Shown here: in pieces, positions 1-64,000 of the stretch
Layout: the number at the start of each line of letters is the position of its first letter
Position numbering within the stretch: position 1 is the stretch's first letter
Assembly (NCBI GenBank): GCA_010093815.1
Contig: ML996569.1
Reading direction: 5' to 3' (one strand)
DNA: 64,000 bases
From: Pseudovirgaria hyperparasitica
Lineage: Eukaryota
Notes under the pieces: model-generated
Database searches by the model: none
Seen by the model: the letters and a program-made list of their open reading frames with translations, nothing else
What the model was told of the DNA's origin: nothing
Program-made: the position numbers and the translations under genes

Positions 1-1020
1 GCTGACAAGAGTCTATGACAGAGCCATGCATGGTGTTTAGCAGGTCGTGCAGAGAGAGTAGTATGGATGTATAGAGTATACACTTACTTTAGTTATTATA
101 TTCTATAGAGTGGGGATAAAGAAGAAGAAGAAGGCGAAGCAAACTATCAGTTAGAGGACGTGGTAGTACTAGTATATCGCATAATGATAGTACGTTGCCT
201 GGAACTCGTGTCCGGTAGACATGCACATATATCTATAAAAATCTCTCCAAGCCAACTAGCATAAATACTACTCCAAGAGAACATGGAGTACAAGGGTTCC
301 TAAACAAAACCTCCTATCAAATAAAGGGAAGTAGTCTCCATAACCCTCTTACCAATTAAATCCCTTCACGCATGAATAGGAAGGGGGATTAAAAAACACA
401 CAAGCCCAGATCCCACCCATACGAGCCACCAGCCCACCCAACGATCCGTGCAAACATAGTCAAGACTGCCGAGTCGGCTCGCGTCCGAGCAGGGATTTCA
501 AGTATCCGACTAACCTGTTTAGGCAGGAAAGCTAGACTAGGCCATCGCCAGCTCCTAACCCAAACGAGCGCAGTCCACGCCAAGAAATGCTGCTTTCGGA
601 TTAGTGTCATAGTGCTTAATCCATGTGTTGTCAGTGCACTACTACAGTACCATCATATCACACGCAGAGAGGGAGACACAGAAGATGCATGGAATGAGGC
701 AAAAATCATGTCAACTTTATGAAATCAAGCAGAGCAGAGCTATCCCCGCCGTCACTTTTAGCTAAAGAAAAGAAATATAAGAATGAAAAGGAGGTGCTTT
801 TCCACCGCCGCCACCGCCCACTAACCATATAAAACGCCAGGAATAGACAACAAAAAACAGAAAGACTGAACTAGAAGAAAGACATGTACACAGAATCGCC
901 CCCGTTTCCAGCAACCCAGACTATTCCCCACTCTCGAACAAACCGAAACAGACCCCTTTAATCCCCAATCCCCAATATATACACGAACCCGAAATCCCCC
1001 CAAAAAACCCCCCAAAAGAT

Positions 1021-2113
1021 CTACGACCAAACATCCACACTCCCATACACCCGATGCGCACTCACCACCTCGCGCCTCGCCACCGCCCCGCGCCCACCGC
1101 CATAAACCAACGACCGCTTCCGCAGCGTGCGCGCGGGATGGTCCATCTCCAGACACCCGGGCACCTGCTTCGTCGCGCACAGCGGGGTGAGTTCACGCGT
1201 CGCCATGTCGCAGAAGTAGCCGTCTGTGCCGACGAAATCGGGGCCCCAGGAGGTTGGGGAGAGACACATTTCGGTGGCGTTGTGGGTGGGCGCGCTGGTG
1301 GAGATGACGAGGTGGGAGTCCATCCAGGGGCGGCGGGGGCGGAGGGTGCTTGTTGTGCTTGTGGTGTTGGAAGAGGAGAGAGAGCGTTTGGTGGCTGGTT
1401 TGTCTGGTGTGTGTGTTAGATTGATTGTTTGACAGGAGGGATAAAAGGGGGGAAAGTAAGGACGAAGACATACCCCCGATATCAACCGCCTTGCGCGAGT
1501 AAAGCGTAGCAGAACACTGCCTATTCTGCGCCAGCGTCGACGCCGCACCCACCTCGCCATACGCCTGCACGCCGAACTTCAACGCAGCAGACACAATCCC
1601 ATTCGACGCATCGGCATCCAACCACGTACAGCTCGGCCGCCAATCCCCGCCATCCCTATACCTCCCCGCGATCTGATTCCCGGCATACCACGACTGCCCA
1701 CACTGCTGCCCGATATCCCCATTCCAGGCACCCGCCGCCGCATCAACCTTGTCGAACTGGCGGACGGCGATCCACGAGATGCAGGTTGCGTCGTTGCCGT
1801 TTGCGACGGAGAGGAAGTCGACTTGTTTGCCGGGCTCGGGCTGGGAGAGGACGACTTCGATGACGCCGCCGTCGCCGATGTGGCCGCCTGTGCTGCGGCC
1901 GATGGGCGCGTTGTTGGCGTCGTAGCCCTGGATTGAGACGATTTGGCCGCCGAAGTCGTGGCAGTTGTTGGGGCATTGGAGGCCGGCTTTGATTTGGACG
2001 GAGGCGCCGAGGCTGGGGGGGCTGTTGCCGGCGAAGTTGGACTTGAGGAAGTCGACTATGCCGAGGGCGCCGGAGATGGTGCCGATGGCGTCGATGGCTA
2101 CGGCCCACGACAT
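1021..2113 (-). CDS. Cys-rich fungal hypothetical protein (~340 aa, 2 exons)
   Basis: ATG at 2113 in CAAAAATG context, TATA-like GTATATAAAG at ~2351-2360. Intron 1404-1473 (GTATGT...CTAAC...CAG) joins ORF 1193..2113 in frame to ORF 1021..1560 (IG|DKP). 10 Cys. Confidence 0.8.
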
Positions 2114-2763
2114 TTTTGGGGGTTGTTTGTTTGGGGGGTTTGGTTTGGGGGGGTTGATGAGATGAGAGGAGGGAAGAGAGAGAGAGAGAAGTGATAGTTG
2201 TAAAGAGTTGTTTGGGGGGGTGAAGAATGGATTCTTGGATGTGAATAGGAGGTAGTGCTGCCGATGAAGCTTGAGATGAAGCTGAAGCTGAAGATGAAGC
2301 CGCTGCTGCCGATGCTAGAATAAAGCACACTCTCCGGGTCCCCAAGCCACCTTTATATACAATTTCCCAGCAGCCCAAAAAATCCAAGTACCATACTGAC
2401 ATCTCTCAACAACAATCAAGAAACAATAAACAACAATGGAAGCATAAAAATGGAAGAAGCTCAGACCACGCACCTACCCCTGCCATATTTGCGTGGGATG
2501 TCTGTCTTTGATCCACAGGGCCGGTCTCTGATATCCGGTCGAATCTCACTTTCCACCTGCCAGGCAGGGATGTTTGCATTAGATTGGAAAATGTATATAC
2601 TGTATGTCGTCACCCCCCCCCCTAATAAAAAAGCGTGGCGGCACGATCCGGGACTAGGCGATGCGCAAGACGGCCGATATTGAGATTATGCCTTATCAGG
2701 ACTTTCGGACGGGCAGGACGGACGATTTCCGCTCATTCGTCGGTTTATGCAAACTGAGGCCAT

Positions 2764-2797
2764 GTTGTTGTTGTTGTTGTTGTTGTTGTCGTTGTTG
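2764..2797. repeat. (TGT)n microsatellite
   Basis: Direct reading: tgttgttgt... with one interruption. Confidence 0.9.
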
Positions 2798-4032
2798 TCT
2801 ACTAGCTCGACAGACCTATGTGTGTGTGTGTGACACAGAGCAAGAAGTCTAGTCTACGCCTACAAGGGTATCTTTCAACTTCCAAAAGTCCGACCATGTT
2901 GTCCGCAGTACAATGTTGATACTGTCTCCAGTCTCCAGTCAGTCTCCAGTACCCAGTCTGTAGTCATCGTGACAAACAAGATCAGCCACGCACTGACATG
3001 ACATTGTACAGTCATAGTCAGACAAGGCAAACATACGACGACCCGGTGTAAAACAACTAAAAGACGACAGTCTCTAATCTCCTCCTCGGAAATCGTACGA
3101 GCGTCACTCGAGTATCTCTTGCACCCCCCCTGGCTTGAACTTGTTGAGATTATCAGTATTGTACAGGAGGACAAGACAGGACAAGACAGAACAGGGATAC
3201 CAAGCAACACGCAAACCCAGCACGATCCCAATGCAATCAAAACAGATATATCCGCAAATAGTCCATCCCTACACCCCAGACAGACATACAGTAAATTCAA
3301 TAAAATGACATTCCTTTACAACACACTCCTATAAGGCAACTTCCATCTTACCCAGCAAGTCCTGGCATCTTAGCCGCCCCCCCAACATGCCTACAATCCA
3401 AGCTAGCGGTATCAAAAGTACTACTGTAGGTATATGCACCGCCCAGGCCCCAAGCGAGCAAGATTCCCACGAGCAGAGCAGAGCAGTGCAGGGGCTGGTG
3501 TGGAGACATACCTGCTATAAGACCCTTACGCTTTTTGTTTTGGTAAAAAAAAAACCCGAACGAGGTATGTGGTAGTAGAGGTAGTGGCATAGACAGCGGG
3601 TCGGGGTCCAGCATACCCCACCACCACCACCACCGAGATTCACCAGAGCACGTTCGTTCGTTGAGAGGCGCACACGCACGGGTACAGCGGTAGACCTTGA
3701 TGCGTTTGCTGAGGACGGGGCCAGGGCATGGCATGGCATGAGTGCGGCTGGGAGGAGAATCGGGGGATTTGGGGGGGAGGGGGGGGATCGAGACGGATTG
3801 ACAGTTGGATGTCGTCGATGCTCTGGATGGTGATGGAGATGTGGTCTGTCTAGACACTGGCAGACTCGAGACTGCTGTCTCTTCTAATCCCCCCGACCCC
3901 CCCCAACCGTGATGGGATAGCAAATGGCGAGTTGGTTGAGAGGGCAGCGAGGGCTAAGGCTGGTTTGTCTAGGGTAGGGTGGTCGAGGTCCAGACCATCG
4001 AGCACGCACTTGGTCAGTGACATAGTTACGAG

Positions 4033-4115
4033 GCAGACAGACAGACAGGCAGACAGACAGACAGGTAGACAGACAGGCAGACAGACAGACAAGACAGACA
4101 AGACAGACAGACAGG
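4033..4115. repeat. Imperfect (CAGA)n microsatellite
   Basis: cagacagacagacaggcagacagacag... read directly. Confidence 0.9.
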
Positions 4116-6311
4116 CAGGAAACAGAATAGACGGTCGACCGAAGTCCGAAGTCCGAAAAACCCATGGCCCCGGGATCAATAAAGTTGAGGACCCTGAAAA
4201 GCAGAATCGGCCCAGAACAGGCCCAGAACAGGCAGGTCAAGACGGGTTTGGGGGGGGGTAGTGGAGAAGTGAAAGGGGAATGGAAAAGCAATAACAGGCG
4301 ATAGGGGGAGGACAGGAACAGGAACAGGAAATGGATGGGGATAGAGAGTGAGAGTGACACACAGACATTGTTCCCCACATGTATATACTCAATAGTAAAA
4401 AGTGCTATGCCCATGTATAGCAGTAAGTAATTAGTGAAGCTGTACAATCTCCATGTCTGCAGTAGATCTACTGAGGCCACGCGGGAGAAGCCAGGCACAC
4501 AGTCCAGCTATCGACCTATACAACGACCAGAGTGACGTGCCGTGCTGCCGAAAGCGGTTAGACTGCCTGGCGAACGTGGCATGTCCCGGTGCAGGTTGTG
4601 TAATCTATAGTCAGTGAGTATGTGTCTGTGTGTGCAAGCTAATAGTAATAATCTAGTTTGCATTAATTGCAGCCACTCTATTCATGCATCTTGTACTTAT
4701 TGTCGTCGTCGAACAGGCTTGCGATGAGCCTCAGTTAAAAACACGACGAACACGAGCTGGCCTAGAATCAACCCCGCAGCTAATGGGAGATATTGATTTT
4801 GTTGAGCATGCACGCTGCCGTCTGCCTGCTGGCGAAGGGGCAATTGGAAAGTGATTTTACGATGCAGTCAGCGGGTTGGTGGATCCTCAATGTTGATTGC
4901 TATAGGTATGATCCATGGAGGAGGAGGACATGGTGATGCTTCGGAGGCGGTGCCGCATGAAAGTGGCACAACCTTGTATGACGCCATGGAGTCGCTTCAT
5001 CCTGCGTAGTGTATTGATCCCTCCGTCCTGGCATGGAGCCCACGAGGCGACACGGGTCCTGCCATCCATCTCGACTGTCGAACCCATGACTCACGACTCA
5101 CGACCCACGACCCTCGAGTCAATGGCGACGAGCAAAGGAAGAGCGTCGAGGAAGAGCTGGCTGAGCGGTCTTGTTCTGCACCAGCGCTGCACATCATAAA
5201 CAAGCTGCAGCAAAAGGCAATAAAGCACTATCTCTGACAATGTCCAGCACGTGGAAGATAGATGAGCAAGACGATAACGCGTAGATTGGCAGCCCAAAGA
5301 GGCAATCGGGAAAGTGATAGTGAGATTGAACCAGCACCGACGGCCCTGCCAAGCTTGCACCATACGCAGATCTGCTTGGCTGTTGCGAGAGGCAGAGAGG
5401 GGCCCGAGCAGGTGAGATCTTGGTGTTCCAAGGTTGGGGTGATGATGTCCGTGACGTACGAGAAAAGCAAGAGATCAGGAACCAGGACATGTCAGTACTC
5501 TCCAGGTACACGCTAGACTATCGTCAAAGTCTCTGAAAGGCATCATGCTCAAGTCAGACTTCTCTTTGCAGTCTCAGTGCTGTCATCGCGTGCAGTCTTG
5601 CAGCTTTCAGTCTGTCACCAACCAATTTTTTTTTGTCCCAATAACCCTGACGATTCGTATGAGGGATCCATCCATCCCACCCCCACGAGCTGAGGCCCCC
5701 ACCGCGCGGAATCTGACGGTTTCGTGTCGCATCCTGAATTGCAAAAAATAGACCAGAAGCGTAGATTGGATAGATGAGATGGAATCGAGTGCGGCGGCAC
5801 TGTACTGTTAGATTGTCCTAGATGGACGCATATGGCAGCATACGTGCTCATTCGCGCTCGGCGGGTCTCGCAGAAATCGTACCATAGTATGGCGGGTACA
5901 GCAAGTCCAGGAGACCCACAACTCAGAGTGTCACGGGCCCGATCAATCTTTGGATCACCCCATTTCGCTCCTTCGCTCAGCAGACAGCACGAGGCTGGCG
6001 AAAGAGCACATGTGGAAAATACAGGAAAGGGTGCGCACAAAGTTCTGCCATCTCGGTGCTGTCAGTATGAGAAGAAGTAGCTGGCTGGCTGGCAGGCAGG
6101 CAGAGAGTAGCAGAAGGATGCATCAAGTGAGGTGTGCGGTCCAGTCTTGCGGCTCGAGCCGGTGGGCAGACTGCTTTGTGGACTGACAAGTGACAGTAGG
6201 AGGTGGTAGCATGTCGAAATAAGCTTTTCGCATGCGACTGTCAATGTCGGCACAGTGCCACGGATGGAAGAGGGTGAAGGCCAAAGGCTAGTATTGATGT
6301 ACTATATATGG

Positions 6312-6380
6312 GAAGTGGGAAGTAGAAGTGGGAAGTAGAAGTGGGAAGTAGAAGTGGGAAGTAGAGGTGTGAAGTGGGAG
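6312..6380. repeat. 13-nt minisatellite (GAAGTGGGAAGTA)x~4-5
   Basis: Direct tandem copies, pure purine/T strand. Confidence 0.85.
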
Positions 6381-8316
6381 AGAATGCTTCGAGGGATATA
6401 TGGAACTTTCCGTGACTTGGCTAGGAAGGCTGACGGTGCGGCTCATGATGGAGAGTGAGCGGAGCAGAGAGACGGTAGATGGCAACAGGTTACGAGAGTA
6501 TAAAAGGGTGGGAGATGTGGCATGTCAAGGTCGAGTGATTGCTCGGAGTCATTGTTGTTGGGTATATCCATAATTACTCTCTAGTCAGTTACATGATGTG
6601 CGACGACTGTAGCAGGCAGATTGAGTGGCTGAGAGTCACGTGGCTGTCTCGTCACACGACCTACATGACCAAATCATCACCTGACTACAGGAACGGTGTA
6701 GCCTGCACTCGGCTCCGAATATGTCGGCAGCTGCTGGTTGGTGCAGCACGTGCACGCGGACAGATGCAGCCAGCAGTAGAGGATCCACCCACGGCAGTAC
6801 AGTAGTCAGTTAGTGGCAATAATTACTGTAAGTAATTAGGGTCCAGAATCATCATTAGGTTCGACCGGACTGTAGGCGGGCTGGTGCAAGTGATGAGTTG
6901 ACAGATGTCAGGCTGGCAGAATGTCGTGTTGGAAGAGAAGTGGTGATGATCCATGAGATATTACGACGGCGGCTGGGATGGCGGAAGATACAGGCAGGTC
7001 AGACGGAGGCAGGGATGGTGGTCGATGTCAATGTCGGTGTCGAGCGTAGCTTGGTGTTTCCAGTACAGCAAGGCATAATAATTATTGTTCTTGCAAGGCT
7101 TTGCTTGACAAAGATGTGTGTGTGAAGAAGGAGAAGATTGACGAAGATTGCTGATTGCTGCCGTTGGCCCAAGATGAAGAGATGAGGATGGCGATGAGGA
7201 TGGCGATGAGGATGAAGAATCTGGCGATGGGCGACGATCACTCCATGGGATGGCGGGATCGGGGTGGGTTGGTACTGTGTATACTGCGGGTGGCCCCAGA
7301 TATACCCACCAAAAGGGCGGAAAAGGGCTGAAAAGTGTGGGCTTGGCAGCTGGCTTCCCCGCAAAGTTGCGCCATCTCGAGTCAGGACAGGCAGGTTGGG
7401 CGCGTGCAGTCAGTGAGTGTAGCCTGTAACCTTAAACCTTAACTAATGGCCCGTCGACGTCACGACCGGCAGTCAACTGTTGCTTCTACTACATACTACT
7501 ACCTTTCTCAGTACTGCTTACCCAGCTAAAATAGGCGCACCTGCACCCTAAACTGTAGGCTGGTCGGCTGCCAAACGTCGCGGCTACCCAGCTAATTCTA
7601 GGGGGCCTTTTAAGTCAATTATCCACGCAAGCCCGCCCCGCCGGTTGACGACTGATGTCACACAGCCTGCCTGGCCTGATTCGGACAAACGGACGGCACT
7701 CACACACTAATTAATCCTTACTACTTACTCTCACACAACATTCCTGTATACTTCATACATCACACTCTATACACCACACACCATTCACTCACACCCTCTC
7801 ACACCACTCGTTCTACTGAGGCTTTTTGCCGCTGCTGCTGGTCTGCCCTTTTGCTGCTACCCACCGGCGCCAGTACGAGCCCAAAGCTTCCTCTTTGCGA
7901 CTCGCGCCCATCGCGTCTCTCGCTGGCTGCCATTCGTCCGTCGTCGTGCTATCGCCGCTTTGGTCCTCTTATAACGCATCCGACCAGCCAGGCTCAGTCA
8001 CGAGCCTCGAAATCTTGTCTATGCTAATGCCAATTCGAGAAAACAGTCGTTGCTTTGCCATCCTGACTCTCGACCCTAATATCTGCCACTTGTCGCCCAA
8101 ATTTCGCTCCCTTGAGCCCTTTCTCCCACCACATTTACTGTGCCGCCGACAATCTTCTCTCTCTCGACCTTTCTCCCTCTCTATAACCTCGTCTCCCAAT
8201 CAAGAACGTTCCACCGCAGAGACTAATCGCCAATCGCCTGCTACATACACATATATGCTGTAGAACACTATGCTGGAGGAGCACCCAATCCCTACTGCTT
8301 CATCCCGGCCGGCATC

Positions 8317-11094
8317 ATGGCGACGACTACGTCCGATGTCTTCCATACTCGCGCCCCGACTATCCTCGCCGTCACCACCGTCTTCATCGTCCTCTCCTCC
8401 GTCTTCGTAGCCCTTCGCATGATATCAAGAATCGCCATCGTGCATAAAGTGGGTCTGGATGACTATCTGATGCTCGGTGCATGGGTATGTTGTGATAATG
8501 CCCTTCCATGCTCCAACACGACCATGATGCTGATTCCTTCTAGCTCATCTCATTTGGCATGTCGTTTGCCATCTGCTATGGCACTTCCGTAGGCTTGGGA
8601 CGCCACGAGGAAGATATTCCACCTGCTTGGGACTCTGCCTTGAAAAAGTCCCAATACGCCTTCTCAGTTCTCTATGTAATCATGCTCCCACCACTACTAC
8701 ATGACCTTCTCTTGCTAACCTCCAGTCGCGAAGAATCCTGCCTTGATGGCGACAAAGACTTCCATTCTGGCCTTCTACTTGACTCTCTCACGAACACATC
8801 AATTCTTCCGTTGGTCCACCCTTACCACCTTGGCCATCGTCAATCTCGCCGGCGTCGCCCTCACCATACTCAACATCGTGCAATGTCGTCCCGTCGAAGC
8901 TGCCTTTGACCAGTTCCCTGCCTCGACCGCCCACTGTACGGACATTGTCACCCTCTACCTCTCCTCCGCCCCGGTCAACATCATCACCGATCTCGCCATT
9001 CTCATCCTACCCATGCCAATCCTGACTGGCATGCACCTTCCACGCAAGCAAAAGACCATCCTGATCATCACCTTTAGCTTCGGCGTCTTCGTTACTGCTG
9101 TCGATGTCGTTCGCATAGCATATCTTCAGTCGGCCGTCTCCACCCGCCTGAGAAGCATCGCTGCCCAACAGACTGCTACCGAGCACGGCGATACTCGCAG
9201 CTTCGAGGCCAACGACTTTTCTTGGTATGCTGGCTTTTCCTTCATGTGGTCGGCCATTGAGGTGCACGTCGGCATGATGTGCGCTTGTGTGCCAGCCTTG
9301 AAACCTCTGGTGGCACGCTTCCTGCCAAAAATGTTGCGCGACGATACCTGCAATGACCGGACGGGCGTGCGAACCTCGACTGGCCACATGGATGGCTCAC
9401 TGGATGCCAGAAACATGGAGGGACTCCCTACCGCCACGGCACCGCAGCGTCCTCAGTCTGCTGCAGCCGATCCTCAACGCGTGATGAGCCAGGAAATAGA
9501 TATGATGGATTTCCTGACCACACCAGACATGAGAGAGCTACCTGAACGCATCGCCAGAACCCAGACCGCAATGACAAACACCACTCGACACACGCAACCA
9601 AGTAGCCAGAAATTCTTCGAATTCGTGAATATCCGCCAGGGCAAGAGCATGGTCCACTTCACCCATCGAGAATCCATCTTCCCGCTCACCATGGTTACGT
9701 TGCTGTTCTTTGTATGGGGCTTCGCTTACGGACTGCTGGATGTTCTCAACTCCAGATTCCAGGAAATCGCACACATGTCCTCTCTACAGACCGTTGGCAT
9801 ACATAGCGCCTACTTTGCTGGCTACTTTATAGGGCCCATCACTTTTGGTCGCCTCGTGCTCAAGAACTGGGGCTTCAAGGCTTGTTACATCGTCGGCCTG
9901 ATCATCTACGGTTGCGGAACCCTGATATTCTGGCCATCCGCCGTCCTCACTTCGTTCCCCGCCTTTCTCGTCTCAAATTTCATCGTCGCATTGGGCCTTT
10001 CCACCCTGGAGATAGCCGCGAATCCGTTCATCGCTCTTGTCGGCCCATCGCGATATGCAGAGACCAGGCTCAATCTCTCTCAGGGCATCCAGGCAGTCGG
10101 AACTGTAGTCTCGCCACTGCTTGCAAAGAAGGTGCTCTTCAAAGCAGAAGCAGATTCACTCATTGATGTCCAATGGACCTACCTTGGAATATCCCTATTT
10201 ACCTTCCTGCTGGCTCTAGCTTACTATTACGTGCCCCTGCCCGAAGCCACCGACGACGAGCTCGACGATGCGTCTGAACGATACGATGCCGCAAACACAA
10301 AGACCATGTTCAATGTCAAAACCATTTGGCTTACCTTGGCCGTCGGCGTCTTCAGTCTATTCTGCTACGTCGGTGGCCAGGAAGTCGTTGCCACCAGCTT
10401 TGGACCCCTCACCAGTGTGTTGATGCCCCGAGACAGCGAATCCGACACCACAAACGACCAAGCCATTGCCCACACCGTCTTCGCCATATCACGCTTTGTC
10501 AGCGCAGCAGCGACATGCCACTTCAAACCCCGACACGTTCTCTTATTCTTCTATGCCGGCGCTATTGCGTTCAGCGCAGCAGCAATGCATGGCATCGGCC
10601 TAACGCCAACGGTGCTTGTCATGTCCATCTACTTTTTCGAGGGCCCCATATTCTCCATTGTCTTTGCCATGTGCTTGCGTGGCATGGGCCGACACACCAA
10701 GATGGCGTCCATCGTACTCACCGCGGCGGTATCGGGCGGCGCCGTCTTTCCCCCGATTGCATACAGCGTGCAGAAATCGCATGGCACGCAGTACGCCTTG
10801 TGTGTTGCCGTTGCGGCCTTTACAGCAGGCACCCTGCTCGCCCTATGGACCGAGCTTGTCCCCAAAGCGCGGCGCATCGTCGATCCACTCACGGACCCCA
10901 GCGCCGCGAACTCGGATGATGATGAGGAGGAGGAGGAGGAGGATAGTGCCGAGCGATCGGGGTCAGAGAGCAAGCGGAGTAGTATACTACGGGGCATCAG
11001 GCGGAAGATTAGGGAGCTCAAGGACGAGATGCCGACGAGAGAGCACCGCGAGAGGAAATCCTGGCCGTCTTCTCCGCAAAAGGACGAGACGTGA
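8317..11094 (+). CDS. PTH11-like (fungal rhodopsin-domain, 7TM) protein fused to an L-fucose permease (FucP)-like MFS transporter, ~886 aa
   Basis: Exons 8317-8484, 8544-8675, 8734-11094. N-terminal motifs are PTH11-type (LRMISR..GLDDYLM, GLGRH, TKTSILAFYL, QCRP, NIITDLAILILPMP, WSAIEVHVGMMCACVPALKPL). C-terminal motifs are FucP-type (LFFVWGFAYGLLDVLN, SAYFAGY, LEIAANPF, RLNLSQG, CYVGGQ). No stop or intron between the domains. Confidence 0.9.
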
Positions 11095-11099
11095 GCCAT

Positions 11100-11190
11100 C
11101 TTGATCATGCCTGATCGCCTTGGTCATACTTGATCGTCTTGGTCATGCCTGATCGCCTTGGTCATACTTGATCGTCTTGGTCATACTTGG
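11100..11190. repeat. 19-nt tandem repeat with alternating A/B variants just after the stop codon
   Basis: cctgatcgccttggtcata / cttgatcgtcttggtcatg alternate at 11110-11185. Confidence 0.9.
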
Positions 11191-11534
11191 TTGGGGGGAG
11201 TTTCTATGTTTGCATCATGATCTTGGTCTTGGAACCACCCTTTTTCTTTGTTGAGTTTAGCGCATGCATGCATATAATCATCACACAGTTTTTTTTTTTT
11301 TGCATATACCACCACCCTTTACGAACATGTACATGTATATATATATACATACATATATAATATACGACGCTAATTACGATACACAATTATATACGAAATT
11401 CTATGGAGCCAGGCTTGGAAACATATATGACCTTGCCTGCCTGCCTGCCTGGCTGCCTGGAATATACAGCATAGACTGGTCCTTCACTATTGTATCAATG
11501 TATGCAGTAACACACATTAGAACAAACAGCATGG

Positions 11535-11537
<3 letters not shown>

Positions 11538-11625
<88 letters not shown>
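11538..11625. repeat. (AC)n microsatellite, ~44 units
   Basis: Uninterrupted AC run. Confidence 0.97.
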
Positions 11626-11627
<2 letters not shown>

Positions 11628-11904
11628 GGCATCGCAAGATCGTTATGTTATTATTCTTCTTTTCCCCTTTTCCTCTTTCTCTTTCTCGGGTCTATCCAGC
11701 TGCCTACACATAAAACACCTTTCGGAGAAAAGGAAGAAACTCCAATACCAATGCATACATGTCCTATACCCCCTACCCCATACCCCATACCCCATACCCT
11801 ACACCCCATAACCCCACGCCGGATGGCCTAGTAGTCCTGCACAGTACAGTACAGTACGGTACACTCTCTACACATAGGCTGGCTGGTTCCACGACAAACA
11901 ACTA

Positions 11905-14105
11905 TTACATCCGCGCCTTCTTCTCATCTACCTCGTCCTCGTCACTGTCACAGCTCAGATCCGCGCCATCACCAATGCTATACCTCTCCTGCTCCATGCC
12001 ACTACCATCACGATCACCACCATCATCCTCACCCTCATCGCGGTCAAACAGCTTACTCTTCGCCTCCCCGCCGCCCGCCTCATTAGCGTAGCGTTGCCGT
12101 CGTCCGTTCACATGTCCATGCCCATGTCCATGTCCATGTCCATGCCCACGCAAGTCAAGCTCCTGCTCGTCAAAGTCCGCCGCCTCCAGATCCTCTTCCG
12201 TGCGACCGACCCTATTGCCAAAGCTCTCGAGGCCGGCGCGGAGATTCCCCGCAGCGCGACTAGCCACGGCGACAGGACCGTTGCCGCCGCCACGACCACC
12301 ACCACCACCATTATTCGAGCTGGTAAACAAGCCCTGATAGCCCGCGCGCCTGCGGCGATCGCGCCAGACGAACCAGCCCCAGGCGGCGGCGGCCAGCGCG
12401 ACAATGACGAGGACGACCTCGCCGCTCTTCTGGTATGCGTGCCAGGCCGCCTCCTTGACGCGCTGCTTTTCTGCCTCCTGGCCGACGGTGCTGTTGGTGT
12501 GGCCGCCCACGCTCGTTTCCGGGCCGGCCTTTTCGCCGTCGAGTTGGGAGTCGACTGGGTGGCCGCCCACGCTGGCAATGTCGACGCCCATGAAGCGGTC
12601 TAGCATGTCTCGTGTGCGTCGCGGGTAGTCGAATGGGACCATGTGTGAGGAGTTGTAGAACAGCACGTATGTGAGGTTTCGGGCTTCTTGGTAGAATCCC
12701 GCGGGCTCGCCTTCGAATTCCCATTCGCGGCGGGGGGCGGTGACGCCGGGTGATAGTTCGAAGCCTTTTCCTTCGTTCCACTCCATGTTCTTGATCAGCT
12801 CCTCCGTACCAATGTGGTTGCAGATGAAGTCTCTGTCGCCGGAAAATAGAACGATAGGAACTGTCCCGAGGATGCCAGGTAGAAGCTCAATGGATGGCAC
12901 GGAGTTGCGCGCGCGGAAGTTGGACGATACCGCACCGTTGCATTCCTGCCAGCCAGTCTTCTTGTCGCCGTCAATGTGCAAGGCGCTGGTAACGTCCTTG
13001 CGTCGCAGGTATGGAGTGACGTCTGCCAAATCTGGAGGCCAGTTCATGCCACAGGAATCATCGTCGCGGAGACGAATGTCGTACATGTTCAGACATTGCT
13101 GGTTCTTCTCCGCGTGTTTGTCCTTTGTCATCTCGAGGATGTCCGTCATGATGCGCTCGCATTGCGCGACGTCGACATGACCTTTGCCGTCGCCGTTCAG
13201 AACTTCCGTACATTTGGCTTGCTGCGCCGCAACACGTCTTGCAATATCACTCCCGTCTTGAATGAGATGCTCCTTGTATGCGTACTGCATGTAGGAGAAG
13301 TACTGATCGACTGGCGAAATCCAGCCATTTCCAATCAGAAGGCCGGACAGGTTCCACGTCGACTTCGCCTTGTCCGCCTTGCTGTTGCGATCCATAATAG
13401 CCTTTGCGATGTAGGGGAGATGTTGGCCAGCGTACGATTCTCCAGCGAGGTAGAGCTATTCACAAGTCAGCCTTGGGATTCCCGATTGTGACACATCTTG
13501 ACATACATCGTCATTCTCATACTCCGGGAACAGCGCAAACCACTTTTCCAGGAATATCATGAAGTTGTCTGCCATCTCTTGTAGTTCGTGAAGGAACCCG
13601 TTCGTGTCCACGTAGCTGAATCCCGTGCCGACCGGATTGTCCACGAAGAGCAGGTTGGCAAACTCGTCCCACGAGCCCTCATTATACTCCAGCTTTCCGC
13701 CTTCTCTTACACGATATGGACCGATTTCCATCATCGCTCCGTCCATAGAACTACACCCCGGCCCTCCGTTCAGCCATATCACCGTTCTTTGACGATCGCC
13801 GATGTGTCTATTTTGGTAGTGCCAAAAGAAGAGGTTGCCGTGATTTTCTTCCGTGACGGTTATGTGTCTGTGGTGTGTAATATTAGGAAGAGTATCGAAC
13901 GCGATTTTTCAAAGCAGGCTTACCCAGCATGCATCTTGAGAAGCGGGCCGTCTGGCGCCCCTGGCAGAGACTTGACATAGTAGTCAGCAGCTCTTTTGTC
14001 TGCGGCCGCTGTGGGTATCCACAGGGCGGAAAGTAGAGGTAGTATGACAAGCATAATGCTAGAAGCAGCTGATGAGCCTCGTGTGTCGATATTAAAAGGT
14101 CGCAT
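11905..14105 (-). CDS. KEX1: Pheromone-processing serine carboxypeptidase Kex1 (S10)
   Basis: Signal peptide, then [12 protein letters not shown] and [10 protein letters not shown]. Catalytic GESYAG, DFICN and SHMVPFD motifs. C-terminal TM followed by acidic tail (AADFDE). Introns 13868-13923 and 13456-13506. Confidence 0.93.
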
Positions 14106-14992
14106 TGTAAGAGAAACCAGCCGTCGTAAGCAGACGGAGAAAGCCTGGATGGGCAAGGGGAAGGAGGCGGTTATCTCATTAGTGTACGGTTTGAGTGAGC
14201 GGCGAAGAGGATATTGGGGACGATGGTATGCCTAAAAGTAAAATGGGTATTCGTGGATAGGAGAGTGCGGATGTGAAGGTATGCTTTCCAGGCCAGAGTT
14301 GCGATACCTACGTCTTATGTCTTGCAGGTGAGAGGAGTCGTGGACCGGACAAATGCAGTTAGCGTGCCAGTTGGTGGCTGAAGTTGCTGCTAGCGCTGGG
14401 TTTGGGGGTGGCTTTTGCGTGTTGTAACAATTGTCGAGCTGGTGAGATTTTTTGGCTTCATATCTTATTCACAGTGTAAAGTGAAGTTCTCTCTCGTTCA
14501 TCATCTATACACCTGCCATACTGTTTGTTATGTCTGTGCAATTGGCAAAACAATCGGGCCTTGTCATAGTTCATTTCCCAACTTCAGTGATAGCATATAA
14601 GCACTTGCAACCTCAGAGTCTCATGGTTATCATCTCATACACAGTCTACACTCAGATCGTTGTCATAGCTCATTTGATACTCGATCTCTCTTATACAGGC
14701 CACGCGGCTTGGCATGGTCGCGAGTTTCATGTATGTGGCCCCTAACGAAACCCTGCAGAGTACCTACGGCTTCTCTCACTTCCAACGTATTCCGCTTCAG
14801 CATTCTCCTGTCAGCTTGAGATGCACCAAGTCATATCTCCAGACCCCACAAGACGAGAGTAAAGCTGCACTCTATACGTTCCACACCCAGTAAGCCAAAA
14901 CATTACTCTGGCTGGTAGTCCGTGTTCAAGCGGGCCAGCGATCATGAAGCGGTAATGCCTGTTTCGTCTTACGTGTGCCTGGCGATCGCTAT

Positions 14993-15837
14993 TCATAATA
15001 GCTCACCGAAACCCCTCTCTGAATCGTTCTTGATCAGATCGATCATACCCTGATAATGTCAGTAGAGTTGATATGCACCCGAGACGTATAGCCTCACCTC
15101 AGGCATCACAGGCTCGCCATCCTTCCCTTTGACATAGCGGAATGGCATCTCCGTGCTCTCGTGCTTGTTGACCTTCAACTCCGGATGATCCACATACTCG
15201 ATCTTTTCCAGAGGAGCTGAACACGGAAGACTTAGCTATAAATGCTGTCTTGTGCGTTGTTGATGACTCACTGCGATCTTGAACAACGATTCGTGTTACT
15301 CTGACAGCAGTGTCTGTCGTCATTTGTACAGGGCCAAGCCGACGGCCTTCATATCCTTTCTTGCGAAGCTCCGACGTTCTGTCTGAATATCATGTTAGTA
15401 GCACATAAGTTCGTGTGTACATCTGGACCTGCCTCGTGGAGGGTCATCGCCTAAGTTGCTCATCAGCATTTGATTATCTAGCACACACCAGGCAGAATCC
15501 TACCCAATATGCCACCGAACAGAAAGACTGTGAACTTGTCGCCATCCTCCGGGCTAAGCTCTTTGCTAGCCGCAGGGTCCAGCAAGCAGACAGACTCCTT
15601 TTGAGATGCAAAGATCTCTTCTACGCTCCTCTGCTCTATTTTGATACCTTTGCTCTGCTTGACAACCCCAGGGATATTGGTAGCAAGCGACTCCGGCACC
15701 GAAGATAGCAGAAATTGCGCATTCGCCTCGTAGCTTTCCTTAGCGATAGCTGCATATTCTAGAGCAGACCATTGCTCCAGCTCAGGATCCAGATGTTCTA
15801 CGACATAGGTCTTGCTTGACTCTGCAAAATTCGCCAT
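14993..15837 (-). CDS. SFM1: SPOUT-family protein arginine methyltransferase Sfm1 (DUF431)
   Basis: YVVEHLDPEL..W..LEY, CLLDPAA.KELSPEDG, FLFGGILGDDPPRDRTSELR, RRLGPVQMTTDTAVRVT, TEMPFRY. Five exons including an 18-nt micro-exon at 15433-15450. Confidence 0.85.
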
Positions 15838-16433
15838 CTGTGACTTTGTTGGTCGAGATTGACGGAGACGATAAGCCGAGAAGTGCAGATATTTGGGAGC
15901 ACACAATGGTATTACTTAACCAAGATGTAGGTGTCTATTAAGCAAAAGTGTCCTTGCACAACTGGAGTGAATTTTGCATCTTGACTCTCTCGCTATAGTA
16001 CGCTACACCCAGTATAGGTTTAGCGTAATGTCTTCGTTATGAGGGGAGATACATTCTTGCTTTATGATGGTTCCTTTTAGTGCGCTATATTCTCGACTAT
16101 CTATATAAGAAGCCGAAGTAACTTCTTGACCTTCATATATACATCTGTACTGTCTACTATCTTTTGCAGGGCGCCAGTTGCAGATTCGTGTCTGAGTACC
16201 TACAACCGTCCGTCGGCTAACTTATAGCATAGTTGCAAGACATCTATCCAGACATCTGTTACAGGAGCTCGAGACGTATGAGGGCACGATCTCGAGGGAT
16301 AGCAGCAGTCGACCGGTACAAGATCTCTGCCATCCTCTACTCGAGCTTGCTCCAGATCCGCAAAATTGCATGGTCTACTTGTCCTTCGTGTCGCAGCGTA
16401 ACTCTACTAGCAGACACGGTTTTTGCATGCATC

Positions 16434-17690
16434 TCAACCTCCGACTGCTTCTTCCAGCGTCCACACCTTCACTTCTCCGTCATCGCCTGTGCTCACAATC
16501 ACCTCTTCATCCTCACTGCGCCTTCCCTTGTCCCACCTTTTCGCCCACACCACATGATTGACCTCAAAAACTCCATGGGCGGCCTCGATACTCGCCACAA
16601 CAGTCCATTCAGTCCCAACATCTTCTTCAGCCCCTGACTTCCACTGCTCTTTGTACACAACAATCATCCCATCGCTTCCCGCGCTGACCACCAAGCCGCT
16701 GGTAGTGCTCCATGATGCGGAATAAACGGCTCGAGTATGGGTACCCGGGAATTGCGCTTCCTCAAGCCAGGTCTCATCGATGTTTGACGAGCGGATGATG
16801 CTGGGTACTCCAGTGTTACGTGCAGCGTTCGCGTCGTCCGCAGGAGGCTCGCGGCGCCAAATACGGATGCTGAGGTCGTCTGAGGCTGATAGTAGCCGTG
16901 GCCCGGATGCAGCGCGTTGGATCAGAAAGTCGCGCTGTGCTTGCGACAGCTCCTCAGAGGGAGTCGCCTTGAGGCCTGGTAGATCAGCGCCTTCGAACGT
17001 AACACACCACACGGTGGCCTTGTGCCCCTGGATGACGGCTACCTGCTCCCAGTCATCGACGTCCTCCTTGTATAAACGGATTGTATCGTCGTATGAGGCA
17101 CTGGCGAGCAGGTCCTCCGCCGGGTGCCAGGCGACACACTTTACGTCGCCATCGTGCTCGCTCAGCACCGCCATGGTCTCCCAATTGTCATCGTCAAGCT
17201 CTTCCCATATCCAAACAGACTTGTCACGCGAGCAAGTGGCTAGCAGACGGGATGACGGGGCGAAGGCAAGGCTCTTGATCTCGCTCTCGTGGCCATCGAG
17301 TAGCACGGTAAAGGCGTATTCACCATCGTCGTCGTCATCATCTTCATCGTTATCGTTCTCGTCCGTACTGACAATGCCATGATTCAGTGACTCTACGGCA
17401 TCCCCAGAGTAGTGTTTCTTCCATATCCCAGCTGAAGCGTCGAAGCTACCTGTTGCAAGCACAGCGTCGCCTTTGCGCAAGGCGGGCTGCCACGCGACGG
17501 AGCGAATGGAGCGTTTATGGCCGCCGGAGAGGGTGGTTATGAGATTGAAAGAGGTGAGCGAGTAGATGCGAACGGTCTTATCTGACGAGGCTGTTGCTAG
17601 TAGGGGAAGAGTCGGGTGTGGTTGGGATTGCCAAGTGCGCGTTGAAGCGGGAGGGGTAAAGTTTGCGAGATGCGATATCTGGAGGGGCAT
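16434..17690 (-). CDS. CIA1: Cytosolic Fe-S protein assembly WD40 protein Cia1
   Basis: WD40 repeats with Cia1 motifs: HKRSIRSVAW, LATGSFD, GHESEIKS, LATCSRDKSVWIWE, EHDGDVKCVAWHP, LASASYDDTIR, AHGVFEVNHV. First ATG at 17690. Confidence 0.92.
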   Translation of the reverse strand: MPLQISHLANFTPPASTRTWQSQPHPTLPLLATASSDKTVRIYSLTSFNLITTLSGGHKRSIRSVAWQPALRKGDAVLATGSFDASAGIWKKHYSGDAVESLNHGIVSTDENDNDEDDDDDDGEYAFTVLLDGHESEIKSLAFAPSSRLLATCSRDKSVWIWEELDDDNWETMAVLSEHDGDVKCVAWHPAEDLLASASYDDTIRLYKEDVDDWEQVAVIQGHKATVWCVTFEGADLPGLKATPSEELSQAQRDFLIQRAASGPRLLSASDDLSIRIWRREPPADDANAARNTGVPSIIRSSNIDETWLEEAQFPGTHTRAVYSASWSTTSGLVVSAGSDGMIVVYKEQWKSGAEEDVGTEWTVVASIEAAHGVFEVNHVVWAKRWDKGRRSEDEEVIVSTGDDGEVKVWTLEEAVGG

Positions 17691-18009
17691 CGTGGGGCTT
17701 TGGAGGAGGATTGAAGGACGGAGAAGAGAACCTGTGGTAGCAGAAGTCGACAATTATGGACTGGTGAGCTCCCAAAGCAGACCATGAGAGACAATAGACG
17801 CTGACAGCGGCGATAATGGAAATGATTGAGTTGCAAAAAACGATGTTCAAGCTTGCGCACAACGATGATGTCGGGTGCGCCATGACGGTCTAGTCCGACT
17901 TCCCGGCCGAAGCTCAGGAGCTATATTAACAACATGCGCTGCCGTTCGTCTTCATGAATGGACAATTCTTCAATTCTTCAATTCTTCCAAGGACAGATTC
18001 GTTCTCGCT

Positions 18010-19554
18010 ATGATTGTACAAGCACCTCGTTCTGCAGTTCGAAGACTGTCTAGAAGTATCCGACTCTTCCAATCGCATTCTACCCATCCTACCACCCCCG
18101 GTCACCGCCATCTCCACGTCTCTGCACCACGCTCCACCGATGGTGTCTTCCGTGCCCTCACCGAGAACCGCGTTCAAACACCATGGATAGAAGCTTTGCG
18201 ATCCAAGCAGGCTGGCGGGCCAGACCCATCACAGTCTACCGGAAAGGCAGAAACCCCAAGAGACCGCGAACTCACGCCGAAGCGCATGTCGGATAGCTAT
18301 CACAGCGTCGTAAGGAGCCCTTACACCTCATGCAGAAGTCACACTGACTGATAACGTAGTAGATACTTCCTCTCGCCCAAGATCCATGGCTACTCGATAC
18401 CTACCTGAATGCCGCCGGGCACATACGTCTTGGAACGATCCTCATGGATCTAGACGCCCTCTCAGGAGTGATTGCATATAAACATACGGGAGACGGCGTC
18501 ACTACAGTCACTGCCGCCTGCGATCGTATCACAATCAAGCACCCCCTGACGGAGATATGCGACCTGGAATACAGCGGTCAGGTCACATATGCCACTGGCA
18601 GGAGCAGCATGGAGATATCACTCCAAGTCGCCAGGGCGCCAAAGGACGGCGAAAAGGTCAAGGACGAGGACGTCCTGCTACACTGCACATTCACAATGGT
18701 CTCCCTCGACCCAGGCACGAAGAAGTACCGCTCCACATCCCATCTCGACCGACACACACGTAGCTAACCACACATTCAGACCCGTAAACATCAACCCAAT
18801 CACCCCCTCCACCCCAGAAGAACACCGCCTCTTCGCCGCCGGCGCCCGCAACTCCAGCGCCCGCAAACAGCAAGCCCAAACCGCCCTCCTCAAACACACC
18901 CCCAACGACCTCGAATCCGACATCATCCACCACATGTGGCAGAAACAACTCCAATACCACGACCCCTCCGACGCCCTCCGCCGGCCCGACAACCTCACCT
19001 TCATGGACGCCACCGTGCTCCGCACAACCTCCATCATGCAGCCCCAATTCCGCAACCGCCACCACTTCATGATCTTCGGCGGCTTCCTCCTCAAACAGAC
19101 CTTCGAACTCGCCTTCTGCACCGCCGCCCAGTTCGCCCGCTCCCGCCCCACCTTTGTCTCCCTCGACCCGTCCGCCTTCCTCAACCCCGTCCCCGTCGGC
19201 TCAATCCTCTACCTCACCGCCACAGTCGTCTACACCGACCCGCCCCTCGTGCCCGCCACCGACGCCGAGGCCGAAGACGCCCGCTCCTCATCAGCCAGCG
19301 CCCATCATACCCGCGTGCAAGTCCGCGTCGACAGCAAAGTCCGCAGCGTCGAGCACGGCGAGGCCAAGCCGACCGGCCAGTTCCATTTCACGTTCCATGT
19401 CGAGGGCAACGGCCGCGTCATGCCGCGCACGTACACGGAGTATATGATGTATATCGATGCCAGGCGACGCGCGAAGCGTGTGGCGGAGAGCTTGGCGGAG
19501 GATGCGCCGCTGGTGGCGCGACGGATTGGGAGTTTGGATAGTGTTACGGAGTGA
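18010..19554 (+). CDS. Mitochondrial double-hotdog acyl-CoA thioesterase (ACOT9-like)
   Basis: Arg-rich presequence; LDTYLNAAGHIRLGTILMDLDALSG, VTAACDRI, GRSSMEI, RNRHHFMIFGGFLLKQTFELA, PVPVGSIL. Introns 18310-18362 and 18725-18779. Confidence 0.88.
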
Positions 19555-20054
19555 TGGTGGTGGTGGTGGTGGTGGATGGGGACTGTTTGTACTCGTGTAC
19601 TATGAAAGTTGTACATATTCAGGGCGCGCATATGGGAATAGAGAATTTGTGAGACACATAATTACATGCTGAACTGCGCAGATCATGTCTCAAGTCAGAC
19701 GTGCAATCCATAGATACGCTACCAAAGACCCAGCAAAACAGAAACAGGAGCACACTATGCTATCAAACCCCCTTTTCGACTCCTTTTCGAGAGACCCCTT
19801 TTCAACAGGGGCTGCCTCAAAATCACATGTCAACGCACACCAGCCCGGTTCAAGAATGCACGTGAAACGCAGTCATATACATCACAGTAGTGTTTTTGTG
19901 TTCTTTCCCCTACTTTTTTTTCGCTAGTCTAAAGTACATTACCACCACTGACTCCAAAACACCCACACCACCCACCCAATTCCTCCCCACATGTGACACT
20001 GGCAAGTCAGCCACCAAGACGATCCTCCTGTCACTAAAGCCTTGCGCCATCTAC

Positions 20055-20076
20055 GCCGAGCCGAGCCGAGCCGAGC
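20055..20076. repeat. (GCCGA)n pentamer repeat
   Basis: gccgagccgagccgagccgagc read directly. Confidence 0.8.
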
Positions 20077-20933
20077 TAGGCGCGTAAAAGTCACCTTGGC
20101 AAGCCAATGCAAGAACGGAAATGAACGACGGGGGATGGTGACCGCTGAAAGCGCTGTGCAAATGCAACACGACCAAATAGCAAGAACAAAAAAAGAGATT
20201 GCGCAGAATGCAGAGACAAGGCAGGACTGTGGATGGATGCAAGTACGTATGCCATTTGGTGGTGGTAGGGCAATGACCGACGCTAGAAGGACATAACAAT
20301 ACAAATTTCGGTTCTGTTGGTCCTTCCAACTACATGTATGTTTTCCGACTGATGAGGAGAGTGGTCTCTTCCTTGTTTTGCGTCATTTACATCTCTCGAC
20401 TCCATCAGCGACCGCGAAAGATGGTTCTCGAGATTCCCAAACCACTTGGTGAGAGAAGAGCGTGATGCAGACTCCACACGCGGCAATAGGTCGTAGCACA
20501 TCGAGATTCGTCAATGAGTACCGCTTGCCTGGTGTGTTTTCCGTTTGGAAGAATGCCAGTAGACAAGGATTTGTTGAGTATTAAAAGTGTATGTTCAGCC
20601 GCCGCTGTCGAAAGATGATACGGTGGTGTCGATTTGTAGACAAGGAAATGGGTTCCAATGACGAGATTAGTTTGGTGTTGGTTGCGCGGTGGATGCCGCA
20701 GTCTGGTTGAGCGCGAAGTTGGACGCCATGTAATATCGAATTAGTCGTAAAGCAGTGCGAGAATAGTGTGTGACGGTGTCCGGGCATCACAATCGATGCA
20801 TGTGGATATGCAGTTCGGGCGCTCTATGTGGGACTAAGTTCGTGGATAGTCGCCATATTTGAGATAGTAATAGAGATGTTCGTGAAGGTCATAATTACGC
20901 TGCGAGCGGTCAGAGAGTTCGTAAAACCATGAG

Positions 20934-22760
20934 CTACGTCGGCTTACCACAGCACAAGACCTTCATGATCTTCTTTCCAACCCCTTCTTTCGGTTCAGGT
21001 TGTGGTCCCCTCGCGGTGGCCTGCGCCGGTGTCGGGGTCATCTGACCTTGAGCGTTTATGTTTCTTGGTTGGAGATTTGACTGGCTGTTCTGGAATTGTG
21101 CAACTGCCGAACCTCCTTCCGGGGCATTGAGCTTCGCCTCGCTCTGCCGCTTGTCGTAATTGCTCGAATCTAGCCCACGTGGTGCCCGCATACCGCCTGG
21201 CTGACGGGCTGCACCAGGCCTTGGAAGTGGCTTGTTGATGTCGTCGCGAGTAACCGGGGTGCGCGAGGCACGTTGGCCGCCTAGTTCACGGTTGGTGGCT
21301 GTGATGTTGTGTGGGAGATGACCCCCCGTAGGGTGATTCTTTAGGGTTTCCCAGCCCTTACCATTGTTCAGCTTCATCCAGTCATACTCGCCATCTTCAA
21401 CCTCGCCGGTACTCTTCAACGCCTGCGTAAAAAGCTCGCGTAGATAGTCGTAGTCGGGAGTGTCCTCGAAACCGAGGTTGCGGACGTAGCTCAGATACTT
21501 GTTTAATTCCTCTGCATGACATTAGACACCCAGAGCTACCACACACATATTATGGGGACGTACCAGGGAATCCATCGCACAGCTCCTTGATGGCGGTGGT
21601 CTGCTTCTTCTCACCGATCTTCTCATATTTCTGCTTGTTCGTGGCGGCTTTCAGTCCTTGCCATGGCAGGCCACCGCGTAAGAAATACATGAACACATGC
21701 CCAAGAGCTTCTAGATCGTCTCGTCGGGACTGCTCGCGGCCAAGATGTGTATTGATACTCATATATCTGGCAGTTCCTGAGAGTGATTTACGTTCTCTGT
21801 AAGGAATGTGCTGCTTGGTCTTGGGATCACGATATTGCTTTGCCATGCCGAAGTCGACTACGTGGATGACATTGGCAGCTTTCGAGCCGGGTCGTCCGAT
21901 GAGGAAGTTATCTGGCTTAATATCACGGTAGATGAGATTTTTCTCGTGTATTGTTTGCACTCTCGACAACTACAAGCTCGGGTTAGTCGGCCATCTCGTC
22001 TGAAAAAAGCTGCTCGCACCATCTGCTTCGCCACCATTACCACGGTCTTGATGGAGAACCGTCTGTTGCAATGGTCGAAGAGGTCCTCAAGACTGGGACC
22101 CAGAAGGTCAATGACTAGGATGTTGTGCAGGCCTTCTTGGCCAAAGTAGTAGACATTAGGGATTCCAGCTGGGAAGAAGTCAGTATATCAAGAATATGGC
22201 ACCGCGCAAAGCAATATGATAGGGACAAAAAAACATGCCCGACTTCCGCCGCTTTAAATCGATCTGCCTCTCAACATTTTTCAAATGCATATTGTACCAG
22301 TCATACTGACTGAGAGGACGAGGTCCGCGGGCTGGCGGTATCGAGATAACAGAGACAGAAGTCACAGGCGACGGTCGGCATCGAGGCTGTGGACAGCCGC
22401 CATCAGGAGCAAGCGCGGCCTTTTACCTCGACAAAACGACACGCGTGAGCAAGGCTGTATGGAGAAAACGTGGACTTACGGCATCCCACAAGTATTTTGT
22501 ACGTGCGGTACTCGTCTCGCAACTGGGGTGCATCGCTTTTACGAGGCTCCTGGAGTATGTATTAGCAAGCGGTCCGGCGGCAGCGTGTTGACGGCCCAGA
22601 AGGGACCGACAGTATGGGCAGAACGACGCACAAACTTGATAGCAACCTGTTGCTGGTTGAGCAGGTTTGTTCCCTCAAAAATAACACCGAAAGAGCCTTC
22701 GCCAATCTTCTTGCCGACTCTATAGTGGACGCCCACGACGTTCGAGGACGAATTCGACAT
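20934..22760 (-). CDS. Casein kinase I gamma / Yck1-Yck2-type kinase
   Basis: [57 protein letters not shown]-terminal VLCCG palmitoylation motif. Introns 22550-22631, 22169-22479, 21970-22019, 21512-21563. Probable 5'UTR intron ~22766-22859. Confidence 0.96.
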
Positions 22761-25326
22761 GACTGCTACGTTGTCGGAGAGGACGAGGACGAGGACGGGG
22801 ACGACGGAGGAAGGGCGAGAAGGCGGATATTATGGGGCGGACAGTACGCAGTCACACACCTTGCCGCGGTGCGAACGAGGAATGAGATACGAGTGTCCTC
22901 GAGAGACACGAAGCTCTCAAAGAGATGAAGAAGTTCGCGGGTGACAAGACGATGGGAGAGAATGGGGAGAGGGAGAGCTGTGAAGCTGGGGCTGTGATGG
23001 TGGTGCAGGTGGTGGTGAGTTGTTGGAAAGGAGCGGAGCGGTCTGCCCAAGAGAGTCCCGATTAGGGTAAGCGCGAAGTATTGAGAATTAAACCTAAGGC
23101 TATCAATAATACTTCGCCTTCCTGTTGTGCTTGGGGCAACTGCTGGGCCCCTTCATCCATCATTTCATCGCCAACAAACCATAATTGTTATATTATTAGC
23201 ATCTCTTCAACACCACACTACATTCAGGTTGACTTCAAAATGATGGGAGCTCGTCACGGCGTGTAGCTGAGTCATCTATTCCTCACTCTGTCTTTGCTAG
23301 CGGTGAATGCCTCCACTATAGCACTCTCAATCGGTACTCGGCTTGTCACTCCTACTGTCCTTACCGAAGCACACACCACGCACACATACACGTACATTTA
23401 CATACACATACACACAGTACAGCAGGACATTGAGGCTCACGATTGTTGCTTCTGTCCCTTGCATGTGGACTCGTAGCATTTGCCACCGGGCGCGTCATCG
23501 CCGTCGTGGCCAGCGAGCGACTTCTTGAGACATACTTCAGACAATCATCACACAGCAATGCTTGTCACAGACAGTAGCAGACACCGCCGAGGCACCTTCA
23601 CACGCTTTTTCTTCGAAAGAAGCATGCATGCAAGCTCAAATGTTCCCATCAGCAACCGCCGCCAGTCTTCTCGCGGGCCGGTACAGTGGTGGGTAGGCCG
23701 CATACTACTTTGAGGCTCGCGCCAATAAACGGCCTTTTTTGCCTGCGAGCCACAACACTGGACGCTGTGCGGCTAGAGCTTAGAGCCTTTTTGTCCTTTT
23801 CCAGAGCCTCCTAGCACTTCGACTGGCCGACAGATAACAGAAGAGACCAAGAAGAGTAGGGCCGTGCGACGTGCCCAGCGACGTGTCACGCACCCCCAAT
23901 CCCCCAATCGCTTTTGGTTGCCAATACTCAGTCCTGTTTGTGTTGGGGTTGCTTGTCCACGCTGTGCTTCAGCGTCAACGGCTATCCTAAACCTTCCATG
24001 ACTGATCGCGCGTCGTGTAGCAATGCTCCGACGACCCGCAAAAGCGTCAAGCATGCGGCCCAGACGCTGCGCTGGCTCAACGCCTAAAGTTTACAAGCAG
24101 GTACAGCAGCCTAGTCTAGAACTTGCAGCTGCAGATGCAGCTGCAGGCACACATACGAAACGCTGCAAGCTAAGCACCTACAGCTTCAGTCTGGACTCGT
24201 GACATCGCCAGATTCTTCTTGCAGCTCGTTTTTGCCTCCCAAGCAAGAGTGATCCCGACACCACCACCACCACCACTACCGCTGAGGCGACGGCGAAAAG
24301 CACGGGGAATTTACACCTGCAGACCCGGCTGCCAGCCACCCCTGCCATATTCGCCGGACCCGATCCCGATGTTCCTCGACGGGCAAGCCGAGATCAAGAT
24401 CGTGCTCTTGCAGCTGCCGGAGTTGGGGTGCATAGCATGTGTCAGCAACGCGTGATGTTTTTTGGACAGTTGCGAATGTCATTTGTACCGTCCTACATTG
24501 ATAGCAGAAACCACACTGCTGAAATTCTCAGAGCAACGACCACAGCTGAGGCTAAACCTTTACTTTTCGCTGCAAATATACAGCGCCTTGTCCAGATTAT
24601 GCCGCTTCTTGATGTGTGTACGCGTATTCCCGTACCGACACTTACTGGCAATTCCTCGCATCGCGTCCTCCTAGGTGTGCTCGATATGCTAATCATGTAT
24701 GCATATGTATGTTATTAAGGATTAGAAAACTCAAGAACTGAGCAAGAAAAGAAAAAAAAACCCAAAAGCGTCCCACTAAGTAAATGGTTGAAACAATGGT
24801 CTTTTTTGGTGTATATACATATATGTGTGTATATGCTTCCGCGTACGAAAAAAAAAGAACAAGTCTACTATTAACGAAGAATGCTCATTTCTTGTTTCTT
24901 CTTTGCCACTACCCCCGCTGCAGCTGCAGCTGCATCCATAAATAGAGTGAATGGATGGATGGATGGGTAGAAGAATAAGATGGAAAGGTGGGTTAGCAGT
25001 GTCGCAGGTTCCCGGAGAAGGAAAAACAAATATACATAATCTTTTAATAGTACGTGTGGAATATACTTCTTCTTCATTCTTCCCATGCCATTCTTGGGCG
25101 TGCGAAAAAGAAGAAACATAAACAATGAACAACATCGCTGTAATATACCATCGTCATGCTGTCCGTCCCATAAGATATGTGTGTGTGTGTATGGGTGGAA
25201 AAACGCCTGTTTTTCAATGCTGGACTAGACCACTGAACACAAATACATGCTCTTGTCGATTCTTGTCTCGCCCTCTATCCTCGCGACGTACTTGCTCTCA
25301 CTGCTCACCACTACCACCACTACCGC

Positions 25327-28300
25327 TCATTCCATCTCAACGTCCCCATCCCGATCCAAACCCCTCTCATCATCCCCCTCAAACCCACCACTCCCCGCAC
25401 TCCCATTCCCCTCCTCCTCATCCTCATCCTCATCCCCCCTCTCATCAACCTCCCAACTCTCCAGCTCCTCAAAGCGATCCTTCGCAACCAGCATTCGCCG
25501 AGACGCAAGCACATCGAATGCATACTTGGCCTCGAGATCCGCCACGACGAGGTCCTTTGTGGCCTTGAACCAATGGTCGAGACGAGCTTTGGCGACGAGG
25601 TTGGCGACGAGGCTGTCATCGGCGCGGTTGGCTTGGAGGATGGGCTTGAGAATGGAGGCATCGGAGTTTGCTGGGAAGCGCGGTTCGAGGGCGGCTGGGG
25701 TTGTGTGTGCGCCGAGGGTGGCGGAGGGTTGGATGGGAGGTGTCGGGTGAGAGAGGGTGAATGAAGCTGTGCGTGGATGGTTAGTGTTGGGAGTTTTGTG
25801 ATTGGGGATGGCTGGAAAGTTTGGGGTTAGACGTACCACTGCGTATTGCGCACTCCTTCAGGGTACAATACAACGCCGTGTTGCGCAGCGTGTCGTGGAG
25901 TGCGATATCGCTGGAATCATTCGTCTGATTGATCGTCTGCCAGCCGTCGCGTAGCATCATGCGCTTCCAGATGAGCTTGAGCATTTCGTCGCGCTGCTCG
26001 TCTCTCATGTGCAGACACTGGCTTTCGAGCACCCGTAGCGCGAGGATGAACTGTGTCCGGCCAATCTCGTGCGTCACGTCTTCGTCGGTGTCGTTCATCA
26101 GCGTGAGCACGTCAATCAGGAGATCCATTGTCAGCGCACGGTGGTGGATGAGATGCTCGAAGCCCTGGCGCAGAAGTTGGCGCAGTGCGTCGCGATCATC
26201 GCCCACGAAGACGCAGCCGAACTTCTCCATGCAGCCGTCGAGGGCCGAGTCGTAATCGAGAGCGGAGAGGACTTCGGCACGAACAAACCCGTAGGCCTTT
26301 TCCTGCACTCTGATGAGCTGGAGGTTGCGTTCGGCACTGCGTTGAAGATCTATACTGGACTGTGTGTCTTGCAGGGTAGGGTCTTCTTCAGCGGCGGCAA
26401 TCAGAGTGAGTTTGGCCATGGATGCTTCAACCTTCTTGCACCAGACATTGGGTTCGCGATCGGTGGCACTCGTGAGGGATTTTGATGCTTCAAAGAAGTC
26501 TTTTTCGTTCAGAATATCGTTGATCCAGCTGAGCTTGGCGCGAGTCGGGTCACTGCGGAGGTAATTGGTAAGATACGATTGACCAGAGTAACGGTCGTCC
26601 AGCATGACTGCGGCTTGGCTACTGTGAATGTGCCAGGAATACCAAGCGTTCGCCCAGCCGTCCTTGAATTGAACGAAGTATTCTTGGATGCGCTTATCCA
26701 TCTCCTGTAACTGCTTGGCCGAGCTGATCTTGATCGTCGCGTTACCGTCCCTCAGACTTTCTTTTAGGAAGCTGTATTCCCCACCCACCAGCACGACCAG
26801 AGTTCCCATATCGCGGTACTTCTCAGCCAACTTCATCCCAGCATCAGCCTGTCCGATTTCTTCGAGTTTGCGAATCTGATTAGGTCTAATCTTGGTGAGA
26901 TAGTCTTCCCTTATATCACGACCAGAAGCCTGGTATTTGGGCTCGTCCTGCTCAAGCAGCCAGCTATAACGCTCGGTGTACACTTGACAGCAAAGTCCGA
27001 CAAGCTTTGGATTGTCAAGCGCGATCTTCTGCAGCTGTAAGTCGTCATCGTCTCGAGCATCGTCGGGATCCAGATCTTCCGCAATCTGGCGTGCCACATC
27101 TACCAACTGCCGCGTCGCGTCTGTGATATTATGAGTTGCTGTCCACGGGCAGGGAAGCCCATTGAATCCTGTAGTGAGAATCGCATCTTCCAATGGCTCG
27201 TCTTCAAGCCCATAAGCAGTGACGTTTTCTTCGCGAAAGCTGAATGTAGTGGTAAGTGCTCGGATGAACATGTCGTCAGCTTCGATGATAAGCTGCATCA
27301 CAGACCGATGATCCTTAGAGCCTTCCTTGTAGACGAGCCTTATACAGTTGAACGCCCAGGGGAGAAAGTTTTCGATACCACCGACGTCCTTGATGAACCA
27401 TTGCCGCACCGGGTCCACCTCGCCAGCTTCGGGCTTGAGACTAGTCTTGTATCGGTCGTGTAGTACATCCACCATCTCTCGAAGAAGAGGCCGCTGATTG
27501 ACGTCTTGCTGGATTCGCTCCTCATAGTGCTTCCAGAGACCTTCCGCCGCAGCGACCTTCTCGGCATTCCATAGAAGCGCCCATTTCGTGTTCCTGGATA
27601 GCGGTGGGTAATTCAATCGCAGATGGTCTGCCAGCCCGGACAACGCTTGCGCACGCAGATTCAGATGCTGTTCCATAGAAGGTAGTATTGCAGGTACGTA
27701 TCCAGATGAGGATCTACAGATCTCTTTGCTAACCTGCTCTGCAGCAACTTCGATCTCTCTTTGCGTGAAGGTCGGAATAGACCTCGGTGTGAAGTCAAAT
27801 ATTGCTTCTGGATTCTTTGCAAAAAAGACAGCCTGCTCAATCTTGCTTTTGACTGTGACGACTGGCTTGCTCTTCTCAGGATGCTCAGCTGCCATCCGGA
27901 GAATGCCACTCCCTTGTGCAAAGATGATGCATCTTGCGCTTCTGTCTGAATGCGATGCTTCTTCCGCTCCAAATCCAACAAATTTCACATGGGTTTTCCG
28001 ATTCAGGTACAGAGTATCTTGAAACGGCGGAGTTGGTGCTCCAAAATCTCCCAGCAATTGACTTTCCGCTGTTTGCTTCACTTCCGCAATCGACGCGACG
28101 ACAATCGCCTTGTTAAAGACAATGATGGCCATTGCGCTGGGTGCGGGTAGGAGTAACTGGGCTGACAGAGACTCGGTGACATCCTCTTCGTATGAGTGTA
28201 TTGGTATGAGTCGCTTGATAGAAGACGTGGTCTGAGAAGTAGATCTTGACTTATCAAAGTCTAACTCTACCAGGGCATAGCCACGCTCTGATGGCCCTTG

Positions 28301-29622
28301 AATGGCCACTATGGTCAAGGCGCTGAACAGACGTTGAATGTCATTGGAGTTTTGATCGACCAGTGTTCCGCGACTTCGCTCTACTGATTCGGGGAGCAGT
28401 ACAAAGTCGAGCAAACTGACTTCAGTGTGTTGGCCTTTCAATTCTGGCTCAGCAGAGTCTTTGAGCACGGCAAGCAGATCGTCGTGTACGTTTATATCTG
28501 CGCGAAGAGTGTGCTGCCCAGTCCATCCGATCGTCCACAGCTGAAATGAACCTGCTCTCGTCGCAGCGATTATGTCTGATTGGCCCTTCTCTTGTGTCTT
28601 GCGCTGTCTCACATTCGCGATTTCCTTGCGCCACGAGCTCCCCGAGAATACGTTCTTGAAGCCACTGAAAAGACCACCACCGCCAGTGGCACGAACAAAG
28701 GTAACAGATATGCTAGGCCGGCCCTGGGCGTCTCGGATCGTAAGCTGTGCCAAGCGGCCAGTCGAAAATGTGAGGATGAAGCCGGAAACACCAGCATCGA
28801 TGATATTGAGCGCAGTCTCTCCGCTCAGTAAGCCATTAACAGTGCCTTCTACTCCTTGCCGGCGTTGCTGGAAGAGGCTCAGAGATTCCGCGCTATCCAC
28901 GTTCTCCCAGAAGACAATCTTCCCGGTCCTGGGGTAGACGACAACGAGTCCAAGCTCGTTTGATGGACCCGTCTGTACGAGGGATCCGATCGGAATAGGC
29001 TCTGACTGTTTGAGTATATGCGGCAGATTCAAGGTTCGAGGAGTGGCGCGTTGGTTCGAGGTATAATCGAAAATGAATGCATGGTTATGGGTGAGAGCGA
29101 GCGCATAAGGAGATTTTTGTAGGAGAAAGGCGCGATATGATTCTATGAAATGGTCAGTTAAACCTTCAATTGTCCTCCTGGATACAGCAATTTCATACCT
29201 TCAGGATGATCATGAAGATGGGTAGGTAAGCTGGGTAGCTTTTTGACGGCATAGTTGGCATTCCTTGTCTACAATAAGGTTAGCTGAGGTTTCTGTGTAC
29301 GAGTCTGGAGCGTGCACACCAGAACGATGCTGCCATCGGCCTTTGAGCCGCGCTTTGCAGCGCCTGAAGCTTTCTTCTCTCTCACGGGCATGTCCAAGGA
29401 ATGCGAGACCGCGCGAGGGTGGCCATTCATGGCAGATCCGTTCGTGCCTATGTGACCATTCCCGTTAACTTTCTCGTTACCAGGAGCAGAGAAGAATTCA
29501 TCGGAAAGCTTGCTTCGTTTTCTCTGGTGACGAATGCTGTCAGAGTCGTTGCGCGCGCGGCGCCGGGGGTTTCGAGGCGCCGTGCCATGGATGCTATGAA
29601 TAGTCGAGTCGGGAGAGAACAT
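25327..29622 (-). CDS. NUP133: Nucleoporin Nup133
   Basis: MFSP..RNPRRR..RKRSKL start, YPRTGKIVFWE in the beta-propeller, long helical C-terminus (LAEKYRD, KLSWINDI, WCKKVE.SMAKL). Introns 29269-29319, 29143-29198, 25767-25836. Confidence 0.9.
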
Positions 29623-30160
29623 TATGGGAGATGATAGGAGGATGAACGGCGCGCGGTGAAGATGCGCGTGTTCGATGTCGACGCCTTGTAGCTCAAGGAA
29701 TGTTTGGACGAACGTAGGCGGAGTTTCGCAAACCTTTGATCTAACCTCTCCCAGGTATAGCAGGCACTGGGTGTTTTGTTGTCAAGCGCTAAGCCCGATT
29801 CGCGCATACGACCAAGATTGGAACGGCTGCACGGCATCGGGAAAATACTAGATCTTCGGGATGAAAGAATGGCTTGCAACTACAAGAAGAGTATTTGACT
29901 GTTATGATGGGCGGCTCTAGGCTTCAGCATCATGTGTGTATGCTTATTGTAGTCCTATTGGTATGCAGCTTGTATACAACGGAGACTAATTATCTAGGTA
30001 TATTTTTTAGAGTCTCCCTACACACCCATAGTTACAATCATACAGTAAGTCCTGTTCCGCAGCCAATGCTAAGTCGGTATATGTTCCGCACAACGTCTGC
30101 TACACCAAAAAATGATATCCGAAAGTTACGCCACCATATTCCAACGCCATCCTATACTAT

Positions 30161-31224
30161 CTATAATTGGATGTCGTTGTTTAGCAGACGAACTTCTTCG
30201 CCCGGCTTGAAAGCTGGTAGTCCAATATATGGGCAGCCATCGCACCTGAAAGCGTCACCCAGTGCGCAGTTCCCACAGCTGCCAACCTTTCCTTGCACTG
30301 TGAAGTCAACCTCTGCGAGGTCGTCTGCCTCGAGTTTCATGGCGCCGAGAGCTGTGTCTGCAGCATGGCGCTTTGCGGCATCCTCGGCTTCAAGCTTCTC
30401 TTTCATGCCACAAGTGCAATCTTTACATGCACGGCGTCGCTTGCCTGCCTTGGGTCTGCACTCGGGGGCTGAGACTAGTCAGTGAGGTTCTTCGATGTGA
30501 ATTGGTATGACCTACGCTGTGTCACAGGTCGTGCCTTGTCGGCCTCGGTCAGAAGGTCGTCTTCATCGACCAGGTCATCATCATCCTCCCCCGCAATCAT
30601 GAGGTCCAGGTCATCACTAAAGTCGACGAAGCCTACACCACTTGGGTTTGCAACCTCATCGACCTTTCTCTTCACATTAGATGTGACTGGCACTGCCTCG
30701 CTGATTGCCGTCACAGGTGTCCCATTCGTCTTCTTCTTTCCAAATCGCAGCGGTACCGACGCGCTTGAAGATGTGTCTGGCTTCACCATGCCGTCATTGT
30801 CCTGGCGCACGAGACCAGAGAGAATGGCCTCTGTGTGCTCGGCGGTGTTGCTGGCACCGAAACTGCCATCCTGACTTTTCAGACAGGCTCCAGGCTTCAT
30901 TGTAGCAACAATCTTCTCCATTAGATGTCTATGTAACAGCTTCTGGCTCTCTGCGCGGGTACCATCGGCGTCGGTCAGAAGTAGCACGACGTCGTAGGTA
31001 GAATCGGGGAGCGAGACAAGGCCCATGGCCAGTCGATCGAGCATCTGGAGGTCTGTGACATTGCGATTGTAGTCGGCAAATATTCGATTGAGGGTTTCTG
31101 GATGTGAGGATATGGATGGTGGCGCAAGGAGGAGTGTGCGGGATTGAGAGGAAGAAGTTTTGGAGGAAGGAGGCGGGGTCAAGTCGAGGTCGTCAGTGTT
31201 GTCCAGGGTCACAAAGGGAGCCAT
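30161..31224 (-). CDS. DRE2: Fe-S cluster assembly protein Dre2 (anamorsin)
   Basis: [18 protein letters not shown]-terminal [12 protein letters not shown] and [29 protein letters not shown]. Intron 30469-30515. Confidence 0.95.
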
Positions 31225-31988
31225 AGCTGGCAGTCGTGTATGTATGGCGCGAAGTACGCGAATAATATATAGAGGAAAAAGGTAGACACAGCGTAGAGAC
31301 TGGCTAGAAGGAGGACGTAGAGAGTGAATTCTTGGAGCACCGTTGATAGTAGAGCGACTGCGGAGGCATTGGCCTGGCTGACAAACGGCGGGGACAGCGG
31401 ACAGCGGAGAGGAAGAGACAGCGAAGAAAAGCCGGAGGACGGCCTCGGATCGCGGGCCAGACGACGCCACAGAAGCCACAGAAGTCACGTTTATTAGGCG
31501 ACGGTCACCTCACGCTGTGCTAAAACAGTGTTGGCGCCTCTTCTACCCCGGATTTGGGCATTTCCAGGGGGCCCTGAGTAGTGAGCACTAAGAATACTTG
31601 GAATAATCATAATCAACAGGAAGAAGAATAAAGGCCCTTTTTTGCAGTGGGTCTGAAGTCACGTTTGCAGTCTGGACTGTGGGATGCCTGCATTGGTCGC
31701 ATAACTAATGCATTCCTGCGATATTTAACATTCAACATATGACGTATGACGTATGCTGCTTTCTGATAGCTCTGTTCTCCGATCAGTCATTCATTCGTTT
31801 GATAACGCCTTTCCCGTCAACGCTGTCTAAGAGAGACGGAAAGGCTACATGATGCTGCATCTTCACACGTTTTCATAGAGATGGCCATCTTGCAGGTGAG
31901 CCCGCAATTGATGATGGCTGCAGCCCCGCATTCCTGCACTAGATACCTCTCCCTAATATAGCAGTATACACAACCTTACACCTCCACA

Positions 31989-32021
31989 ATGAAGCTGAAG
32001 CTCAAGCTCAAGCTCGCGTGA
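31989..32021 (+). promoter_or_regulatory. Candidate uORF MKLKLKLKLA* in the STF2-like leader
   Basis: CACA-ATG AAG CTG AAG CTC AAG CTC AAG CTC GCG TGA, just downstream of a TAATATA element (~31954). Whether it is transcribed is unknown. Confidence 0.4.
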
Positions 32022-32476
32022 CCATCGCCTGCGCTGTCGTGCTTCAACCGCCTCATCTCTCACATCATCACATCACTACTGCACTCAGCTCACCTTTTAC
32101 TCCACTTCCACGCAATCCCCTCCACTCCAGATCCACTTCGTCTTCTCACTGCACTGATCAAAACAACAAATGTGATCACGTTTCATCTGCATCTGGCCCA
32201 AGCTGCAAGGTACGCCCCCTCTTCCACTCCGTCAAGCCTCCCCGCTCCTGTGTGATGGTCCACACTCCGATGTCCGCATTCATTGCTCATTGGTCCACAC
32301 CTAAGTCACGAGAGTAGCAGCTGATCGAATCTTGACTTCCCCAATAGCTTCTCCTTCTCACCTCCAATCTCTCTTCTTTCATATATCTTGATCAAGCTTC
32401 CATCTCGACCATCCATCCATCTTGCTTCATCACCAATCTACCAATTGACTCCATCGTCTCTCGCCATTCAACAATC

Positions 32477-33106
32477 AGTAAGTCCTGCTGTCGTCCTTTG
32501 TTTTGGCTGCACAACCCCCCTCCATTCACTCACAGCATTACTTGGACCTTGTCATCATCGTGATAATCATTTATATTGTCCAATTCATCCAATTTACTAC
32601 TTCATCTCCAAGCTGAAGCTGACTCTTTCATCACAGTGACTCGCTCCCACAAAGCAAACGACCGTGACCATGCCGGCATTGCTGACGGTACCGCCGACCA
32701 CGAAGACTGCATGCCCCGCTACTTTGCAAAGTCCGGTCACGCAGACTCCGACCCTAACAAGACCAAGAAGAACGGTGGAGGCAAAGGCAACTGGTAAGCC
32801 AACTTCCCCTGGGTCTCATAGCTTCCCTAACACTGACACAGGGGCCGCGAGGGCGACGAGCTCGAAGACTTCAACTACAATATGACCCACCCACGCCGTC
32901 GCACAAACTCCTCCTCGCATGGTCATGATCTCTCCGCATTCAAGACCAAGTTCGAGACCATTGAGGCTGAGCCTGTCTTTGAGGAAGAACTGCATGGTCC
33001 GACGGCTGAGGACTTGGACGCCCTGGCCCTGGAGAAGGCCACCACTGCCAGCACCTTGGCCAGCACCGGCAGTGTCGAGGAGGAGGATGCTGTCAAGAAG
33101 GATTAG
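32477..33106 (+). CDS. STF2: STF2/TMA10-like small protein (HABP4/PAI-RBP1-type KKNGGGKGNWG motif), ~140 aa
   Basis: join(32477,32637-32793,32842-33106) gives MTRSHKANDRDH..PRYFAKSGH..PNKTKKNGGGKGNWGREGDE..RRRTNSS. The ATG is split A|TG by intron 32478-32636. Confidence 0.82.
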
Positions 33107-33643
33107 GTGAGACGTGGTGGGCGGTGTGACCTCATGGAATGTGCGAAACACCAATGTTGGCCAAGTGCCACTTTATGATTCTACTACTACGTCTTCCACT
33201 ACTACCACACACCATTGCTGTGCGCGAGAGCATGGCATAGTCTGTATAATCTCGCTTTTCACGTAGTCACATGGGTGTAACGGCATCAACAACATGACGG
33301 CGTTTGGGGAGAAAGCTGTGCTTTTACCAAAGTCATCATCTGTTACAATAGCAAATAACGATAACAATGTCAATCAAATGCAACGTCAATAATTGATGTG
33401 CTGTACTATCTGTCATGCTAACAGTAACATTGGTACAAATTCTAACGTATATACTTCAACTCTGCCATACCGAGCAGGTTACATATGAGACAAAGCCAAC
33501 AACATGTGGAACCGCTCCATTCAAACAGACAAAGAAAAAGTTGGCAGCAGTAAGTGTATATAATGCCAAACCTGCCCTGTTCAATCGACTCTCATCCCAA
33601 TTCTCCTCTCTTGTCCCTCCCTTGTTCCTTCCGCCTTCATCCC

Positions 33644-36600
33644 TTATCCCTCTATCCCTCCGTTCCTTCTCCATTCATCCCCAACCCTCCATCCCTCCGT
33701 CCCCGCAACCGGACTCGCCGGTACCGGCGCCGTCACATGCACACAGAACCCCAACCCACCACCCAATGACTCCATCTCCATCTCCTTCCCCTGCTCAACT
33801 TGGGCACCGTCCATTCCTCCTCCTTCTCCCTGTTGTTTACTATCTATTGTGCTCCACGCGCTGCTTAGTCGTGCGGCGTTGAGTGGAGTGTGCGGACTGT
33901 GTGAGGTGGGTGGTTGTGTTTGTGACTGTGTGGATAGAATTGGCAGGGGCGTGGATTGGGATGCGGAGCGGGATGAGGAGGGGGAGTCGATGAAGCGGAG
34001 CCCGGGGCCGATTGTGCTTATTCTTGGGTGTGTTTGTGTGGGTTTGGGGAGGTCTTTCGGGGTGGTTGTCGTGGTGGTGGTGATGGTGGCTATGTTTGTA
34101 GGGACTGTTGTGGCGGTGGTGGTTGTTGGGACTGTGGTTTCGTTGGTGGCTGTGGCGTGTGGCGTGTGTATTGTACAGGGCAGAGTGGTAGGTGTTTGCG
34201 TATGTGCTGAGCAGGGGGTATGTTTAGTCTTGCCATGTTGTTCTTTTTGATTTTCTTTCTGTTTTCGTTTTTGTGTCTGATTGGGTGTATGGTCCTGCGT
34301 TCGCAGCGCGGATCTGGATCTGGATCTGTACTTAGATGTGGATTTGATTATGGGTGTAGATCTAGACGTAGGCGACAGAAATCTTCGAAGCGAGAGTAGT
34401 TTTGTCTTCGGACTGCGGCGGTGTAGTGTGCTGCTGGGGTGGGGTGTGCTGCCGGGTCGAAGTGTGCCATGCACAGGACATGTCGGATTTACCTTCAACC
34501 CCGTCTTCGGCGTGGACGATGACGGTGGGGGAAACATCGAGAGCGTGGATGTAGGACGCGGGCGTTTCTGATTCTGTTTTTGTTTCTGTTTCGTCGTGGT
34601 GCTGTTCGCCATCTCTCCCTCCGCAACCACCCGATCCACCCGGCTCACCACGCCATCCCGCCCCATTCCCACCGACCCAGCCGTCACCAGCGACGGGAGA
34701 GACGGCAGCGACGGCAGCGGCGGTGTCGGAAACTCGGACAGCTTCGCAGAGAGCGCACTCGACGAGTACGAGCTGCGCGACACGCCGCTAGCATTACTCC
34801 ATTTACGGCGCAGCGCGGCGGCAGCGACTTCGCCCTTTCGCTTGATGCTGCTGGGTGTGCGACTTGGTGGCGATGATGATGATTTGCGGGGTTTGGGTTT
34901 GGGTTTCGCTTTAGATATTTTGTCGTTGTTGTTATTGTCGTTTTTGTGCGATTCAGGGGAGGAGGCGGCGCGTTTTATGGCGCGTTCTGTGGCGCAGATA
35001 CCGTCTCGCGCTGACAACCGTCCGTAGGCTTCTGTGAGGACGAACAGTGTGTCGCGGCCGAAGGGTGTAAGTGGTGTGGAGGAGGGGTTTGTGGGTTTGG
35101 GCTGTTGTGCATGGGATTTAGTGGGTGGTGCTTCGGATAGTTCGAGACAGGGTGGTGATGGGTTTGATGGAGCGTGCTGCTTCTCAGATTTCTCCACGGC
35201 GGAGCCTTGTTCGGGGTCGTCGTCATCGTCGTCGGTGTCGGGATCTGTGCCGATGGTGTAGGGATTCGATGGGTGGTTTCCGTGTGAGATTGTTTTGGGA
35301 TCAGTCTTTCGACTACGACGGCGGCGGCGTGCGCGAATGTATAGCACTCGCATGCCAATAAGGATGGTGATGGCGAGTACCGACATCAGGCAGATGACCA
35401 TTATGATGCGCTTTTTGTGCAACATAGCGTCCTTCGTCTTTGCCTGCGTGAGGTGGATCTTGATAATCCTGCGCTCTGTCGTCGAGGGATGCTGAGGCGA
35501 AGTCGCGACAAGCGTGACCTCGATGTCTCCCGTCGCCATATCAAGCGGCACGTCGCCGTACATGATCTTGTTCGCCGGACTGTATGCCAGCCACGCAGTG
35601 GTCCTGGTAGTCTGGAGGGCAATGTTCAGCCCCTGGGCGGCAAACAGCGAGTCGGGAAACGTGTAGCTGAATGCTGTGCCGGGCGTGGCGTCTAATGTCT
35701 GTATGGCGCCTGTAAAGAGAGATGGCACGAATGTCAGGGTAAAGGTTGTGTTGACATATCCGTCATACTTGTCCGAGGCCTCGACGGAGAATGCGAGTGA
35801 CTCGACACCGTCCGGGGAATTTCCGTCAAGACTTCCTGTCTTCGAATCGTACTCTAGCCAGTCTGGTAAGCCATGCGCTGATAGTGAAGAGGTTTGGTCG
35901 ACCTCGACTTGCTTCCCGTCCAACTGCAGCATGCTCCCGATGCTGTCGAAGTGAACAGCATCACCCGTTTTCAGCGTAATATTCGGACTCACAGGCGAGA
36001 ACGCGAGTTTGTGCTCGCTTAGGACAAACGTGAACGGAAGCTCCGCGCTGGCGAAGCCGTCCATGTCTGATGCCACTACCCTTATATCAAACAGCTGAGA
36101 TGCATTTTCTAGACGAGGTGCTTGGCCGGAGAACGTCAGGTTATCGGGATTGAAGTTCAACCAGCTAGGAAGAGGTAGTCCATCATCGTTCGTAGCCGCG
36201 TACGAGAGATTGTTCCATTCTGAGCCAAACGTATCGTCTGCGAGCTCGACCAGGACTGCGGAGTCGGGGGCAATCAAGACGGTAGTGGATCCAGTGCGAT
36301 CATTTCCTTCTACCATGACATCCACAAGATCCCCTTTGACATCAGGTCCACGATAATCAACAACGCGCAGACTGCAGTTCATTGTCACCTGGTTAGCCCC
36401 CTTTGAAGCCACGATGCTGAAAGAACTCGATCCAACATCCTCTTCCGCCGGTTTACCCTCCAAAACGAGAGATGTAGAATTGAGTGACAGCCATGATGGA
36501 CCATTGTCGAGTGCGAGCTGGAAGTCGGCCGCGTCGGGCAGCGGGCCAAACGTGTGTGGAGACAGCTCATAGCTATATACTTGACCGGCGCGTCCTACGG

Positions 36601-36685
36601 GGGGATATTGGGAATTGAACGGCAATGAAACGTACGGCACCGCAGATGCAGCGGCGAGAAATGCAAAGAGAAATATTATTAACAT
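33644..36685 (-). CDS. AXL2: Axl2/Bud10-like type I membrane protein with ~4 cadherin-like (CADG/He_PIG) repeats
   Basis: Signal peptide, PFNSQYPPVGR, PSWLSL, LPSWLNF, LPDWLEYD, WLAY repeats; TM IIMVICLMSVLAITILIG followed by RARRRRR; long low-complexity tail. Orthology to AXL2 itself is unverified. Confidence 0.75.
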   Translation of the reverse strand: MLIIFLFAFLAAASAVPYVSLPFNSQYPPVGRAGQVYSYELSPHTFGPLPDAADFQLALDNGPSWLSLNSTSLVLEGKPAEEDVGSSSFSIVASKGANQVTMNCSLRVVDYRGPDVKGDLVDVMVEGNDRTGSTTVLIAPDSAVLVELADDTFGSEWNNLSYAATNDDGLPLPSWLNFNPDNLTFSGQAPRLENASQLFDIRVVASDMDGFASAELPFTFVLSEHKLAFSPVSPNITLKTGDAVHFDSIGSMLQLDGKQVEVDQTSSLSAHGLPDWLEYDSKTGSLDGNSPDGVESLAFSVEASDKYDGYVNTTFTLTFVPSLFTGAIQTLDATPGTAFSYTFPDSLFAAQGLNIALQTTRTTAWLAYSPANKIMYGDVPLDMATGDIEVTLVATSPQHPSTTERRIIKIHLTQAKTKDAMLHKKRIIMVICLMSVLAITILIGMRVLYIRARRRRRSRKTDPKTISHGNHPSNPYTIGTDPDTDDDDDDPEQGSAVEKSEKQHAPSNPSPPCLELSEAPPTKSHAQQPKPTNPSSTPLTPFGRDTLFVLTEAYGRLSARDGICATERAIKRAASSPESHKNDNNNNDKISKAKPKPKPRKSSSSPPSRTPSSIKRKGEVAAAALRRKWSNASGVSRSSYSSSALSAKLSEFPTPPLPSLPSLPSLVTAGSVGMGRDGVVSRVDRVVAEGEMANSTTTKQKQKQNQKRPRPTSTLSMFPPPSSSTPKTGLKVNPTCPVHGTLRPGSTPHPSSTLHRRSPKTKLLSLRRFLSPTSRSTPIIKSTSKYRSRSRSALRTQDHTPNQTQKRKQKENQKEQHGKTKHTPCSAHTQTPTTLPCTIHTPHATATNETTVPTTTTATTVPTNIATITTTTTTTPKDLPKPTQTHPRISTIGPGLRFIDSPSSSRSASQSTPLPILSTQSQTQPPTSHSPHTPLNAARLSSAWSTIDSKQQGEGGGMDGAQVEQGKEMEMESLGGGLGFCVHVTAPVPASPVAGTEGWRVGDEWRRNGGIEG

Positions 36686-37900
36686 GGCGCCTGTCCGCCG
36701 TGATGAGCTTGCGAGAGCTATTCATTCCTTAGGAGGGAGGTACTGACCAGTATATATCAAAAGAATGCTCGATAACCCTTCCAAGATCTGAAGATCTGCA
36801 AACGGATACAAAGGAATGTGTGGCTCATTAGGTGAGCTTGGCCATTTCCAAAAACGGACGGAATTGTCAGAAGAAGGGGGTAAACACAGATTATATCACG
36901 CGCAGCTCAAGGGAAAAGAGAACATCTTGAGTGCCCAGTCGCGATACCTAGCGATCTACATACCCAGGTATATAAGAAACCTCTGCATTATGCAAACTAA
37001 AGATCGACATAGCGTGCAACCAAGGGCGGGAGCGGCACGTCAAGCCACCAAGAATGTCAACGGCCATAGACTGCAAGGAGAAAGTTTCTCTAGAAAAGAC
37101 AAGAACGACAGGGTTGAAGTAAGATTCGGACGGGTCTGGAACAAGCATATACTGCTGGAAAGTCCGCAATGAGAAGATGATGGGGAGCACATTGGGTTGA
37201 CATAGAAAAGTGACGTATCGCCTAGGTCGGTCGAGTGCACCTTCATTCCCAAGTATTTGAGGGAGCAATGTGTGATGTGATGGTCAGTGTTTGACTGTAG
37301 CGACAGGATCGGTCTGATTGCCGTCATCGTGCAGAGCAGAGTGAATCGGCGAGTCGTTAGTGGTCCTGTACAGGGCGGGATCAGCCTTACATTGAAGAGC
37401 CTCACCCTCAAGCATCCTCATCCCAGAGTGACGACAGGTACCACAGGGGTTGAGAGGTCGTCATCAGAATCCGCTACTGCTAGTCGCTCTCATGTCCCAG
37501 TAGAGGTGGGTGGCAGGAAATAGATAGATTTCAACAAGCTTCTTCGGGACTATTTCAGAAGATCGTTCTACCTCCTTGCCTTCTTCTTTGCCCAACAAAC
37601 ACATCCCTTGCCTGGCCAAAACATATGACCTCGCGGCACAGCAGAAGCGCTGTCAGTCGCTTGTCGAGCGTTGTCAAGCATTGTCTAAGCAATGACAAAC
37701 GACTCAGAGGAACGAAATTACGAGTGCCGGTGGGATATGAGATACCGGGCACGTCCCAAGGTATATGTGATGTTTGTTGTCATGAAGAATAGGATGAAGA
37801 AATGAATACAGGGTCGCAGGGCAAGTATTTGTGCGCCTCGCTTGGTCCACTCACTTCCCCCACCCACGCCACACGCCACACCCTCCACCCAACAACAACC

Positions 37901-38713
37901 ATGCCATCGCCAACATCCTCCTCTGACGAACTGCCTTTCGGCATCAGCGAAGACCTCGTCCAATCGCCCGCCCACAAAGCCGCCGGAATCTCGGAAACAA
38001 CGTTTGATGGCCTCCTCGCCACGCCGCTGAAGCTGCACGAAGACCTCAAGGAGGGATGTGGCGGCCAGCTCTGGCCCGCCGGCATGGTGCTGTCCAAGTA
38101 CATGCTCCGCCAACACAGGGATACGCTCAAGGGCAAATCAATGTTTGTACGCCGGACAAGTCGACGACGGACCAAGGGGCGTGTGTTTGTTTGCTGACGC
38201 GTGGGTCCGCAGAGTCGAGCTTGGTGCCGGAGGGGGACTGGTTGGGCTGGCCGTGGCCATGGGTTGTGAGACGGACGAGCCTGTGTGGATCACAGACCAG
38301 CTCCCCATGTTTGCGCTCATGAGGAGAAATGTTGAGTTGAATGGTCTTGAGGGTCGCGCGAAGGCAGCCATTTATGACTGGGGCAGCGCAGTTCCGGACG
38401 GGCTGCCGAATTCGCCGGATGTAATTCTAGCGGCGGATTGTGTCTATTTTGAGCCTGCGTTTCCGCTGCTTCAGCAGACACTCAGGGATCTCATTGGAGA
38501 GAATACGACGTGCTACTTCTGCTTCAAGAAGAGAAGAAGGGCAGATCTGCAGTTCATGAAGGCCGCGAGGAAGATGTTCAATGTTGAGGAGGTGGAAGAC
38601 CCAGATCGGGAGATCTATGGGAAGCAGAGCATATTCCTGTAAGTCAGCTCCATCCTTCTGAAGTCGAAAAGCTGATCAGACTTTGTAGATATAAATTTAC
38701 TAAGAAAGCATGA
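37901..38713 (+). CDS. EFM6: Protein-lysine N-methyltransferase Efm6 (METTL21-like)
   Basis: LHEDLKEGCGGQLWPAG, VELGAGGGLVG, ITDQ, ILAADCVYFEPAF, KKRRRAD. Introns 38143-38212 and 38639-38688. Confidence 0.88.
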
Positions 38714-39005
38714 TCACGTGCTGTCGCTTTGGCACTCTCAGCTAGGAGGCACCAACATATTCAACACCTTGAGAGAAACAGGACACAGGACACAGGACAC
38801 CAAGCACAGAGTCGTCTAGAAAACATCAAGCTGAGTACTCATTTTCATGTGATCTTTAAGAAGTGGTATATAAAAGCACTACAAAAACCCGATGCGTTGC
38901 GAATGATGCGATCGATAAAATATCGACATGAAGCAGCACCTCCTCAAGAGAAAGACCAATACTCGTACTCCATCTTCAAATAATAAAAATAAGAATACAC
39001 ATTAT

Positions 39006-40173
<1,168 letters not shown>

Positions 40174-40491
40174 ATTGGCGACGGCTTATAGTTTTGTCTG
40201 AAGAGGTGACCAGGTGGCGGAAACGTGTATATATATGGAGGTGGTGGTGCGGCTGGAGGAGATGCCGAGGATTGTCGGTCAGTGAGCGTCCACTAGGCAG
40301 ATGAAGGCTCGGGAGTAAGCCAGACAATCGCAGGGGGTCTATATAACTGGCATGTAGTCGTCATGCGACACCGTAAAGAGACCGAGAATTAAAGTCACTA
40401 TATAACAAAGAAAAGATGAGGATATATCAGACATCGGAATAACATCCGGCAACCCTCGAGGGGTTCAAGTTGCCGGACCCCGACCAAGCAG

Positions 40492-40550
40492 CCAATCACA
40501 TCACGACCGATTCTAAAACCCAGGGAGCCAATCACAGTAGAGCAGATAAT
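40492..40550 (+). promoter_or_regulatory. Two tandem CCAAT-N12-GAT motifs (CBC:HapX-type CSAAT-N12-RWT) plus an overlapping GATA site upstream of HEM2
   Basis: CCAAT 40492-96 with GAT 40509-11; CCAAT 40528-32 with GAT 40545-47 (within AGATAA). Confidence 0.6.
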
Positions 40551-41765
40551 GACAGAGGCCGCTTTGCCTCTCTGGGCTAGCGTTGCTGGTCCTCAATTGA
40601 CATCGCGTCCAACATCGTTTGCCGTTTGTGGTTTCTCATCGCATTATTCACTCCGCTTCCTGGCTACTAGTTGACCTTCCCTTCAATTACCCAGCTGTCA
40701 ATTGAATATGCAATGGTAGTTCCTATCCGGCGACGGAACTTGAGCAAATGTTCAGACATTTTTGTTTGTTGTTCGCGTACTTTTTGTACATTGGGTAGCA
40801 TGTATTCAGAAATCTATATTCCCTAGAAACTGGGGATCGGACAAGCGAGGATGAATACGTAAGCTAGGTCGAAGACATAGCAAGAGCCGCCTATGCATTG
40901 CGACTGCATACAGTATAACCAAAGTTTCCAGTTCAATGGGAACGCAGCGCGGCGACATTCATGACATGGTTTCCTGAGTTTTGTATAAGCATCATATGGG
41001 CTGCTACCTAAGGTAATTAGTCGACGTCGAGTTGTTTTCTTTCATCCAGTATTCAAGAGCATGGCCCTATATTGTGGAAAACTGGTCATTCGACGCACTA
41101 TCGTAGAACTTCCGGCCTTTCAAAACAGAAAAACTAACTGCAAAATCTCAATTGCGGTCTCGTCGCTGAAGGGCGCGTAAGTAGAGTTATATCGTCCTGT
41201 CCACTAAAATCTTATATAACCTATACAAGATGGGCAGGCGCGTGGCCAAGGTCTATTGGAAGGCACGACTGTCTCCTATTCCAAGTCTCTACCTTATTTC
41301 AACCACTGTTTCGTCTCCATCTCCATGTCCGCTTCTCTCACCGCCTCCTTTTCCACTTTACATTCACTTTACGTCCTGGTAGTGCGTATCAATCTTGAAT
41401 CACTTTGACAACTCATCTGCCAGTTGTAGATATGACATCGTTCCGCGTGTATAATGACGAGCTCGGACGGGTATCTGGGCCTACAAGGAGAGGTAACCCC
41501 CCCCTCCCCCCCCTCTCTCCCCCAAAAGTGAACAACGCAATGTGTAACCCTCTTGTTGTGACCACGCGAGATTGAGCCAATTTTCACTACAGGTCGCAAG
41601 CGTCTGACAAAAGTGCGTCCCCCCCGGAAATCTCAACCTCTTCACAACACCCCTCGTCCACCTCTGGTTGCCCACCGTACTTCAATCTTACTTCGAGGCT
41701 CGGGCACCTTATGTGAGCTTGCTTACTCGCCAAACGTTGTCAGCTATCATTCATCACGAGCTACA

Positions 41766-44399
41766 ATGGACAAACGTCAGTTTTCGGACGGTTCTGGCAG
41801 CCGCAGAGACAAACCACTTCCACCGACCCCAGGTCAACACTCCTATGTCCGGCGTATGCAGTCCAATCCAGACCTGACTCACACTCTGCATGGTCAAAGC
41901 AGTCGCTACTTCAGTAATCTGCGTCATCAGAATCAGTCAATGGCCAATTTTGGCACTTACGATGAAAGATCTGACGAAAACATGCCTCACGGTGCAACCG
42001 CACCTGCGTTACCTCAGAGAGCTCACAGTAAGATACACTTATCCTCAACATACTTCCAGATCTGACACGTTTCTCTAGTTTCATTCAGATCTGACACTAA
42101 GTCGTCTCTTCTCGACAAGTCGACCAACTCTGCAGTCAACGAGTCCGTCATCTCTGACGAAGTCTCACCAAAGCCAGCTCCAGAAAAGCAAGGCCATTCA
42201 CGGTCAGCTATCGGCACCTTCTTCCGTTTCGGAAAGAACAAGACTAACCGGCCTAGACTGGCGAGCGGGTCAAATTCCCCGTCTGTTCGCAAGAAAATCT
42301 CTCTTTCTGATATCTCAGCTCCCTTGATGATCTCATCTCCTTTGATCATCTCATCTCCTTTGATGCCAGATGCCTCACTAGATGCACCAATAAGCCATGC
42401 GAAATTTGCACAAGCAAGCTCCGCATCAAAAAAGCCAGCAAGCCATGACCCTTTTGACGACTATTCCGACAGCGAGATCGAGCTCCCTGTCACCAAGAAC
42501 GTCCCGGTAATCCCACCTCCAGGAGAAGCGTCAGATGCATCGAATCCTCGATTGACTGCACTCCCTACATCTGGCTCACAGTATGCATTTCCGCAAGTTG
42601 AGGACAAAGATCTTCGCCGTCGTACTGGTGCTGGCGTAGTCACAAAGATGAAAGGTGCCTTCACCGGATTCACTAGCCATTCGAAGAGCAAGCGAACCAC
42701 GGCTATCGCGTCGGACACGCTTAACGACAAAGTCAAGGAAAGTCTCGAGAATGAGAGCCTTAAAAAACGTTTGTTTCCTGATGATGAGCTCTTGTCTTCC
42801 AACAAACCTCGCCATAGCTATTTTCCTCTCAAGCCTAAGGCGTCTACTACAAAGCTCAAGAAGTCCAAGATCCATCCAAGGATGGACACCATGCATGAAT
42901 TGCAAGAGCCAGAAATTGCAACAAAACCCTCCACTTTCCCAGATTTCGAAGAAGATTCCGACTTTCTGTATCAGGAGCCACCTGCCGGTCTCCTTGAAGC
43001 CGCCAAAAACAACGATCCGCATCTGCCTCAGCTCAGCGGTTACGATCCTCAAAGACCATGGTCGCAGGCAAGACTCCAGAAGCTTCGCAACGAACACGTC
43101 AATATTGAAATTGCCGATCGTCTGCCTCCAATCAATCCACTCCGTCAGCACCCAGATGTCATGTCTTTCGCGAAACGTCCAAGCGACAAAGAGATTGCAG
43201 CTCGTCGCGCCGCTCAAAACATTCCAAGCCCACCATCTACCGGCTTTAGTGTACGTTCAGAGCCTCTTCCTTTCGGCACAAACTTCTCGCGTCCTCATAC
43301 CTCCTCAGCCATGAGTAGCTATTACTCCGAACCTCCAGATGCCTTCGATCATGACGAGGACAGCCCGAGCCATACTTATTCAAACCGCCATACCATCACT
43401 CAGAGTCGCTACCGCCTACAGAACCTAGATGAGGACGCAATCTATCGTACAGATCTCAGTCTTTCACCTCATGATTCGCGAAGCCCTCCTTACTTCACCG
43501 CCCAGACCTCTTTCAGCGATCGATCTGACGCTCCATCCCTGATAGGACGCACAGGCAATGCGTACATGTACCATCCTAACGATGAAGAATCGATGGAAGA
43601 GGCCGAAGGAAGCTCCGCACGCTACGGCACAGTTCAGCGTGGCGTTGACGTTCATCGTACAGCAAGATCTCAGGCAAGTGACGACTATTTCATGACTAGA
43701 TCGCCCTCATCACTCAATCTCTCCGCCGGATCTTCACGTCCTCAACGCTTTGCATCACTACCTGGTAGTGATGTTGATGTACCAGCACCCGCCCAGTCGT
43801 ACCCAGGCTATCGCCGACAGGGCATAGCACTACAGGAATCACCCCTGAAGCGTACCGTGTCCACTATCTCGCACTACGCCCTCTCGGAGGAATCTGCCCG
43901 CCTCTTCAACGGCAGATCGTACACACTACCACCGGACTACTCGGATTCCGAGCTGGACCGTGAGGTGGAAGAGCCTGGACAGGCGACGCGTCGCTTGTCC
44001 AAGATCCCAGAAATGGGTGAGAACCGCCGTTCAGGCTCGACCGCCTCGCGGTCAATCCGAGATTCGAAGGCTTCCTCCTCCGGGAGCAGCAGGACTTTGC
44101 GGCGTCGCCGCCCCACCCAACTCTTCGCCGCCTTCTCCGCACAGGAGAGGGAAGAGGTTTCGGCCAGCCAGGCTGGTGGAGAGGAGGGTGGGGAGGGTGG
44201 AGAGAGAGAGAGTGGTGCGGCTGAGCACACCTGCGGGCGGCGTCGTTCCAACGACTCCGACTTTTCCATCACCTCGTCGCTCCTGGACGAGGTGGACAAC
44301 TACGGAGAAGGAGGGGTCGAGTTCGGCGTCGCTCGCGCCATACCAATTGTCTTCTCGGGGAAGGCAAGGCTCGTAGACATCCCGCCCCGCCGCAAGTAG
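41766..44399 (+). CDS. Ser/Pro-rich, probably disordered hypothetical protein (~860 aa)
   Basis: ATG at 41766 (ACAATG). A 51-nt intron 42028-42078 (GTAAGA..CTGAC..TAG) removes the in-frame stop and links to ORF 42324..44399. No globular domain recognised. Confidence 0.7.
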
Positions 44400-46011
44400 G
44401 CGGGGGGTGGGATTGTCGGTGATGCTTCCGGCGGGGGGGAGGGGGGAGAGGCCTGTGTGGCGTACACGCTGTCAGCTCCGGCTGCTTTTGCAGCAATGTT
44501 TTGTGGCTGCCATGGGCGCCCGGGCGGTTTTTCCGCTCAATACCATTTGTTTCTTGACCTATCCTCTACATGATTCTGTGATGTGACTACCTTGTGATGA
44601 TACTTTTTCCAATAGCCCGTACCGCTTTTGCCAATTTGCACACTGATGAGATTGCCATTTTTTCTGAAGGTAGGAATGAATACCACTGTTTCTGACAACA
44701 CAGATACCACTACCCTCGAGTGGAAGATCTAGCTTAAGACAGTTTCGGCGCGTTGGCTATTGATATATACGTCCATCTATCAACGTTTCAGTATACCCAA
44801 CACATGCTTACACATTAAGAAAATAACATGACTACTACATATAAAGCACCCTCAACATTCCCAAAGACCCAAACAACATCTTCCAAGTCGAGTATGGAGC
44901 GGTTCTGGGCCACTTTGGATGTGGAACAATGCATATCTTGCGGGGACTTTCGGGTTTTATACAGTTATACATTTGATGAATAGAATTCGTAGTTGGGAGT
45001 AATGCTGTTTGATTGGAACTCTATGTGTACTGCATGTGTATGGAGCTGGGTGAAGTGTGGTTTGAGGTGGGTTTGATAGTCGTATATTTACTTCTCGGAT
45101 GGAGAAGGGGTGGTTTTGGTATAGTTAGGGGTTTGAGGATAGGATATAGAGGTGAGGAATTGGAGGTTTGCGAGGGCTGGGCTGTTGATATCTGTCCTGG
45201 GCAGTGGACCTTTAGTGGGTTTGATGGGAGGATGGGCGTATATATATAAACATACGCTTCTATTCACGAGCGATATATATACTTCGAACCCAAGATATCA
45301 CACTATCCAACCCATTCAACTATCGCCACCCCTACCAGCAGCATGCCCCCAAAAAAGGAGCATTATCAAAGCACGCAGATGCGCGTGGCCTTCCTCCTGC
45401 AGAAACCCCCGTTCGATCGGAGACTTTATACCACGCCTTCAGCGCTACGATATACTGTATCTACCCTTTCGGCTGGCGACCAACGATGTAACGTCCCACG
45501 CGTACGTGATAAAATTCCCGATGCTATCGGGGAATTTTGTTATATGGCACTTGCTTTGGGAGCGGTATTGAGCGTGTTTTTTCAGTTTTGTAGGTGTGGT
45601 TTCTGGGGATGTGATGTAGTTTTGCATTAATGAGCTGTGGGATGCGTACAAAGGTAGTTGGGGAGGAAGGGAGTTACATTCAAGAAAAGAATACGAGAAT
45701 GGCCTGGTTACCGCGCTTTGTGGATGTGAGAAGTAAGGCATTGTTTCACACCTGCAGATGCTATAGAGCCGCATATGCGTGCATATATGTATGTATGCAG
45801 CGACGGCATTTTCGAACACGCGTGTCTGATTCCTCCTATCCATCGTGCTCTGCGCGGTGTATAAAGTCGCGCTGGCTGTCGAGGTTGTACTTCTCCCCCA
45901 AAATCCATTGATACTGCTCTTATCTTCATCTCTATCTCCATCTCCATATTCAACTCAGATCAAATACACCCCTTCCCCATCCTTCCCTCGCCACCCAATT
46001 TCCCACCCACA

Positions 46012-46520
46012 ATGCACCCTTTTCTCTCCCTCATCCATCTCATCCAGCTACTCCTCGTCATCCCCCTCCTCACCTCTGCCCTCACAATCCGCCCTACGAC
46101 CACAACCAACCCCCTCCGCCGCCAAGTCCAAGAAGGTTCCCCGGTACCCGGCAAAGTAAACTTCTGCACCGGCACAAACACAAGCGGCGACTGCGACTGG
46201 CGCGTCGTCACCTTCGGCGAGTGCAACGCGCTGCCCGACGGATTCGCCAAGAACACGGGCTCGTTCATGGTTGCGGCTGGGGCGGTGTGCTATGTTACCA
46301 TGTGAGTATATACCTGAAAAAAAAAACGGGTGGTTCCATTATGGGATTCTGATGTTGTGATATCAGGAACGAGGATGCGGCGGGCGAATGCGTGGCGAAT
46401 GCGGGTTATGCGGTACGACCGCCGGGGAATGTGGATATGTTCAATGTGCAAGGACGGGATTTCGGGCATGCCGTGACGGGGTTCCGCTGTGAGCGGTGTG
46501 ATGAGTGTCAGACGAATTAA
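46012..46520 (+). CDS. Small secreted Cys-rich protein, beta/gamma-crystallin-like pattern (147 aa)
   Basis: Hydrophobic signal peptide, LRR dibasic site, 8 Cys. Intron 46302-46366 (GTGAGT..CTGAT..CAG); exon 2 ends ...GFRCERCDECQTN*. Confidence 0.78.
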
Positions 46521-46637
46521 GAGGACATGTGGTGGATGGGTGACACTGGGGTGTGGAAGTTAAGGGCATTTTTTGTGTGTGCAGTATATACAATACAAAA
46601 CAATATATCATTATATTATACAAAGCTCGAAGCTACG

Positions 46638-49004
46638 CTATGCACTGGCGAAGTGTCCACTAGACGGTGTGGAGGGCTCGTTTAATAGTACAGATAATCT
46701 GTCAAGCGCAGCTTCTCTTTCTTGTGGATGGGGGTGTGTCCACCGTATGTCAAGCTCGTGCCAGACATCTAGCACACGCTCTCTTGTTGTACATTTGGCG
46801 TAAGCTCTGAGGATTGTGGTGACCAAGCCGACTGTCATGCGAGCAGGGTTGACATCTGCGTCGAGTGCTGCGTCGAGAGCTGTGCACAGAGCGACAAACA
46901 CCTTGTCCAGTCGTGCTTCAGTCCAGGCGCTATAAGGAAGTGCTCCGTGTCTCTTGAAGCCGTCGAAGAGGGACATGAAGATGTGGCCGTCAGAAGTCGC
47001 ACCTGCGGAGGTGAGTTCCTGCAACAGTTCCGTCACGCGATCGAGGTTTCCTGTGAGCCGGGCGTGATATCCAAGCAGAAGGCGATATGTGGCTATGTCC
47101 GGGCCAACCAGAGCGTGCTTGTGGGCCAGCGCCAATCTCCATCGGTGTCTGGGATTTCCTTCAATAGCACTCAGATGCCAACCTTCCCACTTCCACTTCA
47201 CGGTATGGCGATACAACATCGTGCTTTGTTGCTTGGCGCTTTGCAGGTCTTTCATGCGATGGAAGACCTGCTCGGCAGCCACAGGATCGTTTGCAGCTAT
47301 AAGCGCAGTGATCACGGCGTTGAGCACCAGAGTGTCGATGACTGAACCCTGGCTGACCATTTTCTTGTACGCATGCCTGATGCCCTGGCAGTCCCCGACG
47401 ACGCCATAATAGCTTATCAAGCCCACATCAAAGTATCGACTGTTGCGTATCTGCCTACGTTTCATTTCCTTCCTAATCATCATGACTGTGTCGAAGTTTT
47501 TAGCCTTTAGCGCCACTTGTGATAAAACATTGAATGTGATCTCATTTGACGCATGGCCTTGGCGTTCCATCTCCCGCCAGAGACATAGGGACGTCTCTAC
47601 GTCGTTATCTTCAGCATGGTTGCCAGACTGGCCTGCGATTCGTATAGCCCAATTCCAGTGACGGGTCCCAATTTCGACCCCACAAGCCCGGTATTCGTCC
47701 AGAAGTGTAAAGTATCGTTCTGAAGACGCTGGGTCTGATCTATGAACAAGATTAAAGAACGATAGTAGATCGTATGCAGTGACTTTGCCAAGTTGGAGAG
47801 GACGCGGTTCAGGAAGGCTGCTATACAGGTTGTATACCACGTTTGGCGGGGTCTTGTACCATCGTATCAGGTCCTGTATTATCCTCACAGTCTGCTCAGT
47901 ATCCTCAGTCGGAGTGAGTGGCTGTAAAATGTCATGAGATATCCTCTCTTCATTCGCAACCTCAATATCTTGCAAGTCTTGTGATTCTCGCCATCGGAGT
48001 CGTTTCAACCATTTTTCGAATCCTGGGGCATCTTCAAGGAGAGCATATAGCTCATCTTTAGAGAGATGGTAGTCTGTCAATGATGCAGCCTCGAAACTCT
48101 TTGCTTTGTCGATCCAGTACTGAACACAGTTGACGAAGATGCGCTTCGATCTTTGGTCAGCCTCCTTGAAGCCCGGCACATAGGTTTTGCAATACGTTGC
48201 GACCTGCCATGACTCTCTCCAAGTTCGTTCTCTTGGGTAACGGTCCGCGACTTCAATGGCCAGCGAGTCAACTCTTGTCATCCCGGTAGCATCTCCTATG
48301 CTGATCTTCTCCAAAGCATCATTCTTCAGCGAAGAGTGTTCGGGCGGCCTTTGCTCTGCAATTGAGGCTGCGCTACGCCGGAGCTTAAAACCGGCTTTCG
48401 ACACTGGGATGCTATGGCTGGTTGATTGTGCTGGTGTTGAAGAGGTTGGAGGTGCAGAAGGTGCAGGAATTTCGTCTACCGATCTAGCTGTACTGGGCTT
48501 TGAACGCTTTGTACTCGGTCCATGCTGTGTCTTCAGGGCATTCGCGCCCCCGTGACAGTTTCTAGGCCCGATCAGAGTATCAATCGCCGCCTCGAAATCT
48601 CCAGACTTTTGTATATCCTGGGCTGGAACTGTAGCTGGCGTGTCAAGATGGCGACCAGTGGTAGAGAAAGTGCGCTTGGTGCTGGATTTAGTGCATGTAA
48701 AGAGACCTTGTGTTCTGTGACAATTCCACCGACTCTGGGAAGTTCCGCATGATCGTATTGCCTCGTGTTTGTTGTGCTTCCTACAGGATCCCGCTCGCAC
48801 GAGAGCCTTGATGAGTAGTGCATTAACATCTTCACGATCGGCTACAACTCTTGACATATCACGACGGCGTGATCTCGAAGAAGTCGTATTTCCAGCTCCC
48901 ATAACCGGAACCCCCGGGTATAAGAATTCTAAGATTGGTCCACCTCTTATTTGCGAGACGGAGGAGTTTCTCGTCGACCTTTGTAAGGAGCCAAAAAGGT
49001 ACAT
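46638..49004 (-). CDS. Mitochondrial pentatricopeptide-repeat (PPR) protein
   Basis: ~35-aa helical repeats (HWNWAIRIAG, SNEITFNVL, IDTLVLNAVITALIAA..AAEQVFHRM, PDIATYRLLL); N-terminal 'PILEFLYP'. Confidence 0.82.
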   Translation of the reverse strand: MYLFGSLQRSTRNSSVSQIRGGPILEFLYPGVPVMGAGNTTSSRSRRRDMSRVVADREDVNALLIKALVRAGSCRKHNKHEAIRSCGTSQSRWNCHRTQGLFTCTKSSTKRTFSTTGRHLDTPATVPAQDIQKSGDFEAAIDTLIGPRNCHGGANALKTQHGPSTKRSKPSTARSVDEIPAPSAPPTSSTPAQSTSHSIPVSKAGFKLRRSAASIAEQRPPEHSSLKNDALEKISIGDATGMTRVDSLAIEVADRYPRERTWRESWQVATYCKTYVPGFKEADQRSKRIFVNCVQYWIDKAKSFEAASLTDYHLSKDELYALLEDAPGFEKWLKRLRWRESQDLQDIEVANEERISHDILQPLTPTEDTEQTVRIIQDLIRWYKTPPNVVYNLYSSLPEPRPLQLGKVTAYDLLSFFNLVHRSDPASSERYFTLLDEYRACGVEIGTRHWNWAIRIAGQSGNHAEDNDVETSLCLWREMERQGHASNEITFNVLSQVALKAKNFDTVMMIRKEMKRRQIRNSRYFDVGLISYYGVVGDCQGIRHAYKKMVSQGSVIDTLVLNAVITALIAANDPVAAEQVFHRMKDLQSAKQQSTMLYRHTVKWKWEGWHLSAIEGNPRHRWRLALAHKHALVGPDIATYRLLLGYHARLTGNLDRVTELLQELTSAGATSDGHIFMSLFDGFKRHGALPYSAWTEARLDKVFVALCTALDAALDADVNPARMTVGLVTTILRAYAKCTTRERVLDVWHELDIRWTHPHPQEREAALDRLSVLLNEPSTPSSGHFASA

Positions 49005-49346
49005 GAAGCACCGCGCATCGTGTTCAAGCTAATGACAAGGCTCCATTTGTGGCAGAAGAAGATTCAAGGGTAGGTATTATATTTCAATTCGGTTCGAAGG
49101 TAGGCCTGAAAGCTGTATCTTGTAGGTAATCGCAGCAGGTGATGCTCCTCCGAGCTCGACGTTGGTGTCTCCTCCGGTAACCCGCGTTTTTTCGAACTAG
49201 AACCATTCCGGAAAATCATCGGTGAATGGATGCACCGCGTTTTCTGTACCAGCTCCAACACCCTCCGACGGCCTTTCTGTCGTGTGCATATGCCAACCTT
49301 GACTTTCGTTGTCTCCCCTTCGATGATCGTCTAGTACATAGCTTCA

Positions 49347-50152
49347 ATGGGCCGGTACAACTTCACCGCCCAACGCGTGCATCGCGCCGCACAAGCTCTC
49401 CTTGATCAAGAACGCCTGCACGCTGCTCCTGCATGGCACGAAGTCGTCTACACCGTCCCACCCCCCGAGATTCTCACGCGAACCGTTCAACAGATCAGAG
49501 CCCCGCCTCATGGCCGGCGGAAGAAGCGCAATGCCAAGATGTTCATGCCTCCGGAGCTCAAATACCCAGAAGATGAACTACGGAGCGAGTTCTTCCATGA
49601 CCACCCGTGGGAGCTGGCGCGACCGAAGATAGTGGTCGAGGACAGCGGGAACTCTGCCAAGGGCTATGATTGGAGTAAGATTACACAAGATGGGAAAAAG
49701 CTGGACGGTGAGAGGTATGCAGTTCAATTCTAGGAGGCTGTTTGGCACTCGAATGAGCATCTGCTGACCATGACGACAGTGTTGTGCAAAGACAAGCATG
49801 GCTAATGCGACATGAGCGGCTCGAAAAAGCGGTAGCATATGACAAAGCCCGCAAAGAATTCTACAAAATTCGAAATGTTGAAGACATTGCTCGACGCATA
49901 GCGAAGGAAGAGGCAATGGCATACGGTGCCTACTTCGGCAAAGGTCCTCTAGAAATAGGTATGGAGCTAGAGAACAAGGCCTGGGATAACTGGAGACAAT
50001 GGGCCGCAGAGCAGATCAAGCTGGCGCAGTACGGCAAGGCTGCTTCTGGCTCCATCGACTCCGGGCCGACTACGAGCGAATACAGCAAAGATATGATCGA
50101 CGAGGAGGATCCAGATCAACTTCCAGAGAGTCTCGCAATCAGCGAGGGGTAG
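49347..50152 (+). CDS. RSM25: Mitochondrial small ribosomal subunit protein Rsm25 (mS23)
   Basis: YPEDELRSEFFHDHPWELARP, LDGESVVQRQ, AYDKARKEFY, EEAMAYGAYFG. Intron 49715-49779. Confidence 0.92.
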
Positions 50153-50290
50153 CACTTTAAGCACCACATATTTGAAAATTGTGTATATATGTACCAACAA
50201 GTACAGTTCTTGAGTATCTATAGAGCAAAATCTATCATTTACCACGGATCACTACCATCAGTAGAGCAATACTGCGGAATGATACTATGG

Positions 50291-51425
50291 TTACGACTCT
50301 CCTAACCCGAACATCTTGATAGAGTTCCGCCAAGAGTACTCACAAACATCTTCTACAGGGATGCCTTTGATGTTTGCAATAGCATAAGCCACATGAGGCA
50401 GGGTTGCCGGCTCATTTCTGCCCTTGACCATACACCCCTTTGCCCACTTTTCCTTCTTGACAGCTTTTACCAGCGGCGGTGCATTCTTCGTGTACTGCGC
50501 CGATGCATGACTTGGTCTCATCTCACACTGCTGACATTAGTCGTGAAAATACGAGACAGTACTCGAACCTTGTACGTACCCATGGCCCATCCGTCTCGAT
50601 CTGCAACCGCTCCAACGGGATTTCTTTGACCACAGCAATGTTCTCCTCGGTCTTCATACTGCAGCCATTGACACCCACGTCGAGCCCGAGATCCACCATC
50701 CTCCGCATCTCCTCCATCGTCCCCGTGAAGCTATGGACCAGCCCTTTCTTAGGCAGCCTCTCCAACACCGGTGCCAGTAGCCTCTCAAAATCCTCACTTG
50801 CTGCTCGTGAATGCAGGAAAAGGGGCAATTGAAGTTCGACTGCCAGATCGAGCTGTTTCTCAAAATACTTTAGTTGCTGGTCCTTCGGCGTGAGGAATAG
50901 GCGATCATAGTCCAGTCCAATCTCGCCGAATGCAACGGCATGGCCGGATGCTTGTGCAGATTTGGCGAGTGATGACAGAGCGGACAGCAATGCGTCTGGG
51001 CCGTCCTTGTAGTCGTCGAATTGCTTCGCTGAGCATGGGTGGACGCCTACTGTGGCGTAGCAAAGGCCCGCTGAACAATCTATCAGCACCATGGTACAGA
51101 GATAATATGAGAGTAACTACTTACGGTGCTGTTTAGCAATCTCAATTGCGCGTTCAGATTCCTTTAGGTCTGATCCCGTGACCATCATTTTCGTGCATCC
51201 CACGTCCTGAGCGCGCTGGAGAATGTCCAGGAAGTCATCTTCGTGAGCTTGCTTGCCATGGTACTGCCCTCGAAAGACGGGATCGCTGAGATTGATACCA
51301 ATCTGGCTTTGGTATCAGCTTCGCGAACCAGAGAAGACGTGGCGGCGAAAGTGACAAACATCAACGTATTGTAAAAGTTTTGCCGTAGCCCGGGTAGGCT
51401 TATCAACAGCAGGGGCTGATGCCAT
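50291..51425 (-). CDS. TatD-family deoxyribonuclease
   Basis: DIGINL, TVGVHP, GEIGLDYDR, LPLFLHSR, VHSFTG, ETDGPWCE, RNEP. Introns ~51303-51359, ~51072-51124, 50528-50579. Confidence 0.92.
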
Positions 51426-51896
51426 TGTTCTAGCGCTATTTGCCAAGTTATTATATAGTGCTTCGATTTCTGAAAGTCAGCTTTTGACCCAACACAATCA
51501 AGTGTAAACAAACCAAAGGATGATCGATGAATGTAAAGAGGGCAGGAGAAGTTGGCAATATGGCTCTTGAATGGCTGTGATAGACAGTTCACGAACACAG
51601 TGTGTTTTCTCACAAGTTGAAACATGCAGGTCTATTTCGTGTACATTTGATAATGATTAATATACCGGATGAACCTCTTGCTTGTAGACCGATAGGAAGT
51701 ACATTTTTAGGCGTAGGTCCGTGCACATGATGTTGGCCATATCATTGGCCAGTGAGTACAAAGCTCCTTGTATTAGTACGCTTGTCGAGGCAATTGATAA
51801 AACTGTTGCTTGTATATCTGGCTTCAATCTTAGGTACAAAGGGTATCGAGACTTTCATGCGGAGAAATGTGTGCGAGAAAAAAACCGTGCTCACTC

Positions 51897-52846
51897 TCAA
51901 AGCACACCAGGAATGATCGCCTTCAAGCCAGCGATCTTGTCTTCTCCAAACTTTTTGATATACCATCTTCTGCCCTGTAGAGCTCTCGGTAGCATCGTCG
52001 TGATCTCGTTGACGAGGAATGCTCGCGCAGGAAAACATGCCCAGCCTCCTACGATCCAGAAACCGGTCCACTCCAACCATTCGCACAAGTAATGAGGATA
52101 AAGAATCCACTTGAAAAGCCCGTTCTTCGGGATCATGTACACTTTGTCCACGCTTTGGGGGTCTTTTCCATTTTCTTTGGCCTCACGCGCTTGTTTCCTG
52201 GCCGCGGCACGCCGGATCTCTCGCAGATCATCGTCATGGTACATGTTTGCAATGAGTCCAAAACCCCACATAATCATTCCTGGGTATATTCTGAATATGG
52301 CATCATCCCAGTGAGCGGTTGTGGTCGGACCGTGCCCAGCAAGCCACCCGCCAATGCAGGTTGCGTTGGCGAACTGGAAGCCTACAGCTGATGCCCATAC
52401 GAAGAAATGGATAGGACTCATGCTTGGATTGAGAATGGGCGATAGAATCGCGCGGTAAATGTAATGTATGGTGAACATCCCAGCCATCGTCCAATTGCCC
52501 CATGGAAGCTCCGCCAGCCCGACTTCTTTAGGTAGTGTGTTCATGATGTATAGCAAGGTTATAAAGCCTGGCACCTCCATTGTGATCCATGCTATTTTCC
52601 CTGGAATGTTGAAGCGCGATGCGTAGCTTGTCTTCCCAGCTGGGTACCAGTCCTGGAGGACCCATTGAAAGGCAGTGACCTGGTTATAGCATGTTAGTGA
52701 TAGCGCGGGTCGTAGTACATAGTCCATATGCAAATGTTACTCTCAATGTGGCATCATGAACGTACGATTGGGAAGTAGACCCAGACGTTGGAGACAAGCT
52801 CCCAATGCTCACGCGATGGCGGAAGCCAGCCCTGAATCAGAGGCAT
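51897..52846 (-). CDS. 3-oxo-5-alpha-steroid 4-dehydrogenase (steroid 5-alpha-reductase family)
   Basis: AWITMEVP, HYIYRA, NMYHDD.LR, Y.IPKNGLF, PHYLCEWLEW. Exon 1 MPLIQGWLPPSRE; intron ~52680-52765. Confidence 0.88.
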
Positions 52847-53556
52847 AGTGTGATGCGAGACAGTTCGCTTACAGCGCGTCAAGTAAGTAAGGTATTTGAC
52901 AAGAATGCCAAGATGGTACCACAAAACGGAGATGAATCATCAATCCGACGCAGAACGTGGAAGTAGAATGAATCATGGGTGGTGCGGGAGCGCAGCCACG
53001 AGCAGGTCAAGTGGACACACCAAGTCCCAGGGTGGTGTTCGGCGATCGATCATGTGATACGACTTTCACGACGACTGATTCGGAGTGAAAACACACAGGA
53101 TGGCCTGAATAGTTCAGACTTATGCCCAAGAGACGTGTGAGTGGCTTTAGTGATATTAGAAGAACGATTATCATGACGTTCATGAAGGGCTGCACGGTTC
53201 ATAACATAACGTATCTTGCTTCAATCATAGATCCATCTGTGCTCTACCAGTCCATCATCCCGATCAGGCACTCCTTCTCTCCTCCTATTGCCATGCTTCT
53301 CCTAAAAATCCATCACTCTATGTAAGTAAGGCGTCGACGCTGCCGAATGCTGAATCAGTTGAAAGACAAGGAATGGTATGATCCGTAGAGCATGTGTATG
53401 AAAATGACGACAATGAAGCGACCCCAGGTATGATGGTGCGAATACGCCAATGAAAGTGGAATAAAATGCCCCCGATGATGTGAACGCAATGATAATGCAA
53501 GCAGAAACAGGTATCATAACGAGGTCGTTGCGGGACAAAAATGCTCAAAACCTAGT

Positions 53557-54582
53557 CTACCATAGACCAACACGTACTTGAGACTGGATTCCGTATGTTC
53601 CGCTGAGAAGTTGTTGCCGGATGCTGCTTGGGTCGTTCGCGTTGGCAGACGTTGATGCTGATCCGGAATTCATGTCACCTCCGATCCATCCGAGACTCGT
53701 TCTTAATGCATCAACAGCATCCTGCATTCGACCATGAGACTGCTGGTTGTGTTTGTTAAGTTTCTGGTCCCATCCACCATATTGTAGTTGTATTCCTCCT
53801 GCACGTTTCGCCGCCTCCTGGATGACGGCCGCCCAGGCCTTCGCCATCTCTTCGTAAGCTTCTTGTTTGTGACGATTGTTTTGAAAGTTGTCCCACTCAG
53901 GAAGGCGATGAATGACCTCAGTAGCACCGTCGAGGAATGTGAGAGAAGTTGCAGCTTGTGTCTCGTTCGGAGGCAAGAAGTGTGGAGTGTAGTCCTTTAA
54001 AGCATCAAGTAGGTTGACTAGTGCTTGTCGAACTCGATTGTATGAGTAGTCTGAGCTGTTGCGCCCACCAAATGGAAAGGAGGTTTGCAGGGATGCTTCG
54101 TACTGTCCCAGTACTCCCAAAGCAGAGCCTACGCTTGGTCGGGGGGCTGCCGCCACGACATCTGCTCCTATCTGAGGGTTCCGATCACATATGACTTGGA
54201 GTATGTTTCGCATCTCTTCTGCCGTCAGAGTCTCAAGCAGACGTGGTAGCGAGAGTGGTCTTCCGGCAAGGTTTGTTCGCATGCGTTTTGTTATACGATT
54301 TGATGATGCAGCTGGGAATGGGCGGGAGCTCATAGAAGGGGAGGTCGATGGTGATGCTGACATACGTTCATCGCTTTCGGCGCTTGCATCATCTTCTGCT
54401 TTCCGTTTACGATTCATGTTGGGCGAGTTCGAGAAGACTGGATGAAGAACGTCAGAATTGAATGCAGGCACACGCAAGAATGCTAGGTATGGCTCTGGTA
54501 ACCTACATGAGCGGGAAGGCGAAAGGCGGTTTTGGGGAAGAAGGTGGGGAGCGACGCCGACCTGTGAGAGAACGCTGTTCAT
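53557..54582 (-). CDS. STS1: Tethering factor for nuclear proteasome Sts1/Cut8
   Basis: NLS RKRKA, GRPLSLPRLLETL, APRPSV, DYSYNRVR, DYTPHFLPPNE, IHRLPEWD. Probable 69-nt intron 54438-54506. Confidence 0.9.
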   Translation of the reverse strand: MNSVLSQVGVAPHLLPQNRLSPSRSCRLPEPYLAFLRVPAFNSDVLHPVFSNSPNMNRKRKAEDDASAESDERMSASPSTSPSMSSRPFPAASSNRITKRMRTNLAGRPLSLPRLLETLTAEEMRNILQVICDRNPQIGADVVAAAPRPSVGSALGVLGQYEASLQTSFPFGGRNSSDYSYNRVRQALVNLLDALKDYTPHFLPPNETQAATSLTFLDGATEVIHRLPEWDNFQNNRHKQEAYEEMAKAWAAVIQEAAKRAGGIQLQYGGWDQKLNKHNQQSHGRMQDAVDALRTSLGWIGGDMNSGSASTSANANDPSSIRQQLLSGTYGIQSQVRVGLW

Positions 54583-55200
54583 GGCGAACTGGTGACAAGC
54601 ACCTTTTCAGAAAAGTATCGTTGGGCTGTCTATCGTTGGGCCAGTTATAGAACTGCTGCTGGAGGAGAAGGTGAGGTGCAAGTGAGGGTCGTGGGAAGAT
54701 GGTGGTTGAAGGTGGAGGAGGGCGGAAGAGCGATGTTTGGGTGATGTTGTGTTGTTCGGCTGTCCGAGAGCGCCCGTGTCAGTGCCACTCAGGTGCTAGA
54801 GTGGAATCCATGCTTCCATCGGATCACACAGTCCAACCAATCATCTTAACTAAAACAGCCATCCCGACAGCCACGAGCCACTTTGACACCACACACTCGG
54901 CACACCCACTGCGTTAATATCATGGTTGTATGCAACGTTGTCATTCTAACAGAAGATTTAGGACAATATGGGACAGTATGGGACGGTACAATCCCATCAC
55001 CCGGGACTTCAGATTGCGAGAAAATATAGGGGTGCGCTTGTGGCAGTGCAGGGCATTTCCAGCTCCCAGGCGACCACACTCACAGACCTCCTACGCGCCT
55101 AGACTCTACAGTATGAATTGCTAGCCAAAGTAACAAGTTCCGACGTTCCAACAAGAAATGTAATGGTATGAGCCATCGGAGCATCGCCTTTAAAATGCTT

Positions 55201-58200
55201 CTACAAGTACAATGAAGATGCTGCAACTAGATCTCTGCTTATCTTTTCGAGCGCCTGTTCGAATTTCTTCTCCAAATCGGGACTTCCCATAACCTTGGCT
55301 GCCTGCGCCATTTGACGAAGTAACTCTTCAAGCCTTCTGAAGAGACGTATAAGACTGCCCTCGTACACATCCGTCATTTTACTACGCACATTATGTTAGC
55401 ATGCGCCATGTGCCCTCATGACCATGGTTCAGACTTACCATATCTGAGCGAAGGTTGCCCCCTTGGTCCACGCAAAGACTACCTCCATCAACTCGGGCTT
55501 GAACGTCTTTACATATTCATCCTCATTTAGAGTCAATTTGCTTTCCTGTGATATCTTTGCAATAGTTTTGGCCTGCGCCTGAATTTCCATAAATGGCTTT
55601 GCGAGCTCGGGACGCAGATTTATCTCAGTCTTGCTTCTCTCCTCAAAGATGAAACAGCTAAGACAAGCAGCGCATTGCTCGGCGGTCAACTCGTTGAAGA
55701 AGCGGTTGAACATCAGTTCGCTCAGTAGCAGTTCATCCCCGGTGCTGATCTCGCAGGCGACACGGGCTTTGAGCTGGCAGACGTCAGACTCGTTGATAAA
55801 TCCTATGCGTCTCAAGACCCGTTTCCGACACTTGAGCTCATCAAGTTGCATGACCGATAGTGCCTTCGTTATCTCGACCTTGGTTTCCTTGATCTTTTTG
55901 GACAGCTCTACCTTCGACGCGTACTGTTCGTACAGCTCTGGCAAACGCGGCGACTCGTGTAGTGGATTCGAGAGGAGTCGGGATTCTAGAACCTCGATCT
56001 TTCGAAGAAGCTTCTTGAAAGAGTCATCCGTGATGCCCATGTTTTCTATAGGGTCTAGTATAGCGATTCCGTCGGGGAACCGCTTCTTGACTTCTTCCAA
56101 AGCCTTCCGAACCTGATTTCTTTGCTCGATGGATCTGAGTTCTTGTGGTAAGAATATTCGCAAATGTCCAATTGAGTCGATACAAGACAGAAGGACAGGG
56201 ACAACCTCCATCTTTCCCTTTTGCCCGGCGTCTGGAGGTCTTACCCCTGGAGGGAGATCGTCAACAACCGCTGTCGAGAAGTTCGCATCGCTTGCGACTT
56301 GAAGCAAGACGTCAATGATATAGGTCTGTTGTGGTTTGAGGGAAGTCAATGTTTCGCCTTTCGCGGGCTTTCTCTCCATGAAATTGACCACTGCGCCCCA
56401 TCCAAAGTCGTAGTCTTTGTATTTCACCCTTACAAGGCGCCCAGCTTGAAGAAACTGAAGACAATAATTCGGATGCGTGATCACATCGCGCATGTCTTGC
56501 GTGTAGATGTCCAGTTGCTGCCGTAAGTCGTAGTAATCACGAACAGTGTTTTCGTCTGGGATATCCATACTAGCCTTTTCACTTTCCAGCCGATGAAGAG
56601 ATTTTTCCAATCCAGAAACACTGGCTGTATTTTGGAATTGGTAGAAACAGCGCTCCAGCATGAATTCTGGGGATATGCCCTCTACCCGCATTAGGTTCAA
56701 TATCATGTTGTAACCCAGGTAGAAGGCTGAGTTGAGTTTATCTTGTTCGCCCCGTACGACTTCTTTTGCAACAGCAGGATCCATCTGAGAATCAATCATC
56801 ATAATTACAATACCTCGTTCGTCAAGGCCTCTTCGTCCGGCACGTCCGGACATTTGAATGAACTCGGATGGAGTCACCCACCGCTCTGACACACCGTCAA
56901 ATTTACGAACCTTGGTGAAGACCACTGTCTTAGCAGGCATGTTGAGGCCGATGGAAAAAGTCTCTGTAGCAAAGAGCACTTTTATAAGTCCTTCCTGGAA
57001 GAGAATCTCGATAGTCTCTTTGAGAATTGGTAGCAACCCAGAATGATGAACTCCTATACCACGGCGAAGGAGCGGAAGAATATGTTGAATCTGTGGTAAT
57101 TTACGGTCATCTTCTGACAGTGCCTCTATGGCGCTGTCGAAAACCTTACCAACCATAGCCTTTTCAGATTCGTCATTGAACGCCAGACCGCTCATCGAGA
57201 TCGCGTAATTTTCGCAATCGCGTTTGCTGAAGCTAAAGACAATAACAGGATTGAAATTCTTCATCATAATCATCTTAACAATCTTGTATATATCAGAGGG
57301 TCCTTGCTGCTGGCCGCCTTTATTGAGCTTCTTGTCTTTGCCTTTGCCTTTGCGTTTGGCCATAGCATCCGCAGGATTGTCTCCTTGTTTCTCAGCGATG
57401 GAGGACATGGCTTTTTGGAAATTCTCGTCCCTGAATGTACCCTTCTCGTCGACTACGAGATGTATGCCATCGGCACCGGCTGGGAAAAGGTAATGCTGAA
57501 GTGGGGTAGGCCTGAAATCCGTATATACTACGTGGCATGGTTGATTGTGCGTCTTTGTAATCCATTCTGCGAATTGCATAGCATTGGGAATGGTGGCAGA
57601 GAGGAACACATAGTGAACTTTGTCGGGTAGCAGTATGATGGTTTCTTCCCACACGACACCGCGCGACTTGTCTCGCAGGTAGTGTACTTCGTCGAATACC
57701 ACCCATGCGACTTCGCGCATAATCTCGGATCCACGGTACAGCATCGAGCGCAGAATCTATGTATCTTAGCATCTTGCATATAATTTTATATGATTCTCTT
57801 CTCGTACCTCTGTTGTCATAACTAGACATGTTGCCGTTGGATTGATTGTGACATCGCCCGTCATAAGTCCAACGTCGCCAAATTCAGCCATAAACTCGCG
57901 ATACTTCTGGTTGCTCAAGGCTTTGATAGGACTTGTATAGATGACTCTTTGGTTATTCTTTAAACATTGTGCGATCGCATACTCTGCCACAACAGTTTTT
58001 CCAGCACTAGTATGCGCTGACACTAGGACGCTCTCATTACGTTCAATGGATGCAATCGAGACTTGTTGAAAGGGGTCCAAGGTGAATGGCCAGGTTCTTG
58101 CTGGCGTCTCGGGAGCTTTATGTTCGGAAATGGGTACGTAGTCGTAATCTGGGGGTAGGGCGACCTGATGGCGAACCTGATGCGACAATGTTACTGCACC

Positions 58201-58485
58201 AGATTCCTGCTGTCCTTGAAGACCAGCATGTGCCTCAACCTCTCGTAATTGCTCAGTTTCGAAAGTGTCTGTGACCAGTGGCTCGGCTTCTGTGTCTCTT
58301 CGTTGTCGCTTTGGACTTGTAGATTCTGCAGCCTCGCTCTGTTCAATCTGATTTGCCTTCTTCACGCTCGCTCCATTTAGAGCCGTCGAGTCATTGTTCG
58401 CTTTCCGCTTCTTGCTTTCTTTCTGTTTCGAACTTGTTGGTGCTTTAGAATTGCCGTCGAAAACATTGAAGAGCTCGTCGTCCAT
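55201..58485 (-). CDS. MTR4: Ski2-like RNA helicase Mtr4/Dob1
   Basis: [44 protein letters not shown], arch/KOW DFGWG, C-terminal [18 protein letters not shown]. Introns 57757-57807 and ~55382-55438. Confidence 0.96.
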
Positions 58486-58847
58486 TGCTGCGTTATAAAT
58501 AAGTTGGTAGTACTAGGCTGAAAAGGCCTACAAAGAATTGACAGCTGTGCAGAGTAGCTGCAGGGGTCTATGTCGCTGCTCAAGATTCCGTTGGCCTATT
58601 TTGAAAGTGAAGCCCGTCCATTTTGCGCCAGACAATATCTGAGCTCGGACCATAACTCAACTTCGCCCGCGGTTTTGCCGGATCACCTCTACTCGCATTC
58701 ATCTATCTGGGTGGTAGAGCTCTTCAACGTCAGGTTCCATCTCTACTCTACAATTGATCACAGACGCGCACTCAACTTCACAGTATGCCACAATTACACT
58801 CCTGACATCTCGATATGTCGCCTACTCGATGAGACTGACACAAGTAG

Positions 58848-59196
58848 ATGCTGTCCCGCGCTGCCTTCCGCCCCTCCGCAAACGCATATGCGAACATGAT
58901 TGCTCGTCGGAACTTCTCAACCACTCGCGCCCAGTTCTCGAGCCCGTACCATTACCCTGAGGGGCCTCGCAGCAACATTCCATTTAACCCACTGACCCGA
59001 TTTTTCGCCCTCCGATTCTGGAGCTTTTGTTGTACGTAGCAGTACCCCCTTGTACGAACGAGGACTGGCTAATGAGGATTCAGTCGTCGGATTCTTCACA
59101 CCATTTGCTATAGCTGGTAAGCTACCCGTGATCCTCACCTCGCGTTGCAGTAGACTTACCTTTTTCTTAGTTTGGCAGACGAAGAAGAATAAGTAG
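58848..59196 (+). CDS. COX8: Cytochrome c oxidase subunit VIII (VIIc family)
   Basis: Presequence RRNFSTTRA, HYPEGPRSNIPF, FVGFFTPFAIAVWQTKKNK*. Introns 59032-59083 and 59117-59170. Confidence 0.9.
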
Positions 59197-59587
59197 GCGG
59201 ATCATGACTGAAGAACCTGGGGAATCCCGAGCTTGGCGCGGAACATAACAGATCCAGTGTGTTCATTATCGTGTACAGAAAGACCACATTATCAATATAC
59301 CTCCCATTTGTTGTATGTGGCTTGGCTCATACGGATGTGACAGAACAGGGCTCATGCCACAGTCCCAAGGCCAATACCTTCCGGCTTACTGCACTCTCGA
59401 ACTCTAGGAGAACGCTTAGGGACTAAGTAATGGTATTGACAGTTACCATGCTACCCTGCGCTAGGACGGCTTTCGCCACTTGCAGTAGTTGTGTCTTAGG
59501 TGGTAGCAACCTTTGTGCCCTGGATATTTTCGGATGAGCTAATTGTGGAAGAGTGCCGATCATTTATTATGAGAAGACTGAATGCGA

Positions 59588-61537
59588 CTAGATCAAATTG
59601 AAGGTTTCGAAGCTGGGCATCCCTACCATTAGTTCACCATCCATTGCTCCGTATACATATGCTTCCCCTAGAAGCTCATATGTTCCGTCCAGCTTTGGTC
59701 GCAGGGTAAATGGAACTATAGCCCCTTTGAAGATACAGATCACATCTCCGTCTTTAGCATCTGCTGGTGCTAGACCCACGTCTTCAGTGTCTGAAAGAAA
59801 CGGTCGCCTGGAGAAGAGATCACCGAGCGTAATTTGAAAGTTGGTAAAGTCTGCGATACCAACATACTCACCGATAGCCAACCGGTTATGAACTGCGTTC
59901 CTCGCGAGTCGATATCCATTAAGCATGACACTGCTATCTAAAGTGCCTGCTCTTCTGCGAACCGATCCCACTCGTTCCTGGTCGAAGCACAAGGTACGGA
60001 CGACTGCATCTTCGTACTTGTCTGGCTGCACCTTTTTGCTTTTCGCACAGAACTCTTCAACATCCTTCAGTAGGAATTGAAATTCGTCCCAGTCAAATTT
60101 CCAATTCTCCATCTTCGGCTTCCATGTCGACCCAGTCTCTTTGATCACGCAGATTTTCAGTCCCTCTAAGCCGAGAACGTGACACCCGTCACTTCGCCGT
60201 TCGTACGATACTACAGATGCCTGTGTATCACCGCATGCACGGAAAAATCCGTCCAATATACACTCACCACATGGGTCCATGATATGACCACTCCAGTCAG
60301 GGACCCAGCTTGGCAGACTCAACTTCCGACCCTGTTTCTGTGCCAGTGCGAGTATATCTGTGTCTCGATGCATAAGAAGCTTCAGAGCTGTATCGATGTA
60401 GACGTCCTCGATGGAAGACCCATAATCAACCTTCAAGTCCAATTCAATAGCATCTTCGGCCAGGCCCAGCAGTCCATAAACCCGATCTCTTGGATTCGTC
60501 GCCCCAAGATCAGCCTTTGGTGACGACCTTGCGTGCGTTCGAACCAAGACTTGGATGAGTCGCAGTGGTGGAACTTCCGAATTAATTCGGTTCTGATATC
60601 TTCTATACATCCCCATCATTATTCCCGGACGGGCGTCTGGAACCGTGTTTAAAAGTTTTTGAAGTTTCATCAGTAGCTGAGGATCCTTCATCAGCTTCTC
60701 GACATCGAAACTTGCCGTAATTGACCATAGATACGCGGTACCAAATAGGTGCGCACCAATCAAGCGCTCAACTGGGATATTTCTTGTACCACAGATGAAT
60801 ACGGCTTTTCTTGCGAGGCAGAGCTCCTGTACAGTCCATGTTCGGAACCACCACCAGCGACTATACAACGTCTTGATTGCCTCAATGGGATACCTTTCAT
60901 ACCCAAGCGAATCCTGCATCTCACGAATTGCAGCACGAATCTCTACATGCTGCTCTGATCCCCCAGTGGAAGTCATGAGCTCCATCAGATCGGCCTCTTT
61001 GTACGACAATACTCCCAAGCGTACAGCCAGTGCGCCTGTATCATTCATGAAGTCGATCGCTTCATCAGTATACTGGTCACCAGGCCCGAGCCAAATTCTC
61101 ACATTCTCAGCACCTGCGTAAATACGCCTCATAAGCGGGAGCTGTCCACTTTTTTCTTCGTCATCACTCTGGTTAATACACAGTGCATCAACCCAAATCA
61201 AGATTTCTGATTGCGAGTCCGAGTTTGCCCGTAAGTGTCGCAAGAATGCTTCGAGGTTGCCGGTCACAATCATGGCACTACCGGACAGAATGATGGTCGC
61301 AGGCGGTAGACGTGGACACTCTAGGGCTTCAGATACGGTCATCTGTGGAGTTCGGAAGGGGTTGTCCCAAGTGTACGATACAGCACCATATTGAGGCCGG
61401 TTTGGGAGGTCGAGACATGCTGTGATAAGTTTGCACGTCACAAAATCGAGCATGCACGAGGGATCGTATGGTTTGATGCATAACAAACGAATCTCCTGTT
61501 TGGACGAGTCTATCGGAATGGCAGTGTAATCGGTCAT
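59588..61537 (-). CDS. HET-domain (HET-6-like) heterokaryon incompatibility protein
   Basis: EIRLL, YGAVSYTW, NLEAFLRHLR, WVDALCINQSDDEEK..Q..LM.RIY, WWFRTWTVQE, DRVYGLLGL, LPSWVPDWS, GEAYVYGAMDGE. An upstream in-frame ATG near 61597 is an alternative start. Confidence 0.9.
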   Translation of the reverse strand: MTDYTAIPIDSSKQEIRLLCIKPYDPSCMLDFVTCKLITACLDLPNRPQYGAVSYTWDNPFRTPQMTVSEALECPRLPPATIILSGSAMIVTGNLEAFLRHLRANSDSQSEILIWVDALCINQSDDEEKSGQLPLMRRIYAGAENVRIWLGPGDQYTDEAIDFMNDTGALAVRLGVLSYKEADLMELMTSTGGSEQHVEIRAAIREMQDSLGYERYPIEAIKTLYSRWWWFRTWTVQELCLARKAVFICGTRNIPVERLIGAHLFGTAYLWSITASFDVEKLMKDPQLLMKLQKLLNTVPDARPGIMMGMYRRYQNRINSEVPPLRLIQVLVRTHARSSPKADLGATNPRDRVYGLLGLAEDAIELDLKVDYGSSIEDVYIDTALKLLMHRDTDILALAQKQGRKLSLPSWVPDWSGHIMDPCGECILDGFFRACGDTQASVVSYERRSDGCHVLGLEGLKICVIKETGSTWKPKMENWKFDWDEFQFLLKDVEEFCAKSKKVQPDKYEDAVVRTLCFDQERVGSVRRRAGTLDSSVMLNGYRLARNAVHNRLAIGEYVGIADFTNFQITLGDLFSRRPFLSDTEDVGLAPADAKDGDVICIFKGAIVPFTLRPKLDGTYELLGEAYVYGAMDGELMVGMPSFETFNLI

Positions 61538-61756
61538 GCTTAGATTTGGCGGAATGATACGAAATGTGTGTCCTGGAACGCAAGTTTGTATATACATGTG
61601 TCGCGCTCCTTCTGAAGGCTGACCTCCAATCAATGGCTAGCCACCTCTCGTATTCATGCACCTTTTCAGACCTCGTGCATATGGTGGCGTTCTAGCGTTG
61701 AGCTCTAGACCGACATGTCTTCGGGCGCATCCCTGACAATAACCATTGGGCAACCT

Positions 61757-63547
61757 CTATACCCATTCTAGAATTATACTGTCCCATAAGAATCCGCGCC
61801 AAAGCGTGTATCTATCAATCCTGAAGCTGAGTTTGTTCTCTCCATCATGCAGCAGCGCAACAGCAATCTCATACTGAAACAGATGCCATTCTCCAGACGT
61901 CGTCCCCGAGCGATACAAAGTTGGATCTGAGGTAATGTTCTCCTTGCCAAGGACACCAAGGATCATATCGTCATTGAGCAGTATTGTCATTCCAGCACTC
62001 TGGGAGTATCCGGCTAACGATAATGTGAGCAGTGCAGTCCGCACAGACACACGATCTGCTGGTTTGATGGCAAAGACTACATCCCAAGTACCAAGATTTG
62101 ATTGTGCATAGTACCAGTCCTTGCTGTTGGATTTTCCTACAGTGTATGTTAGGTTCGCAGGGCTGAGAGCTGCAAGGCCATGTTGGTACGGTGCACCACC
62201 ATTCTTGAAGCCAATCGCTTTCTTGTCAAAATCACCAATCTGAAATATGGACGTATGAGTAGATGGAATCACCCAGTTGAGATCGCCCAAAGCTGTCTCT
62301 TCCTTGGATGATATCACAATGTCCGAACGCGTGAAGTTGGTGTACACTCCTCCAAGGACATCACCATTGGACCAGGCGAGTAGACCATAGGTACCAGTGC
62401 GAATATTGGGGATTGAGAAGTATCCCAGGTCGTCTGCGTATGTACTGTAATAGTAATTTGACCCCTGAGCGAGTGGCCGAACACTAGTGTCTGTATCGCC
62501 GAGAAACACTGCCGCGCCAGATGCAGGGCGATCATCGGAGAGTCTCAGAGAGCCTGTTAGCGAGCCTCGAGACTGATACGACGTGTCATTGAGCCAATGA
62601 TATGGCCACTTTGAGAGTTCTTCTTTCTGTTGTCGTGCTGCGTCTGTAATTGAGCCGTTGTTCAGATACCAGAGCCATGGACCCCAGATCTTGCCTTTGG
62701 GCTGAGCTGTGGTCACACCGATCTGGAAATGAGATGTGTCCTGAACGACGTTCAGTTGTACTGTATCGCCAGTACTTGACTCCCGATGTACCTTTGTTTT
62801 TCAAGTCAGTGAACGGCTATCAGGCTGTGTTCGCGTACTCACCGTGAGTGTTTGGCTGAGATGATTCCCACTAAAGTAGTCGGTAGAAGGATGAATGTAC
62901 CACGACCCAGTCTCATGACCATACACTCCATTGAAATCACGTTCTCTCACATAGTTTGACCAGTCATACTTTGTAATGAACGAGCCATTCGCCAATTGCC
63001 AAGTTTCGTCTTGGACTTTTGTGGCATTGGCGTACATGGAGAAATCGGGCAGTGGTTCATCTTTGAGGTATGTCCTGCCGCTGGTGAACCGAATAGGATC
63101 TAAACGAAACAAGGTTCGGAAGATACTTATGTCAGGAAGAGCATGGTTGACAAAATATTGGTAGGAACCGGCGAGTCCATCGAAAATAACCCAGTGTAGC
63201 TCTCCTTCCGCTGCGAGGAAGCTGATGTCAATGTATTCGTCGGTTTGGGTGACTATTGATGCACTTTGCCACTGTAGGTTGTTCTCACCGTCTGGGACTA
63301 TGTTAGACTACTGCTTATACATAATCACGAACAGGAGTTTCAGACCATATCCTGCATAGTGTCCTACTGCAGCTCCAATAGCATCAGATCCATCGTAATG
63401 AAGTTTTGTTGCATATATCGGTCCTTGAGTGATATTCCACAGACCATTGCCAAAGATCCACGACCCATTGCCTACATGTTCCAGAAAAGGCGTAGCCACA
63501 ACGAGATCCTGTATCATTAAAGCCAGGATAAGTCCTAGGTTACACAT
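61757..63547 (-). CDS. Secreted rhamnogalacturonan lyase (polysaccharide lyase family 4)
   Basis: Signal peptide; YQYFVN, RTLFRLDP, VQDETW, TKYDWS, TVHRES.TGD.VQLN, WGPWLWYLN, WPY.WL, QIGDFD, WDSIILE. Introns 63292-63345 and 62792-62842. Confidence 0.88.
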
Positions 63548-64000
63548 GGTATTCGTCATCGCGATTCGTGAGGATTGAGTCCTGCCTAAAGCTGTGATGA
63601 ACCAGTTTTCGTTGATACTTTTATACACAGCACTGAGCGACACGTATCATATGGTAGCATTGGCCAGGCGTGCTAGTCAATCGAATGGCGTTATCCTATC
63701 CCTGTGCAGTCACTTTGATTGCATCATTAAGGTTAATCAATTCCATCCTAGTATCGGCACATCTGACACCGGAAGAGGGACTTTGGCTCCCAAATACAAA
63801 GAACAAGACAGTTCGTCATCTAGTTATTTCTTCGATCGGAATTTGTGCCGCGCAGACTAGTTGGGAGTAATAGGACTGCCAACATAAGAGCGAAAAGCGA
63901 CAATCGACTGGTCGTGAAACCAGGCTAGCCTAGTCTGGACTAGTTTTATCGGACAGCTAGGGGTAAGGTGTTCTTCATCATCATACAAACTCGCAGATCC

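Follow-up and report, generated by a model that had tools for sequence, protein, structure and literature searches.

The locus raises the question of whether a seven-transmembrane (7TM) receptor-like domain and a sugar permease are joined in a single fungal protein and, if they are, what such a protein could do. PTH11-like proteins form the largest putative receptor family in filamentous ascomycetes and, to our knowledge, almost none of them has a known ligand or a demonstrated mechanism. The FucP family has a solved structure with a well-understood sugar and proton site, and a PTH11-class member joined to so well-understood a transporter would offer a concrete handle on the role of the 7TM domain.

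Gene structure and domain content

The window analysed was a stretch of 64,000 nucleotides from Pseudovirgaria hyperparasitica (Dothideomycetes; contig ML996569.1 of assembly GCA_010093815.1). A protein-coding gene of three exons lies on the plus strand at positions 8317–11094 and encodes 886 aa (Table 1). The joined exon translation was identical, letter for letter, to a public 886-aa model (P0002) named “MFS monosaccharide transporter-like protein”. The original prediction had placed most of a PTH11-type 7TM domain, a polar linker and a complete FucP-like MFS domain in one exon, and the ORF and Pfam analyses bore this out for each part and its position. Specifically, the stop-to-stop ORF at 8719–11094 (+) comprises 791 aa, and the translation starting at 8734 (786 aa) holds PF20684 and PF07690 in the same frame by profile search, the former at residues 3–195 (profile positions 69–237 of 237, E 5.7e-42) and the latter, MFS_1, at residues 323–673 (E 1.1e-17). 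On the full 886-aa protein, PF20684 covered residues 33–295 and the entire profile (positions 1–237), scoring 198 bits against a gathering threshold of 27, and PF07690 covered residues 423–773 (E 1.3e-17). A total of about 19 TM segments had also been proposed, and AF2 modelling gave 7 + 12 long helices, at residues 13–42, 47–71, 83–118, 123–148, 171–199, 204–251 and 262–296 for the 7TM domain and within 411–816 for the MFS domain.

The description of the gene as an undescribed system does not hold at the level of sequence, as it carries transporter names in public databases, and Pfam-based resources already list the architecture. The neighbouring genes encode a carboxypeptidase S10, an SFM1-like protein and a WD40 protein, and provide no sugar-catabolic context. 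When P. hyperparasitica sequencing runs were compared with the locus, one 68-nt contig was placed per run, downstream of the gene.

Table 1. Coordinates of the gene parts, domains and key residues within the window.
Feature	Position	Strand	Description
Exon 1	8317..8484	+	aa 1–56: ATG at 8317, short extracellular N-terminus, TM1 and beginning of TM2; donor GTATGT at 8485; agrees with P0002
Intron 1	8485..8543	+	59 nt, GT...AG; junction between GAW and LISFG agrees with P0002
Exon 2	8544..8675	+	aa 57–100: TM2 up to beginning of TM3
Intron 2	8676..8733	+	58 nt, GTAATC...CTAAC...AAG; branch site CTAAC, acceptor AG; junction between SVLY and NPALMATK agrees with P0002
Exon 3	8734..11094	+	aa 101–886 and stop TGA: remaining 7TM, linker, entire MFS domain, tail
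Fung_rhodopsin (PTH11-class) 7TM domain	8353..9321	+	aa 13–296, split by both introns; PF20684, 198 bits
Linker (cytosolic by predicted topology)	9322..9663	+	aa 297–410 (~110 aa), mostly disordered: pLDDT <50 at 311–391
Linker motif MMDFLTTPDM	9502..9531	+	aa 357–366, short helix inside disordered stretch
FucP-like 12-TM MFS permease domain	9664..10950	+	aa 411–839; phmmer, Foldseek, TIGR00885
D436 codon GAT	9739..9741	+	FucP Asp46 (proton coupling), from phmmer alignment
E526 codon GAG	10009..10011	+	FucP Glu135, from phmmer alignment
C-terminal tail	10951..11091	+	aa 840–886, disordered, acidic/basic; pLDDT <50 at 843–886

Conservation of the fusion

Similar fusions had been expected in other fungal proteomes, and homology searches together with domain scans of representatives revealed a conserved orthologous family. 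The 7TM domain was present, in proteins of full-length size, in all 240 matches listed from two homology searches. PF20684 and PF07690 occurred together in 120/120 of the matches listed from the first search; among those listed from the second, PF20684 was found in 120/120 and PF07690 as well in 105, the other 15 being proteins of 952–1098 aa. Both domains were detected in 28 of the 37 representatives scanned, reaching 34–36% identity. Carriers of the fusion range over Neurospora, Trichoderma reesei, Fusarium, Leotiomycetes and one basidiomycete (Kwoniella). Names from Aspergillus or Penicillium did not occur among the 240 fusion matches listed, which is no evidence of absence. In a gene tree built with FastTree, a Dothideomycete clade stood apart from a clade of Leotiomycetes and Sordariomycetes, a class-wise split that is consistent with vertical descent. 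Judging from these comparisons, the fusion arose long ago and has been passed on vertically as a family.

Across 70 sequences, columns conserved in at least 90% numbered 93/300 in the 7TM domain and 90/421 in the MFS domain, and the P. hyperparasitica protein shared 51% identity with its Sordariomycete orthologues over the 7TM domain and 40% over the MFS domain. A lack of purifying selection on one domain had been named beforehand as a possible ground against the fusion; the dN/dS values, which derive from the 9/136 pairs with usable dS, were 0.03–0.07 for the 7TM domain, 0.01–0.07 for the MFS domain and, among relatives, 0.05–0.09 for the linker. By this measure, 7TM domain, linker and MFS domain are all under strong purifying selection.

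The receptor-like module

A CFEM domain was absent, as originally stated: PF05730 was not detected at E ≤0.1 on the full protein, in which about 12 residues precede TM1, and the protein falls outside the CFEM-containing PTH11 proteins proper. The 7TM fold gave a TM score of 0.86 to a cluster with the CFEM+Fung_rhodopsin architecture. In a VIA search with the 7TM model of an orthologue, the top match was Ste2 (Z 18.7, rmsd 3.6 Å over 244 residues), followed by further GPCRs, the second match having Z 15.9. Searching the PDB with the 7TM model, Foldseek found nothing at E ≤0.001, the best value being 5.3e-3 and the matches listed being only GPCRs and microbial rhodopsins. As modelled, the 7TM module is a GPCR fold, and since no PDB match reached E ≤0.001 its likeness to GPCRs is at the fold level only.

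The permease module

The 12-TM fold of the second module, with FucP as its closest characterised relative, places it in the MFS/FHS family (TC 2.A.1.7). Escherichia coli FucP (PDB 3O7Q/3O7P) was the best match in both sequence and structure: 3o7q was the top phmmer sequence match (E 2.7e-34, covering FucP residues 22–409), and 3o7p/3o7q were the best Foldseek matches of the domain, with a TM score of 0.79 by target and 25–26% identity. At E ≤0.001, Foldseek gave 340 matches in the PDB, and the ones listed were MFS transporters. The best NCBIfam models were fucP, gluP and NagP, but the scores lay under the equivalog cut-offs (TIGR00885 fucP, 156.8 bits versus 280.4; NF007524, 129.4 versus 427), so that the name “L-fucose permease” is not warranted. 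The fungal protein keeps the equivalents of FucP Asp46, Glu135 and Gln159 and the LExAANPF motif. It differs from FucP in having Gln for Asn162 and in the addition of a 300-aa 7TM module, a 110-aa linker and a 47-aa tail.

An alignment to FucP had been suggested as a check on the acidic residues of proton coupling, and both were found to be kept, as D436 and E526; the roles of Asp46 and Glu135 in FucP are described in PMC3824880. The E526 column held Glu in 69/70 sequences. Among Dothideomycete-type homologues the D436 equivalent was Asp in 117/120 and the E526 equivalent Glu in 117/120, whereas in the Sordariomycete/Leotiomycete set Asn replaces the Asp46 equivalent in 113/114, with the Glu135 equivalent kept. 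Apart from this Asp/Asn site, nothing degenerate was found in the translocation path. Given the Asn in nearly all of the Sordariomycete/Leotiomycete set, canonical H+ coupling may be dispensable for the conserved function of the family, and the case for “active symporter” as its core role is the weaker for it.

Besides the fusion there is a family of standalone paralogues (the P0206 group) of about 460–500 aa, 38% identical to the MFS domain of the fusion. Sequence comparison sets this group apart as a lineage of its own, found in the same species as the fusion. The coexisting standalone paralogue keeps the Asp and could be the real bulk transporter.

Linker, tail and domain packing

Only 6/109 linker columns were conserved in at least 90% of sequences; the linker residues F360 and L361 reached this level across the 70 sequences, and a second linker motif, FFEFV, lies at aa 394–398. 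The pattern DF[LM][TS][TS]P was present in 101/120 Dothideomycete-type homologues versus 11/114 of the Sordariomycete/Leotiomycete set. The C-terminal tail contains EHRERKSWP (11041–11067), and the corresponding pattern [EQ][HW][RK]E[RK] was found in 85/120 Dothideomycete-type homologues. Strict expressions for the linker and tail motifs matched 11/114, 0/114 and 0/114 of the Sordariomycete/Leotiomycete set. As far as these patterns go, both motifs differ between clades in their details.

The AF2 model of the whole chain had a pTM of 0.81, with pLDDT ≥70 at 698/886 residues. By the definition of pTM, a value of 0.81 implies that the two domains are confidently positioned relative to each other, this being the predictor's own confidence only. 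The Atlas models of the P. hyperparasitica protein and of a cluster representative agreed with a TM score of 0.87 across residues 2–829. When the 7TM (1–300) and MFS (405–830) domains were submitted to complex prediction as separate chains, the scores of 0.05 and 0.07 stayed below the mark of 0.34 and yielded no verdict.

Proposed function and alternative explanations

The gene encodes one 886-aa, 19-TM protein of plasma-membrane type, whose orthologues form an ancient family in filamentous fungi; the best explanation, to which we give about an even chance, is that this protein works as a hybrid of receptor and transporter. The Dothideomycete permease would be transport-competent and would probably import a hexose or 6-deoxyhexose by H+ coupling, both FucP acids being kept. 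The 7TM module would pack on the permease within the membrane and act as a built-in regulatory or sensing partner. The predicted topology of the 7TM module is N-out/C-in, which would put the linker and the MFS N-terminus in the cytosol, and the linker motif and the basic motif of the C-terminal tail are likely sites of partner binding, phosphorylation or trafficking control. The logic of such a hybrid receptor–transporter would be comparable to that of human LYCHOS/GPR155. Of all the observations, only the architecture and the Asp/Asn dichotomy are suggestive of a transceptor.

Alternatively, the protein could be a plain sugar permease in which the MFS domain does all the work and the 7TM domain serves passively in folding, ER exit, oligomerisation or targeting to a membrane domain. 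This would fit the public names, which treat the family as transporters, the intact MFS core and FucP acids, and the absence of an extracellular ligand-binding domain, CFEM being missing and the N-terminus about 12 aa long. It is nevertheless rather unlikely, as conservation of the 7TM module equals or exceeds that of the permease by both identity and conserved columns, the dN/dS of the 7TM module is unusually tight for a mere anchor, and standalone FucP-like paralogues in the same species manage without such a module.

A further, more specific reading makes the family the fungal equivalent of LYCHOS built on an MFS transporter, an obligate hybrid of GPCR fold and permease. Here the 7TM domain would sense the conformational cycle of the FucP-like domain and pass extracellular sugar availability on to G-protein/cAMP signalling or trafficking; transport would be kept in Dothideomycetes and the Asn form would be an uncoupled carrier or a pure receptor in Sordariomycetes and Leotiomycetes. 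We regard this as unlikely in its full extent; if true, a ligand-binding module could be defined for a PTH11-class receptor for the first time. 

It is improbable that the hybrid is a sugar sensor that does not transport, with an MFS domain that only binds its ligand and the 7TM domain as signalling output. The precedent is found in Snf3/Rgt2, yeast nutrient sensors with a transporter fold, which the long disordered cytosolic linker and tail recall. The near-uniform Asn at the proton-coupling site of Sordariomycetes and Leotiomycetes, next to a kept Glu135 equivalent, would fit such a role, as would a single conserved fusion copy beside a standalone paralogue with Asp at this position in 115/120. 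Against it, the Asp is kept in the P. hyperparasitica protein and in nearly all Dothideomycete-type homologues, and Asn there would still permit facilitated diffusion or exchange.

Two products from one gene, through an internal promoter or start (e.g. at the conserved Met pair of MMDFL) or through cleavage of the linker, would be compatible with the length and disorder of the linker and with two public gene models (P0133 and P0153) that begin at query residues 357–358. These short models are as likely to be truncated predictions, and we consider this explanation very improbable: the reading frame of the fusion has been maintained across classes, protein-level purifying selection acts on the linker, AF2 confidently puts both domains together, and a relative has a polyadenylated mRNA of full length. 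The latter is a metatranscriptome contig (L073, 3738 nt) in which both domains lie in one ORF of 978 aa, preceded by an in-frame stop, and which ends in a poly(A) tail of 101 nt; the relative thus makes a single polyadenylated mRNA across both modules. A lack of introns was not accepted as a sign of cDNA, since uninterrupted ORFs also occur in large genomic metagenome contigs; only this contig was used as mRNA evidence. Finally, an annotation or assembly artefact joining two neighbouring genes, which the original prediction had already discounted, is refuted, as one uninterrupted exon carries both domains and the same architecture recurs across hundreds of independent assemblies and in the poly(A) transcript.

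Significance and comparison with known systems

The fusion is kept in relatives of tractable models (Neurospora crassa, T. reesei and Fusarium), which makes genetics and uptake assays straightforward, and the natural Asp/Asn split between fungal classes provides a ready comparison of coupled and uncoupled forms. A receptor–transporter hybrid of this kind would show an independent fungal origin of transporter–GPCR hybrids, hitherto known from LYCHOS. The original prediction knew of no functional characterisation, and our literature search likewise found no description or functional characterisation of a 7TM–FucP-like fusion.

Among fungal members of the same MFS family, the FHS-family transporters Aspergillus niger RhtA and N. 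crassa FRT-1 are reported to serve L-rhamnose/L-fucose uptake (PMC5161314, PMC10774165); for RhtA the work used the hexose-transporter-null yeast EBY.VW4000 (PMC5161314). By these descriptions, they differ from the fusion in being presented as transporters, with no mention of a receptor module. Four N. crassa FHS-family genes are named, with lengths up to 1050 aa (PMC10774165), and two further papers mention two of these loci only in expression tables (PMC4015282, PMC10684091). A T. reesei “fucose permease” (78833) is described as induced on cellulose and sophorose (PMC3998047); no link of this ID to the fusion protein P0310 was found.

On the receptor side, Magnaporthe oryzae PTH11 and the PTH11-like (class 14) receptors share the PF20684 family and the 7TM fold with the P. 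hyperparasitica protein, which differs in its absence of CFEM and in a C-terminus that runs on into a transporter. The PTH11-like family is described as fast-evolving and divergent (10.64898/2026.06.16.732702), and the 7TM module of the fusion is far more conserved between classes than that account reports for the family.

The yeast transceptors Gap1, Pho84 and Mep2 are reviewed as transporter folds that report nutrient availability (PMC3824880). These proteins and the yeast sensors resemble the fusion in concept but are without a 7TM receptor module. Oomycete GPCR-bigrams combine an N-terminal GPCR-like 7TM domain with a functional C-terminal module. That module is a soluble catalytic domain, PIPK for example, where the fungal fusion has a polytopic transporter; the taxa are different, and so are the 7TM families. 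The nearest analogue is LYCHOS/GPR155, which also has a DEP domain and whose parts are unrelated to those of the fungal fusion, no homology being implied. It is described as a hybrid or “transceptor” that joins a transporter-fold and a GPCR-fold domain in a single chain, as the fungal protein does (PMC11525196, 10.1101/2024.09.24.614577). According to these accounts, LYCHOS is a lysosomal 17-TM protein with a PIN-like transporter N-terminal to the GPCR domain, whereas in the fungal fusion the order is the opposite, with the 7TM domain preceding the MFS permease.

Gene structure and domain content

Exon 3 of the three-exon gene encodes most of a PTH11-class seven-transmembrane (7TM) domain and a whole FucP-like MFS domain in a common frame, and the original prediction of an in-frame fusion was right in every particular. 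In P0001, the 786-aa translation of this exon, a Pfam scan placed Fung_rhodopsin at residues 3–195 (profile positions 69–237 of 237, E 5.7e-42) and MFS_1 at residues 323–673 (E 1.1e-17). The translation of all three exons was letter-identical to P0002, an 886-aa public protein titled [quoted passage not shown] at NCBI, in which PF20684 covers residues 33–295 (198 bits) and MFS_1 residues 423–773. Around the gene, the SFM1-like and WD40 neighbours are both unrelated to sugar metabolism, and the long ORFs at positions 1–7500 of the window gave no Pfam match.

Features of the fusion gene and its surroundings in the window
Feature	Position	Strand	Details
Stop-to-stop frame	8719-11094	+	791 aa
Exon 1	from ATG 8317	+	168 nt; read directly; ends at GTATGT donor (8485)
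Exon 2	8544-8675	+	read directly
Intron before exon 3	up to 8733	+	CTAAC branch site, AG acceptor
Exon 3	8734 to TGA at 11092-11094	+	read directly
D436 (FucP Asp46 equivalent)	codon 9739-9741	+	sequence alignment with FucP
E526 (FucP Glu135 equivalent)	codon 10009-10011	+	sequence alignment with FucP
Tandem repeat, presumed 3' UTR	11099-11189		directly past stop; 19/38-nt, consensus TCTTGGTCATACTTGATCG, 4.8 copies, 84% matches
(AC)44 microsatellite	11538-11625		perfect; between permease gene and convergent carboxypeptidase gene
Serine carboxypeptidase (Peptidase_S10)	11905-13908	-	convergent neighbour; two ORFs, E 9.3e-54 and 2.1e-44; abundant Gly, His-Gly repeats and acidic residues in a long C-terminal extension
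SFM1-like protein arginine methyltransferase fragment	15478-15915	-	E 1.1e-32
WD40 beta-propeller protein	16434-17753	-	

Structure of the two modules

The permease is a member of the FHS family (TC 2.A.1.7), and the best solved relative of the MFS part by sequence was E. coli FucP (3o7q, E 2.7e-34, FucP residues 22–409). Modelled in full with AlphaFold2 on a 70-sequence alignment (mean pLDDT 83.6, pTM 0.81), the protein gave FucP (3o7p/3o7q) as its top Foldseek matches, with E ~1e-12 and a TM score of 0.79 normalised by target. In the alignment to E. coli FucP, both acidic residues are retained (D436 and E526), as is FucP Gln159, whereas FucP Asn162 is replaced by Gln. The protein fell short of the NCBIfam equivalog cut-offs (TIGR00885, 156.8 bits vs 280.4; NF007524, 129.4 vs 427), so that by sequence the module does not qualify as a FucP equivalog and "fucose permease" is a family label giving no substrate assignment.

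The 7TM module was modelled from a 361-aa orthologous fragment carrying this domain only, folded from the family alignment (pLDDT 81, pTM 0.77). Foldseek returned no PDB match to this model at E≤0.001, its weak list consisting of GPCRs and microbial rhodopsins. In an exhaustive VIA-align search, where helical bundles reach Z ~13–14 by chance, the fungal class D GPCR Ste2 came top (Z 18.7, rmsd 3.6 Å over 244 residues), followed by TAS2R14, designed GPCR-like folds and many class A receptors at Z 13–16. Residues 1–300 of the ESM Atlas model superposed on clusters of Fung_rhodopsin proteins that contain CFEM, with a TM score of 0.86. In the fusion itself, a Pfam scan of the full protein found no CFEM domain at E≤0.1, in agreement with the original prediction, and the AlphaFold2 model has only ~12 residues ahead of TM1. 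The module therefore shows the GPCR-type fold of the PTH11 class, minus the extracellular CFEM of PTH11.

An N-out 7TM bundle finishes in the cytosol and MFS proteins begin there, so the chain of 7 + 12 TM helices is inferred to be topologically coherent. AlphaFold2 predicted disorder at residues 311–391, save for a short helix at 357–362 (MMDFLT, part of a linker motif singled out in the original prediction), and in the last ~45 residues. The conserved linker motif holds a Thr-Pro site and the tail the sequence EHRERKSWP, which by our own motif reading is presumably a site of the basophilic-kinase type; these motifs, in predicted disordered cytosolic segments, are plausible as putative docking, phosphorylation or trafficking signals.

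Distribution, descent and selection

Taxonomy look-up, done for P. hyperparasitica, Halenospora and Kwoniella pini, places the first in the Dothideomycetes (order Acrospermales). With exon 3 as query, 8000 candidates were scored and 1609 matched at E≤1e-3; all 120 matches listed carried PF20684 with PF07690 (722–991 aa, 53–63% identical apart from self). Those with names belong to Dothideomycete genera, among them Bipolaris, Aureobasidium, Ascochyta, Diplodia and Zopfia. A profile built from 16 distant members listed 120 proteins (875–1098 aa), all with PF20684 and 105 also with PF07690, the remaining 15 being 952–1098 aa long. This list spans Neurospora, Sordaria, Podospora, Fusarium, Metarhizium and Colletotrichum, a Trichoderma reesei protein publicly named "fucose permease" (P0310), the Leotiomycetes Halenospora and Cadophora, and one basidiomycete, Kwoniella pini. 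The expectation that similar fusions exist in other fungi was thus borne out among the homologues listed. When the 50%-identity representatives were searched exhaustively, 351 matched at E≤1e-30, and 37 of these were scanned: 28 had both domains at E≤1e-5, three had PF20684 alone at that threshold yet were aligned by phmmer across both regions, and six, all short (482–614 aa), had MFS only. The ESM Atlas contains at least four clusters with the domain pair, with 60, 184 and 97 members in the three listed.

In a FastTree phylogeny of 70 full-length members, the Dothideomycetes (39 rows) and the Leotiomycetes plus Sordariomycetes (22 rows) fell into separate clades, a split as expected for vertical descent of these sequences. 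The K. pini protein (P0152, 1009 aa; Tremellales) shows the same Fung_rhodopsin and MFS fusion in a basidiomycete; it sits on a long branch with two unnamed representatives, and may have arisen by either vertical descent or transfer. PTH11-like proteins are described as confined to Pezizomycotina in the accessible part of a fungal GPCR survey (10.1101/2024.11.25.625238).

In the 70-sequence alignment, columns at least 90% conserved numbered 93 of 300 in the 7TM module, 90 of 421 in the MFS module, six of 109 in the linker and none of 56 in the tail. Against Sordariomycete orthologues, this protein is 51% identical over the 7TM module and 40% over the MFS module, the receptor-like part therefore being the better conserved. 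When the window's gene was codon-aligned with 16 metagenomic orthologues (Nei-Gojobori; usable at 0.05<dS<1.5), nine pairs of 136, from five distinct lineages, were usable and gave dN/dS of 0.03–0.07 in the 7TM module, 0.05–0.09 in the linker and 0.01–0.07 in the MFS module, so that neither of the predicted domains lacks purifying selection.

Loss of the Asp46 equivalent and reading of the fusion

Asp46 of FucP is needed for H+-coupled uptake, according to a review (PMC3824880, citing Dang et al.). Across the 70 aligned fusions the equivalent column held D in 43, N in 23, S in two, and A and G in one each; the Glu135 column held E in 69. In larger sets counted by motif (regex), and among the matches listed, Dothideomycete-type fusions had D in 117/120 and E in 117/120, and Sordariomycete/Leotiomycete-type fusions (P0272–P0385) had N in 113/114 and E in 82/114, the other 32 giving no regex match. 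A highly conserved standalone FucP-like paralogue (P0206, P0386–P0504; ~460–500 aa, 38% identical to the fusion MFS domain) had D in 115 and E in all of the 120 listed. It occurs in Agaricomycetes and ascomycetes, whose members are 65–89% identical between them, and alongside the fusion in at least six named Dothideomycetes (Zopfia, Lindgomyces, Clohesyomyces, Lophiotrema, Patellaria and Tothia); an Aspergillus niger protein (P0499) is also a member. On the tree, the Asp to Asn change falls on the stem branch of the Leotiomycete plus Sordariomycete clade, with one reversal in Cytospora. Thus the fused lineage tolerates, and one large clade fixes, loss of the FucP H+-coupling residue, whereas the unfused paralogue does not, as would fit a fused protein whose conserved role is something other than bulk active uptake. 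The protein encoded in the window retains the Asp.

The fusion is a single, selected 19-TM polypeptide in which a PTH11-class module with a GPCR fold is joined to a FucP-family permease of intact structure. We give an even chance to its being a coupled receptor-transporter, in which the Dothideomycete protein would bind a hexose or 6-deoxyhexose and probably transport it with protons, and the 7TM module, packed against the permease in the model, could therefore modulate or report permease state. The pTM approximates the ordered fraction (698/886 residues at pLDDT≥70), which, given how pTM is defined, requires that the two domains be placed confidently relative to each other, and Atlas models of the window protein and a cluster representative superposed at TM 0.87 across residues 2–829. 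The full "transceptor" scenario, including G-protein signalling proper, is doubtful.

A plain permease with the 7TM module as a structural appendage is unlikely though credible. A non-transporting sensor is improbable; loss of the Asp in the Asn-type clade speaks for it, and retention of the Asp in the Dothideomycete proteins against it. That the modules are made as separate products is very improbable. Among metagenome loci of relatives (80 examined, 281 confirmed), L073 is a complete, metatranscriptome-like contig of 3738 nt. Its 978-aa ORF, preceded by a stop codon in the same frame, includes both Pfam domains and is followed by a 3' UTR (~340 nt) and a final stretch of 101 A residues. It is a polyadenylated mRNA across both modules in a relative (Asn type, ~40% identical to the window protein), and shorter extra transcripts may occur in P. 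hyperparasitica. An artefact has a vanishingly small chance, since both domains occupy one exon, which excludes gene merging as the original prediction had argued.

Comparison with known systems

In the full-text literature, with subscription journals mostly outside it, no description or characterisation of a PTH11-like/MFS or FucP fusion was found, and an older one may exist; nor was the fusion found in the accessible parts of two recent fungal GPCR surveys (10.1101/2024.11.25.625238, 10.64898/2026.06.16.732702). As a sequence the gene is not undescribed: such proteins are public under transporter names and the architecture is visible in Pfam-based resources, so the fusion is not categorically new. 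It is conserved and unstudied, hints at a mechanism and lends itself to direct tests in model fungi, its special function so far being inferred.

Characterised fungal FHS members include the L-rhamnose/L-fucose transporters RhtA of A. niger and FRT-1 of N. crassa (PMC5161314, PMC10774165, as far as their available text goes), and N. crassa is described in the latter as having four FHS genes with protein lengths up to 1050 aa. Since the fusion orthologue of Neurospora hispaniola has 1054 aa, one of these four is probably a fusion. The 7TM module of the fusion differs from PTH11 itself in being a CFEM-less PTH11-like domain. To our knowledge, the only well-studied protein combining a transporter fold with a GPCR fold is human LYCHOS/GPR155, which, from the accessible descriptions, is analogous and not homologous, with the domain order reversed. 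Oomycete GPCR-bigrams fuse 7TM domains to enzymes. An ESM Atlas cluster of 52 proteins of ~1015 aa combines CFEM and Fung_rhodopsin with the N and C domains of GMC oxidoreductases, so that fusion of PTH11-class domains to other functional parts may be more widespread.
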